In this document: positions 1 through 64,000 of the stretch, piece by piece | Layout of the letters: every line of letters begins with the position of its first letter | How positions within the stretch are numbered: the stretch's first letter is position 1 | Source of the DNA: Octopus vulgaris | Taxonomy: Eukaryota | Assembly: GCA_951406725.2 (NCBI GenBank) | Contig: OX597826.1 | Coordinates: 71,424,001-71,488,000 of the forward strand | Direction of reading: 5' to 3' | Length of the DNA stretch: 64,000 bases | Position numbers and translations under genes: made by a program | Notes under the pieces: generated by a model | Seen by the model: the letters and a program-made list of their open reading frames with translations, nothing else | Database searches by the model: none | Told to the model about the DNA's origin: nothing

Positions 1-460
1 AAACTTAATGTTTAGGAATTTTTTTTTACATCAAGTTCAAAATTTTACGCCAGCCGTTAAACTGCCACTACGTTACTGTCCGCCGTTAATGAATACCAGT
101 CATGGTGACTCTACTATCCTCAGATTCTATCCCTTCAAGCATGGGTTTCCAATATTTTTTTTTCTTCAGCTCGCAAGTTCGTCTGTCCCTTTTAAATGTT
201 AGTATTTTGCTGTCTGCCTTGAAGCAGACCTTTCCGTTGTCACTGCCTGATATAGATGATTGATCTTTCAAAATATTTTACTTTCTCAACTTGCTCAAGA
301 TCTTTTTGTTGTTTATAAATGGGAGAGAGATAGATAGATAAAGATAGAGAGTAAGAGAAAGCGAAGGAGAGTCCGAGAGAAAGGAAGAGTAAGAGAGTGG
401 GAAAGTGAGAGAGAAAGGAAAGAGAAACAAAGAGGGAGAATGAGGTGATAAAAAACAGAA

Positions 461-524
461 AGGAAGCAACAGAAAGTAACAACCACACATTTACCCATGC
501 GTAGAGCGGGTCACCTTAACCTAG
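461..524 (+). mobile_element. Helitron 3' terminus (non-autonomous), copy 1
   Basis: Imperfect hairpin ACCCATGCGTAGAGCGGGT (493-511), then CTAG at 521-524 followed by T; near-identical to 941-1007. Confidence 0.7.
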
Positions 525-940
525 TATATTCACATATTCATTTATATCTACAGAACAGGCATAAAGCCCGACGTTTAAAAATATAATAAGATCACGTGAT
601 ATATAAATAAACATCATATAAAATATATAAATATATAAAAAAAATCAGTGTTGCATACAAAACACATTGAATTGGACGATTTGGCCGGGGTCTGGGAAGC
701 CAGGAGGCTTCACTAGGCTCCAGTCTGATCTGGCAGTGTTTCTACAGCTGGATGCCCTTCCTAAACGCCAACCACTCCGTGAGTGTAGTGGGTGCTTTTT
801 TCTTGCCACCGGCACAGGTGCCAGAGGGGGCGGGCTGGCAGCGGCCACGATCGGTTGGTGCTTTTTACGTCCCACCGGCACAGAAGCCAGTCAAGGCGAC
901 GCTGCCATCGGCCACGTTCGAATGGAGCTTTTTACGTGCC

Positions 941-1007
941 GAAAGGAAGCAACAGAAAGTAACAACCACACTCTTACCCGCGCGTAGAGCGGGTCACCTT
1001 AAGCTAG
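941..1007 (+). mobile_element. Helitron 3' terminus, copy 2
   Basis: Hairpin ACCCGC-GCGTAGA-GCGGGT (976-994), 9 nt spacer, CTAG at 1004-1007, then T. Confidence 0.75.
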
Positions 1008-1342
<335 letters not shown>

Positions 1343-1354
1343 AATAAACTCACA

Positions 1355-1510
1355 AGTATGATTGCTTCATCTTCACAGATGATTGCTATCTCTCTGAGTT
1401 TCTTCGTTGTCAATGACATTTCTGACCTTCCGTCCATGACCTCTCAGATAACTATTCATTCCCGCTGCAGATTTACATGGTTTGAAGCATAGGTGACACA
1501 GGCGAATTCT
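1355..1510 (-). mobile_element. RTE-clade LINE 3' end fragment
   Basis: Minus strand reads [21 protein letters not shown], resembling the C-terminal C2H2 finger of RTE ORFs. Confidence 0.55.
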
Positions 1511-1617
1511 AACTTGCACAGGATTGATGGGATCACTTTATGATATACAACGTTTCAGAAAAAAAGGGAACCAGCCAATACAGAAAGCAATGTGATATGA
1601 CTCACATATATACCTAC

Positions 1618-1964
1618 GTGGAGGTGCAATGCCCCAGTGGTTAGGGCAGCGGACTCGCAGTTGTAGGATCGCGGTTTCGATTCCCAGACCGGGCGTTGTG
1701 AGTGTTTATTGAGCGAAGACACTTAAAGCTCCACAATGCTCTAGCAGGGGGTGGGTAGCAAACCCTGCTGTACTCTTTCAACACAACTTTCTCTCACTCT
1801 TTCATTGTTTCCGTTGTACCTGTATTTCAAAGGGCCAGCCTTGAATCTCCCCGAGAACTACGTTAAGGTTGGAGTACTCAACCACCTACACGTTAATTTC
1901 ACGAGCAAGCTTTTCCGTTGATCGGATCCACTAAAACCCTCGTCGTCGTAACCTACGGAGTGCC
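1618..1964 (+). mobile_element. tRNA-derived SINE family A
   Basis: tRNA-like head with A box (CAGTGGTTAGG) and B box (GGTTTCGATTCCC); flanking repeat CACATATATACCTAC/CACGTATATACCTAC; homologous to 38201-38588 and 50424-50797. Confidence 0.9.
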
Positions 1965-2068
1965 ACGTATATACCTACATTCCTTTGTGCAAGAATTTAA
2001 ATCACCCGGTTACTAAGGGCTTAAATACTGAACTTTGAACTTTTACGAGTATATTCTTTCTTTCTTTC

Positions 2069-2252
2069 TTTTACTTGTTTCAGCCATTTGACTGCGGCCA
2101 TGCTGGAGCACCGCCTTTAGTCGAGCAAATTGACCCCGGGACTTATTCTTTGTAAGCCCAGTACTTATTCTATCGGTTTCTTTTGCCGAACCGCTAAGTG
2201 ACGAGGACATAAACACACCAGCATCGGTTGTCAAGCAATGCTAGGGGGACAA
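2069..2252 (-). mobile_element. SINE family B, 3' half
   Basis: Matches the 3' half of full copies such as 15412-15832. Confidence 0.9.
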
Positions 2253-2384
2253 CAATATCCAAAGCAACAAAAATATTGTCACGGCCTCTGCATACCAAAC
2301 AAATGAGGAAGACCTACAAGCTTATTTACAAAGTTATACATACATGAAGAAATCACAAATTTAATAAATGATATAGCCCCAAAA

Positions 2385-2600
2385 GGCGACGAGCTGGCAG
2401 AATCGTTAGCGCGCCGGGCGAAATGCTTACCAGTATTTCGTCTGTCTTTACGTTCTGAGTTCAAATTCCACCGAGTTCGACTTTGCCTTTCATCCTTTCG
2501 GAGACGATAAATTAAGTGTCAGTTGTGTACTGGGGTCGATCTAATCGACTAGCACCCCTCCCCCAAAATGTCGGGCCTTGTGCCTAGAGTAGAAAGAATA
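2385..2600 (+). mobile_element. SINE family C monomer, tail type B
   Basis: Head GGCGACGAGCTGGCAG, body GACTTTGCCTTTCATCCTTTCGG..GATAAATTAAGT, tail GGGCCTTGTGCCTAGAGTAGAAAGAATA. Confidence 0.85.
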
Positions 2601-2737
2601 ATATAATCCCAAATTTAATTAATAATTTTTTTCCAAAGCACCTTTCCTTAAAAGCCTAATTACCACCCCACTCAAACCCACACACCCAAAAATGATTTCA
2701 ACTCAACAAGACTGACTATAATGCATTGTCTGACGAT

Positions 2738-3075
<338 letters not shown>

Positions 3076-4552
3076 AGGGAGTTAACGGTTCCGTTAAGGT
3101 AAGATCAACAAAAAGTACTCCACTGAGAGATAAATATCATTTAATGTACACACTGTAAAGACACGCCCTGTGTCTCCTTGGAGACACGAGGCTGGTTATA
3201 AAACCCTGCGCTGGCACGTGTCCTCACAGCCAGAAACTTTTATTAGCTCTTGTATTTATAGTTAGTACATTATAATTGCATATTTGTATGTTCATCAGAG
3301 GTTAGCTCACGTTGCACTGAAATCCCTCTAGCACTAACTGTTTCTCTCTCTTTCTTGACCTTTCTCTCTGCCCCCTTATACCATTCCCGACTTTATTCAT
3401 TCACAGCGATTACTTCCCCATCCACCCAGTCATGGGTAGCCTGCAATCAATGAGGTCCGCGGGACTTTCTGAATTACATGCTTAATGAAAAATTACCCTA
3501 AATCTTTCCAGGGGTACAGCATACCTATTGATGAGCTATGTCTCATGCAGCAACGCTTCTCAAAAAAGTTACCTAATCCTGATTTAACCAAGTCATTCCT
3601 TTTTTGTTCTCCCCTTCTCAATTTCGCCGGGCATTATGTGACACATTTCGTCATAAATCCTTAATCTGGAATGTCATATTTTCCCATTCTTCACAATAAC
3701 CATACACCTAGAAATTGTCTTAGATTTTATTTATATTCTTGCCTCACATGACAATTTTCTCCCTTGCCATAAAAACAAATAAAACCAATCAACTGAGATA
3801 TTGCATTGATGCAGGACTCTAACCGAACACTTGTGAATCTCTGACCTGAACGATGTTGATCGTGATTGCATATGGATGGTAGTTGGATGTCCAGATATAA
3901 ACGTCAAAGAATGCATCACAGAAAATGGCTGAAATTAAACATCTAACAACAGATACTTACGATATAGTTGCAGTCGGAAAAGCACAAGAGACTTAAGAAA
4001 ACAATAAATACTGGATTGTTCTGAGTAACATTTTTGCATGTATGTAAATTTCAAATTAAGTTTGATATTACTATCTTTCCAACCCCGTCATCCTTACACT
4101 ACTAATGAACTGTGACCGTTAATGTCTTAATCATAAAGAAATGCTTTCATTATATACTTCTCTATCTTTCTTCTGTAAAGTTTATAATAATTCCTTCTAA
4201 TATAATGTATTATTTAATAAACTGTAACCCATGTTTTACTGATGAGATTCAACTATATCGAAATAGCAGCTATCTACGAATGTTGAACTCTCTGTGCTCA
4301 AAAGAAAATTTTGAAGAATGAAACATTTAATCAAATAAATGTATAAAGATATTTAGGTGCAGGAGTGGCTGTGTGGTAAGTAGCTTGCTTACTTTAGTAC
4401 AGAGTGGACGTGTTTTTTTTTTTTTTCGCGGTGGAAGTCACGTCGGTGTGTGCCAGCGTCGAGAAATAGTGAAGCACGACTACTAGGTAAGGCAACTGTT
4501 TTTTTTTTGGGGGGGGGGGGTAGGGGGGACCTCAGTTTATGGGAAAGAATGC

Positions 4553-5513
4553 TTGAATAAAAGAACTTGCGGAAGACGGTTTGCACAATTCATAAGTGGA
4601 GATTTCAACCTTGAAGATGAAAATCGAACAGGACGTCCAGTTGAGTTTGATGATAAGCTCCTTGAGGCATTACTTCAAGAAAATCCTGCATTATCAGCTG
4701 AAGAATTGGCAATAAAGCTTAGTTCAAACCATACAACTGTTCATCGTCATCTTCAACAACTTGGAAAAGTTCCTAAACTCGTAAAATGGGTGTCTCATGA
4801 ATTGTCTGCAAGTAACCGCAAATCCCAAGTTGACATCTGCTCTTCTCTCCATTCTCGCGAATTCCTTTCACCCTTTTTAGATAGACTTGTGAAGGGTGAT
4901 GAAAAAGAGATCTTCTATCAAAATGCTAAATGCCGTAAACAGTGGCTTGGTAAAAGGGAAAAAGCTCAACCTCAACCGGGAAGGGAACTTCATGGGGAAA
5001 AGGTTCTTCTCTTTATCTGGTGAGATTGCAAAGGAGTAATTCATTTTGAATTGTTACCACCTAATACAACAATCAATGCTCAAGTCTACTCTCAGCAATT
5101 AGAGCGTTTGAACCAAGATTTGAAGAAAAAAAAAAAGACCCGCTTTAGTGAATCGAAAAGGAGTGATGTTTCATCAGGACAATGCGCGACCCCACACTAC
5201 AAAGATCACATCACAGAAGATCGAAGAACTTGGTTGGAAAAAAATTCCTCATAAACCATATTTACAGAATCATCATTAGGCGGACACAACTTTCGCAAGC
5301 CAGGAGGAGGTCGAAACTGACATTTCAGAGTTCTTCGCTTTGAAATCAAAAGAGTTTTACATTGATGGGATAAAAAAGCTTGTAAATAGATGGAAGGAAG
5401 TCATAGATAATCAGGGAAAGAACATTGGTGATTAAATTTCAATCAAATATAGCATTTGATCACTTGTTTTTTTTAATTCAAAATTTGGACAGAACTTATG
5501 GGATGACCTGATA
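4553..5513 (+). pseudogene. Mariner (Tc1/mariner) transposase remnant with 3' TIR
   Basis: WVSHEL (WVPHEL motif), DRLVKGDEKEIFY, KVLLFIW, GVIHFELLP, FHQDNARPH across stops and frameshifts; YSPDLAP region deleted; ends GGACAGAACTTATGGGATGACCTGATA (mariner-type TIR plus TA). 5' end missing. Confidence 0.92.
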
Positions 5514-5548
5514 CATAATATAATTTTTACACTTTTCAAAGTCATCTC

Positions 5549-5595
5549 GAGGGCCGGATGAAACCCTGCAGCGGGCCGTATGTTTGACACACCTG
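5549..5595. mobile_element. hAT (Charlie-like) MITE terminus
   Basis: Ends GTTTGACACACCTG (reverse complement CAGGTGTGTCAAAC) with GGGCCG subterminal motifs, followed by AACTAGAT, a Charlie-type 8-mer. Confidence 0.65.
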
Positions 5596-5936
5596 AACTA
5601 GATCCTTCTCTTCTGAAAAATATTGGCCATGTGCCAAAATATGAGAGAATATTTTCCATTAGTTTGATAAATCAATGCAGCTGTGATTTGCATTACAGTT
5701 TTCAACATTTATCGTTATAATAAATACGATATGAGACATCGATTTTAATCTTTAAAAAATAATGATCATACACGCGAAAGAGATTAGTGTTATGTAAATA
5801 CACCTGAGGAGAGAATGTCATCGAGATGAAGACAAAGAAGACAGGTTTCAACATGTTTGATGAGTTTTACAAACACACATACACACACACATACATACAC
5901 GCACACACTCGCTCTCTTTCACACATGCACAACAGG

Positions 5937-6107
5937 TACGTTTTGAATTCAAATTCCGCCGAGGTCGATTTTACCTTTCATCCTTTCAGGGTCGATAAAT
6001 TAAGTACCAGTTACGTACTGAGGTCGATGTAACCGACTTAAACCCTTTGTCTCTGTCCTTGTTTGTCCCCTCTGTGTTTAGTCCCTTGTGGGTAGTAAAG
6101 AAATAGG
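5937..6107 (+). mobile_element. SINE family C headless body, tail type A
   Basis: Matches one 184 bp unit of the arrays; ends GGGTAGTAAAGAAATA. Confidence 0.85.
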
Positions 6108-6156
6108 ATTTCTAAAAGAAAGTGAGGTGTATAAGAGGATGTATAGAAAGAGTAAA

Positions 6157-6198
<42 letters not shown>

Positions 6199-6424
6199 AA
6201 GACAGAGAGAGGGAGTAAAGAGAGTGAGATGGTAGTAGTTGTGCATGAGTGTAAGGATTATGGGGAGGAAATGTCAAACGTCTAAGAGAGAGTGAGAGAG
6301 AGGCAAAGAGTTGGGGAAGTAAAAGAGGAAGAGGATGAGGATGAGGAGGGGGAGGCTGATGTCAGAAGTCAAGAGGTCAGAAGTCAAAACTGGAAACAAT
6401 AGGAAAAGCACTTAGAGGACCAAG

Positions 6425-8099
6425 GTGTGTGTGTGTGTGTGTGGAATTCGTGCATTTTTGTGTACTGGTGTGTGTATATATATGCATCCGGTTGTGTATG
6501 CGCATATATATGGTCCATGCGCGTGTATTTATGAATATGTGTGTTCTTATTCTGTTTTGTGTATGTATGCATGTATGTCTGTATGTGTATATGTATGTAT
6601 GTATGTTTGTTTGTTTGTATGTATTATGTATGTATTTATGTATGTATGTATGTATGTATGTGTGTATGTATGTATGTATGTTTGTTTGTATGTATGTATG
6701 TATGTATGTGTGTGTATGTGTGTATGTCCACGCATCCGCATGTGCATGTCTGTGCATTTGCCTATGTCCATGTGTATGTGTGTGTGTGTGTGTGTGTGTG
6801 TCCATGTGTGTGCGTGTGTCCGTGTGTCCATGTGTGTGTGTGTGTATGTGACAGCGAAGACAAAGCGAAAAAATGTCCGTTTGTCGAGGTGACACTTTCT
6901 AAGAATGAGACCGCGCTGTCACGTGCTTAACATGACTTCCACTTAAGACGGAGACACCCCGTTAATGGTTACCGGCGCGACATACACCTGCCATCCAACC
7001 CTAGCATGTTTGCCCTCCCCCTCCCCCTCCTCCTCGTCCTCCCTCCCTCCCTCCTCCTTTTTCTCCTTCTCCCTTCATCTCTTTTTTCATCTTTTTTCTT
7101 TCTCCCTTTACTTTTTTTCCTTTACTTCCTCCTCTTACTCCTACTCCTCCTCCGGCCTCTTTTTCTTCTTCCTACTTCAAACTTCCTACTTTACCACTAC
7201 CACCACCACCACCACTTACTACTACTACTACTACTACTACAACTACTACTACTACTACTACTGACCACAAAAACACCATCACTGCTACCACTCACCCCAC
7301 CCCCCTTTCTCGCATCATCACAATTACTCGCCACCGTCGCCGCCACTTTTTCCATCCTAACCATCTCCACCACCACCACCTTCACCGCTACCATCACTGC
7401 CACAAACATCACTCACTGTTGACAACACCACCACCACCACAACCACAACCACCACTTCACGCTGACCACTACAGCACCACTTACCACCATCATCACAACA
7501 CTTACGCACTATTATCACAGATGAACCGTCATCACCGTTGCTACTATGGCACCGACACCACCACCATCACAACCACCACCACCACCACGCACCGACCTTC
7601 GTACACCGCCATCCTCGCCATCACACATATCGAGCATCTCTCTCTTCTCATCTCTCTACAACTGAACATCCCCACCCCCATCGCCAACTGGGGGGGAGTG
7701 AGCGAAGAGTTTTGTTTTAAGGAACAATAAGTATTCACACACTCATACACACACACACACACACACACACACGCATACAAACATACATACAAACATACAT
7801 ACATACAAACATACATACATACAAACATTCATACACACATACATACATACAAACATACATACATACAAACATTCATACATACATACATACATACATACAT
7901 ACATACATACATACATACATACATACATACATACATACATACATACAAACATACATACATACATACATACATACATGCATGCATAAAAACATACATACAT
8001 ACATGCATACATACATACATACATACATACATACATACATACATAACCCGGATATGCTTTAATCCGAATCAAGTCCTTCGAATCATCCAGTATCAATTT

Positions 8100-8134
<35 letters not shown>

Positions 8135-8540
8135 TATATATATACACGTATATACGTATATATCATATATACATACATACATATTCATACATTCACACAG
8201 ACACACACACACACACGTCAATATATATTTATATAGATAAATACATACAAACACACCTAAACACACACACACACATATATATATATACACGTATATATTT
8301 TATATATATACATACATACATATTCATACATTTACACACACACCTCAATATATATTTATGTACATAACTACGTACAAACACACATAAACACATACACACA
8401 CATATATATACACGTATATTATTATATATATACATACATATTCATACATTCACACACCCACACACACACACACACACTTCAATATATATTTATATACATA
8501 AATACGTACAAACACACATACGCACACACAGTCACACACA
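6425..8540. repeat. Low-complexity tract: (TG)n, (TATG)n, polypyrimidine, (CAC)n/(TAC)n, (TACA)n
   Basis: Directly visible; 8100-8540 contains about three higher-order copies of a compound microsatellite unit. Confidence 0.95.
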
Positions 8541-9406
8541 CTCATTAATGCTACGTACACTTGTTTAGTATCTGGTTGCCCGACACTTTGCAATGTAAGT
8601 TAGTTGCACCGCTCCGCCTTGCAACCTGTTATGTTACTTCTTGCAATATTCATATCAGAGCGGACTGTGCGTTTGGATTATTCATACACACCACCAGCTT
8701 TGACATGTATTTACCACTGCGGACCAATTTAGGTTTACAACTCATGTGGAACGCAACACTTTGAGACGGTAAGTTAAGACTTCCTCGATATTTCAGTGTT
8801 TAAAACATGAAAGACTTATACACGCACACACATGCATACAATGTATTTGCTCTGGGGGTTTTTTGCGGAATCAATATATGGCATAACTACACAATTATGC
8901 CCCAATCGAATTTCTTTTCTCACGACTGCCCGTAAAATGGATATTTTGTAATGAAACTTTCTACAGATACACTTCAGATGGGGTAGGTCCCGATTATATC
9001 GGAATTTGTGCTGTAAAAATTATTTCCGAGGTGAGAAGAAGGTGTTTTGGAAAGTTCACATGAGTCGGCTATATTTCCTCTTAACATTCGACAAAATGGG
9101 TGATATTTTATATGAAATTTACTGCAAATACTTTTCAGTCGTACCTACACAAATGCACCACCCCCAACACCGACTGTTTCCTTATGACTTCGAGAAACAT
9201 ATATTTTTTATAATGAAATTTTCTACAAATATGCTTCAAATGGTGTAGATTTTGATTACATCGGAATTTGTGGGAAAAAAAAGTTTTTCCGAGTGTGGGG
9301 AAAGTTTCGGAAAATTCTCATAACTTTCCAAAAGATCGATATTTTTTAATGAAATTTTCTATAAATACCTTTCAGATGGTTTATATTATGGTTATATCGG
9401 AAATTA

Positions 9407-10005
9407 GGCGGCGAGCTGGCAGAAACGTTAGCACGCCGGGCGAAATGCGTAGCCGTATTTCGTCTGCCATTACGTTCTGAGTTCAAATTCCGCCGTGGTC
9501 GACTTTACCTTTCATCCTTTCGGTGTTGATAAATTAAGTACCAGTTACGCACTGGGGTAGATGTAATCGACTTAATCCGTTTGTCTGTCCTTGTTTGTCC
9601 CCTCTGTGTTTAGCCCCTTGTGGGAAGTGAAGAAACAGGTATTTCGTCTGCCATTACGTTCTGAGTTCAAATTCCGCCGAGGTCGACTTTGCCTTTCATC
9701 CTTTCGGGGTCGATAAATTAAGTACCAGTTACGTACTGGGATCGATATAATCGACTTAATCCGTTTGTCTGTCCTTGTTTGTCCCCTCTGTGTTTAGCCC
9801 CTTGTGGGTAGTGAAGAAACAGGTATTTCGTCTGCCGTTACGTTCTGAGTTCAAATTCCGCCGAGGTCTACTTTACCTTTCATCCTTTCGGGGTCGATAA
9901 ACTAAGTACCAGTTACGCACTGGGGTCGATATAATCGACTTAATCCGTTTGTCTGTCCTTGTTTGTCCTCTCTGTGTTTAGTCCCTTGTTGGTAGTAAAG
10001 AAATA
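9407..10005 (+). mobile_element. SINE family C array: one head + 3 x 184 bp bodies
   Basis: Unit starts (GTATTTCG) at 9455, 9639, 9823; flanked by a 25 bp direct repeat with 3 mismatches (9382-9406 and 10006-10030). Confidence 0.92.
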
Positions 10006-10475
10006 TATATTATAATTATATCGGAAGTTAATATGAAAAAAGCAGAAGAAATTGATTCGTTCACAGACACACTGACACACATCACAAAATGTAACTTGAA
10101 ATTTTGGAGGAAATTTTCATGAGTTTCAGAATGAATGTGTGCGAACGCATCAGCTTTTTCTTTCTTTTCCTATTTATCTCCGAATTAAATTACAACATAA
10201 TGGCGGTGCCCCACCATGGCCACAGCTCGTGAGCTGAAACTAGATAGAATACAAAAAATAATCGTAATCTGCACTAACTGAAAACTGTTTGTGATCGGTC
10301 ATCGATCGTCTGCTTGTTGTAGTCATTAAAACTGCGGCCATTCTGGAGCATCACCATAAAGAATTTCAGTCGATCGAATCGATCCCAGTACTTGTTGCAT
10401 TTTTTCTTTTCCTTTTTAAAAGCCTGGTATTTATCCTGTCGGTCGCTTTCGTCGAACCGTTAAGTTACGGAACGT

Positions 10476-11114
10476 GGTACTATTTAAGAAGAGTGGTTTC
10501 GGTGCGCGCACTCGCGTACTCGCGCATCCGCGCTAGCTAGTCGCGACTAGTCGATCCTTACTTTGTGTTTTACTCTCTCTTTTACTCTTTTACTTGTTTC
10601 AGTCTTTTGACTGCGGCCATGCTGGAGCACCGCCTTTAATCGAGCAACTCGACCCCGGGACTTATTCTTTTGTAAGCCCAGTACTTATTCTATCGGTCTC
10701 TTTTGCCGAAACGCTAAGTAACGGGGACATAAACACAACAGCATCGGTTGTCAAGCAATGCTAGGGGGACAAACAGACACACAAACATACACGCACATAC
10801 ATATATATACATATATACGATGGGCTTCTTTCAGTTTCCGTCTACCAAATCCACTCACAAGGCTTTGGTCGGCCCGGGGCTATAGTAGAAGACACTTGCC
10901 CAAGGTGCCACGCAGTGGGACTGAACCCGGAACCATGTGGTTGGTAAACAAGCTACTTACCACACAGCCACTCTTTTAATTACCTTGCGTAAAAAATTAT
11001 TTATTTTGTCTTTTATTTACTTTGCTAGGTAGTTGTTGTAGGATCGATTAGTCACGACTAGCTAGCGCGAGCACGCGAGTGCGCGCACCGGGACCACTCT
11101 TCTTAAATAGTACC
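10476..11114. mobile_element. MULE/Mutator-like MITE
   Basis: About 80 bp TIRs starting GGTACTATTTAAGAAGAGTGGT; perfect 9 bp TSD ACGGAACGT (10467-10475, 11115-11123). Confidence 0.85.
10570..10973 (-). mobile_element. SINE family B nested in the MITE
   Basis: Near full-length copy with tRNA-like head, CORE-like GGCACCTTGGGCAAGTGTC motif and internal microsatellite. Confidence 0.92.
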
Positions 11115-11293
11115 ACGGAACGTAAATACACCAACACCGGTTGTCAAGCGGTGGCGGGAGGCAGACAAACACACACACACACACACATATAAGACAGGCT
11201 TCATTCAGTTTCCTTCAACAAAATCCACTCACAAGGCTTTGGTCGGCCCGAAGCTATAGTAGAAGCCACCTGCTCAAGATGTCACGTCGGGGG

Positions 11294-11630
11294 ATGTGGC
11301 TGTGTGGTAAGAAGCTTGCTTCCCAACTACATGGTTCTGGGTTCAGTCCCACAGCGTGGCACCTTGGGCAAGTGCCTTCTACTATAGCCCCAGGCCAACC
11401 AAAGCTCATTGTATATATATAAACATACATACATATGTGTGTGCGTTTTTGGCGTCCGTATTTGTCCCCCCACAATCGCATGATAACCGATGCTGGTATG
11501 TTTACGTCCACATAACTTACTGGTTCGGCAGAATAAGGCCGATAGAATAAGTCCTGGTGTCGATTTGTTCGATAAAAGGCGGTGCTCCAGTATGGCCGCA
11601 GTCAAACGACAGAGACAAATAAAAGAAAAG
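11294..11630 (+). mobile_element. SINE family B
   Basis: Diverged copy with internal deletions. Confidence 0.85.
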
Positions 11631-11908
11631 GATACATACATATACATATAGTCGTGTTAAAGTGTCGGGGGGTGCTAGGGAGTACCGGCATTGCTAGAAA
11701 TAACAGCCAAAACAACTCTTAGCTGCGCGAGGGCACTTCTCAACCGACTGACAAGGGAGACAAACTCCCGCCCTAAGACAAGCGACATGGCTAAGGGTTG
11801 TTTTGACTCTCATGTCTAGCAATGCCGGTGTTCACTAGCGCCTTCTCGTCACATCCGTGACGACTGTATTTGCGGCCTTTCAGTTGTAAATTACAAATAG
11901 CAACCTTA

Positions 11909-12387
<479 letters not shown>

Positions 12388-12437
12388 ATATATATACATA
12401 CATACATACATACATACATCATACATACATACATACA

Positions 12438-12471
<34 letters not shown>

Positions 12472-12739
12472 CATACATACATACATATATGTACATATAT
12501 ATAAAATGTGTACTTACATATAAGAGAACAAAGTGTACGTACGCCGCTATGTGTATATATATATATATATATATATAAATACAAAATGGGACAAGAACGC
12601 AAAACATCCAGTCCATTTCTGTATCACCTAGTTGTCCGGATGTTTTGTATCTTGAGAAATCAAATATTCTTTCCTTCCTTCATGCCAAGTTTGAAGAAAA
12701 TATCTCTTTTGCATTTTACTTTTTTGGTCTCTTAAATAT

Positions 12740-13045
12740 ACTGCATTTTGTGGCGTTATTTCAAGCCAACCGGCTTTTTTTTTGCGCAAACTGCACGTGC
12801 ATTTTTCTTGCGTACGCGTAGTATCGATCGCAACAGCTGATGTACTTGCGCGTACAAATGCACGTTCTCACGGCTTTATCGATCGCATTCTCAGCTGGAA
12901 TCGATTTTTGTAATTTTTTCAAGACTTATACACGCCCTGATACCGTCGGTATCTACATATCAAATTCGAGCGCAATCGGGCGGAGGATGCCCGAGATCCT
13001 AGAAGACACACACACAGACAGACAGAACGGATTTTATATACAAAA
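12740..13045 (-). mobile_element. Non-autonomous Helitron-like 5' region
   Basis: Minus strand: TATATAAAA, (TCTG/TG)n, then CCGATTGCGCTCGAATTTG, the usual layout of non-autonomous Helitron/DINE-like elements. Confidence 0.55.
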
Positions 13046-13064
13046 TATATACGTTCGTTCCTTC

Positions 13065-13350
13065 TCGAACCATTCCTGGCCCATAAGGACCGGTTTCCCG
13101 GTTTCATGGGCGTATAGTTTCCCCACCTGGAAGGAACGCCGGTCCGTCGCAGGTAAGCTGCTTGGTGCAAGAGGAAAGAAAGAGAGAAAGTTGTGGCGAG
13201 AGAGTCAGGAGAGGTTTGCCATTACCTTCTGTCGGAGCCGAGTGGAGCTTAGGTGTTTCGCTCATAAACACACACGTTGCAAGGTCTGAGATTCGAACCT
13301 GCGATCCCTCGAGTGCGAGTCCGCTGCTCTAACAACTAGGCCATGTGACT

Positions 13351-13354
<4 letters not shown>
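13065..13354 (-). mobile_element. SINE with family A head and family D tail
   Basis: Head and body match 50424-50600; tail matches 17510-17590. Confidence 0.75.
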
Positions 13355-13413
<59 letters not shown>

Positions 13414-13428
13414 CATATATATACATAT

Positions 13429-14502
13429 ATTGTTGTTGTTATTGTTGTTGGCATCCTTTTTGTCTCGGGAGACAATGGAGTTGCGCATAAAATAGTCCAA
13501 TCCGGCTTTTACATTTCATGTCCTGATACATTTCCTGCTGTGGTTGTGTAGTCCTATCCTGGACAAACACTCCCTCTGGTAGGTACCGCAAATGTAGCGA
13601 AGACTGTTCCTGGTTGGTTGTAGTGTCATAGTTTCTTGCTGACGTCTTTTCTTGTCTTTCCATTTCTCCTCTCTCTTTCTCTCTCTGTCACTCCTTTGTA
13701 TTCCTTCTTTTACGGTACGTCGCCAATCTCCACGGTTGCTGGCAATTGCTTCCCAACTGCTAATATTGATGTTGCAGGCCTTCATGTCCCTTTTGCAAAC
13801 ATCCTTGTAACGTAAGAACGGTCTACCCACAGACCTAGTACCCCTAGCAAGCTCTCCGTAGAGTATGTCCTTGGGGATTCTGCCATCTTTCATACGGCTA
13901 ACATGCCCAAGCCATCTCATACGTCTTTGTGTGAGGAGTGCAAACATGCTTGGTATTCCTGCTTGATTGAGGACATCTTTGTTGTGGATATGATTCTGCC
14001 ATTTGATGCGGAGCATTTTCCGGAGGCAGCGCAGGTGAAGGATGTTTAGGCAACGCTCTTGGCGTGTGTATAGCGTCCAAGTCTCACTTCCATACAGTAG
14101 AGTGCTAAGTACACATGCCTGGTAGATCTTCATTTTCGTGGTCTTGGTCAGCTTATTGTTGTCCCATGCCCGTTTGGAGAGTTGGGCCATCGCAGCAGCT
14201 GCCTTGCCAATGCGTATACTGAGCTCGGCTTCAAGGGATAGGTTGTAGGTGACGGTAGAGCCAAGATAGGTAAACTTCTCCACCTCCTGTAATCTGTGGT
14301 CTCCAATATGTATGTTTGGAATGTCCGATGTAGCCTGACCCATGATGTTGGTCTTCTTAAGGCTGATAGCTAAGCCAAAGTCGTTACATGCTTGCCCAAA
14401 ACAGTTAATGAGCCTTTGGAGGGCTTCTGTGTGTGATACCAGAGCGGCATCATCAGCAAATAGCATCTCCTTGATCAGGACGTTTCTGATTTTGGTCTTG
14501 GC
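13429..14502 (-). mobile_element. 5'-truncated RTE (BovB-like) LINE; RT C-terminal frame open to the stop at 13516
   Basis: [50 protein letters not shown] and a terminal C2H2-like finger; (CAA)n tail; flanked by (TA)n. Confidence 0.95.
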
Positions 14503-14544
14503 ATATATACATAAATATATATACATACATATATATATACATAC

Positions 14545-14595
<51 letters not shown>

Positions 14596-14693
14596 TATAT
14601 ACATACATTTATATATACACATATATATATATACGTACATATATCTATATACGTATATATATACATACATTTATCTATATACATACATATATC

Positions 14694-14729
<36 letters not shown>

Positions 14730-14774
14730 CATACATATATATATATAATATAATATACATATATATATATGTAC

Positions 14775-14823
<49 letters not shown>

Positions 14824-15109
14824 TACATACATATATATATATACATACACATATATATATGCATATATACATATATATATATATATATATATGTACATAT
14901 ATATACATACATGCATATAAATATACATATATATACACACACATGCACATACACACACATATATATATAGTGATAATATTTCACGTGTTTACAGTTGACA
15001 ACACGTGCTGTCAAGCAGATGGAAACTACGTGGGTTTCTGTAAAAATAATCTTTAAGTGGGGAGGGGTCGAGTTACGTCTCCGCCATGTGCGCCATATAT
15101 AAATAAATA

Positions 15110-15141
<32 letters not shown>

Positions 15142-15411
15142 CCAGCATATATTGGTATATTGGTACAGGACATCACGAACGGTGTATATAACATGAAATA
15201 CGTAAACAAACGTGTTAAATACGTAAACAACGAGAAAAAAAAATCTACAACAGAACAAGTAAAAACACAGAAAGGACCCGTCATCAGTTAAGGGACCCTT
15301 CAACGAATGCTCGAAATGAGGAGTAGATAGATTGCCGACAACTGATGATGGGCCCCTTCTCTGTGTGTACTTGTCCTGTTTTCCATTTGTTTCTCGTTGC
15401 TTACGTACTTA

Positions 15412-15832
15412 TCTCACTCTTTTCTCTTTTACTCTTTTACATGTTTCAGTCATTTGACTGTGGCCATGCTGGAGCACCGCCTTTTAATCGACAACTCGAC
15501 CCCGGGACTTATTCTTTTGTAAGCTTAGTACTTATTCTATCTGTCTCTTTTGCCGAACCGCTAAGTAACTGGGACATAAACACACCAGCATCGGTTGTCA
15601 AGCAATGCTAGGGGGACAAACACAGACACACAAACACACACACGCATATACATATATATACATATATACGACGGGCTTCTTTCAGTTTCCGTCTACCAAA
15701 TCCACTCACAAGGTTTTGGTCGGCCCGAGGCTATAGTAGAAGACACTTGCCCAGGGTGCCACGCAGTGGGACTGAACCCGGAACCATGTGGTTGGTAGAC
15801 AAGCTACTTACCACAAAGCCACTCCTGCGCCT
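15412..15832 (-). mobile_element. SINE family B, full length
   Basis: Head GGCGCAGGAGTGGC, CORE-like segment, internal microsatellite, tail. Confidence 0.93.
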
Positions 15833-15903
15833 ATTTGCTTACGTATTTCATGTTATTTGAAACGTTGGTAATGTATGTACCCATATATGCTTGTGTGCGT
15901 GCG

Positions 15904-15965
<62 letters not shown>

Positions 15966-15968
<3 letters not shown>

Positions 15969-16100
15969 GTGAAATTTACAGAAAAACAAAAGACGAAGAC
16001 AGGTATATAAACAACAAGCAAGTGTATTAGTTTGACGCTCGGGAAGGTGGGAAAGTCTTTTACGTTTCGAGCCTACGCTCCTCAACAGAAAGGAACACGA
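15966..16100 (-). mobile_element. Penelope-like terminal remnant with degenerate hammerhead-like motif
   Basis: Minus strand CTGTTGAGGAGCGTAGGCTCGAAACGTAA; homologous to 19519-19705; abuts (TG)n. Confidence 0.6.
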
Positions 16101-16427
16101 GGAAGAGAATGAAAATGAAAGAGAGAGACATCGTCAGTGAACAAACACGAGTAAATAAACAGCATATTGCCTGTATTGAGCACTTGCTATCCTGCTTGTA
16201 CTCTTAAAAAAGAGTAATTAACAAAAACTTTGTGGATTTACTGGTCAATATATATATAGATATTATATATTATTTACTATATATATATATAGAGAGAGAG
16301 AGAGAGATTATATATTATTTACTGTTTATTATCTAATTGAACACGATGCATCCATTTCCAAGTAAGTTGTATATAAATATTCACACACACACACACACAT
16401 ACACACACACACAAAGGTGTGGATACA

Positions 16428-16597
16428 GGCGCAGGAGTGGTTGTGTGGTAAGTAGCTCGTTTACCAACCACATGGTTCTGGGTTCAGTCCCACTGCGTGG
16501 CACCTTGGGCAAGTGCCTTCTATATCCTCGGGCTGACCAAAGCCATGTGAGTGGATTTGGCAGACGGAAACTGAAAGAAGCCCGTCGTATATATATA

Positions 16598-16649
<52 letters not shown>

Positions 16650-16862
16650 GTGTGTGTGTTTGTGTATGTGTTTGTCCCCAACATCGCTTGACGTCTAATG
16701 CTGGTTTGTTTACGTCCCCGTAACTTAGCGGTTTGTCAAAAGAGACCGATAGAATAAGAAATAGGCTTACAAAGAATAAGTCCTGGGTTGATTTTCGCGA
16801 CTAAATGTGGTGCTCCAGCATGGCCGCAGTCAAATCATTGAAACAAGTAAAAGAATAAAAGA
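16428..16862 (+). mobile_element. SINE family B, full length
   Basis: Homology to other copies. Confidence 0.92.
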
Positions 16863-16901
16863 ACATATATATATATATACATACACGCAAACATACACAC
16901 A

Positions 16902-16961
<60 letters not shown>

Positions 16962-17310
16962 TATATATATATTATGAAGGCACTGAGCACAAATGAAACC
17001 AATATTACAACCCTTCTGGGGCATTGCCTTAAATAGTTCTTCGAACACATCGTCGGCCCCAGAACTTATTTTTCTGTTGATAAATGTATGTGTGAGTGTG
17101 TCGGGGGGGAGGGGACGAGAAAAAGGCAATCTCTCGGTAAAAGTTCATGACATCATGAGTGTATGTGACTGTATTTCACCGACTCGATGGAACTGAACGC
17201 TCACACTCGTGTACACACTCACTCACGACTGAGGTCGTGTACTAATTCCGAAACATTGCCATATATAAACATACATGCATGTATACACACGTAAACACTC
17301 ATACGCACAT

Positions 17311-17341
<31 letters not shown>

Positions 17342-17421
17342 TCGCGTGCATATGTATGTCTTAAAAAATGCTGATCAACTTCATCGCTTCTCGGAGTTCC
17401 TCGTTTGTCTTTGTAAAATAA

Positions 17422-17735
17422 TAAATGCGCCCTTTTAAAGCCTAGATGTTGACACCCTAACCACTAAGCCACGCGCCTCCACAAAATAAATGCGCCCTTT
17501 TTAAAGCCTAGCCAGGCTCATGGGCCCGGTTTCCCGGTTTCTGTGGCATATGGGTTCCCCAGCTGGACGGGACGCCAGTCCATTGCAGCGTTACTCATTT
17601 TTGCCAGCTGAGTGGACTGGAGCAACGTGAAATGAAGAGTTTTGCTCAAGAACACAACGCGTAGCTTGGTGCAGGAATCGAAATCACAATCTTATGATCA
17701 TGATGCTTACACCCTAACCACTAAGCCACGCGCCA
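17422..17735 (-). mobile_element. SINE family D plus an adjacent internally deleted copy
   Basis: tRNA-like head GGCGCGTGGCTTAGTGGTTAGG, CORE-like GTGTTCTTGAGCAAAAC, tail GGCGTCCCGTCCAG. Confidence 0.8.
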
Positions 17736-18072
17736 CCACGTTTGTTTTTATACGAGTAACAAAACTAGTCAGCGAAAACAAGCGAGTAACTCGGAGTAGC
17801 GAAGACACGACCGAGTGTGTATGTGCATGTGTGTGCGCGCGCGCGTATGTGTGTGACAGAGAGAGAGAGAGAGAGAGAGAATGAAAATGAAAGAGAGAGA
17901 GAGACATCGTCAGTGAACAAACACGAGTAAACACACAGCATATTGCGTGTATTGAGCACTTGCTATCCTGCTTGTACTCTTAAAAACATACCTGTGCGTA
18001 TGTTTGTTTGTGCGGACGTCGACGTATGTTTATGTGCATGTGTGTGAATGCTTATGCACATGTGAGTGTTTT

Positions 18073-18289
18073 ATCTTTTACTTGCTTCAGTCACTGGACT
18101 GCAGCCATACTGGAGCACTGGCTTGATGGTGTTTTATTCGAACAAATCAATCCCAGTATTAATTTGTCTTGAATTTTTTGTTGTTGTTGTTTTAAAGTTA
18201 GGTACTCAACCTATCGATCTTTTTTCGCCGAACAGCTAATGTTACGGAACGTAAACAAACATATATCGGCTGCCAAGTAGTGGGACGAA

Positions 18290-18355
<66 letters not shown>

Positions 18356-18760
18356 CATGCATTCATACGTACGACTGGCTTCCACACCGTTTCCGTCTAC
18401 CATATTCATTTACAAGGTGTGATCAGTCCTGGACTACGATAAAACACGCTTGCCCAAGCTGCTGCATTATGGGACTGAAGCCGAGACCAGAGGGTTGCAA
18501 AGCGAGCTTCTTAACCACACAGCCATGTATATAGTTATTCTTTCTTTTACTCGTTTCGTTTCAGTCATATGACTGCGGCCATGCTGGAGTACCGCCTTTT
18601 TTAGTCGAACAGATCAACCCCAGGACTTATTCTTTGTAAGCCTGGTACTTACTCTATTGGTCTATTTTGCTGAACGGGCAGGTTACTGGGACGTAAACAC
18701 ACCAACATCGGTTGTCAAGCGATCGTGGGGTGACAAACACAGACATACAAATACATACTT
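18073..18760 (-). mobile_element. Two SINE family B copies (one old full copy, one 3' half)
   Basis: Homology to family B. Confidence 0.8.
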
Positions 18761-18766
18761 ACATAT

Positions 18767-18815
<49 letters not shown>

Positions 18816-18862
18816 ATTTGCCTAATAGTGGTTTTGATCTCTAATTTAATATTATATATATA

Positions 18863-18924
<62 letters not shown>

Positions 18925-18925
<1 letters not shown>

Positions 18926-19702
18926 AGACCGAAGTGTACAGACGCCGCCATATGTATATAAAAAGAAGTAAAAAAAACTGGGAGAAGAGCGCAAAACATC
19001 CAGACAGATTATACAAAAGAGGGACAAGAAAAAACACGGACGGGTCATTCGAAGTTCTTTCTTCAGTCGAGTTCCAGATTATGTATGCAATTTCGGCTGG
19101 TTATACTCGAGATTGCTCCAAACTGGCCATCCCCAAGGAAAAACTAAGCTAAGAGTATTAGATTCCTTGGAAGAAAGCATCGGATCTATACGAAACAAGG
19201 ACGGGAAAAAAACGGAGAAATGGTACACAAATACAAATACAAATAACAGGACATAACAACAGGTGTCTTTCGACTAAGGATGAATTAAATTAAGTGAAGC
19301 GTTACGGCAGGGACATAAGAGATGACAGGCATGGGGGGGATATAGATGTTGCACAGATGGTAGTCGAACCAAGAAAGAAAGGTCAGGCTTGGCCGAACAC
19401 CGGTCACGTGGGGAGAGAGAAAAGAGGTAGAGGCAGAGGGACATATGACTGAAACGAGTAAAAGAAAGAAAAACTATATACACTCTAGTCTCGGGTTCAG
19501 TGTATGTATATATATATATAGGGAGAGTTCACGAAATAAACAAAAGACGAAGACAGGTGGTATACAAAACAAACAGATGTATTAGTATAACGCTCAGGAA
19601 TTGAATAAGTATTTTACGTTTCGAGCCTACGCTCTTCTACAGAAAGGGACACAGAAAAAAACAAGGAGAGAATGTGTGTAGTGGCTACCGATCTATCATG
19701 GC

Positions 19703-19705
<3 letters not shown>
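18925..19705 (-). mobile_element. Penelope-like terminal remnants between (TA)n tracts
   Basis: Degenerate motifs CTGAAGAAAGAACTTCGAA and CTGTAGAAGAGCGTAGGCTCGAAACG on the minus strand; embedded in TA repeats. Confidence 0.5.
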
Positions 19706-19751
<46 letters not shown>

Positions 19752-19865
19752 GCACACACAAGACGAGCTTCTTTCAGTTTCCCTCTACCAAATCCACTTA
19801 TAGCGCGAGACTAGAAAAAAATTCCATTAAATGTTCTGTTTTCTTTTATTATTCACTAATGAACA

Positions 19866-20263
19866 GGCGGCGAGTTGGCAGAAACGTTAGCACGCCGGAC
19901 GGATTGCTTTGCGGTATTTCGTCTGCCGTTACGTTCTGAGTTCAAATTCCGCCGAAGTCGACTTTGCCTTTCATCCTGTCGGGGTCGATAAATTAAGTAC
20001 CAGTTACGCACTGGGGTCGATGTAATCGACTTAATCCGTTTATCTGTCCTTGTTTGTCCTCTCTGTGTTTAGCCCATTGTGGGTAGTAAAGAAATAGGTA
20101 TTTCGCCTGTCTTTCCGTTCTGAGTTCAAATTCTGCTGAGGTCGACTTTGCTTTTCGTCCTTTCGGTAACGATAAATTAAGTACCAGTTGCGAACCGGGG
20201 TTGATCTAATCGACTGCCACCCTCCCACCCCAAATTTCAGAACTTGTGCCTATAGCAGAAAAG
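19866..20263 (+). mobile_element. SINE family C dimer: head-body-tailA-body-tailB
   Basis: Second body starts at AAAGAAATAGGTATTTCG near 20095 and ends in tail type B. Confidence 0.88.
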
Positions 20264-21153
20264 TATATTTCGACAGTTACAGAATATAGAAAGAAGTGGT
20301 AAAACCGATAACTCTGCAATCCAACCAAAATATCTCAGTTACGCACATGTAAACAGAATTACTGCTTAGCCTTAAAATACATCGTACATATTCAGAGAAT
20401 CCTCCTGGTTTAGTGGTACGGAATGTTTTTCTCCTATTCTTTTATTCTGTTACTTGTTTCAGTCATTTGACGGTGGCCATGCTTGAGCACCACCCTTTAG
20501 TCGAAGAAATTACCCCCTGGATTTATTCCCTGCAATCTGAGGCACCGCCTTGAAGAATTTTAGTCGAAAGAATCGACCAAAGTATTTACTTTTTTTAAAA
20601 GCCTGGTACTTATTCTATCGGCCACGTAATCACACCAGCACATGTCAAGGCCGTTCAAGAATTTGGACCTGGAGATCTCCATTTCCAGTGCACCCCAAGA
20701 TTTATCGTTTTCAGTAAATGCAAAAGATTTGATAGATGGCTGTTCAATTTTAGTAGTCCTTTGAAGACTATATAATCAACGGGCTTCTTTCAGTTTTCGT
20801 CAACCAAATTCACTCACAGGTGAATTTGGTAGTTCGAGGCTACAGTAGAAGACATTTGGAATCTGTTCAATTTGATTCACAGATATTTAATTTTTTTTTT
20901 TTAACTAAACAGTTTGAAACTTCGTATACTGGTGGAATGTCTCGTTCAGAACAGTTTACTTTGAACATTTTTGACAAAATTTCCTCTTTTAGAAGTTATT
21001 ACATGTTAAAGTTGTTGTATTTGGGTAATTTCAACCAATCAACGACGTGTATTCGGTTGAAGAAAGCTACTGCAGTTTGCGATAGGGATCGAAGAGGAAC
21101 AAGTTCCAGGTCATCTCTGCTAAATGTTACCACTCTTCTATTTTATTTATTTA

Positions 21154-21545
21154 CTAGCAGTATCACCGGCGTTGCTCGGGTTTGTTTCGACCCTTTAGAA
21201 TTGAAATTTTTGAAAAGTAAAAATTTTGCATTATGTAGCTTGTTATTTTCTTTAAGTGAACATTTTCCTGGTCGATATACACCGAAAAATGACGACACAG
21301 CAGTCAAAAAATCGTAAAAAATAGGGATTTTCAAAGGAAAAAAAGAACCTTTTTGATGTAAATAATTTTTGGTGTTAACATGGTCCGATTTGAATTTTTT
21401 CTTCTATGGAAGGAAGAGCAAGCCTTCTTCTATCATTCTCTCAATTTTGGTCAACTTGCACTGCAGGGTCTCGGAGGAGATAGTGTTAGTTGAAGGCTAC
21501 CAAAACTGCCATACACAGACAACTTCAGCTTTATATATAGAGAGA
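21154..21545 (-). mobile_element. Non-autonomous Helitron (about 390 bp)
   Basis: 5' TC, 3' hairpin plus CTAG, sits between A and T; inverted homologue of 21703-22087. Confidence 0.88.
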
Positions 21546-21702
21546 TATATTGGTTCTATCATCGGAGTAACCAGTAAACATCGAAGAATCAACACCAAAA
21601 AGGAAGAAATATTATTTAAATATATTTATTCGTCTGTCCGCGAACCGGGAACCATGTGGTTGGAAAGCAAACTTCTTTTCTGCATAGCTGCGCCTCCGCT
21701 TA

Positions 21703-22087
21703 TCTCTCTATATATAAAGCTGAAGTTGTCTGTGTATGGCAGGTTTGGTAACCTTCAACTAACACTATCTCCTCCGAGACCCTGCAGCGCAAGTTGACCA
21801 AAATTGAGAGTATAATAGAAGAAGGCTTGCTCTTCCTTCCGTAGAAGAAAAAATTCAAATCGGACAATGTTAACACCAAAAATTATTTACATCAAAAAGA
21901 TACTATTTTTCTATGAAAATCCCTATTTTTGACTGTTGTGCCTCCATTTTTCGGTGTATTTCAACCAGAAAAATGTTCACTTAAAGAGAATAAATAACAA
22001 GCTACATAATGCAAAATTTTTACTTTTCAAAAATTTCAATTCTAAAGGGTCGAAACAAACCCGAGCAACGCCGGGCGATACTGCTAG
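21703..22087 (+). mobile_element. Non-autonomous Helitron (about 385 bp)
   Basis: A|TCTCTCTATATATAAAG...CCCGAGCAACGCCGGG-CGATACTG-CTAG|T. Confidence 0.9.
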
Positions 22088-22403
22088 TTTGTGTTAAAAG
22101 TGATATTTTCTATTAGTTTTATTTTTCTCACAAACTGAAAGCTTCTTTCCTTCCGTGGGCGCGCGCGCGTGTGTATGTATGCCAAGATGATGACGTTAAT
22201 TCATTTATTTATTTATTTATTTTATTTTATTTAATGCAAGTTATTAAAAGCGAGTAGTGAATCTGTCCCAGAAAAATGTCAACACAGACAGACCTGTTGC
22301 TGGCTGCTTGCTGACTGCCAATATCAGACAGCATTGTGTTTTATACCATTTCATAGATGTTAGTTGATAGTGTGGTTTTCCTGTTGTAAATATTTTTCCT
22401 ACA

Positions 22404-22446
<43 letters not shown>

Positions 22447-22608
22447 ACGGACTTTGCAAACTTTGTAAACACGCACACGCGGCCAACACCAGAACGGGCA
22501 GAATTTGTTGCACCGATCGAGATGATGGATGTATTTGTCTCTTATTCTTTACATGTTTCAGTCAATGGACTGCGGCCATGCTGCAGCACTGCCTTGAACG
22601 GTTTAGTC

Positions 22609-22827
22609 CAGTGGTTTTCAACCAGGGTTCCGCGAATCCTTGAGGTTCCGCCAGTACAGTCCAGGGGTTCCGCAAGAAGTTACAAAAACGCTAAAATCGA
22701 CAGTAATTTTTAATTCTCCTGTGCAGATATGTGTGCATAAGACAATTAAATTATTGCACAGGGGTTCCTCGAGCCAGTGAAATGCTTTCTTGGGGTTCCG
22801 CTCCAGCAAAAAGGTTGAAAAGCACTG
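22609..22827. mobile_element. hAT MITE inserted in an old family B SINE
   Basis: TIRs CAGTGGTTTTCAACC / GGTTGAAAAGCACTG; perfect 8 bp TSD GTTTAGTC. Confidence 0.92.
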
Positions 22828-23237
22828 GTTTAGTCGAACAAATCGATTCTAATACTTGTGTGTGTATGTGTGTGTGTGTGTGATTTTTTTTAAAAGTTTG
22901 GTGCTTATTCTATTGGTGTCAACTGAAGTTTTTACAAGTTATGGGGGAGGGCGTAAACTAGCCAACACCGGTTGCCAAGTGTTAGTGGGAAACAAATGCA
23001 ACTCAAATATGTATATATGCGACGGCAGCGTGGCGACGGTCGTGTCGGTTTGGAGAACTCGGCAGAGGGAAGACTCGCCGCTCCTCCGCTTTCTTCTTTT
23101 TTCCTTCGCGCTTGTTCGTCGCTACCGCACCGCTGTAGTATCAGTTACGACCGATATCGATGAAAAAAAAATAGCGGTGCCCCAGCATGGCCGCGGTCAA
23201 ATGAATGGGACAAGTAAAAGAATAAAAGAATATATAA

Positions 23238-23630
23238 GGGATCTTTTCGGTTTGAACGGCAGTTTTTTTCTAGTGGTGTCATATGAAATTGTCACCCATA
23301 ATTATGACCCCAGTATCGATCTATTGCATTTCAATCTATTCTAGGGTTAGGGGTGGGGGGAAAGGGTATTTTTTTTTTCACAAATGTAAATAAACCCGGT
23401 CTGTTTCTTAAACGAGGGACATATTCATACGGCACAGAATGTTGTTTACCTCAATGGACGTCAGTGATTGGTTGAAATTGCAGAAATTGAAGAAAAACAA
23501 CAGCAAATATCTTACAAACCATAGAATTTTCTCAATAAAGCCAAGAGAAAAAGATGTTTTATAAACACATTCTACCAGTATACGAAGTTTAAAATTTTTT
23601 AGTTACCTAGTAATTATGTTAAAAACTGCC
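23238..23630. mobile_element. MITE-like DNA element with GGGATCTTTTC termini
   Basis: GGCAGTTTTT...AAAAACTGCC inverted ends; related fragments at 20858-21075 and 58097-58330. Superfamily not assigned. Confidence 0.6.
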
Positions 23631-23651
23631 AGACCATCGCAGCATTACTCA

Positions 23652-23837
23652 AGAAACAGGAAGAAAGAGTGAGAGAAAGTTGTGGAGAATGAATACAACA
23701 GGGCCCCTGTCGGAGCCTCGTGGAGCTTTTAAGTGTTTTCGCTCAATAAACACACACAACACCCGGTCTGGGAATCGAAACCGCGATCCTCCGACCGCGA
23801 GTGCGCTGCTCTAACCACTGGGCCATTGCGCCTCCAC
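23652..23837 (-). mobile_element. SINE family A, 5' part
   Basis: tRNA-like head matches 50424. Confidence 0.85.
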
Positions 23838-23919
23838 GCTAAATAATACAGTGGACAGTATAAAGACGTCTCGGATTCTGGTGGTTGTATAGTTTATCCA
23901 TTGTGTGTATATATATATA

Positions 23920-24103
23920 TATACACACACACATATATACGACAGGCTTCTTTCAGTTTCCGTCTACTAAATCCACTCACAAGGTTTTGGTCGGCCCGAG
24001 GCTATAGTAGAAGACACTTGCCCATGGTGTCACGCAGTGGCACTGAACCCGGAACCATGTGGTTGGTAAGCAAGCTACTTACCACACAGCCACTCCTGCG
24101 CCT
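23920..24103 (-). mobile_element. SINE family B, 5' half
   Basis: Head and CORE-like segment up to the internal microsatellite. Confidence 0.9.
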
Positions 24104-24354
24104 ATATAAAATATTTATTTGTTGCGACATAGGAGTAGTTACTCGGTGACCTAGTGTTTGAAAAAGTGCTTTGCCACGGAACTCTGTATGCCTGATTGAC
24201 TCCTATAATATACTCAGCTAATGTCTAAATAAATAAATATGTGAGGGTGACTATATATACCAGACGAGCTTGACGTTGAGTGACAGAATGACAGTGCATT
24301 GCCAACAGATTCGGGACCGCAGAACTAGGAAGATTTCTATAAATAAACATCTAG

Positions 24355-24383
24355 ATTAGTGCAACGCCGGGCTATGCTGCTAG
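24355..24383 (+). mobile_element. Helitron 3' terminus
   Basis: GCAACGCCGGGCTATGCTGCTAG|T, same type as 22065-22087. Confidence 0.6.
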
Positions 24384-24646
24384 TTTTCCTATATTCTTTA
24401 GTGCGTGGAAATACACTTATTTTCTCATGGTCGTTCTTTGTGTTACTTGTCTTGTTTAGCATTTTTTTTCCTCTTGTTGCTTGCGTATTTAACTGATTTG
24501 TTTTTGTATTTCATGTTCTTTACTGTTGGTGACATCCTGTATCCATATATGCCTCTGTGTGTGTATTATTTATATTATTAGTTAACTGAACGCCTTGCAT
24601 CAATTTCCAAGTATATGAGTGTGTGTGTGTGTATATATATACATAT

Positions 24647-25041
24647 TACTCTTTTACTCTTTTACTTGTTTCAGTCATTTGACTGCGGCCATGCTGGAGC
24701 ACCGCCTTTAGTCGAGCAAATCGACCCCGGGACTTATTCTTTGTAAGCCCGGTACTTATTCTATCGGTCTCTTTTACCGAACCGCTAAGTGACGGGGACG
24801 TAAACACACCAGCATCGTTTGTCAAGCAATGCTAGGGGGACAAACATATACATACACATTCATATATATATATATACATATATACGACAGGCTTCTTTCA
24901 GTTTCCGTCTACCAAATCCACTCACAAGGCTTTGGTCGGCCCGAGGCTATAGCAGAAGACACTTGCCCAAGATGCCACGCAGTGGGACTGAACCCAGAAC
25001 CATGTGGCTGGTTAGCAAGCTACTTACCACACAGCCACTCC
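24647..25041 (-). mobile_element. SINE family B
   Basis: Homology to other copies. Confidence 0.92.
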
Positions 25042-25106
25042 ATATTATAGAAATTTTTTGTATCAGTGGCCTAGTATGTATACAAAGTCACTAGACATAT
25101 TTTTCA

Positions 25107-25436
<330 letters not shown>

Positions 25437-25445
25437 ATGTATATA

Positions 25446-25489
<44 letters not shown>

Positions 25490-25519
25490 TATACTGAAAC
25501 TGGAAAAATCAAAATCAAA

Positions 25520-25625
<106 letters not shown>

Positions 25626-25713
25626 TGGTGGCGTGGATTTCCACCTCGGCATCCGAAACTCGGAGTTTTATCACATATTACATTTACAGATATATATTTG
25701 TATATATGTATAA

Positions 25714-25777
<64 letters not shown>

Positions 25778-25796
25778 ATGTATATATGTGAGTGTA

Positions 25797-25841
<45 letters not shown>

Positions 25842-26373
25842 CTAGAGATGCATATATATATATATATATATAGACATGCATATACATAATAGACATATAT
25901 GTATGTGTATGTATGTGTATGTATGTGTATGTATGTGTGTGTGTGTAGATGTCTATGTGCTTGTATCTATGTATGTATGTACATAGGAATGTGTCTTATA
26001 TATTTCTTGTGATGAACCTGGACATATCAGTGATGCTACCTGGTGTCAGTGAGTATTATGTGTTTTTCAACAATAAGATGACCCCACCCAGATGGCCCAG
26101 CCAAATTCGAACGAAGCTTCAGTTTGTGTCTTGTGGGTAGCAGTACCCCGGTAGAAGTACCCCGCCAATGGCTCATACCTCTTGATCCACAATTACTTTG
26201 AAACAACTTCTGTCGTCTCGCTAGCCAAATCTCGCGCATGGGCAATGAAGATTGACGGCAAACACGTTGTAGGCTTCGGTGAGGTTTCGATCTACGAATT
26301 TTCTACATCCTAGGTCAATCACACCTTTTTGTACGCCTCTCATTGTTTCAACAAAACTCCACCACATCGTGTG

Positions 26374-26405
<32 letters not shown>

Positions 26406-26820
26406 ATCTAATATAGAGTGGTTGTATACTGTCAACTTAACGTGACAGTAAGGGAATTACACCACCGCTGTTTAGCCCTAGGAAGCATCGACGCTTCCTG
26501 TCGGCCTCGACACATTTCCTGTGTCTAATTTAATATAATATAATATAAATTGGACATGGGCGATCGTTGTATTTTTGCTTGTCTTGAGGTTCACAGCCAA
26601 ACGGCCGGGTGGATTCCTGTGAAAAATGGCACACATGTGGAGATGGGTGCATAGATTGGAATGCAGTTTGTATATTTTTTCTTAGCCCCCATACTTACCG
26701 AGAAAATCGGGTAGTAAAGAAATAGGTATTTCGTCCGGTCTTTTTGTTCTGAGTTCAAATTTCACCGAGTTCGACTTTGCCTTTCATCCCTTCCGGGGTC
26801 GAATATTGGAGTCAGCATAA

Positions 26821-27053
26821 CCTATTTCTTTACTACCCACAAGGGTCTAAACACAGAGGCGACAAACAAGGACAGACAAACTGATTAAGTCGGGTGTATC
26901 GACCCCAGTGCATAACTGGTACTTAATTTATCGACCCCGAAAGGATGAAAGGCAAAGTCGACCTCGGTGGGATTTGAACTCAGAACGTAACGGCAGACGA
27001 AATACGGCTCCGCATTTAGCCCGACGTGCTAAAGATTCTGCCAGCTCACCAAC
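26821..27053 (-). mobile_element. SINE family C monomer, tail type A
   Basis: 16 bp TSD TGGAGTCA(G/A)CATAACC at 26807-26822 and 27057-27072. Confidence 0.88.
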
Positions 27054-27564
27054 CTATGGAGTCAACATAACCGACATAACCCTTCCCTTGAATTTACTGT
27101 GAGTGAATGTGCCACCGAGCATTTTGTCCGGCGCGCCAACTACTTTGCCAGCTCACCGCTTTAGACTTCAAAAAAGGTAATAATAGGTACTGGGGTCGAT
27201 TAATTTCACTGAAGATTCTTCATGGCGGTACGTCCAGATGGCCGCAGTCCAATGACTGAAACAAGTAAAAAAATTCCCTTGAATTTACTGGCCTTGTGCC
27301 AAAATTTGAAATTAATATTTGTGGTTTGTTTATGTTATGTTCTTGATGTTGCCGGCAATAATCTATTCATCTGTTTGGAGCCAGATTTCTAGGCGATTCT
27401 TGTAGGCTTCGAGCACCTATGTCTCCCGCTTCTATTATTTTTGGTGCGGTAATAAGATGTTTACTATAATGTTAATTAGAACTTTTTGCATTGCGTGTAT
27501 GTGTATAAGCGGTCGTATGTGTGTGTGTGTAAGAGAGAGTTAGCATGTGTATATGTGTACGTGT

Positions 27565-27627
<63 letters not shown>

Positions 27628-28309
27628 CAAAAAAGTAATAATAGGTACTGGGGTCGATTAATTTGACTGAAGATTCTTCATGGCGGTACGTCCAGGTGGT
27701 CGATTAATTTGACTGAAGATTCTTCATGGCGGTACGTCCAGGTGGTCGCAGTCCAATGACTGAAGCAAGTAAAAAAAATAAAAGGTAACAATTATAGTCT
27801 CTCAATGCTCTGATAACACAGTGTTTAGTATAATAATGCTGTGACGATCATTAAAACATTATTACAAAAAAATACTGCTTATTAGAATTAGTCACACCTA
27901 AGCGAATATTGTTCATTACAATTACAGTCTGTCTCTGCTTGCATGAATAATGCTTTTCACAGCAACATTGCTATCTCTCTGCCCTTCCTAATAATATTCA
28001 TTTACAACAAAACTGTCCTATATGCCTTGACATAAAATGTTTTTCATTGTAAATATTTTTAAAAGTTCTATTATGTGTTAAATATTACCACTCTCTTTTA
28101 CGGCACGAAGTAAATATTTTTAATAATTGTACTAACAGTTTAAACACGACCACTCCCTACCACAGCATTTGAATTATGGTAAGCAAATAAATCTACATGA
28201 TAATTTTTACATGCATAAAATTGAATTTACTGAGGTTATGTTACTGCAAAAATGAAACCTGATAAATTATTCTGTCATAACGGGCAGCAAAAATTGCTTT
28301 TTAAATGCT

Positions 28310-28440
28310 GAAGCTTTTAAGGCACATGATCTGCGAGAAACACTAGAAACTGTTCTGAAATCCCTGAATGAGGAAAGCGGTCCTTCTTGGAAAAAAATTT
28401 GGAAAAGGTTTAATGTTTTAGATGCAGTCAACATAATAAA
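28310..28440 (+). pseudogene. pogo/Tigger-like transposase fragment
   Basis: AFKAHDLRETLE...WKKIWKRFNVLDAVNII resembles the end of the Tigger DDE domain. Confidence 0.5.
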
Positions 28441-28545
28441 CTTTCAAACATTCAAAGGAATCAGATACAAAATGTGGTAAAGTGGGTTCCTCCCACTGGT
28501 GTGACGTGTGACTACCATTGTACTGTAGATGCTGTTCTACTTTAG

Positions 28546-28970
28546 TAGGAGTGACTGTGTGGTAAGTAGCTTGTTTACCAACCACATGGTTCCGGGTTCA
28601 GTCCCACTGCGTGGCACCTTGGGCAAGTGTCTTCTGCTATAGCCTCGGGCCGACCAAAACCTTGTGAGTGGATTTGGTAGACGGAAACTGAAAGAAGCCC
28701 GTCGTATATATGTATATATATATATATATATATATGTTGTGTGTGTGTGTGTGTGTGTGTTTGTGTTTGTGTGTTTGTCCCCCTAGCATTGCTTGACAAC
28801 CGATGCTGGTGTGTTTATGTCCCCGTCACTTAGCGGTTCGGCAAAAGAGACCGATAGAATAAGTACTGGGCTTACAAAGAATAAGTCCCGGGGTCGAGTT
28901 GCTCGATTAAAAGCGGTGCTCCAGCTTGGCCGCAGTCAACTGACTGAAATAAGTAAGAGAGTAAGAGAGA
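28546..28970 (+). mobile_element. SINE family B
   Basis: Homology to other copies. Confidence 0.92.
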
Positions 28971-29429
28971 GTAATAGTTACTAGTCATCGTTGTATCTCT
29001 TCGTATCGGAACAGTAATACACTAACTTCTGTCTTACTACCGTTGATAGCTCCACAAGACACCTACTACAACTGTTGACTCAACTCTTCGACTCTCGACC
29101 CCATCTTGACGACCGGCTACTGGTGTATTTATAATGGCTGAATCCTACCACTTTTTATCGGGAGGGGTATACAGTTCCACTATACAACAAAAAATTACAT
29201 GACTCCACAGTGTCTTCAAATCCACGAGGTCATGAGATTTGGACAGACGAAGAAATTCAAGTTCCTTGTTTTCGTTTTTTCTTTTTATCTTTTACTTGTT
29301 TCAGTCATTAGACCTCTAAGTCTGATACTTATTCTATCGATCTCTTTAGCTGAACCGCTAATTACAGGGATGTAAACACAGCAACACCGGTTGACAAGAG
29401 GTGCAGAAAGTGGTGAACAAACACAGACA

Positions 29430-29472
<43 letters not shown>

Positions 29473-29620
29473 TTATACCAAATCCTTTCACTGTACTTGG
29501 AACCATATGGTTGGGAAGCAAGCTTCTTACCACAGAGTATGTTTAGCAAAATAAACCACTCATGGTTCTAAATTTTAAAAAAAAAGCTTATAAAAGGATG
29601 AAACAATTAGTGACATTGAC

Positions 29621-30296
29621 TGGAGGTGAATAGTTTTCCTTTATGCTTTTGGTGGAGGTGAATAGTTTTCCTTTATGCTTTTGGTGGAGGTGAATAGTTT
29701 TCCTTTATGCTTTTGGTGGAGGTGAATAGTTTTCCTTTATGCTTTTGGTGGAGGTGAATAGTTTTCCTTTATGCTTTTGGTGGAGGTGAATAGTTTTCCT
29801 TTATGCTTTTGGTGGAGGTGAATAGTTTTCCTTTATGCTTTTGGTGGAGGTGAATAGTTTTCCTTTATGCTTTTGGTGGAGGTGAATAGTTTTCCTTTAT
29901 GCTTTTGGTGGAGGTGAATAGTTTTCCTTTATGCTTTTGGTGGAGGTGAATAGTTTTCCTTTATGCTTTTGGTGGAGGTGAATAGTTTTCCTTTATGCTT
30001 TTGGTGGAGGTGAATAGTTTTCCTTTATGCTTTTGGTGGAGGTGAATAGTTTTCCTTTATGCTTTTGGTGGAGGTGAATAGTTTTCCTTTATGCTTTTGG
30101 TGGAGGTGAATAGTTTTCCTTTATGCTTTTGGTGGAGGTGAATAGTTTTCCTTTATGCTTTTGGTGGAGGTGAATAGTTTTCCTTTATGCTTTTGGTGGA
30201 GGTGAATAGTTTTCCTTTATGCTTTTGGTGGAGGGGAATAGTTTTCCTTTATGCTTTTGGTGGAGGTGAATAGTTTTCCTTTATGCTTTTGGTGGA
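29621..30296. repeat. 32 bp minisatellite, 21 copies
   Basis: Unit TGGAGGTGAATAGTTTTCCTTTATGCTTTTGG; only one substitution seen (near 30235). Confidence 0.98.
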
Positions 30297-30540
30297 ACAG
30301 ATAAAACTTTTTGGTCAACTTGTTTAACAAATGCTCTTTCGCCACGCCAAACTGCTACTGCAGTGGCTGCATCTGAAATTACTGCAACTTTTCTCACGTG
30401 TGACAAGACTTCTCATTACGTACAATATTGGCAAAGAGTCTAGAGAAAAAGGTTCTGAAGAAGACCAAGTTGATTACATGGATTAAGTGCACAATGTCGA
30501 GGCTCTCAATTACATCTTACAAGATCCCAGAGGAAGTGCT

Positions 30541-30772
30541 TTTGAGTTGGTGCAGAATTATTGCGGCATTTTTTCAATAAATTTTATTCAACAAAAACAA
30601 TAACAGCATGTAACAAAAACATCTTTAAATGATTATTCCGGAGCATATTCACCATCTGCTTCAATTACTGCTTCCCATTTGCTTGGCAGACGGTCAGACC
30701 GTCATTTAAAGATGTTTTTGTTGAATACAATTTGTTGACGAAAAGCCGCAATAATTAGGCACCAACCCAATA
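30541..30772. mobile_element. Mariner-derived MITE (MADE1-like TIRs)
   Basis: TTGAGTTGGTGCAGAATTATTGCGGC...GCCGCAATAATTAGGCACCAACCCAATA; long imperfect inverted arms. Confidence 0.8.
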
Positions 30773-31476
30773 AAACTTTGAGCGGAATCGTAACCTTGCT
30801 CTCTGATAACTTCAGGCAAATTCTAACAGCCACTCCAAAGGGTAGATCTGTACATGAGTTGAGAGAACACCATGAACAATCATACTTGGAGACGAGTGGA
30901 AAACCTTAATCCTCTTACCAGCATGGGAAATGCGCTTAAGAGAGAGGCATTAGCACTCTAGTAGTTTGTAAGATGTGTGGCTACAGTTGTGCAGTGGTCA
31001 GCTACCAGTTGATATTGGGAGCAGAGATGTTGCAGTATCAAAAAATTGTGGAACAATTCATCAACAGATGTCCAGAAATGTTATAGAAAATTTAAGTTAA
31101 CGTTCTACAGGATTATAGAAATCCCTGAATGGTTTTGTAAATGTGCCACGTTTGCTCCCCAAGCTATAAAATTTTGCAGGATTTAACTGCAACAGTCATA
31201 CAACAGCTACAAGACCAATCTAGATTGAACGGTTCAACATGCACTCTAATTAAGGCTAATGATGATTCGTCCACATTACTCTGTAAGGAGCATAGGGCCT
31301 GTTTCCCAATGTCTCAGACGTATATTTTCCTCCCTGGACGGGACGCCGGTCCGTCGCATGATAACCCATCTTTACCAGCTGAGCAGACTGGTGTAACGTG
31401 AAAGGAAGTGTTTTGCTAAAGACTAGTCCAGGAATCGAAACCGCAATCTTACAATCATGAGTCTAACATCGTAACC

Positions 31477-32640
31477 TATTTCTTTACTACCCACAAGGGG
31501 CTAAACACCTAAACACAGAAGGGACAAACAAGGACAGACTAACGGATTTAAGTCGATTGTATCAACCCCAGTGCGTAACTGGTACTTAATTTATCGACCC
31601 TGAAAGGATAAAAGGCAAAGTTAACCTCGGCGGAATTTGAACTCAGAACGTAACGGCAGACGAAATACCTATTTCTTTATTACCTACAAGGGTCTAAACA
31701 TAGAGGGGACAAACAAGGACAGACAAAGGGATTTAAGTCGATTATATCGACCCCAGTGCGTAACTGGTACTTAATTTATCGACCCCGAAAGGATGAGAGG
31801 CAAAGTCAACCTCGGCGGAATTTGAACTCAGAACGTAACGGCAGACGAAATACCTATTTCTTTACTACCCACAAGGGGTTAAACACAGGGAGGACAAACA
31901 AGGACATACAAACGGGTTAAGTCGATTATATCGACCTCAGTGCGTAACTGGTACTTAATTTATCGACCCCGAAAGGATGAAAGGCAAAGTCGACCTCGGC
32001 GGAATTTGAACTCAGAACGCAACGGCAGACGAAATACCTATTTCTTTACTACCCAGAAGGGGTTAAACACAGGGAGGACAAACAAGGACATACAAACGGG
32101 TTAAGTCGATTATATCGACCTCAGTGCGTAACTGGTACTTAATTTATCGACCCCGAAAGGATGAAAGGCAAAGTCGACCTCGGCGGAATTTGAACTCAGA
32201 ACGTAACGGCAGACGAAATACCTATTTCTTTACTACCCACAAGGGGTTAAACACAGGGAGGACAAACAAGGACATACAAACGGGTTAAGTCGATTATATC
32301 GACCTCAGTGCGTAACTGGTACTTAATTTATCGACCCCGAAAGGATGAAAGGCAAAGTCGACCTCGGCGGAATTTGAACTCAGAACGCAACGGCAGACGA
32401 AATGCCTATTTCTTTATTACCCACAAGGGGCTAAACACAGAGGGAACAAACAAGGACAGACATAGGTATTAAGTCGATTACATCGACCCCAGTTCGTAAC
32501 TGGTACTTAATTTATCGACCCCGAAAGGATGAAAGGCAAAGTCGACCTCGGCGGAATTTTGAACTCAGAACGTAACGGCAGACGAAATACCGCTACGCAT
32601 TTCATCCGGCGTGCTAACGTTTCGGCCAGCTCGTCGCCTC
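31477..32640 (-). mobile_element. SINE family C array: one head + 6 bodies, inserted in a family D SINE head
   Basis: Unit boundaries 31475, 31668, 31853, 32037, 32221, 32405; perfect 19 bp TSD TGAGTCTAACATCGTAACC (31458-31476, 32641-32659). Confidence 0.95.
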
Positions 32641-32949
32641 TGAGTCTAACATCGTAACCACTAAGCCAAGGATGTCGTAAAGTCAGCCATTTTGTTGATG
32701 CATAATTAACAGCCATTATTTCAGTTTCAAATCTTTTGCGGTCGGATTAATATTGATTGTGTTATTTCCTAACCTTCTTTACAATGTCAAGTGATAGTGA
32801 CTGCAGTGTTTCTAGTCTAAGCTAAGCCTAATGCTAATGCTTTATGTGGAAGAGCTTATTTAATCTTTATTTGTTTCTGATTTCTGGAATATTAATATCA
32901 GCATGATTACGTAATAATTTTAATTGTTAATTTTAATCGCCCATTATTT

Positions 32950-34650
32950 GGTCATGTCATCTGATACTAAGAAGAGAAAAATCCTATGGACAGGAAAATA
33001 TTTCGTAATTAAAACATGCAATAATATTATCTGCCTCATATGTAATGATAAAAATGTTGTATGTAAGGAATATAATATTAAGCGTCACTATGCTGCCAAA
33101 CGTGAGTCACAATATAAAATAATTAAACGGGAAAAGAAAATGAATTGAAGAAGAGGCTTAGTTCACAACAAAGCAATTTCAAAAAACTTGTTGGGAAAAC
33201 TGGTACAAGTACAAAGGTTAGTTATTTAATAGCTGAAAAATTGGCTCAAAAGGGTAGATGACGAATTAATAAAAGAATGCTTTTAGTGAATATTGTCCCG
33301 AGAAGGTGAACTTATTCAAATGAAACAAGTCTGCCGCATCAGACAATTGGTAGAAGAATTGATGACTTAGCTGAGAGTATTGTAGGTACATTACAGACTC
33401 AATTATCTAAATGTGTTCATTACAGTTTAGTATTGGACGAAAGTACCGATCAAAGTAATACTGCACAATTGGTTATTTTCCTCAGAGAAATTTATTTCAA
33501 TTTTAATACCGTTAAAGGAATGTTGGACGGGTGTCATGTGAAGGGTTCAACAACTGGCAGGGACATAATTGAGCATGTTTATTTATCATTAGAAAAGTTC
33601 AATGTCGATAGAAATAAAGTTCGATTACAACTGATGGTGCTTTTGCATTAACTAGTAAAAACAAATGGGCTTATTACTTTATTCAAAGAAATGGTTGATC
33701 ATGATATACTTAGCTATCATTGCTTGATTCATCAACAGCAATTATATGCTTAAAAATTAAATATGAAACAGTTGATGACAGATATTGTGAACGTTGTTAA
33801 TTTTATTAGATCTCGGAGCTTGAACCATCGTACATTCAAAGCATACATGATAGAAGTTGGCAGTGAGTATGGAGACGTTATTTTTTTCTCAAACGTCAGA
33901 TGACTCAGCCAAGCAGCAACTTTGAATAGGTTTCAATTATTGTTGCCTGAAGTAAAACAGTTTATGCAAAAAAAAAAATATCGATTTTTTGGCAAATGAA
34001 GAATGGTTGAATGACCTGTCCTTCTTGGTAGATATCACTGAAATGTTAGCTGAACTTAATTTGCATTTACGAGGAAAAAAGCAGTTATTGTCCAATGTTT
34101 GAGCGAATAAGTTTTACTAAGAAATTAGAACTTTTCATAATACAATTGAAGGGTGAAGAAATTGTACATTTTCAGAATCTATCTAAAAGACTAGAAGAAT
34201 TTCCTGTGAATTTTGAAAAATTACACTAAATTATGTGAAGCTTTGTTAGATTTTACAACCAGGTTTTCTGACTTCAGAAAGATGGAAACTGAACTAAAAT
34301 TGTTGAGTGATCCATTTTCATTTATTTATGTGGAAGCACCAGCCAAATACTAGCCAGAACTCATTGAACTTCAAAGTAGAGAATATTTGAAAACTTATCA
34401 TAGAAAATATGTCCTTAACTTTTACAAGAAATTGCATTCTTTCAATGAATTTAATCAAACTACCAATTTAGTTAGAAAACTATTGTGCGTGTGAGGTGTG
34501 AACAATTCTTTTCGTGTAAGAAAAAACATCAAAACTGCTGAAAGAAATAGGCTGAGTGATGGCTATTTAACTAAGATTTTTAGAGTAAAGAATAGTACCA
34601 TAAAAACAGATATTGAGAATATCATAAAAGGAAAGCAATGATAAAAATCA
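32950..34650 (+). pseudogene. hAT transposase remnant (Charlie/SPIN, GTF2IRD2-like)
   Basis: ICLIC...KEYNIKRHY, YSLVLDESTD..NTAQL, YHCLIHQQ, VVNFIRSR, EWLNDLSFLVDIT, CEQFFS, with many stops; probable 3' TIR GGTTGGACATTCCT near 35310-35323. Confidence 0.9.
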
Positions 34651-34789
34651 GATTGGTTTTATTTTGTGTAAGTGTAAATTCATTTTCACTTTCTATAGCA
34701 CATTATTATGTATTTACGTTTGTTATTAAAAAATTAGAAATATTATTATTTCTAAGTCTCTCTAAAGGAAACTACGGCAGCGGTACTGG

Positions 34790-35201
34790 ATATTAATAGT
34801 TATCGCCAAGCTAATATGGCAGTCCATAAATATAGGATGAAAGCTGCCGTTGATTAGCTCCAAGAGGCCATCGCCTCTAGCTAGCTATATTTCTATTTTT
34901 GAAAACCAGTGGATGTATATCACTGAATTCAGGTAAATAATCCTTCGAACAGGTGGTCAGTAGCGACGCCTACTGAGCTCGGTTACTCCGCATTGATAAA
35001 GGGCAAATACCCTGAAACATATCTGCAGATGCCTGAGCAGCAAGGGGAAGCGGCTGACCTCTCCTGTTCGAAGGTTATAATGGACACAGGTTCGTGTGTC
35101 ATATAGCTAGCTAGAGGCGATGGCCTCTTGGAGCTAATCAACGGCAGCTTTCGTCCTATATTTATGGACTGCCATATTAGCTTGGCGATGACTATTAATA
35201 T
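34790..35201 (+). mobile_element. Fold-back retrozyme/Penelope-like element
   Basis: 101 bp inverted arms (2 mismatches) around a structured core containing a hammerhead motif. Confidence 0.7.
34987..35029 (+). ncRNA. Type I hammerhead ribozyme motif, U3-A8 variant, slightly decayed
   Basis: UCCGCA-UUGAUAA-AGGG(CAAAUA)CCCU-GAA-ACAUAU-C-UGCAGA. Confidence 0.6.
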
Positions 35202-35334
35202 TAAAAAATTCTGTTCACTATATTTTGAACTTTTTAAAAATTTATATCTTAGTACTTTTGTGGCCCGGTGAATATACTCAAATTTATAATTTGGCCCACG
35301 AAGAAAAAAGGTTGGACATTCCTACACTAAGCCA

Positions 35335-35790
35335 TGCACCTCCACTAATGCAAACGATGCAGTCTGTAAATTATTTAACAAAATTCTTCTACTCTCTTCA
35401 GCCTACTGGTGTTCCTCCTCGCAATACACAACTAAAAGTGGAAGTGCTTCAAATCCGGATCCGCCAAAACTCTTCAACAACACAAGAATCGTCGCCAAAA
35501 TTCTTGTGCCCATGTGTTCCAAACGACCTTTATTGTTTATTGTACCATGGGGAAGGTTTTCACTCCACTCATTCCTCTCGTCCCATCATTTATGCCATTC
35601 CAGTACAAGGATCTTTTGCTGTAACTATCATCAAGCCCCATGGACAGTTTCTTGAAAAGACAAACTCAGGAGTTTCTCTCATGGTCGTCTCTATCCTACA
35701 TACTCAGACAATGAAGCAAGCAAACATATTTTCACCGTCAAGCTATAGAGCAAGAATCGTTGTCTTCCACCAGAAATTTTGCTTATTAAA
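35335..35790 (+). pseudogene. Helitron helicase C-terminal remnant
   Basis: NYLTKFFYSLQPTGVPP..LKV, FAVTIIKPHGQFL and FSHGRLY match PIF1 C-terminal motifs; probably continues 29545-31210. Confidence 0.65.
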
Positions 35791-36307
35791 CAAGTTTTTG
35801 TTTGAATTGCTTGTTCTGGCATTGCAGTAAACACAGTCACCACAAAATATTCACGCAATATAGAAGCCAAGACCCCCCACCCCACCCCCCAAAAAAAACG
35901 AAAAAAGAAAAAAATTATACATTTTACACATATTTGCGTTACGCTTGTATAATTATATGCAGAAGAAACAACATAAGTTATAACCACAAATTGTGTCATT
36001 TATTTAAACAAACAAGCAAAAAGCCCGGATAAAGTCAAGAGCCTTGGCTATCAGAATATAATTACGTTCTTACTATACACATTTTCACACTTTCATGCTC
36101 ATACAGATACTCTGTCTAGTTGGCTTGCATATGATTAAAATACTACTAGAGTTTAATTAGGTGCGGATATTTACATATCAAAAGATATGCAACAAGTTCT
36201 ACTTAAAATTAGTTCTTTAGACATTGTGTGAAATATGGGAATGTGCATGGCTATAATTATATTGTAGAACTTAATGAACTTGCCCTCGAGTTTTTATCCA
36301 CATATAC

Positions 36308-36720
36308 TCTTTTTTACTCTTTTTACTTGTTTCAGTCATTTGACTGCGGCCATGCTGGAGCACCGCTTTTAGTCGAGCAAATCGACCCCGGGACTTATTC
36401 TTTGTAAGCCCAGTACTTATTCTATCGGTCTCTTTTGCCGAACCGCTAAGTTACGGGGACGTAAACACACTAGCATCGGTTGTCAAGCAATGCTAGGGGA
36501 ACAAACACAGACACACAAACATATTCACACACACTTATATATATATATATATACATATATACGACAGGCTTCTTTCAGTTTCCGTCTACCAAATCCACTC
36601 ACAAGGCATTGGTCGGCCCGGGGCTATAGCAGAAGACACGTGCCCAAGATGCCACGCAGTGACACTGAACCCGGAACCATGTGGTTGGTTAGCAAGCTAC
36701 TTACCAAACAGCCACTCCTG
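36308..36720 (-). mobile_element. SINE family B
   Basis: Homology to other copies. Confidence 0.92.
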
Positions 36721-36966
36721 AAAAAAAGTATTTATGCCAGAACGGAGAGTTGGCAGAACCGTTAGCAAAATGCTTAGCGGCGTTTCGTTTGTCTGTGCGT
36801 TCTGACTTCAAGTTCCGTCGAGATCGACTTTGCTTTCAACCTTTCGGGGGTCGATAAAATAAGTACTATTTCAACGCTGGGGGTCGATGTAATCGATATA
36901 CCCGCCGCCTCCTCCAAAATTGCTGGCTTTGTGCCAAAATGTGAAACCAGTATTGTGCAAAGATAA

Positions 36967-37558
36967 GACGGCGAGCTGGCAGAAACGTTAGCACACCGGG
37001 CGAAATGCTTAGCGGTATTTCGTCTGTCGTTACGTTCTGAGTTCAAATTCCGCCGAGGTCGACTTTGCCTTTCATCCTTTCGAGGTCGATAAATAAAGTA
37101 CCAGTTTCGCACTGGGGTCGATATAATCGACTTAATCCCTTTGTCTGACCTTGTTTGTCCCCTCTGTGTTTGGCCCCTTGTGGGTAATAAAGAAATAGGT
37201 ATTTCGTCTGTCCTTACGTTCTGAGTTCAAATTCCGCCGAGGTCGACTTTGCCTTTCATCCTTTCGGGGTCGATAAATAAAGTACCAGTTTCGCACTGGG
37301 GTCGATATAATCGACTTAATCCCTTTGTCTGACCTTGTTTGTCCCCTCTGTGTTTAGCCCCCTGTGGGTAATAAAGAAATAGGTATTTCGTCTGTCGTTA
37401 CGTTCTGAGTTCAAATTCCGCCAAGGTCGACTTTGCCTTTCATCCTTTCGGGGTCGATCAAATAAGTACCAGTTTCGCACTGAGGTCGATATAATCGACT
37501 TCATCCCTTTGTCTGACCTTGTTTGTCCCCTCTGCCCCTTGTGGGTAGTAAAGAAATA
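36967..37558 (+). mobile_element. SINE family C array: head + 3 bodies (older monomer at 36742-36950)
   Basis: Unit starts 37015, 37199, 37383 (184 bp period). Confidence 0.92.
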
Positions 37559-38200
37559 TATATTTTGCCAGCATGTGTTCAGAGTCAGAGTCCACCTAGA
37601 GTTGTAGTTAGCACCCATTCTGATAAGTCAAATCAGTGCAATTTAGGAAATGTTTTTATTATCTCATAAGAAAAGAAATTTATGAATCTATATAGCAAAA
37701 TACGTGACATATTTCCCCTTTTATTTCATACATACATGCCAAGCCAAACGGAACTAGAATTTCTTGTCAAATTTGCGCACTTGTTCGTCTGAAGGGACTC
37801 TAATTAATATGATCGATATTAAAAATGTTTGCGACTAAAACTGCACAAGCTGCTGAAAGACATCTTTCACGATAAAATCAATCAAATTTTATTTATATAT
37901 CCGCTGTGGATATTAGCGATTTTCTGGAATTATGCAACGTTTCCAAATAAGAAATATATGAAAATGGGTTATCGTAGTTCATAATTAGCGAGGTAAAGTG
38001 CTCTGCTAAAAAAAAAATGTGTTTAATATCTTGTCAAGGATATTGTTTTCTGTAAAGGTAATTTTATTTTTACAAATTCATTTCGATAAATTTTTTTATA
38101 ATTATTTCTACCAGAAGTAACAGAGAATCACCAATAAGTGGTGGATGCAGTGACAAGCTGTTACAGCGCATGCCCCCATACTACTACTACTACTACTACT

Positions 38201-38588
38201 TGATGGATGGAAGCACTCCGTCGGTTACGACGACGAGGGTTCCGGTTGATCCAAATCAACGGAACAGCCTGCTCGTGAAATTAACGTGTAAGTGGCTGAG
38301 CACTCCACAGACACGTGTACCCTTAACGTAGTTCTCGGGGATATTCAGCGTGACACAGAGAGTGACAAGGCCGGCCCTTTGAAATACAGGTACAACAGAA
38401 ACAGGAAGTAAGAGTGAGAGAAAGTGGTGGTGAAAGAGTACAGCAGGGATCACCACCATCCCCTGCCGGAGCCTCGTGGAGCTTTAGGTGTTTTCGCTCA
38501 ATAAACACTCACAACGCCCGGTCTGGGAATCGAAACCGCGATCCTACGACCGCGAGTCCGCTGCCCTAACCACTGGGCCATTGCGCCC
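38201..38588 (-). mobile_element. SINE family A, full length, in (TAC)n
   Basis: tRNA head at the right end; TACTACTACTT on both sides. Confidence 0.92.
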
Positions 38589-38849
38589 CCTACTACTACT
38601 TAACCCCACTATGTCAAATCAAAGAAAAGTCTATGCTTAATTTTAGAATATTGTAATAAAAAAAAAAATTAACAGATTTTTTTGTTTTTGTTTTTGTCGA
38701 GTTGGAGGGTAACCTGATCTGTTTAATTTGCAACAGACGACAAGTTTCTCTTGCCAAAGATATATGTGACTTGTTATGAGAATTAATTTAACGATTACAG
38801 CGACAAGATTAAAGAAAAAACAAAAAAAAAAGAGTTGCTAAACTACACA

Positions 38850-41055
38850 GTCAGTAAATCAGCAGTTTTTAAATACTTATATTGAAACGAGAAAAAAAAA
38901 AAAAGAGAAAATAGAAGCAAAAAAGAAGAAAAAATCCTTTTGCAGCTGAAGCTAGTTGTTATATGATTACAAATCAAATATTCATTTCGTCAAAGTCCTT
39001 TCAGAAAGCGAATTTGTAAGAAAAGAAAATTCATGATTACGGTTTCAGAGTTGGATTGTCCTGAAATTGTCCGGCAATTATTTTCAGATATATCAATGTC
39101 AAACAATTTTATTTCTGACAGTATTATGAATGTCTTTGAAAACTAAGACTTGCAACTTTAGAAGAAAGGTTGAATTCTTTTCTTACAATTTTCATTGCCA
39201 TTAATAAAAGCACCGACATTACCAATGAGGCTCAGTACTGTATCGTTTATTATTATTATTATTTTTTTAATGACGTTGATGAAGATATGTACATAATAGA
39301 AGAGTTTGCGGAATTTTATTGGTAGATCGTCATAAAGGAGATATATATATTCCAAGCTTTGGTTATCGCTTTACATAAATTAAACCCAAAACTGGAAACA
39401 GATTGTGAGCTTGACCACAGATGGCGTTCCGCAAATAGTAGAGAGTGATTTAGATGTAATGTCCAGATTAAAATCGGAATTACAGGCTGTAAATAACGAT
39501 CACTATCTCTATCGTGTTCATTGCATTATGCATCACGAAATGTTATGTTTTAGAGCTCTCAAAGTGGACCAAATCATTGTTATCGAGTAACAATCAGTTC
39601 ATTTTATATATGCACGTAGCTTCAATCACGGATAATTTGATAATTTTTCAAAGCGGTTCGATATTCCACTTGAAATACCTTATCACTGTGATATTGCTGA
39701 AGACGGCGAGCTGGCAGAATCGTTAGCACGCCGGGCGAAATGCTTAGCGGTATTTCGTCTGCCGTTACGTTCTAAGTTCAAATTCCGCCGAGGTCGACTT
39801 TGCCTTTCATCCTTTCGGGGTCGATTAAAAAAGTAACAGTTACGCACTGGGGTCGATGTAATCGACTTAATCCGTTTGTCTGTCGTTGTTTGTCCCCTCT
39901 GTGTTTAGCCCCTTGTGGGTAGTAAAGAAATAGATATTGCTGACTAAAGAAGGACATTGGATTAAAATGTTTCTGGGAATTGTTTGATGAATTACATTTT
40001 ACTCTTTTACTTGTTTCAGTCATTTGACTGCGGCCATGCTGGAGCACCGCTTTTAATCGAGCAACTCGACCCCGGGACTTATTCTTTTGTAAGCCCAGTA
40101 CTTATTCTATCGGTCTCTTTTGCCGAACCGCTAAGTGACGGGGACGTAAACACACACCAACATCGGTTGTCAAGCAATGCTAGGGGGACAAACACAGACA
40201 CACAAACACACACACACATACATATATATATACATATATACGACAGGCTTCTTTCCGTCTACCAAATCCACTCACAAGGCATTGGTCGGCTCGGGGCTAT
40301 AGCAGAAGACACTTGCCCAAGGTGCCACGCAGTGGGATTGAACCCAGAACCATGTGGTTGGTTAGCAAGCTACTTACCAACAGCCACTCCTGCGCCTATG
40401 TAAATATTTCTTGTAAATATTTTGTAAATGTTTCTTGAAAATGAAAGAAAAAAACGTGCCTTAATTTGACGATACCGAATGATATCGTCAAATTAAGCTT
40501 TTATGGTTGATATTGCGATTAATTTGAATGATCCGGATTAAAAAATACAAGGAAGCACTTTCTTCCGGCATTGAAACATTTGAAATCAAGTTTGAACTTT
40601 CGGTCAATCAAGTATCGATTTCAAGTTTTGGCACAAAACCAGCAATCTGGCAGAAAGCTAAGTCCATTCGATCACGGTACTTATTTTATCGACCCCGAAA
40701 GGATGAAAGGCAAAGTTGACTTCGACAACATTTGCACTGAGAACGTAAAGACGGACAAAATGCCGCGAAGCATTTTGTCCGGCATGCTGTTTCAGCAAGC
40801 TCACTGCCTCCGAACAAATAAAATATCGAAAAGGAATTTATTTCACTTTGAGTCTTTGAAATCGCGTGACTCTTCTTCCAATTACGAAATAATACAGGAG
40901 TGGCCGTGTGGTAAGTAGCTTGCTTACCAACCACATGGTTCTGGGTTCAGTCCTACTGCGTGGCATCTTGGGCAAGTGTCTTCTGCTATAGCCTCGGGCC
41001 GACCAAAGCCTTGTGAGTGGATTTGGTAGACGGAAACTGAAAGAAGCCTGTCGTA

Positions 41056-41086
<31 letters not shown>

Positions 41087-41760
41087 TTGTATGTGTGTGT
41101 ATATGTTTGTGTGCCTGTGTTTGTCCCTCTAGCATTGCTTGACAACCGATGATGGTGTGTTTACGTCTCCGTCACTTAGCGGTTCGGCAAAAGAGACCGA
41201 TAGAATAAGTACTGGGCTTACAAAGAATAAGTCCCGGGGTCGATTTGCTCGACTAAAGGCGGTGCTCCAGCATGGCCGCAGTCAAATGACTGAAACAAGT
41301 AAAAGAGTAATAAAAATAGAACTATTTAAAATCTGACCTAAGAAGAAACTTTCAAAACAAACAGAAAAACAAAGGGTGGGAATTGTTAGATATACAAGAA
41401 ATTAATATAAAAATTCTCAATTTTCCTGGATCCATTTTCTGTTTACGTAAAATTGTGCCCGAAGAACTAACTTGGAATTAAAAACATGAAATGTGAGTTA
41501 GCTCTCGAGTATAAATTTTCAAATGTAAACATGAAAGAATTTTATCAGTATTTGGGAGATTAATATCCTGAATTCAAACTATTTGCTGCTAGAATAATGT
41601 CCATGTTGCTAAAATCCATATGTATAAGTGCATTCTCTGGAATAATAAAAAATATTCAAGATTAGCTAATAACCATTTAAAGACAATAATGGAAGTTTCA
41701 ATTAACGAGTCATTATCTCCAAACTTTGATATTCTGGTAGAAAACAAGCCGAATTTCAGG
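38850..41760 (+). pseudogene. Second, heavily decayed hAT transposase interrupted by four SINEs
   Basis: SLTTDGVP, VHCIMHHEMLC, LSFMVDI motifs. SINEs at 39702-39932 (C, TSD GATATTGCTGA), 39998-40396 (B), 40620-40810 (C), 40896-41310 (B). Confidence 0.7.
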
Positions 41761-42298
41761 AGGTTATAGCATAAATTAAAACAAAGAACTTTATTTCATT
41801 TATTCGTGTCTGTTTAAGAAAGCGCGTGGCGTAGTGTTTAAGGTTTTGCGCTCACTATCGGCGGATGGTGGGTTTGTTTTCCTAGAGAGGGTGGTCTCAT
41901 TTTGCTTTGCTCCAATCCATTCAGTTGTAAATGAGTAAACCTACTACAGTCCGGCGTCCCATTCAAGGCAGATGACATCTCGGTTACTCATACTTCACGG
42001 AAACCGGGTAACCATCCCAATAAATCCCTAGAATTCCAGACACTGCTTTACATTTTTACTTTGTGTACATAAAAATAATTCTGGAAAATGATTTTATCAA
42101 ATTATTTTTATACGGCTATCATCTTTCAATTATCTGATCTTGTTACTGTGTCTCCTTGGTTGTCTACCCGTAGTTCCGGAGATCACTAGGAGTGAGGCAC
42201 CCCTGATCTTTTATTAAAGCATGACCCTAGAACCCACTGCTCCGATAATCGGCGATGATCTCGTCAGCGAATCCTCTGCGACGATCGATGGTCGACAA

Positions 42299-42858
42299 TC
42301 TGTTTCTTTATTACCCACAAGGGGCTAAACAGAGAGGGGACAAACAAGGACAGACAAACGGATTAAGTCGATTATATCGACCCCAGTGCGTAACTGGTAC
42401 TTAATTTATCGACCCCGAAAGGATGAAAGGCAAAGTCGACCACAGCGGAATTTGAACTCAGAATGTAGCGGACAAATAGAAATACCTATTTCTTTATTAC
42501 CCACAAGGGGCTAAACACAGAGGGGTCAAACAAGGACAGACATAGGTATTAAGTCGATTACATCGACCCCAGTGCGTAACTGGTACTTAATTTATCGACC
42601 CCGAAAGGATGAAAGGCAAAGTCGACCACAGCGGAATTTGAACTCAGAATGTAGCGGACAAATAGAAATACCTATTTCTTTATTACCCACAAGGGGCTAA
42701 ACACAGAGGGGTCAAACAAGGACAGACATAGGTATTAAGTCGATTACATCGACCCCAGTGCGTAACTGGTACTTAATTTATCGACCCCGAAAGGATGAAA
42801 GGCAAAGTCGACCACAGCGGAATTTGAACTCAGAATGTAGCGGACAAATAGAAATACC
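42299..42858 (-). mobile_element. Headless SINE family C array, 3 bodies
   Basis: Boundaries 42299, 42485, 42671 (186 bp period) with a shared variant junction. Confidence 0.9.
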
Positions 42859-43017
42859 ATCCTACGCAATAATGAGACATTGGCCCAAGGAATTCGGCGC
42901 CAAAACTTGCACTGATTTTAAAAAAGTTATCAGTAGATTATTTTGCATAAAAAAATAAATAATTAGTTAAATATACAACAGATTTATTTGTTTTGTGCGT
43001 TATTTTAATAAGACATA

Positions 43018-43166
43018 ATTTCTTTACTACCCACAAGGGGCTAAACACAGAGGGGACAATCAAGGACAGACAAAGGGATTCAGTCGATTATATCGACCCC
43101 AGTGCGTAACTGGTACTTAATTTATCGACCCCGAAAGGATGAAAGGCAAAGTCAACCTCGGCGGAA
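43018..43166 (-). mobile_element. 5'-truncated SINE family C
   Basis: 19 bp TSD GTTATTTTAATAAGACATA (42999-43017, 43167-43185). Confidence 0.9.
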
Positions 43167-43248
43167 GTTATTTTAATAAGACATATCTATTTGTTTATTA
43201 TTTTTTTATACGAAATTTATAAATATGAAGTCCGAATATAAGTTTGAC

Positions 43249-43551
43249 TGTGGTTAGGGATATTCGGCTAACGATTGAAAGGTCGTGAGTTCGATACCGG
43301 TGCATTCTGTCCTTGAGCAAGATGGTTTATTTCACGTTGGTTCAGTCCACTCAACCGACAAAAAGAGTTGTACTAGTACGCCAAAGGGGCCAGTCTTGTC
43401 ACATTGTGTCTCGCTGAATCCCCCTGAGAATTACGTTAAGGGTCAGGTGTCTATGCAGTGTTCAGCCACTTGCACGTTAATTTTCACGAGCAGGCTCTTT
43501 CCGTTGATCCGATCAGCTGGAATCCTCGTCGTCATAACCGACCGAGTGCCA
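43249..43551 (+). mobile_element. SINE with family D-type head/core and family A tail
   Basis: GTCCTTGAGCAAG..TTTCACGTTG..CAGTCCACTCA core, then a tail matching 50625-50790. Confidence 0.7.
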
Positions 43552-44589
43552 GATGGTAGCCATCGCAGTACTGGTGGTTGCAAAACGCCTTAGACACGCG
43601 CAGGGTCCTAATGTTGAGTGATAAACTGTTCTGCTTGCACTGGTTCACTATCCGAGCGTTGTGACTCGTGGGATTTTGTCCAAAATCTGTTGTCAGATGT
43701 GGGGTGGATACGGTTAACAATCAAGTCTATAGAGAGGATTGGCTCGTTGCCTTCTTTTTGCAAAAGTGCTGGAAACTTTCCTGTGTTTTGACTGGTGAAA
43801 GTGATTGAATAATGGACACGGCTGTGAATAGGTGCAGACATGGCTCTATGGTTAAACAGCTCGCTTTGCAAGCATGTGGTTACTGGTTCAACCGTACCTT
43901 AGGTATGTGCGATACCTAAAGTGAGTGTCTCTTACGATAACCCCGGGCCCACTCATGACTAATGCCTTGTAAGGGAATGTGATGGACTTAAACGGTGTGA
44001 ATGTCCGTCGTATGTATAAATATAGGTGTGCGTGTGTGCGTGTATTTGCGTGTTGTTTGACAACTGGTGTTGGTTTGTTTAAAACCCCGTAACTTGACAT
44101 TCGGCAAAATAAACCGATTGAGTCAGTATCAGACTTAACCAAAATAATTACTGGTAACGATTTGTTCGATTTAACCTTTCAAGAAGACTTTCCATTCCGG
44201 AAAAGTTCAGCGTATAAAATACAATCGCTTTTCAGATGCATTTACCTATGCTAATAACTTTTCTCGATAACAAGCATTATCACCTGAATCACGATAAAAT
44301 CATGATGAGAATAAGGACAGGCTGGAAGGCGTTTCTTTTGATTAAAAAAAAACGTGCTTATTGCAAAGCTAGATAAGACCATATGTACCGGTCTCTTCAA
44401 AATCGCCTTCCAGCCTGTCCTTATTCTCATCATGATTTTATTGTCTTTTGTCTCGGTACATATTCGCTTGTACTCCTTTGTCTTCTCGGTTTTATCGCTT
44501 CCCATCTCTATTCGGCCTTGAGCTACGTCTTCAGATCGCATATATTTTGTTTTCTTGCGGTTTATTTAAAGCCTAACGACATCCGATAG

Positions 44590-45600
44590 CAGACTATCGG
44601 ATGTCGTTATACACCGCTGATCACGATGTGCTTCCATTTCTTTCTTAATTGCGCTATTCTTTTGCATCTTAGTCCAAATTCTTTTACTGCATCGAGTTCC
44701 CGTCGTCGTGAAGGCCTTCCTACTGGCTTTTTTCGAATCTCTGGGATACCACTTGACAACTGCACGGGTCCACATGTTGTTTGTGAAACTTGCGACAAGT
44801 CCGATCCAGCGGACCTTGTGCTTTCGGTACTCTCCAATCCCTTGTTCCCTTCATTTCGTTTTCGAATCATCTCGTTTCGGGTAATGCTCACACAACAGTA
44901 TTTCTAACATGAATCTTCCTATGACCCTTTGTGTGGTAGCCAATCGATGCCCTTCCCTCTTCGTAGTAGCCCGCGTCTCACTGCAAGTAGGGCAGTGATT
45001 TTGAAGAGACCGGTACATATGGTCTTATCTAGCTTTGCAATAAGCACGTTTTTTTTTTATCAAAAGAAACGCCTTCCAGCCTGTCCTTATTCTCATCATG
45101 ATTTTATCGTCTTTTGTCTCGGTACATATTCGCTTGTACTCCTTTGTCTTCTCGGTTTTATCGCTTCCCATCTCTATTCGGCCTTGAGCTACGTCTTCAG
45201 ATCGCATATATTTTGTTTTCTTGCGGTTTATTTAAAGCCTACAGATGAACTATGAATGTCCGGCTCCGTCTGGGACTTCGGCGATGAGTACGATGTCATC
45301 TGAGAATCGGAGGGCTGTTAGTAACTCGCCATTGATTTCAAGCTACTTCGCCAATCAATGTCTCTGATGACTATTTCTAGACATGCGAAGACCTTTGTAT
45401 ATTTGATGCCCTAACAAGTGGCGATAATAGTGCTATGTCAGTGGTGCATCCAGCTTTCGCATCTCTAAGCAGTTTAATGCGTTGCACTTCGACTCTAGGC
45501 ATTTTCAGAGATTTAAGTATTGAGTTCATCTTGGTGCTATCAAAGGCTTTTCGTAATCAGCGCGAAAATGATATACTACTGTCCTTCGGGTTATATTATT
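44590..45600 (-). pseudogene. Decayed RTE LINE reverse transcriptase
   Basis: DYEKAFDS, LRFSDDIVLIA, RIRTGWKAF, WTRAVVKWYPR, KPVGRP..R across frameshifts. Confidence 0.85.
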
Positions 45601-45981
45601 TGTTAGTTTCAATGTATTTCCTTCCTTTTTCAGCGACTTTTCACATTCTTTCATTTTCTTTGGTTCCATTTTCCATTTCCTTTCATGTAATTCCAGCGCG
45701 TCGGCCTCCTGCTGGCGCCTTCTCCATTTTCCACAATGGGGAAAAAACAACAATTGAAAGATAACAACAATCTGTAGTTTCAACAATAACAACAATATTG
45801 GGTACACCCATGAGGGGTGACCATCAATGAATATTCAACAAAGGATTCACAAATAACACGACAAAACCAACTCCGATACAAATAACTCAAACCACCTACT
45901 CCGTACTGATTTCTTTATTAGGCACTACGACCTAGGACAGACTAGACACCACAGTGGCGACAAAAAACAGAAACCGAATGA

Positions 45982-47997
45982 AAATGTTATATAATGAAAA
46001 TGAAATGGCTGCATGAGACCCACTTCTCATGCAGTACCATTTGAATAGTTTAATCTCTTTACAATCGTTCAACTTGCTTTGTATTTTTCATTACTGTTGT
46101 AAATGTTATGTAATGAAAATGAAAAGGCTGCATGAGACCCACTTCTCATGCAGTACCATTTGAATAGTTTAATCTCTTTACAATCGTTCAACTTGCTTTG
46201 TATTTTTCATTACTGTTGTAAATGTTATGTAATGAAAATGAAATGGCTGCATGAGACCCACTTCTCATGCAGTACCATTTGAATAGTTTAATCTCTTTAC
46301 AATCGTTCAACTTGCTTTGTATTTTTCATTACTGTTGTAAATGTTATGTAATGAAAATGAAATGGCTGCATGAGACCCACTTCTCATGCAGTACCATTTG
46401 AATAGTTTAATCTCTTTACAATCGTTCAACTTGCTTTGTATTTTTCATTACTGTTGTAAATGTTATGTAATGAAAATGAAATGGCTGCATGAGACCCACT
46501 TCTCATGCAGCACCATTTGAATAGTTTAATCTCTTTACAATCGTTCAACTTGCTTTGTATTTTTCATTACTGTTGTAAATGTTATGTAATGAAAATGAAA
46601 TGGCTGCATGAGACCCACTTCTCATGCAGTACCATTTGAATAGTTTAATCTCTTTACAATCGTTCAACTTGCTTTGTATTTTTCATTACTGTTGTAAATG
46701 TTATGTAATGAAAATGAAATGGCTGCATGAGACCCACTTCTCATGCAGCACCATTTGAATAGTTTAATCTCTTTACAATCGTTCAACTTGCTTTGTATTT
46801 TTCATTACTGTTGTAAATGTTATGTAATGAAAATGAAATGGCTGCATGAGACCCACTTCTCATGCAGTACCATTTGAATAGTTTAATCTCTTTACAATCG
46901 TTCAACTTGCTTTGTATTTTTCATTACTGTTGTAAATGTTATGTAATGAAAATGAAATGGCTGCATGAGACCCACTTCTCATGCAGTACCATTTGAATAG
47001 TTTAATCTCTTTACAATCGTTCAACTTGCTTTGTATTTTTCATTACTGTTGTAAATGTTATGTAATGAAAATGAAATGGCTGCATGAGACCCACTTCTCA
47101 TGCAGTACCATTTGAATAGTTTAATCTCTTTACAATCGTTCAACTTGCTTTGTATTTTTCATTACTGTTGTAAATGTTATGTAATGAAAATGAAATGGCT
47201 GCATGAGACCCACTTCTCATGCAGTACCATTTGAATAGTTTAATCTCTTTACAATCGTTCAACTTGCTTTGTATTTTTCATTACTGTTGTAAATGTTATG
47301 TAATGAAAATGAAATGGCTGCATGAGACCCACTTCTCATGCAGCACCATTTGAATAGTTTAATCTCTTTACAATCGTTCAACTTGCTTTGTATTTTTCAT
47401 TACTGTTGTAAATGTTATGTAATGAAAATGAAAAGGCTGCATGAGACCCACTTCTCATGCAGCACCATTTGAATAGTTTAATCTCTTTACAATCGTTCAA
47501 CTTGCTTTGTATTTTTCATTACTGTTGTAAATGTTATGTAATGAAAATGAAATGGCTGCATGAGACCCACTTCTCATGCAGCACCATTTGAATAGTTTAA
47601 TCTCTTTACAATCGTTCAACTTGCTTTGTATTTTTCATTACTGTTGTAAATGTTATGTAATGAAAATGAAAAGGCTGCATGAGACCCACTTCTCATGCAG
47701 TACCATTTGAATAGTTTAATCTCTTTACAATCGTTCAACTTGCTTTGTATTTTTCATTACTGTTGTAAATGTTATGTAATGAAAATGAAAAGGCTGCATG
47801 AGACCCACTTCTCATGCAGTACCATTTGAATAGTTTAATCTCTTTACAATCGTTCAACTTGCTTTGTATTTTTCATTACTGTTGTAAATGTTATGTAATG
47901 AAAATGAAAAGGCTGCATGAGACCCACTTCTCATGCAGTACCATTTGAAGTTTAATCTTTACAATCGTTCAACTTGCTTTGTATTTTTCCTTACCGT
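45982..47997. repeat. 119 bp tandem satellite, 17 copies, one hairpin per unit
   Basis: Period 119 (45982 to 47886); each unit has CTGCATGAGA-CCCACT-TCTCATGCAG. Confidence 0.98.
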
Positions 47998-47999
47998 TC

Positions 48000-48990
48000 T
48001 TCCTTGTCTCTCTTTTTAACAATAGAATGATTTAACTTACTTTTTCTTTTTTAGTATTTCATGAAGGGTTTGATATCTTTCAGTTTCACCACCGGTGGTA
48101 ATTCATCGAATTCCACCGCTACTCCGGGGGTGTGAAGATCCCTCCACACATATTATTCAGCTTGTTGTATTTCTCTCTGTCGATCAAAATGGCCTTTACA
48201 TTCTCCGAATACATGTCTGTCGGCAGTTTTACCTTTATAATAGACTTAAATGTTGTGATTTTCCGTTCTATTTTCTTGTTTTTCGCGTATGACACAAAAC
48301 GCCATCGATTTTTGGACTTTCTTACTAGCTTTCCCTTTTCCTCCTCCACTGCTGGTACCATTTCTCTTCCCACTCTGAATAATTCCTCCATTTCACCTTC
48401 GTATAATTGTTCTGAATCCTCCTCCTCCTCTACTGGTACAATCCTTCTGCAACTTCTCTACGCACTCCTTTCCAATTTCTTTTTCGACCACCATTTTATC
48501 TTCCTTCCGTCTGACTTCCTTTATAACCTCTTCCTCTGACGTTTCTTCTTTTTTTTTTTTTGTCTTTCTGGCGAAGAGCTTACTCTATCGCTTCTCTTTC
48601 ATTTTTTTACCAGCGTTAATCCTTCATCCGTTCTTGTCTCCTTTACCTCGACTTGTACCTCTTGGTCTGCACTTTCTTGCTTCACCATCTCTTCCGTCTG
48701 TGGTTCTTTCTAGAGGCACCTCGCTTTCATGTGGCCTTTTTCTTCACATTCATAGCATATGGGCGGCCTACCTTCTACCACCACTCGCAGTCTTACGTCC
48801 TCAGGAAGAACTATTTCTTCCGAGATTCGATTGAGGTCATCTATACTCGCTTGAATGGCCAATTCTAAGCCATATCCCCAAGACTCTTTTTGTTCTGGTG
48901 GCCTTGAGAATCTTCGCCTCCTCCTTCTGCTCCATATTGTACATAATGACTGCCATCAGCCATGTTTCCTTTATCGCTTAAGTGATCGTA
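48000..48990 (-). pseudogene. LINE (L1/Tx1-like) ORF1 remnant with CCHC knuckle
   Basis: VEGRPPICYECEEKGHMKARC at about 48716-48778, followed by a Lys/Glu-rich region with stops. Confidence 0.7.
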
Positions 48991-49057
48991 TTTTATGTGT
49001 AATAATCCTTTCTACTCTAGGCACAAGCCTTGAAATGTTGTGGAAGGGGACTAGCCG

Positions 49058-49200
49058 ATTGTAATCGACCCCAGTGTTTCACTGGTTCTTAATTTATCGA
49101 CCCCGAAAAGATGAAAAGCAAAGTCGACCTCGGCGGAATTTGAACTCAGAACGCTAAGCATTTCTTCCAGCGCGCTGACGATTCTGCCTGCTCGCCGCCT
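49058..49200 (-). mobile_element. SINE family C, internally deleted
   Basis: Head and body homology. Confidence 0.8.
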
Positions 49201-50423
49201 CACTTTATGTGTAATAATCGCATGTAAGGTTTAAAATTAATCTCAAATGTACTGATTGGGATTGTTTTCATTTGGCCCGTTTCTTTTGTTTTGTCTAAAA
49301 CATACAGTGTTTCTTTATAGTCTCTCTGTGTATTTTGTGTGTAATAACAATCACATATCAATCATAAAATAAGTGTTGTTGTTATTTCTGTTGTTGCTCA
49401 GAAGGCTTGCGTTCTATTGCGTTCTTTCACTATCGAATACAGCTCTGTGCGCTTTGGGCATCGTGGGTTGTTTTACATTTGTTGTTTCGACTGTATCGAA
49501 AGTCACTATACAACATGTATTTCATGCCTAGAAGTACTCTTTTCTATATGGTGTACATAGTTCTAAGTCCTTGGGGGTTCTGGGTTATGTATTTGCTTCC
49601 CTGTTTCTTCAATATTTTCCAAGACATTATTACAGAGTCTGTTTTTATTTTCTTTTGGGATAATTTTTGGATAACTGAGATTTACTTTATTTGTAAAGTA
49701 TTGTGGAAGGGTTCCCACCACCCTTCTAGTGACTATAAGGTGGTCTGTCTTGTGCTGTCCCCTCTGTGTTATGATCTAAGTGCCAAATAAAGAATAATCG
49801 TGCTGGTAGCGATTTTCTGTCAAATCATTTTGATTCCCGTGGATGTAAGTCGTATTGTTGTACATTTGGTGATGGTCTCCCCGGACGGGTGAAGCTATGA
49901 TTTGTTGAATTGTTGGAGCTGTCAACTTTGAGAAAAAAAATTGAAATTCTTTTTAAGTTTGGAAGAAAATTCGACATTCACGAACTCTTGAAGTTGAGAG
50001 AGTTCCAAATTAATTGAATCTGTATAACAATGTACAACTTCTGTCTGTGATACAGCTTTTCTGTCTTTACTGACATCGACCTGTCCCCTAACCCTTTCTT
50101 GAAACCTTTTCTTTCTCATCAACAAATCGCAAAACGTGTGACTGTTAAGGTTTCATTCGAAGGTTTGTAGTCTCACCAAACTCAACAGCAACAAATACTG
50201 TTTCCCCGATCATTGGCTTAGTTACACCTTCACTTGTAACAGCTATACAACTGAACGATTTCGTTTTGAATATCACTTGAAAGTGATATTCATTTTCAAT
50301 ATCGCTTCAAAGCTGAGAAAATGTCTCCTTACATCGACAAACTAACAGACGTGGAGAAACGGAAAAATTTGTTCAGAATGGGTCATCTTGTCAATTCCTC
50401 AGACTATTCATAATACTTTCAAT

Positions 50424-50797
50424 GTGGAGGCGCAATGGCCCAGTGGTTAGGGTAGCGGACTCGCGGTTTCGATTCCCAGACCGGGCGTTGTGAGTGTTTA
50501 TTGAGCGAAAACACCTAAAAGCTCCACGAGGCTCCGGCAGGGGATGGTGGTGATCCCTGCTGTACTCTTTCACCACAACTTTCTCTCACTCTTACTTCCT
50601 GTTTCTGTTGTACCTGTATTTCAAAGGGCCGGCCTTGTCACTCTCTGTGTCACGCTGAATATCACCGAGAACTACGTTAAGGGTGCACGTGTCTGTGGAG
50701 TGCTCAGCCACTTACACGTTAATTTCACGAGCAGGCTGTTCCGTTGATTCGGATCAACCGGAACCCTCGTCGTCATAACCGACGGAGTGCTTCCATC
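50424..50797 (+). mobile_element. SINE family A, near full length
   Basis: 15 bp TSD CATAATACTTTCAAT (50409-50423, 50798-50812); A and B boxes. Confidence 0.93.
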
Positions 50798-51168
50798 CAT
50801 AATACTTTCAATCAAAATAACAATGACATTCCTTGCTGTCCACTACGGCTTTGATTTTTAGCTTAAGCTTTGGTTTCTCTTTTCCAAGAATGATAAATAT
50901 TCTTCTCATCTGTTTCAAAGTTGGGGGAAGCAGAGGGAAAACTGAACTAATTGACCCTTTTGCCATCCTGGCGGGTGATTGAAAGCATGAGAAATTCTAC
51001 TGGGTTATAATCCTTAAACGAATTGAAGCTTTACGCTAATAGATAACTTGGGTGCTAGTTTACTTTTTTACGCAAACTTTCTCAAAAAAACTTTAAAAAC
51101 TTGAAATTAAATTTTAAAGAATTGGTTTGAACGAATGGAATGGATGGATGTAAAACTTTACTATTTAA

Positions 51169-51448
<280 letters not shown>

Positions 51449-51574
51449 CAGTTTCTTCTTTTCCCTCTGTGTGAAATTGTCAAGAAAACTCTGGGGTCAC
51501 ATGACTGAATTCAGGTCTTAAGAAGGGATCAAAAATACTCCCTCTATTGGTAAAATCTTTTTAGAAAGCAAGCG

Positions 51575-51752
51575 TGGATGTGTGGTAAGAAGTTTGCTTC
51601 CCAACCACATGGTTCCGGGTTCAATCTTCTACTGGTGTCTTCATGGGCCGACTGAAACCTTGTAAGAGGACTTGATAGAGGGGAAATTTTTTTAAAAAAC
51701 CGTCGTATGTGTGTGTGTGTGTGTGTGTGTGTGTATGGGTATATGTGTGCGG

Positions 51753-51792
<40 letters not shown>

Positions 51793-51995
51793 CTGTGTTT
51801 GTCCTTCACCAACGCTTGACAACCGGCATTGGTGTGTTTACGTTTCCGTAACTTAACAGTTCGGTACAAGAGACCAAAAGAATAAGCACCAGGTTTTAAA
51901 AAACGTACTGGGATAGATTCCTTATTCTGAAAATTATTTAAGGTGGTGCCCCAGCATGGCCACAACCTATTGATTGAAACAAGTAGAAGATAAAA
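51575..51995 (+). mobile_element. Old SINE family B
   Basis: Diverged homology. Confidence 0.8.
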
Positions 51996-52459
51996 GATGA
52001 AATGTGTATTCTTCGGTACCGAATAATCATACGAAATATATCAGAAAGCAATCAAACTTGTAAGTTGACTGAATATGCATTTCTCGTCTAAATCTGGCCG
52101 ATGATGAGGGAAGCCTCTGGAAAGTTCTCTGAATAGGCAAGCTTTTGATCTTTGCTGCACAGGACAGTAAAAACATCAGCACTTCAAGAGAAAAAAAAAT
52201 GTTGACGACGTGTCTGCTGGCTTAACACGGCTGAAAGGCAAGCAGTAAAATATCTGCTTTCTCTTTCTTGACCACTCACTCATTTTTTGTTTTGACCCTC
52301 TTTTTGACGATCCCTTCTCGAAAATAATAGAATACAAAGAAAAGAGCACCACTGCTCTTACTATGAGTGAAAGTAAGCAGTAAAAAATTTGCTTTCCTTC
52401 GCCTTTCTTCCTGTTGACCACTCACCCGTTTATTTTGCCCCACCATACACATTCTTTCG

Positions 52460-53435
52460 GCTATGGCGAAAGAATGTGTATGGTGGACGCGTCTGAAATG
52501 TCTAGAGACAAACGCTTTCCTCTCTGGTCAATCTCTCATCAACTTCTTCAAGTATAGGCGCAGAAGTGGCTGTGTGGTAAGTAGCTTGCTTAGCAACCAC
52601 ATGGTTCTGGGTTCAGACCCACTGCGTGGCACCTTCGGCAAGTGTCTTCTACTATAGCTTTGGGCCGACCAATGCCTTGTGAGTGGATTTGGTAGACGGA
52701 AACTGAAAGAAGCCTGTCGTATATATGTATATATATATATGTGTATGTGTGTGTCTATGTTTGTCCCCCCAACATCGCTTGACAACCGATGTTGGTGTGT
52801 TTACGTCCCCGTAACTTAGCGGTTCGGCAAAAGAGACCGATAGAATAAGTACTAGGCTTACAAAGAATAAGTCCTGGGGTCGATTTGCTCGACTAAAAGG
52901 CGGTGCTCCAGCATGGCCGCAGTCAAATGACTGAAACAAGTAAAAGAGTATCACTTGAAGAGGAAAGTGAGAGTAGAGAGGGAAGTTTTGTCTAGTGAAT
53001 GTTTCAATAAAAGATGGGTGAATGTAGCAAGGATGTCACGTGTGAATGACGGAGCCAGTTTGAGCATAATCCTATGAACCAAAAAACGAAAGGAAAAAAA
53101 GGGACCCACTTACTGTAATGTGTTTTCTTTTTGCATGACCCTATTACCCAATGTCCCCATGGTCTTTTCCGTAGGCTTTTCTATCCACGGATAAACCTAA
53201 TCTGTTTTCCTTTTACATTGAAATTTCTGTGATACACGATCCCTATTGATTGTCCCCAACTTTTTCTTTTTTTTTTTTTTTTATGATTCCTTTTGATCGG
53301 AATTCGACCCACTTTTCCTTTTTTCTTTTTTTTTTTCTTTTTAATTTCTTTCTCCTTCTTTTCTTCCCAAAAAGAAAAGCTCTACTTTGTATTTTGTCCT
53401 GTGTGCGTTCAACCTTGCGTGGCCTATAAAGAAAT
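52460..53435 (+). mobile_element. L1/Tx1-like LINE 3' end (ORF2 C-terminus + 3' UTR) split by a family B SINE at 52556-52950
   Basis: AKECVWWTRLK...LINFFKY continues after the SINE as HLKRKVRVEREVLSSECFNKRWVNVARM; T-rich UTR ends TATAAAGAAA. Confidence 0.75.
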
Positions 53436-53874
53436 CTATCTTGCCCCACTTTTTGACGCACCTTTGTCGAGGAGAATAATAGAATACGAAGCGACTAGTA
53501 CCGCTCCTCTTACTGACTGACAACGACCGAAAGCAAGCAGAAAAATTCGCCTTTAACCACTCAATCATTTGTTTCGCCATCGCAGAAAAGCAATTAATCC
53601 ACACCTTTTCCTTCTTTCCTCGAAAAGCAAACACGAGCTTTCACTACTTACACTTGTTAAACGATACTGATTGTTTACAATTTATTCTGAGAAATGAAGG
53701 AATGCGAAATATAAGCAAAAATAACTACAATGAATCTAGTGAAAATTATCAATAATTAATAATATATTACACAAACATTATTAATCAAGGAAAAATAGTA
53801 AGACATGCATTGCATACGTAGAACCTTCACCCCTGTAATGTGCGTGTGTGTGTGTGAATATACAATATATAATA

Positions 53875-53935
<61 letters not shown>

Positions 53936-53939
53936 GTTA

Positions 53940-54514
<575 letters not shown>

Positions 54515-54607
54515 GGAAATATTACTTCCGAGTACACAGGAAAATGACGTTCAAATTAGATGTACTAAAATGAACATCTCTCAATGTTTAATTCGTATAT
54601 GTAAAAG

Positions 54608-55033
54608 TAATTTTAGAGACAGAACCACCTTCAACTCAATCAACACTTAAAGGTTTTATACCCGACCACTCCATAAAATGTTAAAAATTAAATCTTATAC
54701 AAACTATATCTATTCTGAATCCTGTAATTTCCGTTTATAAGACTACACGTGTTTCATGAAAGTACGTCGGTAATGATTAGATACGAGGTATCTAGTTTCA
54801 ATACTTACTCGGGTCGACATACTCCCAATCTTCAGGTCTGGATTCCACAACATTTTTACTACCCCTATCTCTTATATACTTTCATGAAACACGTGTAGCC
54901 TTATAAACGGAAAATGCAGGATTCAGAATAGATATAGTTAGTATAAGATTTAATTTTTAACATTTTATGGAGTGGTCGGGTAAAAAACCTTTCAGTGTTG
55001 ATTGAGTTGAAGGTGGTTCTGTCTATAAAATTA
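54608..55033. mobile_element. Fold-back Penelope-like remnant next to (TA)n
   Basis: About 157 bp inverted arms; spacer carries CTGAAGA...GAAAC plus a hairpin on the minus strand. Confidence 0.65.
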
Positions 55034-55370
55034 TATATATATATATATATATGTGTAATATTTTGAACTAATGAGTGTACGTCAGTTAGTGTGGTGATGT
55101 GTTGATTAAAGCACTGGCACAGTTTGGGCAACCTGTTGTCATCCAAAAAAATGTCAATTAGACGTACATACTGAGTATTAAGATAGACACGCTCAGTGGA
55201 AGTTTTAAATGGAAAAAGAACAGGAGTGGAAATGATGTTTCGAGCATGGGCTCTTCGTGAGAAAGAAGAAACAAATGCGGAGAGAAGGGAACGAGGTAAG
55301 GAGCAGATTGCTTGGAGAAAAGCCCGTGTTCGTTACACGACCGAAAAATAAAGGAGTGGAAGCTGGAGAG

Positions 55371-55542
55371 AGGCGCAGGAGTGGCTGTGTGGTAAGTAGC
55401 TTGTTTACCAACCACATGGTTCCGGGTTCGGGTTCAGTCCCACTGCGTGGCACCTTGGGCAAGTGTCTTCTACTATAGCCTCGGGCCGACCAAAGCCTTG
55501 TGAGTGGATTTGGTAGACGGAGACTGAAAGAAGCCCGTCGTA

Positions 55543-55585
<43 letters not shown>

Positions 55586-55846
55586 GCTTGCTAGGTTTGT
55601 AAGGAAATAACTATAAAGCATTTTTAGAGAGTTATAGCCAAAAAATAGCAAAAAATGGAAAAAATGATGGTAAATATTTTTTGAGAGTCAAAAAGGATGG
55701 AGTTGCGTCCCCTAGACAGTTTGTGGTTCGTGTTTGGCTATGTGTGTGTCAAGTTTCATCAGAATCGGTTGAAAGCCGTGGTCGGGGTGAGGGTACAAGC
55801 AAACAGACACACAGAAACACGCACAGACAAACTGCCGTTTATATAT

Positions 55847-55884
<38 letters not shown>

Positions 55885-56105
55885 TTTGTGTGTCTGTGTT
55901 TGTCCCCCTAGCATTGCTTGACAACCGATGCTGGTGTGTTTATGTCCCCGTTACTTAGCGGTTCGGCAAAAGAGACCGATAGAATAAGTACTGGGCTTAC
56001 AAAAGAATAAGTCCCGGGGTCGAGTTGCTCGACTAAAGGCGGTGCTCCAGCATGGCCGCAATCAAATGACTGAAACAAGTAAAAGAGTAAAAGAGAGAGT
56101 AAAGA
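55371..56105 (+). mobile_element. SINE family B with a Helitron-like fragment (55585-55850, minus) in its internal microsatellite
   Basis: Both SINE halves are colinear; insert begins TCTATATATAAA on the minus strand and contains CAACCGATTCTGATGAAACTTG. Confidence 0.85.
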
Positions 56106-56371
56106 GAGATAGGGAATGTGGTATTTGAATGCAGGAGAGCACAAAAATGACAAACGTGTGTATGAATGTCTCAGAGAGTGCGTGTGTGGAATGTATACGG
56201 GTATATGGTCTTTTTATGTGTGCAAGTGTGTGTCTGTGAGTGTATGTAATTGTGTGTGTCTGTGTGCAGGTGGGAGTTGCGAGTAGCGTGTTAGCATATT
56301 AGGGAGCGTTGCATGGGATGATAGTGTATGTGAGGGTGTGTTTCCGTTTACGGGTGTGTGTCTTTTATGTA

Positions 56372-56762
56372 TTTTACTTGTTTCAGTCATTTGACTGCGG
56401 CCATGCTGGAGCACCGCCTTTAGTCGAGCAAATCGACCCCGGGACTTATTCTTTGTAAGCCCAGTACTTATTTTATCGGTCTCTTTTTGCCAAACTGCTA
56501 AGTGACGGGGACGTAAACACACCAGCATCGGTGTCAAGCAATGCTAGGGAGACAAACACAGACACACAAACACACACACACATACATATATATACATATA
56601 TACGACAGGCTTCTTTCAGTTTCCGTCTACCAAATCCACTCACAAGGCATTGGTCGGCCCGAGGCTATAGCAGAAGACACTTGCCCAAGATGCCACGCAG
56701 TGGGACTGAACCCGGAACCATGTGGTTGGTTAGCAAGCTACTTACCACACAGCCACTCCTGC
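56372..56762 (-). mobile_element. SINE family B
   Basis: Homology to other copies. Confidence 0.92.
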
Positions 56763-56929
56763 AGGAGTGTGTGTAAGAGATAATGAATCAGCCAGGTTAG
56801 TAGCAGGAATGTCCTATTCTTCTATAACATAAAAAAATGAAAAGGAAAAAAAAGTAAAGACAAAGGAGAAATACCACCGGCAACTTCACCCTCCAGTTAC
56901 TTCGCGCTTTCCAGTTCAACGAAAATTAA

Positions 56930-57300
56930 GTTTCTTTATTAGCGACACAAGGCTGCACACAGACGGGACTGATTACAAAGTAGAGCTTTTCTTTTTTTGG
57001 AGAAAAAAAAAAGAAGTGGGGTAGGTTTTCGATCAAAAGGGATCGTAAAAGGGAAAGAAGAAGAAAAGAAGAAAAAAAAGGAAAAGAAGCAAAAGGAAAA
57101 AGGGGGAAAAAGAAAAAAAAAACGATCAATAGGGATCATGTATCACAGTGTCATGATGTACGGTGTAAAGGGGAAGCAGATGAGGTTTATCCGTGGGAAG
57201 AAAAGCCTACGGAAAAGAACCACGGTAACCTCGGTCAAATCGCTTATCCGTGGGAAGAAAAGCCTACGGAAAAGAACCACGGTAACCTCGGTCATTCGCT
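56930..57300 (-). mobile_element. L1/Tx1-like LINE 3' UTR fragment
   Basis: Reverse-complement homologue of 53155-53435; 57 bp tandem duplication at 57187-57295. Confidence 0.7.
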
Positions 57301-57502
57301 TAAGATAGAAAGAGGCAGGACAAGAGGTAGTAGAGAGAGAATCGTCATAGTTTATAACCTAAATTATTATTTCGTTGTGTCTGGGGAGAGTCATTTTCTT
57401 TTTGTGCTTAATAATTTAAAACACTCCCCGGTAAAATTTCCACTAATTTCTTATTTTTATTTTCCTAAAATTTTCGTTGCGCCTTGCAACCTTTTCAGTG
57501 CC

Positions 57503-57518
57503 TATGCATGCATGCATG

Positions 57519-57552
<34 letters not shown>

Positions 57553-58060
57553 TGTATGTATGTATGTATGTATGTATGTATGTATGTATGTATGTATGTA
57601 TGTATGTATGTATGCATGCATGTATGTATGTATGTATGTATGTGTGTATGTATGTATGTATGTATGTATGTATGTATGTATGTATGTATGTATGTATGCA
57701 TGTATGTATGTATGTATGTATGCATGTATGTATGCATGCATGCCTGTATGTATGTATGTATGTATGTATGTATGCATGTATGTATGTATGCATACATGTA
57801 TGTATGTATGTATGTATGTATGTATGTATGTATGCATGTATGTATGTATGTATGCATGCATGTATGTATGTATGTATGTATGTGTGTATGTATGTATGTA
57901 TGTATGTATGTATGTATGTGTGTGTGTGTGCATGTATATATGTGTGTGTATGCATATGTATATATGTACGTGTGTGCATCTGTATGTATGTATTCTGCAT
58001 ATTCATGTGCCTGCATGTCCGTGTTTGTGTGTGCATGTCTGAGTGTGTGTGTGTGTGTAT
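57503..58060. repeat. (TATG)n microsatellite
   Basis: Directly visible. Confidence 0.98.
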
Positions 58061-58340
58061 TTTGCAACTATGTACCGTGTTTGTATGTATAGATGTGGGA
58101 TCTTTTCACTCTGACCGGCAAATTTTTAAAATAATTTCTTTGTAACTAAACACTTTTAAACTTCGTATACTGGTAGTGTGTTATATAAAACATGTTTTTC
58201 TCTTGGCTTTCTTGAGAAAATTCTGTAGTTTGTAAGCTATTTGTTGTTTAATTTCTTGCATTTCAGCAATTTCAACCAATCAATGACGTCTATTGAGGTG
58301 AATACAATTTCTGCCGTATTTTGTCAACAACATTTTCTGG

Positions 58341-58676
58341 CGTTATTCTGAGTTCAAATTCCGCCGAGGTCGACTTTGCCTTTCATCTTTTCGGGGTCGA
58401 TAAATTAAGTACCAGTTACTTACTGGGGTCGATATAATCGACTTAATCCCTTTGTCTGTCCTTGTTTGTCCTCTCTGTGTTTAGCCCCCTGTGGGTAGTA
58501 AAGAAATGGGTATTTCGGCTGTCTTTACGTTCTAAGTTCAAATTCCGCCAAGGTCGACTTTGCTTTTCAATCTTTCGGGGTCGATAAATTAAATACCAGT
58601 TGCGTACTGGGGTCGATCTAATCGGCTGGCGTTCTCCTATAAAATTTCGGGCCTTGTGCCTAGAGTAGAAAAGAAT
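58341..58676 (+). mobile_element. Headless SINE family C dimer (tail A then tail B)
   Basis: Same layout as 19866-20263. Confidence 0.85.
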
Positions 58677-58984
58677 ATATAATAGACAGATATAAACACC
58701 TCTTTACCACAATATGCAATAGACAGATGTGAACACCTCTCTCTTGAACACAATATTTTCGTAAGCAGGACGTGATACACTAGGACTAGATTCAATCCTG
58801 CCCACAAAGCTTATGAATATAAAGAAGGAAAGTTTGTCTGTCGTGGGCTACATATATATTATTTATATAAACACACACACGCACACACAAACACACACAC
58901 CACACACGCGCACACGCAGACCTTCGCGCACGCACATATCCACACTTACACACACATACCTCCTTTGCACTCTCCTGTCTTTGA

Positions 58985-59205
58985 AAGAACTTTTCTTCAC
59001 CCATTTCCTTCCGGTCATTCAAAATATGACCGCGTGTGTATCGTTGGCGATTTTTTTCCTCTGTCTTCCCTTCTCTGGATTTTTCCTCTCCTATGTTTCC
59101 GACGAAGAGCTCCGCTCGAAACGTTAAACACTCCTTCTTTCCTGAGCGTCCAATAATACTATATTTGTTCCACGTCCTCGCGTTTTTGTGCTTTCTTGTT
59201 TGGAT

Positions 59206-59245
<40 letters not shown>

Positions 59246-59497
59246 TAATAAATAAAACATATGCATATATATATAAACATATATGTACGTACCTACCTCT
59301 ACATGTATATATACACGCATATATGAGTACAGGACACCAAAAAGACGTCGAACACAACGAGAAACGAAAACATAGACACAAACCCAAGGAACTGGACATT
59401 TTTTTTAAAACAACAAAAAAATAGAGTACAGGACAATTAACACAAAGAAAAAAACCCTTCTTCAGTCGCCATGGTTTCACCTACTCTACGTTTCGAA

Positions 59498-59500
<3 letters not shown>
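58985..59500. mobile_element. Two convergent Penelope-like terminal remnants around (TA)n
   Basis: Plus strand CCGACGAAGAGCTCCGCTCGAAACGTTA (59099-59126); minus strand TTCGAAACGTAGA and CTGAAGAAGGG near 59455-59497. Confidence 0.6.
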
Positions 59501-59550
<50 letters not shown>

Positions 59551-59845
59551 ATTAAAAAAAGCAGAGAGAAAAAGAAAACCCGTGGACGTGTAGCACAAGC
59601 AATGTATTAATGAAAGACGGAAGATGGAAGATATGAGAATTTTTATTGATCACGACGATTGTTTCTCACATCCGGCATCGATCCCTCACAGGTGGGATAC
59701 TTAACAACTGGTACAGGAACATCCGACGGTACAGATGTGTCTCTTTGGGGTGATAAATAGATATAACTCGTTAAAATAGCAGTTCCACAATGTATCTTCT
59801 CATTTCGTGTAAATTAAAGCAGCAAATTAAAGGATATGGCTTCAT

Positions 59846-60226
59846 AGGCACAGGAATGGCTGTGTGGTAAGTAGCTTGCTAACCAACCACATGGTTCCGG
59901 GTTCAGTCCCACTGTGTGGCATCTTGGGCAAGTGTCTTCTGCTATAGCCTCGGGCTGACCAAAGCCTTGTGAGGGGAACTGAAAGAAGCCTGTCGTATAT
60001 ATGTATATATATATTTATGTGTATGCGTGTATATGTTTGTGTGCCTGTGTTTGTCCCTCTAGCATTGCTGTGTTTACGTCCCCGTCACTTAGCGGTTCAG
60101 CAAAAGAGACCGATAGAATAAGTACTGGGCTTACAAAGAATAAGTCCCGGGGTCGATTTGCTCGACTAAAGGCGGTGCTCCAGCATGGCCGCAGTCAAAG
60201 AACTGAAACAAGTAAAAGAGTAAAGA
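59846..60226 (+). mobile_element. SINE family B
   Basis: Homology to other copies. Confidence 0.9.
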
Positions 60227-60326
60227 GTATTTGTATAGAAGATCAAAAATAAAATAACAGATGCAAAAAAAAAAAGCGAACACGCAATGCAGCGAGAAAT
60301 GTATTAAAAGTAACCGTTAACAGGTA

Positions 60327-63092
60327 TCTCTTATTATAAAAGGCAGATTTTATCTGCCTCCCAAATCGTTTGTTTATTATACAAATCTACAATATAGAAT
60401 TTCTTCAATTAGAATTTACCTATCATTTTTACGAGTAGAATACATCGGGTCGTGGCAGGTACAGTTTTTCTAATTTCAACCCCAATTAAGCAAAAATTCG
60501 AGAAAACTCTATATTTTTAGATTTTCCTCTTTCATTTTAACTGCTTCACTCATACCATTACCACTACACTTTCTGCTACTTTCTCTTTGCAACTCTGCAA
60601 TCATGCTATCACCCTAATTTCTCCTACTTTCTCTTTGCAAGTGTACCTTAAACCACTACTCAAAAAAAAAAAATACACAGCAAACAGAAACAAACAAATA
60701 CATAACGATTTACTCCTCACACAATTTCTTCAATTAGAGTTTACCTTTGATTTTTCCAAGTACTTCCATTCGGTCATGCCATACAAAATTTCTTTCAATT
60801 TGAGCCCCAATTAAGAAAAAATTCGAGAAAACTCAATATTTTAACATTTCACTCTTTCACTTCAAAGCCTTTACTCTGCCTATTACTCCCACTTCCTCTT
60901 TACACACATAGACACGCAAATATATACGACAGTGTCAATTGTTGAAAGAAATTGTAAGCTAACGTGTGTGTGTGTGTGAGCGCGTGTGTGTGTGTGTGTG
61001 TGTGTGTGACAGGGATGAGCCATTCAGACTGGTCATCCCTTTTGGCTAGAAGAAGATCCCTTATGGTCTTATATGCTACACCACTGGTTTTCAGTTCAAG
61101 AAGGACTATTCATTATAATACATCAGTTCCACACATTTACCCTGCTTCCATTTCGGACAACTGCACAAACATTTGCCATTTGACACTTGTATGTAAACAA
61201 ATTCCTTTCTTAAAAATTCAAATTCATTTTCTTTTTCAATTTACGTTTCTATACACTTTACGCAAATATTTGATTAAACAACTAAAACACTTCACATTTC
61301 GAACAAGTACGTAAACTACTTCCATTCTTGCAAATCTAACTTTATTTTCTTGCTTTTAACTCAAAAACTACTTCCATTCTTGCAAATCTAACTTTATTTT
61401 CTTGCTTTTAACTCAAATTTCAATACATTTTACACACTCTGTCGCTATTCTTGCATAAAAATTTCTTTCAGCTGCTAATATTTATTTCTTTTCCTTCCAC
61501 GGTTTACATTTTTCCACATTTCATTCACATTACAATTTCTATCTTTAAGTAACTTTCACCCTTTCTTTTTCACATAAAATGCCACCGAAAAAGAGAAGTC
61601 GCCTCGGCCGCCATACTGCAGCAGCAGCGGCGCAAAAGGCGATTATCGCAAACGAGTCTTCCGACAAAAAGGCTTTCAGACTTTCACAGAGCGCAGACAT
61701 CAGAACTGTTGATGGTGTATTATGTGATACTTTCCGCGAAGCCTGTTTTCGGCGTCGACTTTTGGAGGATGATTCACAATGGGGCGCCACTATGGCGGAG
61801 GGTGTTTCATTAAAATCTTCTCAAAAAATCAGATCGCTTTTCGCTATTCTATTACTATGGTGTGACTGGGCTAATCCCGCTTCTTTATGGCTTACCTACA
61901 AAGATGATATGTCTGAAGATTTCCTGCGTCACGCTCAATCGCTACATCCATCAATGGAGGTCGGGTACATTGACCTAATTTACAACAGGGCGCTGCTTGA
62001 AATCGAAGATACTGTACTCGATATGGGCGGTAGTGCCTTGTCGGTCTATGGCCTACCTTCAACAAACCGGGAAGGCACAAACACTCTATCTTCACATTTG
62101 CTGCGTGAGACATGTTTTAATGTTGACGAGCTTGCCGAGTACATAGCCGACAATGAGCCAAAGCTCCTTCCAGAACAGAAGTTCGCTTACAACTCCGTTG
62201 TTAATTCAGTCCAGGCCAAAGCTGGGGGGATTTTTTTCCTGGACGCTCCTGGGGTCACTGGGAAAACTTTTGTCAACAAATTAATATTGGCTGAGATTAG
62301 GTGAACACAAGGCATTGCCCTAGCTGTGGCATCATCTGGAATTGCGGCTACTTTGTTGCCAGGCGGCAGGACAGCTCACTCTACTTTCAAGCTCCCACTC
62401 GACTTAGCGAAGACTGAGACACCAACTTGCAACATCAGTAACAGCTCCGATCAGGCAGAAGTCTTCAGACGATGCAAGCTTATCGTTTGGGATGAATGCA
62501 CGATGGCCCACAGAGGTGCTCTTGAGGCACTAGATAGATCTCTCAGAGACATCAAACACTCTTCAGCTCCCATGGGAGGCATAACACTTCTTCTTTCAGG
62601 GGACTTCCGACAAACACTTCCCGTTATTCCCAAAGGGACTAGAGCTGATGCAGTAAGTGCGTGTCTTAAGTCATCCACATTGTGGCCACTGGTGAAGACT
62701 CTCAAACTTCACACCAATATGCGTGCTCATATGCGACGTGATATCACATCAGCAGCATTTTCTCACACCCTCCTTGCACTTGGCGAAAGCAAAATACCAG
62801 GGGATGAAAATGGTAATATTGCCATCAATTCCATTTGTACCATTGTTAACACGCCTTCTGATCTCAGAGATGCAGTGTTCCCAGATCTACAAGCTAATTA
62901 TCAGAATATGGATTGGATTGGCCAAAGGGCTATTCTGGCCCCGAGGAATAAAACTGTTCACCATATTAATGATGAAATGCTAAAACTCATTCCTGGGGAT
63001 GTCTATGTATATAAGTCTATCGATACAACTCCTGACCCAGAGGACGTCATCAATTATCCAATAGAGGTACTCAATTCCTTTGAGCCCCCCGG
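60327..63092 (+). mobile_element. Internally deleted Helitron (5' end, UTR, helicase)
   Basis: A|TCTCTTATTATAAAA 5' terminus, internal duplications in the UTR, then the Rep/Hel ORF; 3' part cut by (TATG)n. Confidence 0.75.
61579..63092 (+). pseudogene. Helitron PIF1-family helicase with one in-frame stop (62302-62304)
   Basis: FFLDAPGVTGKTF (Walker A), ASSGIAATLLPGGRTAHS, LIVWDE (Walker B), GDFRQTLPV, RAILAPRN, YPIEVLNS; both ORFs share one frame. Confidence 0.93.
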
Positions 63093-63126
63093 ACTACGTA
63101 CGTACGTATGTATGTATGTATGTATG

Positions 63127-63153
<27 letters not shown>

Positions 63154-63158
<5 letters not shown>

Positions 63159-63860
63159 GTATAGAAGCCATCTTATCATGGCTAACCACATAGGGGAGGG
63201 TATGTTACTGTAGCTTTAAAGCCCCAAGAGATCGTCGTCTCTAGCTGGCTTTAGACACCATATCAGTGCCCTTGAAGTATTTGCAAAGGGAGGCCATCCC
63301 TTCCTCGCAAGCCTGAATGATACACTCGGACTAGTTTCGGGATTTTTGTCCCTTGTCAACGGGCGGTAACCACCAGGTTGCGATGAAAGTGAAGGCCTCC
63401 TTCACTTTCATCCAAAATATATAAGAGTTTTTCTAGTGGCGTCTGCCACTGATTTCGAAAAACTAACAGTAAGCATAATTAAATCTCAGAATGAGATTGA
63501 AACAGTAATCGTTCGATAATGTAAAGTATAGAAGCCATCTTATTATGGCTAACCACATTGGGGAGGGGGTGTTACTGTAACTTTATAGCCCCAAGAGATC
63601 GTCGTCTCTAGCTGGCTTTAGACACCATATCAGTGCCCTTGAAGTATTTGCAAAGGGAGGCCATCCCACCATGTGGTTAGCCATGATAAGAAGGCCTCTA
63701 TACTTTACATTATCGAGCGATTACTGTTTCAATCTCATTCTGAGATTTAATTATGCTTACTAAAGCCAGCTAGAGACGACGATCTCTTGGGGCTATAAAG
63801 CTACAGTAACACCCCCTCCCCAGTGTGGTTAGCCATGATAAGATGGCTTCTATACTTTAT
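63154..63860 (-). mobile_element. Retrozyme/Penelope-like element: about 1.4 tandem units of 367 bp plus inverted fragments, in (TATG)n
   Basis: Direct repeat 63154-63300 vs 63521-63668; 63670-63860 is a reverse-complement mosaic of 63468-63620. Confidence 0.75.
63323..63365 (-). ncRNA. Type I hammerhead ribozyme motif, U3-A8 variant
   Basis: CGCCCG-UUGACAA-GGGA(CAAAAA)UCCC-GAA-ACUAGU-C-CGAGUG: stem II, palindromic minimal stem III, GUC cleavage triplet, stem I with one mismatch. Confidence 0.75.
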
Positions 63861-63870
63861 GTATACATAC

Positions 63871-63902
<32 letters not shown>

Positions 63903-63903
63903 G

Positions 63904-63998
<95 letters not shown>

Positions 63999-64000
63999 GT

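Follow-up and report, generated by a model that had tools for sequence, protein, structure and literature searches.

A dispersed octopus hammerhead retrozyme family with U3-A8 and U3·G8 cores, a candidate U1/U2-type promoter and a LINE directed to its putative start site

Background

How animal retrozymes are transcribed and copied is an open question. The 64,000-nt stretch of octopus DNA analyzed here (hereafter the window), from a genome of 2.8 Gb, contains close to its right end a non-coding repeat with a hammerhead-like fold. The locus raises the question of whether this is a genuine ribozyme element and, if so, how elements of its kind would be transcribed, cut and inserted. Within a unit of 357 nt the family to which it belongs maps a candidate promoter, a putative start site, a predicted cut site and two putative priming sites, so that each step can be tested by point mutation.

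Architecture of the window copy

The copy is a 514-nt arm on the minus strand (63667-63154). It is composed of one full unit (63154-63520), whose 3' end at 63154 is the first of two end points fixed in the family, and a 147-nt 3' piece of the unit upstream (63521-63667), which is 5'-truncated and lacks the hammerhead. Two plus-strand pieces adjoin the minus arm: an inverted arm (63661-63761) that stops about 50 nt into the next unit, at the 'tail' end, and an additional inverted 3' fragment (63752-63859) that stops at the first fixed end. Microsatellites, to which no strand is assigned, lie on both sides, (GTAT)n on the left (63098-63156) and (TA)n/(TATG)n on the right (63858-63998).

The initial annotation had described a unit repeated with a 367-bp period. 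Merely 149 nt recur at that spacing, and the period of the family is 357-358 nt, which is the unit length of the related copies. The window unit is lengthened to 367 nt by a private fold-back insertion of 9-10 nt (63403-63412, minus strand), which creates a 14-bp hairpin. Likewise, the segment 63661-63859 had been read as tandem units and is made up of the two inverted arms. A circle of about 367 nt is not expected from this locus, contrary to what had been suggested: because the second unit is 5'-truncated and without a hammerhead, a single core remains, and two cuts could not release a 367-nt monomer. Since the window copy has a single core and its promoter motif is displaced by 10 nt, it would not be a master. 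By its architecture it is a dead-end copy of a 357-nt non-coding hammerhead repeat, that is, of a non-LTR retrozyme, and would not itself seed further copies.

The copy is located at the truncated end of a helicase-like remnant (61549-63095, plus strand). The broken frames of this remnant carry Walker A, DE and Q motifs, and it is likely what is left of a Helitron.

The hammerhead fold

Read along the minus strand from 63365 to 63323, the elements follow the order given by the initial annotation: stem I 5' arm, UUGACAA, stem II GGGA/UCCC, GAAAC, UA, GUC and stem I 3' arm. The fold is that of a type I hammerhead (63323-63365, minus strand) with a U3-A8 core, C17, a minimal palindromic stem III and a predicted cut between 63329 and 63328. 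Its three stems surround U4-G5-A6, A9, G12-A13-A14, A15.1-U16.1 and H17. The longer enclosing stem proposed earlier is present in the local fold (z -4.5; 0 of 200 shuffles equally good). Stem I pairs as claimed, but not without interruption, as a C·A mismatch lies inside it throughout the family. Folding from 63384, together with covariation, gives an extended stem I (63300-63384, minus strand), the 5' strand of which opens at the second base after the putative start.

The predicted stability of stem I depends on where the RNA begins. In the window copy its probability is about 0.05 when the whole 367-nt unit is folded versus about 0.5 when folding begins at 63384, and in family copies folded from the ATCG at the putative start it exceeds 0.9, with the long stem again opening at base 2. 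Stem III consists of one pair plus a palindromic loop, and the palindrome duplex is predicted at -6.2 kcal/mol versus -12.5 kcal/mol in a sister group, so cutting would be expected in dimers; the palindromic stem III suited to dimers is in this predicted sense present. Folding of monomers gives stem III a probability of 0 in every family, the canonical one included, and therefore does not discriminate between them. A scan of the whole window against Rfam returned no match at gathering score, and the match of Hammerhead_HH9 at 63307-63377 is weak (27.2 bits, E 0.00087), below its gathering score of 52. Judged by its predicted fold, the window copy is a real hammerhead retrozyme copy.

Core states and lineage order

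Family cores were searched with an exact pattern on stems II and III in which positions 3, 7 and 8 were left free. This yielded 350 exact matches, dispersed copies of the short non-coding unit, and 0 in the reversed control. U3·G8 is found in 249 of the 350 cores, with U17 in 99 of the first 100, and U3-A8 in 92 (77 with C17 and 15 with U17). C3·A8 occurs once and C3-G8 not at all. The 3-8 pair is consequently Watson-Crick in the window copy (U-A) and in the 92 cores that share its state, and a wobble in the 249. A sister group with a different stem II adds 565 U3 cores, the first 100 of which comprise 81 A8, 18 G8 and one other; together with the 341 of this family, at least 900 U3 cores escape CUGANGA searches. 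A young 353-nt relative is canonical, with C3-G8 in 73 of the first 100 of its 737 matches.

These counts bear out the expectation of a multi-copy hammerhead family that a CUGANGA descriptor misses. The U3-A8 state put forward for the family, however, is carried by just 92 of 350 cores versus 249 with U3·G8. The paired change at positions 3 and 8 behaves as compensatory, as had been proposed: among 20 aligned rows spanning related families the pair is U-A in 8, C-G in 7 and U-G in 5. In this alignment, the rows of which were hand-picked and include related sequences that inflate the scores, 93% of the cells are paired, 9 of 23 pairs are changed on both sides, and 0 of 500 shuffles score as high.

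For tree building, positions 3, 8 and 17 were masked. The U3·G8/U17 clade is nested within U3-A8/C17 both in a C3-G8-rooted tree of 103 rows from which 13 of 19 canonical rows had been dropped (support 0.84) and in a midpoint-rooted tree of 47 representatives of 155 (UFBoot 99). These trees place U3-A8/C17 as the older of the two states in the family, with U3·G8/U17 derived from it and more numerous. The tree of the sister group contains a U3·G8 clade that holds a U3-A8 subclade; with nesting in both groups, the wobble state has been gained and lost more than once. A derived state that is also the more numerous indicates that the wobble pair is tolerated. U3·G8 and U17 are expected to slow hammerhead cleavage, and the pair is probably tolerated at a lower cutting rate.

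The U3-A8 core noted initially is present and inherited, but it is not new. Natural U3-A8 hammerheads have been reported (Perreault et al. 2011, PMC3088659), and the accessible text of a study of Schistosoma describes about 1,300 of them, minimal in form, in the pLTRs of Penelope-like elements (PMC4209133). The pair itself is thus already known, and what this family adds, on the counts and trees above, is a dominant derived U3·G8 core. A search of the main text of mostly open-access papers found neither a natural U3·G8 family, nor an octopus report of this one, nor kinetics of the C3U/G8A double change. The related C3-G8, U3-A8 and U3·G8 families form a natural series in one genome, which bears on the level of cleavage that a retrozyme needs and on a wobble pair in the hammerhead active site.

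Two mutational origins of the core states were considered. CpG decay as the source of A8 is rejected for the A8/C17 group, since this is a linked, older subfamily; it may explain part of the 15 A8/U17 cores among the 92. A-to-I editing as the source of G8 is unsupported, the common variants (A>G 9 versus T>C 4) being unpolarized and too few.

Several C3-G8 relatives (L196, L198, L199, L210, L217, L241 and L243) have a stem II that opens with C·A or U·A at 10.1-11.1 and not with G-C, and part of this set carries C4. In one divergent family member (L169), both arms are C3·A8 and stem III is very short.

Insertion footprint

A census of 202 arms from 141 fetched stretches located 99 ends at unit position 354-357 and 82 at position 42-63 of the next unit. 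These two fixed end points, about 50 nt apart, cover 181 of the 202 arms. At 49 loci one arm of each end type is found on opposite strands, while no same-type pairs on opposite strands occur in the census. Many arm ends adjoin (TA)n or AT-rich DNA. Arranged back to back, the two fixed ends match the two-site internal priming of Penelope-like elements (PMC11167929) and their tail (PMC8557442), as far as the accessible text of these papers describes them, and the arms are tandem, inverted and 5'-truncated. Neither the cut site, nor +1, nor a length of exactly one unit collects an excess of 5' truncations; an apparent one-unit pile-up, based on 17 starts at base 1, disappeared when the ends were mapped more finely.

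The genome also contains a young Penelope-like family (L317, L322 and others), in which intact 781-aa frames are numerous and the 3' region is rich in repeats. The 740 nt that follow its endonuclease contain no clear hammerhead.

A candidate snRNA-type promoter

The putative transcription start is an ATCG (63381-63384, minus strand; +1 at 63384), which lies 25 nt before the hammerhead core and is a LINE insertion site in relatives. Upstream of it are an AT-rich box (63414-63427, minus strand), placed about 30 nt before +1 in the family, and a PSE-like motif common to U1 and U2 upstream regions (63446-63453, minus strand), placed at -59 in the family and at -69 in the window copy.

Every one of 19 distinct U1 upstream regions has ATCAGT at -57 to -59, as have, at -59, two unrelated types of U2 upstream sequence. 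In the retrozyme, ATCAGTG lies at -57 to -62 in 83 of 111 copies, 58 of them at -59, and the exact motif is missing in the other 28; the background is 25 per 128,000 positions. U1, U2 and the unit thus share a proximal element at a fixed distance from +1, and ATCAGT about 59 nt ahead of the ATCG, as in U1 and U2 genes, makes it likely that the retrozyme unit has a promoter of the U1/U2 snRNA type. Four LINE copies in U2 genes carry a 16-nt retrozyme-derived head that begins at ATCG; all come from one donor and so count once. A precedent is newt satellite 2, a hammerhead repeat with a Pol II snRNA-type promoter (Coats et al. 1994, as cited in the accessible text of PMC2220036).

A Pol III promoter of the U6 type was also considered, given the AT-rich box and a run of T close to the tail. 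It was set aside because ATCAGT is absent from all 20 U6 matches, most of which are pseudogenes and five of which form one cluster, and because the LINE RNA that starts at ATCG is T-rich. In this genome the proximal element seems to differ between Pol II and Pol III snRNA genes. The tandem U6 cluster (L279-L283) has octamer-like and TATA motifs and lacks ATCAGT.

Contigs of five sequencing runs, presumed to be RNA, cover parts of the unit, although strand, ends and circles are not readable from contigs. Three other runs (organisms A, C and D), the kind of which is not stated, contain both position-8 states.

LINEs at the putative start site

Two long loci (L105 and L061) have a LINE located inside the unit, with a zinc knuckle in ORF1 and APE endonuclease, reverse transcriptase (RT) and zf-RVT domains in ORF2. 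Junctions were searched with LINE 3' ends alone as queries, for two L1/Tx1-type subfamilies (30 loci of 40 scored from 168 candidates for the first, and 30 of 40 from 231 candidates for the second). For the first subfamily, 27 of the 30 loci lead directly into the retrozyme clade, always at the same ATCG some 25 nt ahead of a core; two of the remaining three are in another hammerhead-like repeat and one is a target site joined to a second LINE. The second subfamily enters the retrozyme at 19 of 30 loci and U2 genes at +1 at five, these U2 targets being confirmed by Rfam from model position 1. One further locus is a site with another LINE, and five lie elsewhere.

The 5' junction also lies in retrozyme sequence, with a 14-15-nt duplication of the target site, in 15 of 16 long copies fetched. 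The host units differ by up to 30%, so the LINE insertions are separate. L1/Tx1-type LINEs insert at the putative +1 and likely borrow the promoter. Tx1-clade elements target U2 and other mobile elements according to the accessible text of PMC4494074; the homologues listed for the present LINEs bear no Tx1 names, and our literature search found no prior paper on a LINE that targets the start site of a retrozyme. A LINE that lands on snRNA-type starts is relevant to the question of how target-specific retrotransposons select their sites.

Variants of this arrangement were observed. One U2 gene holds two LINE copies head to tail with the duplicated target between them (L252, G000:C3:20818500-20828000). 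At another locus (L188, G000:C2:52655000-52663600) a 1-kb LINE 3' piece is joined to a retrozyme with an inverted tail arm, apparently a LINE-retrozyme chimera re-copied in Penelope style. The other hammerhead-like repeat (L192:1743-1870 and L193) has a C4 core and an identical PSE-like motif, with the same LINE placed ahead of it.

Proposed life cycle and alternatives

The reading we prefer, at a probability of about two in three, is that of a non-LTR retrozyme with snRNA-like transcription and slow self-cutting in dimers that yields circles, inserted into AT-rich DNA in trans by a Penelope-type enzyme. RNA would begin at ATCG, 25 nt ahead of the core; read-through transcription of rare masters with two units would produce RNA carrying a pair of hammerheads, from which a 357-nt monomer would be cut and closed into a circle, and the Penelope enzyme would prime at two fixed sites, one per cut DNA strand. 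Because the promoter lies upstream of +1, a new copy would regain it only if the enzyme copied more than one unit, and a circle made by two cuts would solve this loss of the promoter in each round. Circle models have been described for related systems in the accessible text of three reports (PMC4209133, PMC7229834 and 10.64898/2026.07.22.740005).

The arms give hints in both directions. Four of 161 are longer than a two-unit transcript from +1 permits, and each of the three rare variants of a 2.5-unit arm (L118) is present in both of its copies, as a circular template would leave. Against a circle, the rare variants over 35 arms with duplicated parts are shared in 5 cases and single in 69. The lack of a pile-up of 5' ends, of excess core conservation within the family and of any effect of hammerhead mutants on insertion in vitro (accessible text of PMC11167929) also speaks against it, and the preferred reading as a whole is weakened by the 28 of 111 copies that miss the exact PSE-like motif and by the 30 GIY-YIG loci, none of which has a pLTR in common with the unit.

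Foremost among the rivals, though in our view an unlikely one, is that the element and promoter are the same and the ribozyme is decayed. The Penelope enzyme would then copy uncut read-through RNA, template jumping would restore the promoter, and U3·G8, U17, the mismatch in stem I and the short stem III would reflect relaxed selection. It accords with this that the most numerous lineage is the derived one without a Watson-Crick 3-8 pair, and that within the family the hammerhead has common variants at 4 of its 43 positions, compared with 35 of 314 positions elsewhere, so that the core has no excess conservation. Insertion in vitro by a Penelope enzyme was moreover unaffected by hammerhead mutants, as described in the accessible text of PMC11167929. 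Families with U3 also seldom form arrays: arms with at least two cores number 2 of 90 (U3-A8) and 5 of 95 (U3·G8) in this family and 6 of 75 and 1 of 17 in the sister group, versus 16 of 48 in the C3-G8 family. Arm lengths likewise indicate a low multi-unit rate; the contrast amounts to a hint, as it sets one canonical family against two U3 families. However, G5, A6, A9, G12-A14, A15.1 and U16.1 do not vary among the 20 rows, whose mean column identity is 65% and which include five with U3·G8. U3·G8 is found repeatedly, in separate lineages, and C3·A8 hardly at all (the single family core, and one of the first 100 in the 353-nt relative), and both L118 and the arms past the two-unit limit fit a circle.

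A pseudo-LTR nature of the unit, which would make the copies 5'-truncated insertions of an autonomous Penelope-like element, is improbable. The ends, the tail and the inverted arms are as in Penelope-like elements, minimal U3-A8 hammerheads are known from such pLTRs (accessible text of PMC4209133), and intact 781-aa GIY-YIG frames are many in the genome. Yet of 150 GIY-YIG matches scored, the 30 loci compared include none that shares the unit as a pLTR, and no ORF interrupts the arms, which run from one unit into the next for as many as 2.5 units. An ORF with RT and GIY-YIG between pLTRs is absent at the window locus and in the long interiors examined. Two of these, L061 and L105, had been candidates for a pLTR-ORF-pLTR element and were rejected, as their interiors hold LINEs; with L189 they are APE-type LINEs with target duplication. 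The least tenable alternative, that the LINE is the mobilizing partner and the repeat its SINE or terminal repeat, has in its favor the unit sequence flanking the LINE on both sides, but is largely refuted by the 14-15-nt target duplications around LINEs inside many divergent host families and U2 genes, and the repeat ends are unlike the LINE 3' end and lack poly(A).

Beyond the retrozyme life cycle preferred above, we tentatively put forward a wider scheme that is less likely than not to hold in full. A retrozyme posing as a Pol II snRNA gene would regain its promoter through a ribozyme-made circle, a U3·G8 wobble would persist in it, a Penelope enzyme would write it from two primers, and it would serve as a landing pad for LINEs. 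In such a three-layer stack U3·G8 could be a living stepping stone between C-G and U-A, and LINEs seeking snRNA-type starts would acquire an upstream promoter and, about 55 nt downstream, a ribozyme.

Comparison with known systems

The comparisons below are with the accessible text of the papers cited. Metazoan non-LTR retrozymes (Cervera and de la Pena 2020, PMC7229834; Li, Clavereau and Pollet 2026, 10.64898/2026.07.22.740005) likewise have a non-coding unit of 150-450 nt, a type I hammerhead and a proposed dependence on Penelope. The axolotl HHR_Amex1 has a similarly weak palindromic stem III, and the axolotl ribozyme cuts efficiently only in dimers. In contrast to the metazoan retrozymes described there, the octopus family occurs mostly as one-core insertions and not in arrays, has U3-A8 and U3·G8 cores, and adds arms that lie back to back and end at two fixed points, a PSE-like promoter motif and a targeting LINE. 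Circles have been shown for metazoan retrozymes, whereas for the octopus family they are proposed. Published U3-A8 hammerheads (PMC3088659; Schistosoma, PMC4209133) show the same core covariation, but in the octopus a U3·G8 lineage outnumbers U3-A8 within one family.

Penelope-like elements (PAc, PMC11167929; PMC8557442) share with the octopus unit the two internal priming sites that define a tail, the tandem and inverted 5'-truncated arms and the AT-rich and microsatellite targets; the octopus unit differs in having no ORF and a tail of about 45-50 nt versus 30-40 nt. Newt satellite 2 is likewise a hammerhead repeat with an internal snRNA-type promoter, which in the newt is read by Pol II, whereas the octopus repeat consists of dispersed Penelope-type insertions in an invertebrate and its promoter is deduced from sequence comparison. 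Like the Tx1-clade LINEs Keno (U2), Tx1 in Tx1D and Tx1-Mar (PMC4494074), the octopus LINEs have an APE endonuclease with RT and a fixed target, multicopy RNA genes or mobile elements as targets, tandem stacking and heads derived from RNA genes. Their target differs in being the putative +1 of a ribozyme-bearing retrozyme as well as the +1 of U2. Set against these systems, what the family adds, as read from its copies, is the dominant derived U3·G8 core, the U1/U2-type promoter motif and the LINE that targets the putative start.

Other repeats in the window

One repeat of 184-186 nt forms four arrays of 3-6 copies each in the window (9455-10003, 31474-32591, 37014-37534 and 42303-42858), which have no Rfam match at gathering score. 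The window also contains two near-perfect tandem arrays with 99% matches, 17 copies of 119 nt at 45982-47998 and 21 copies of 32 nt at 29621-30296.
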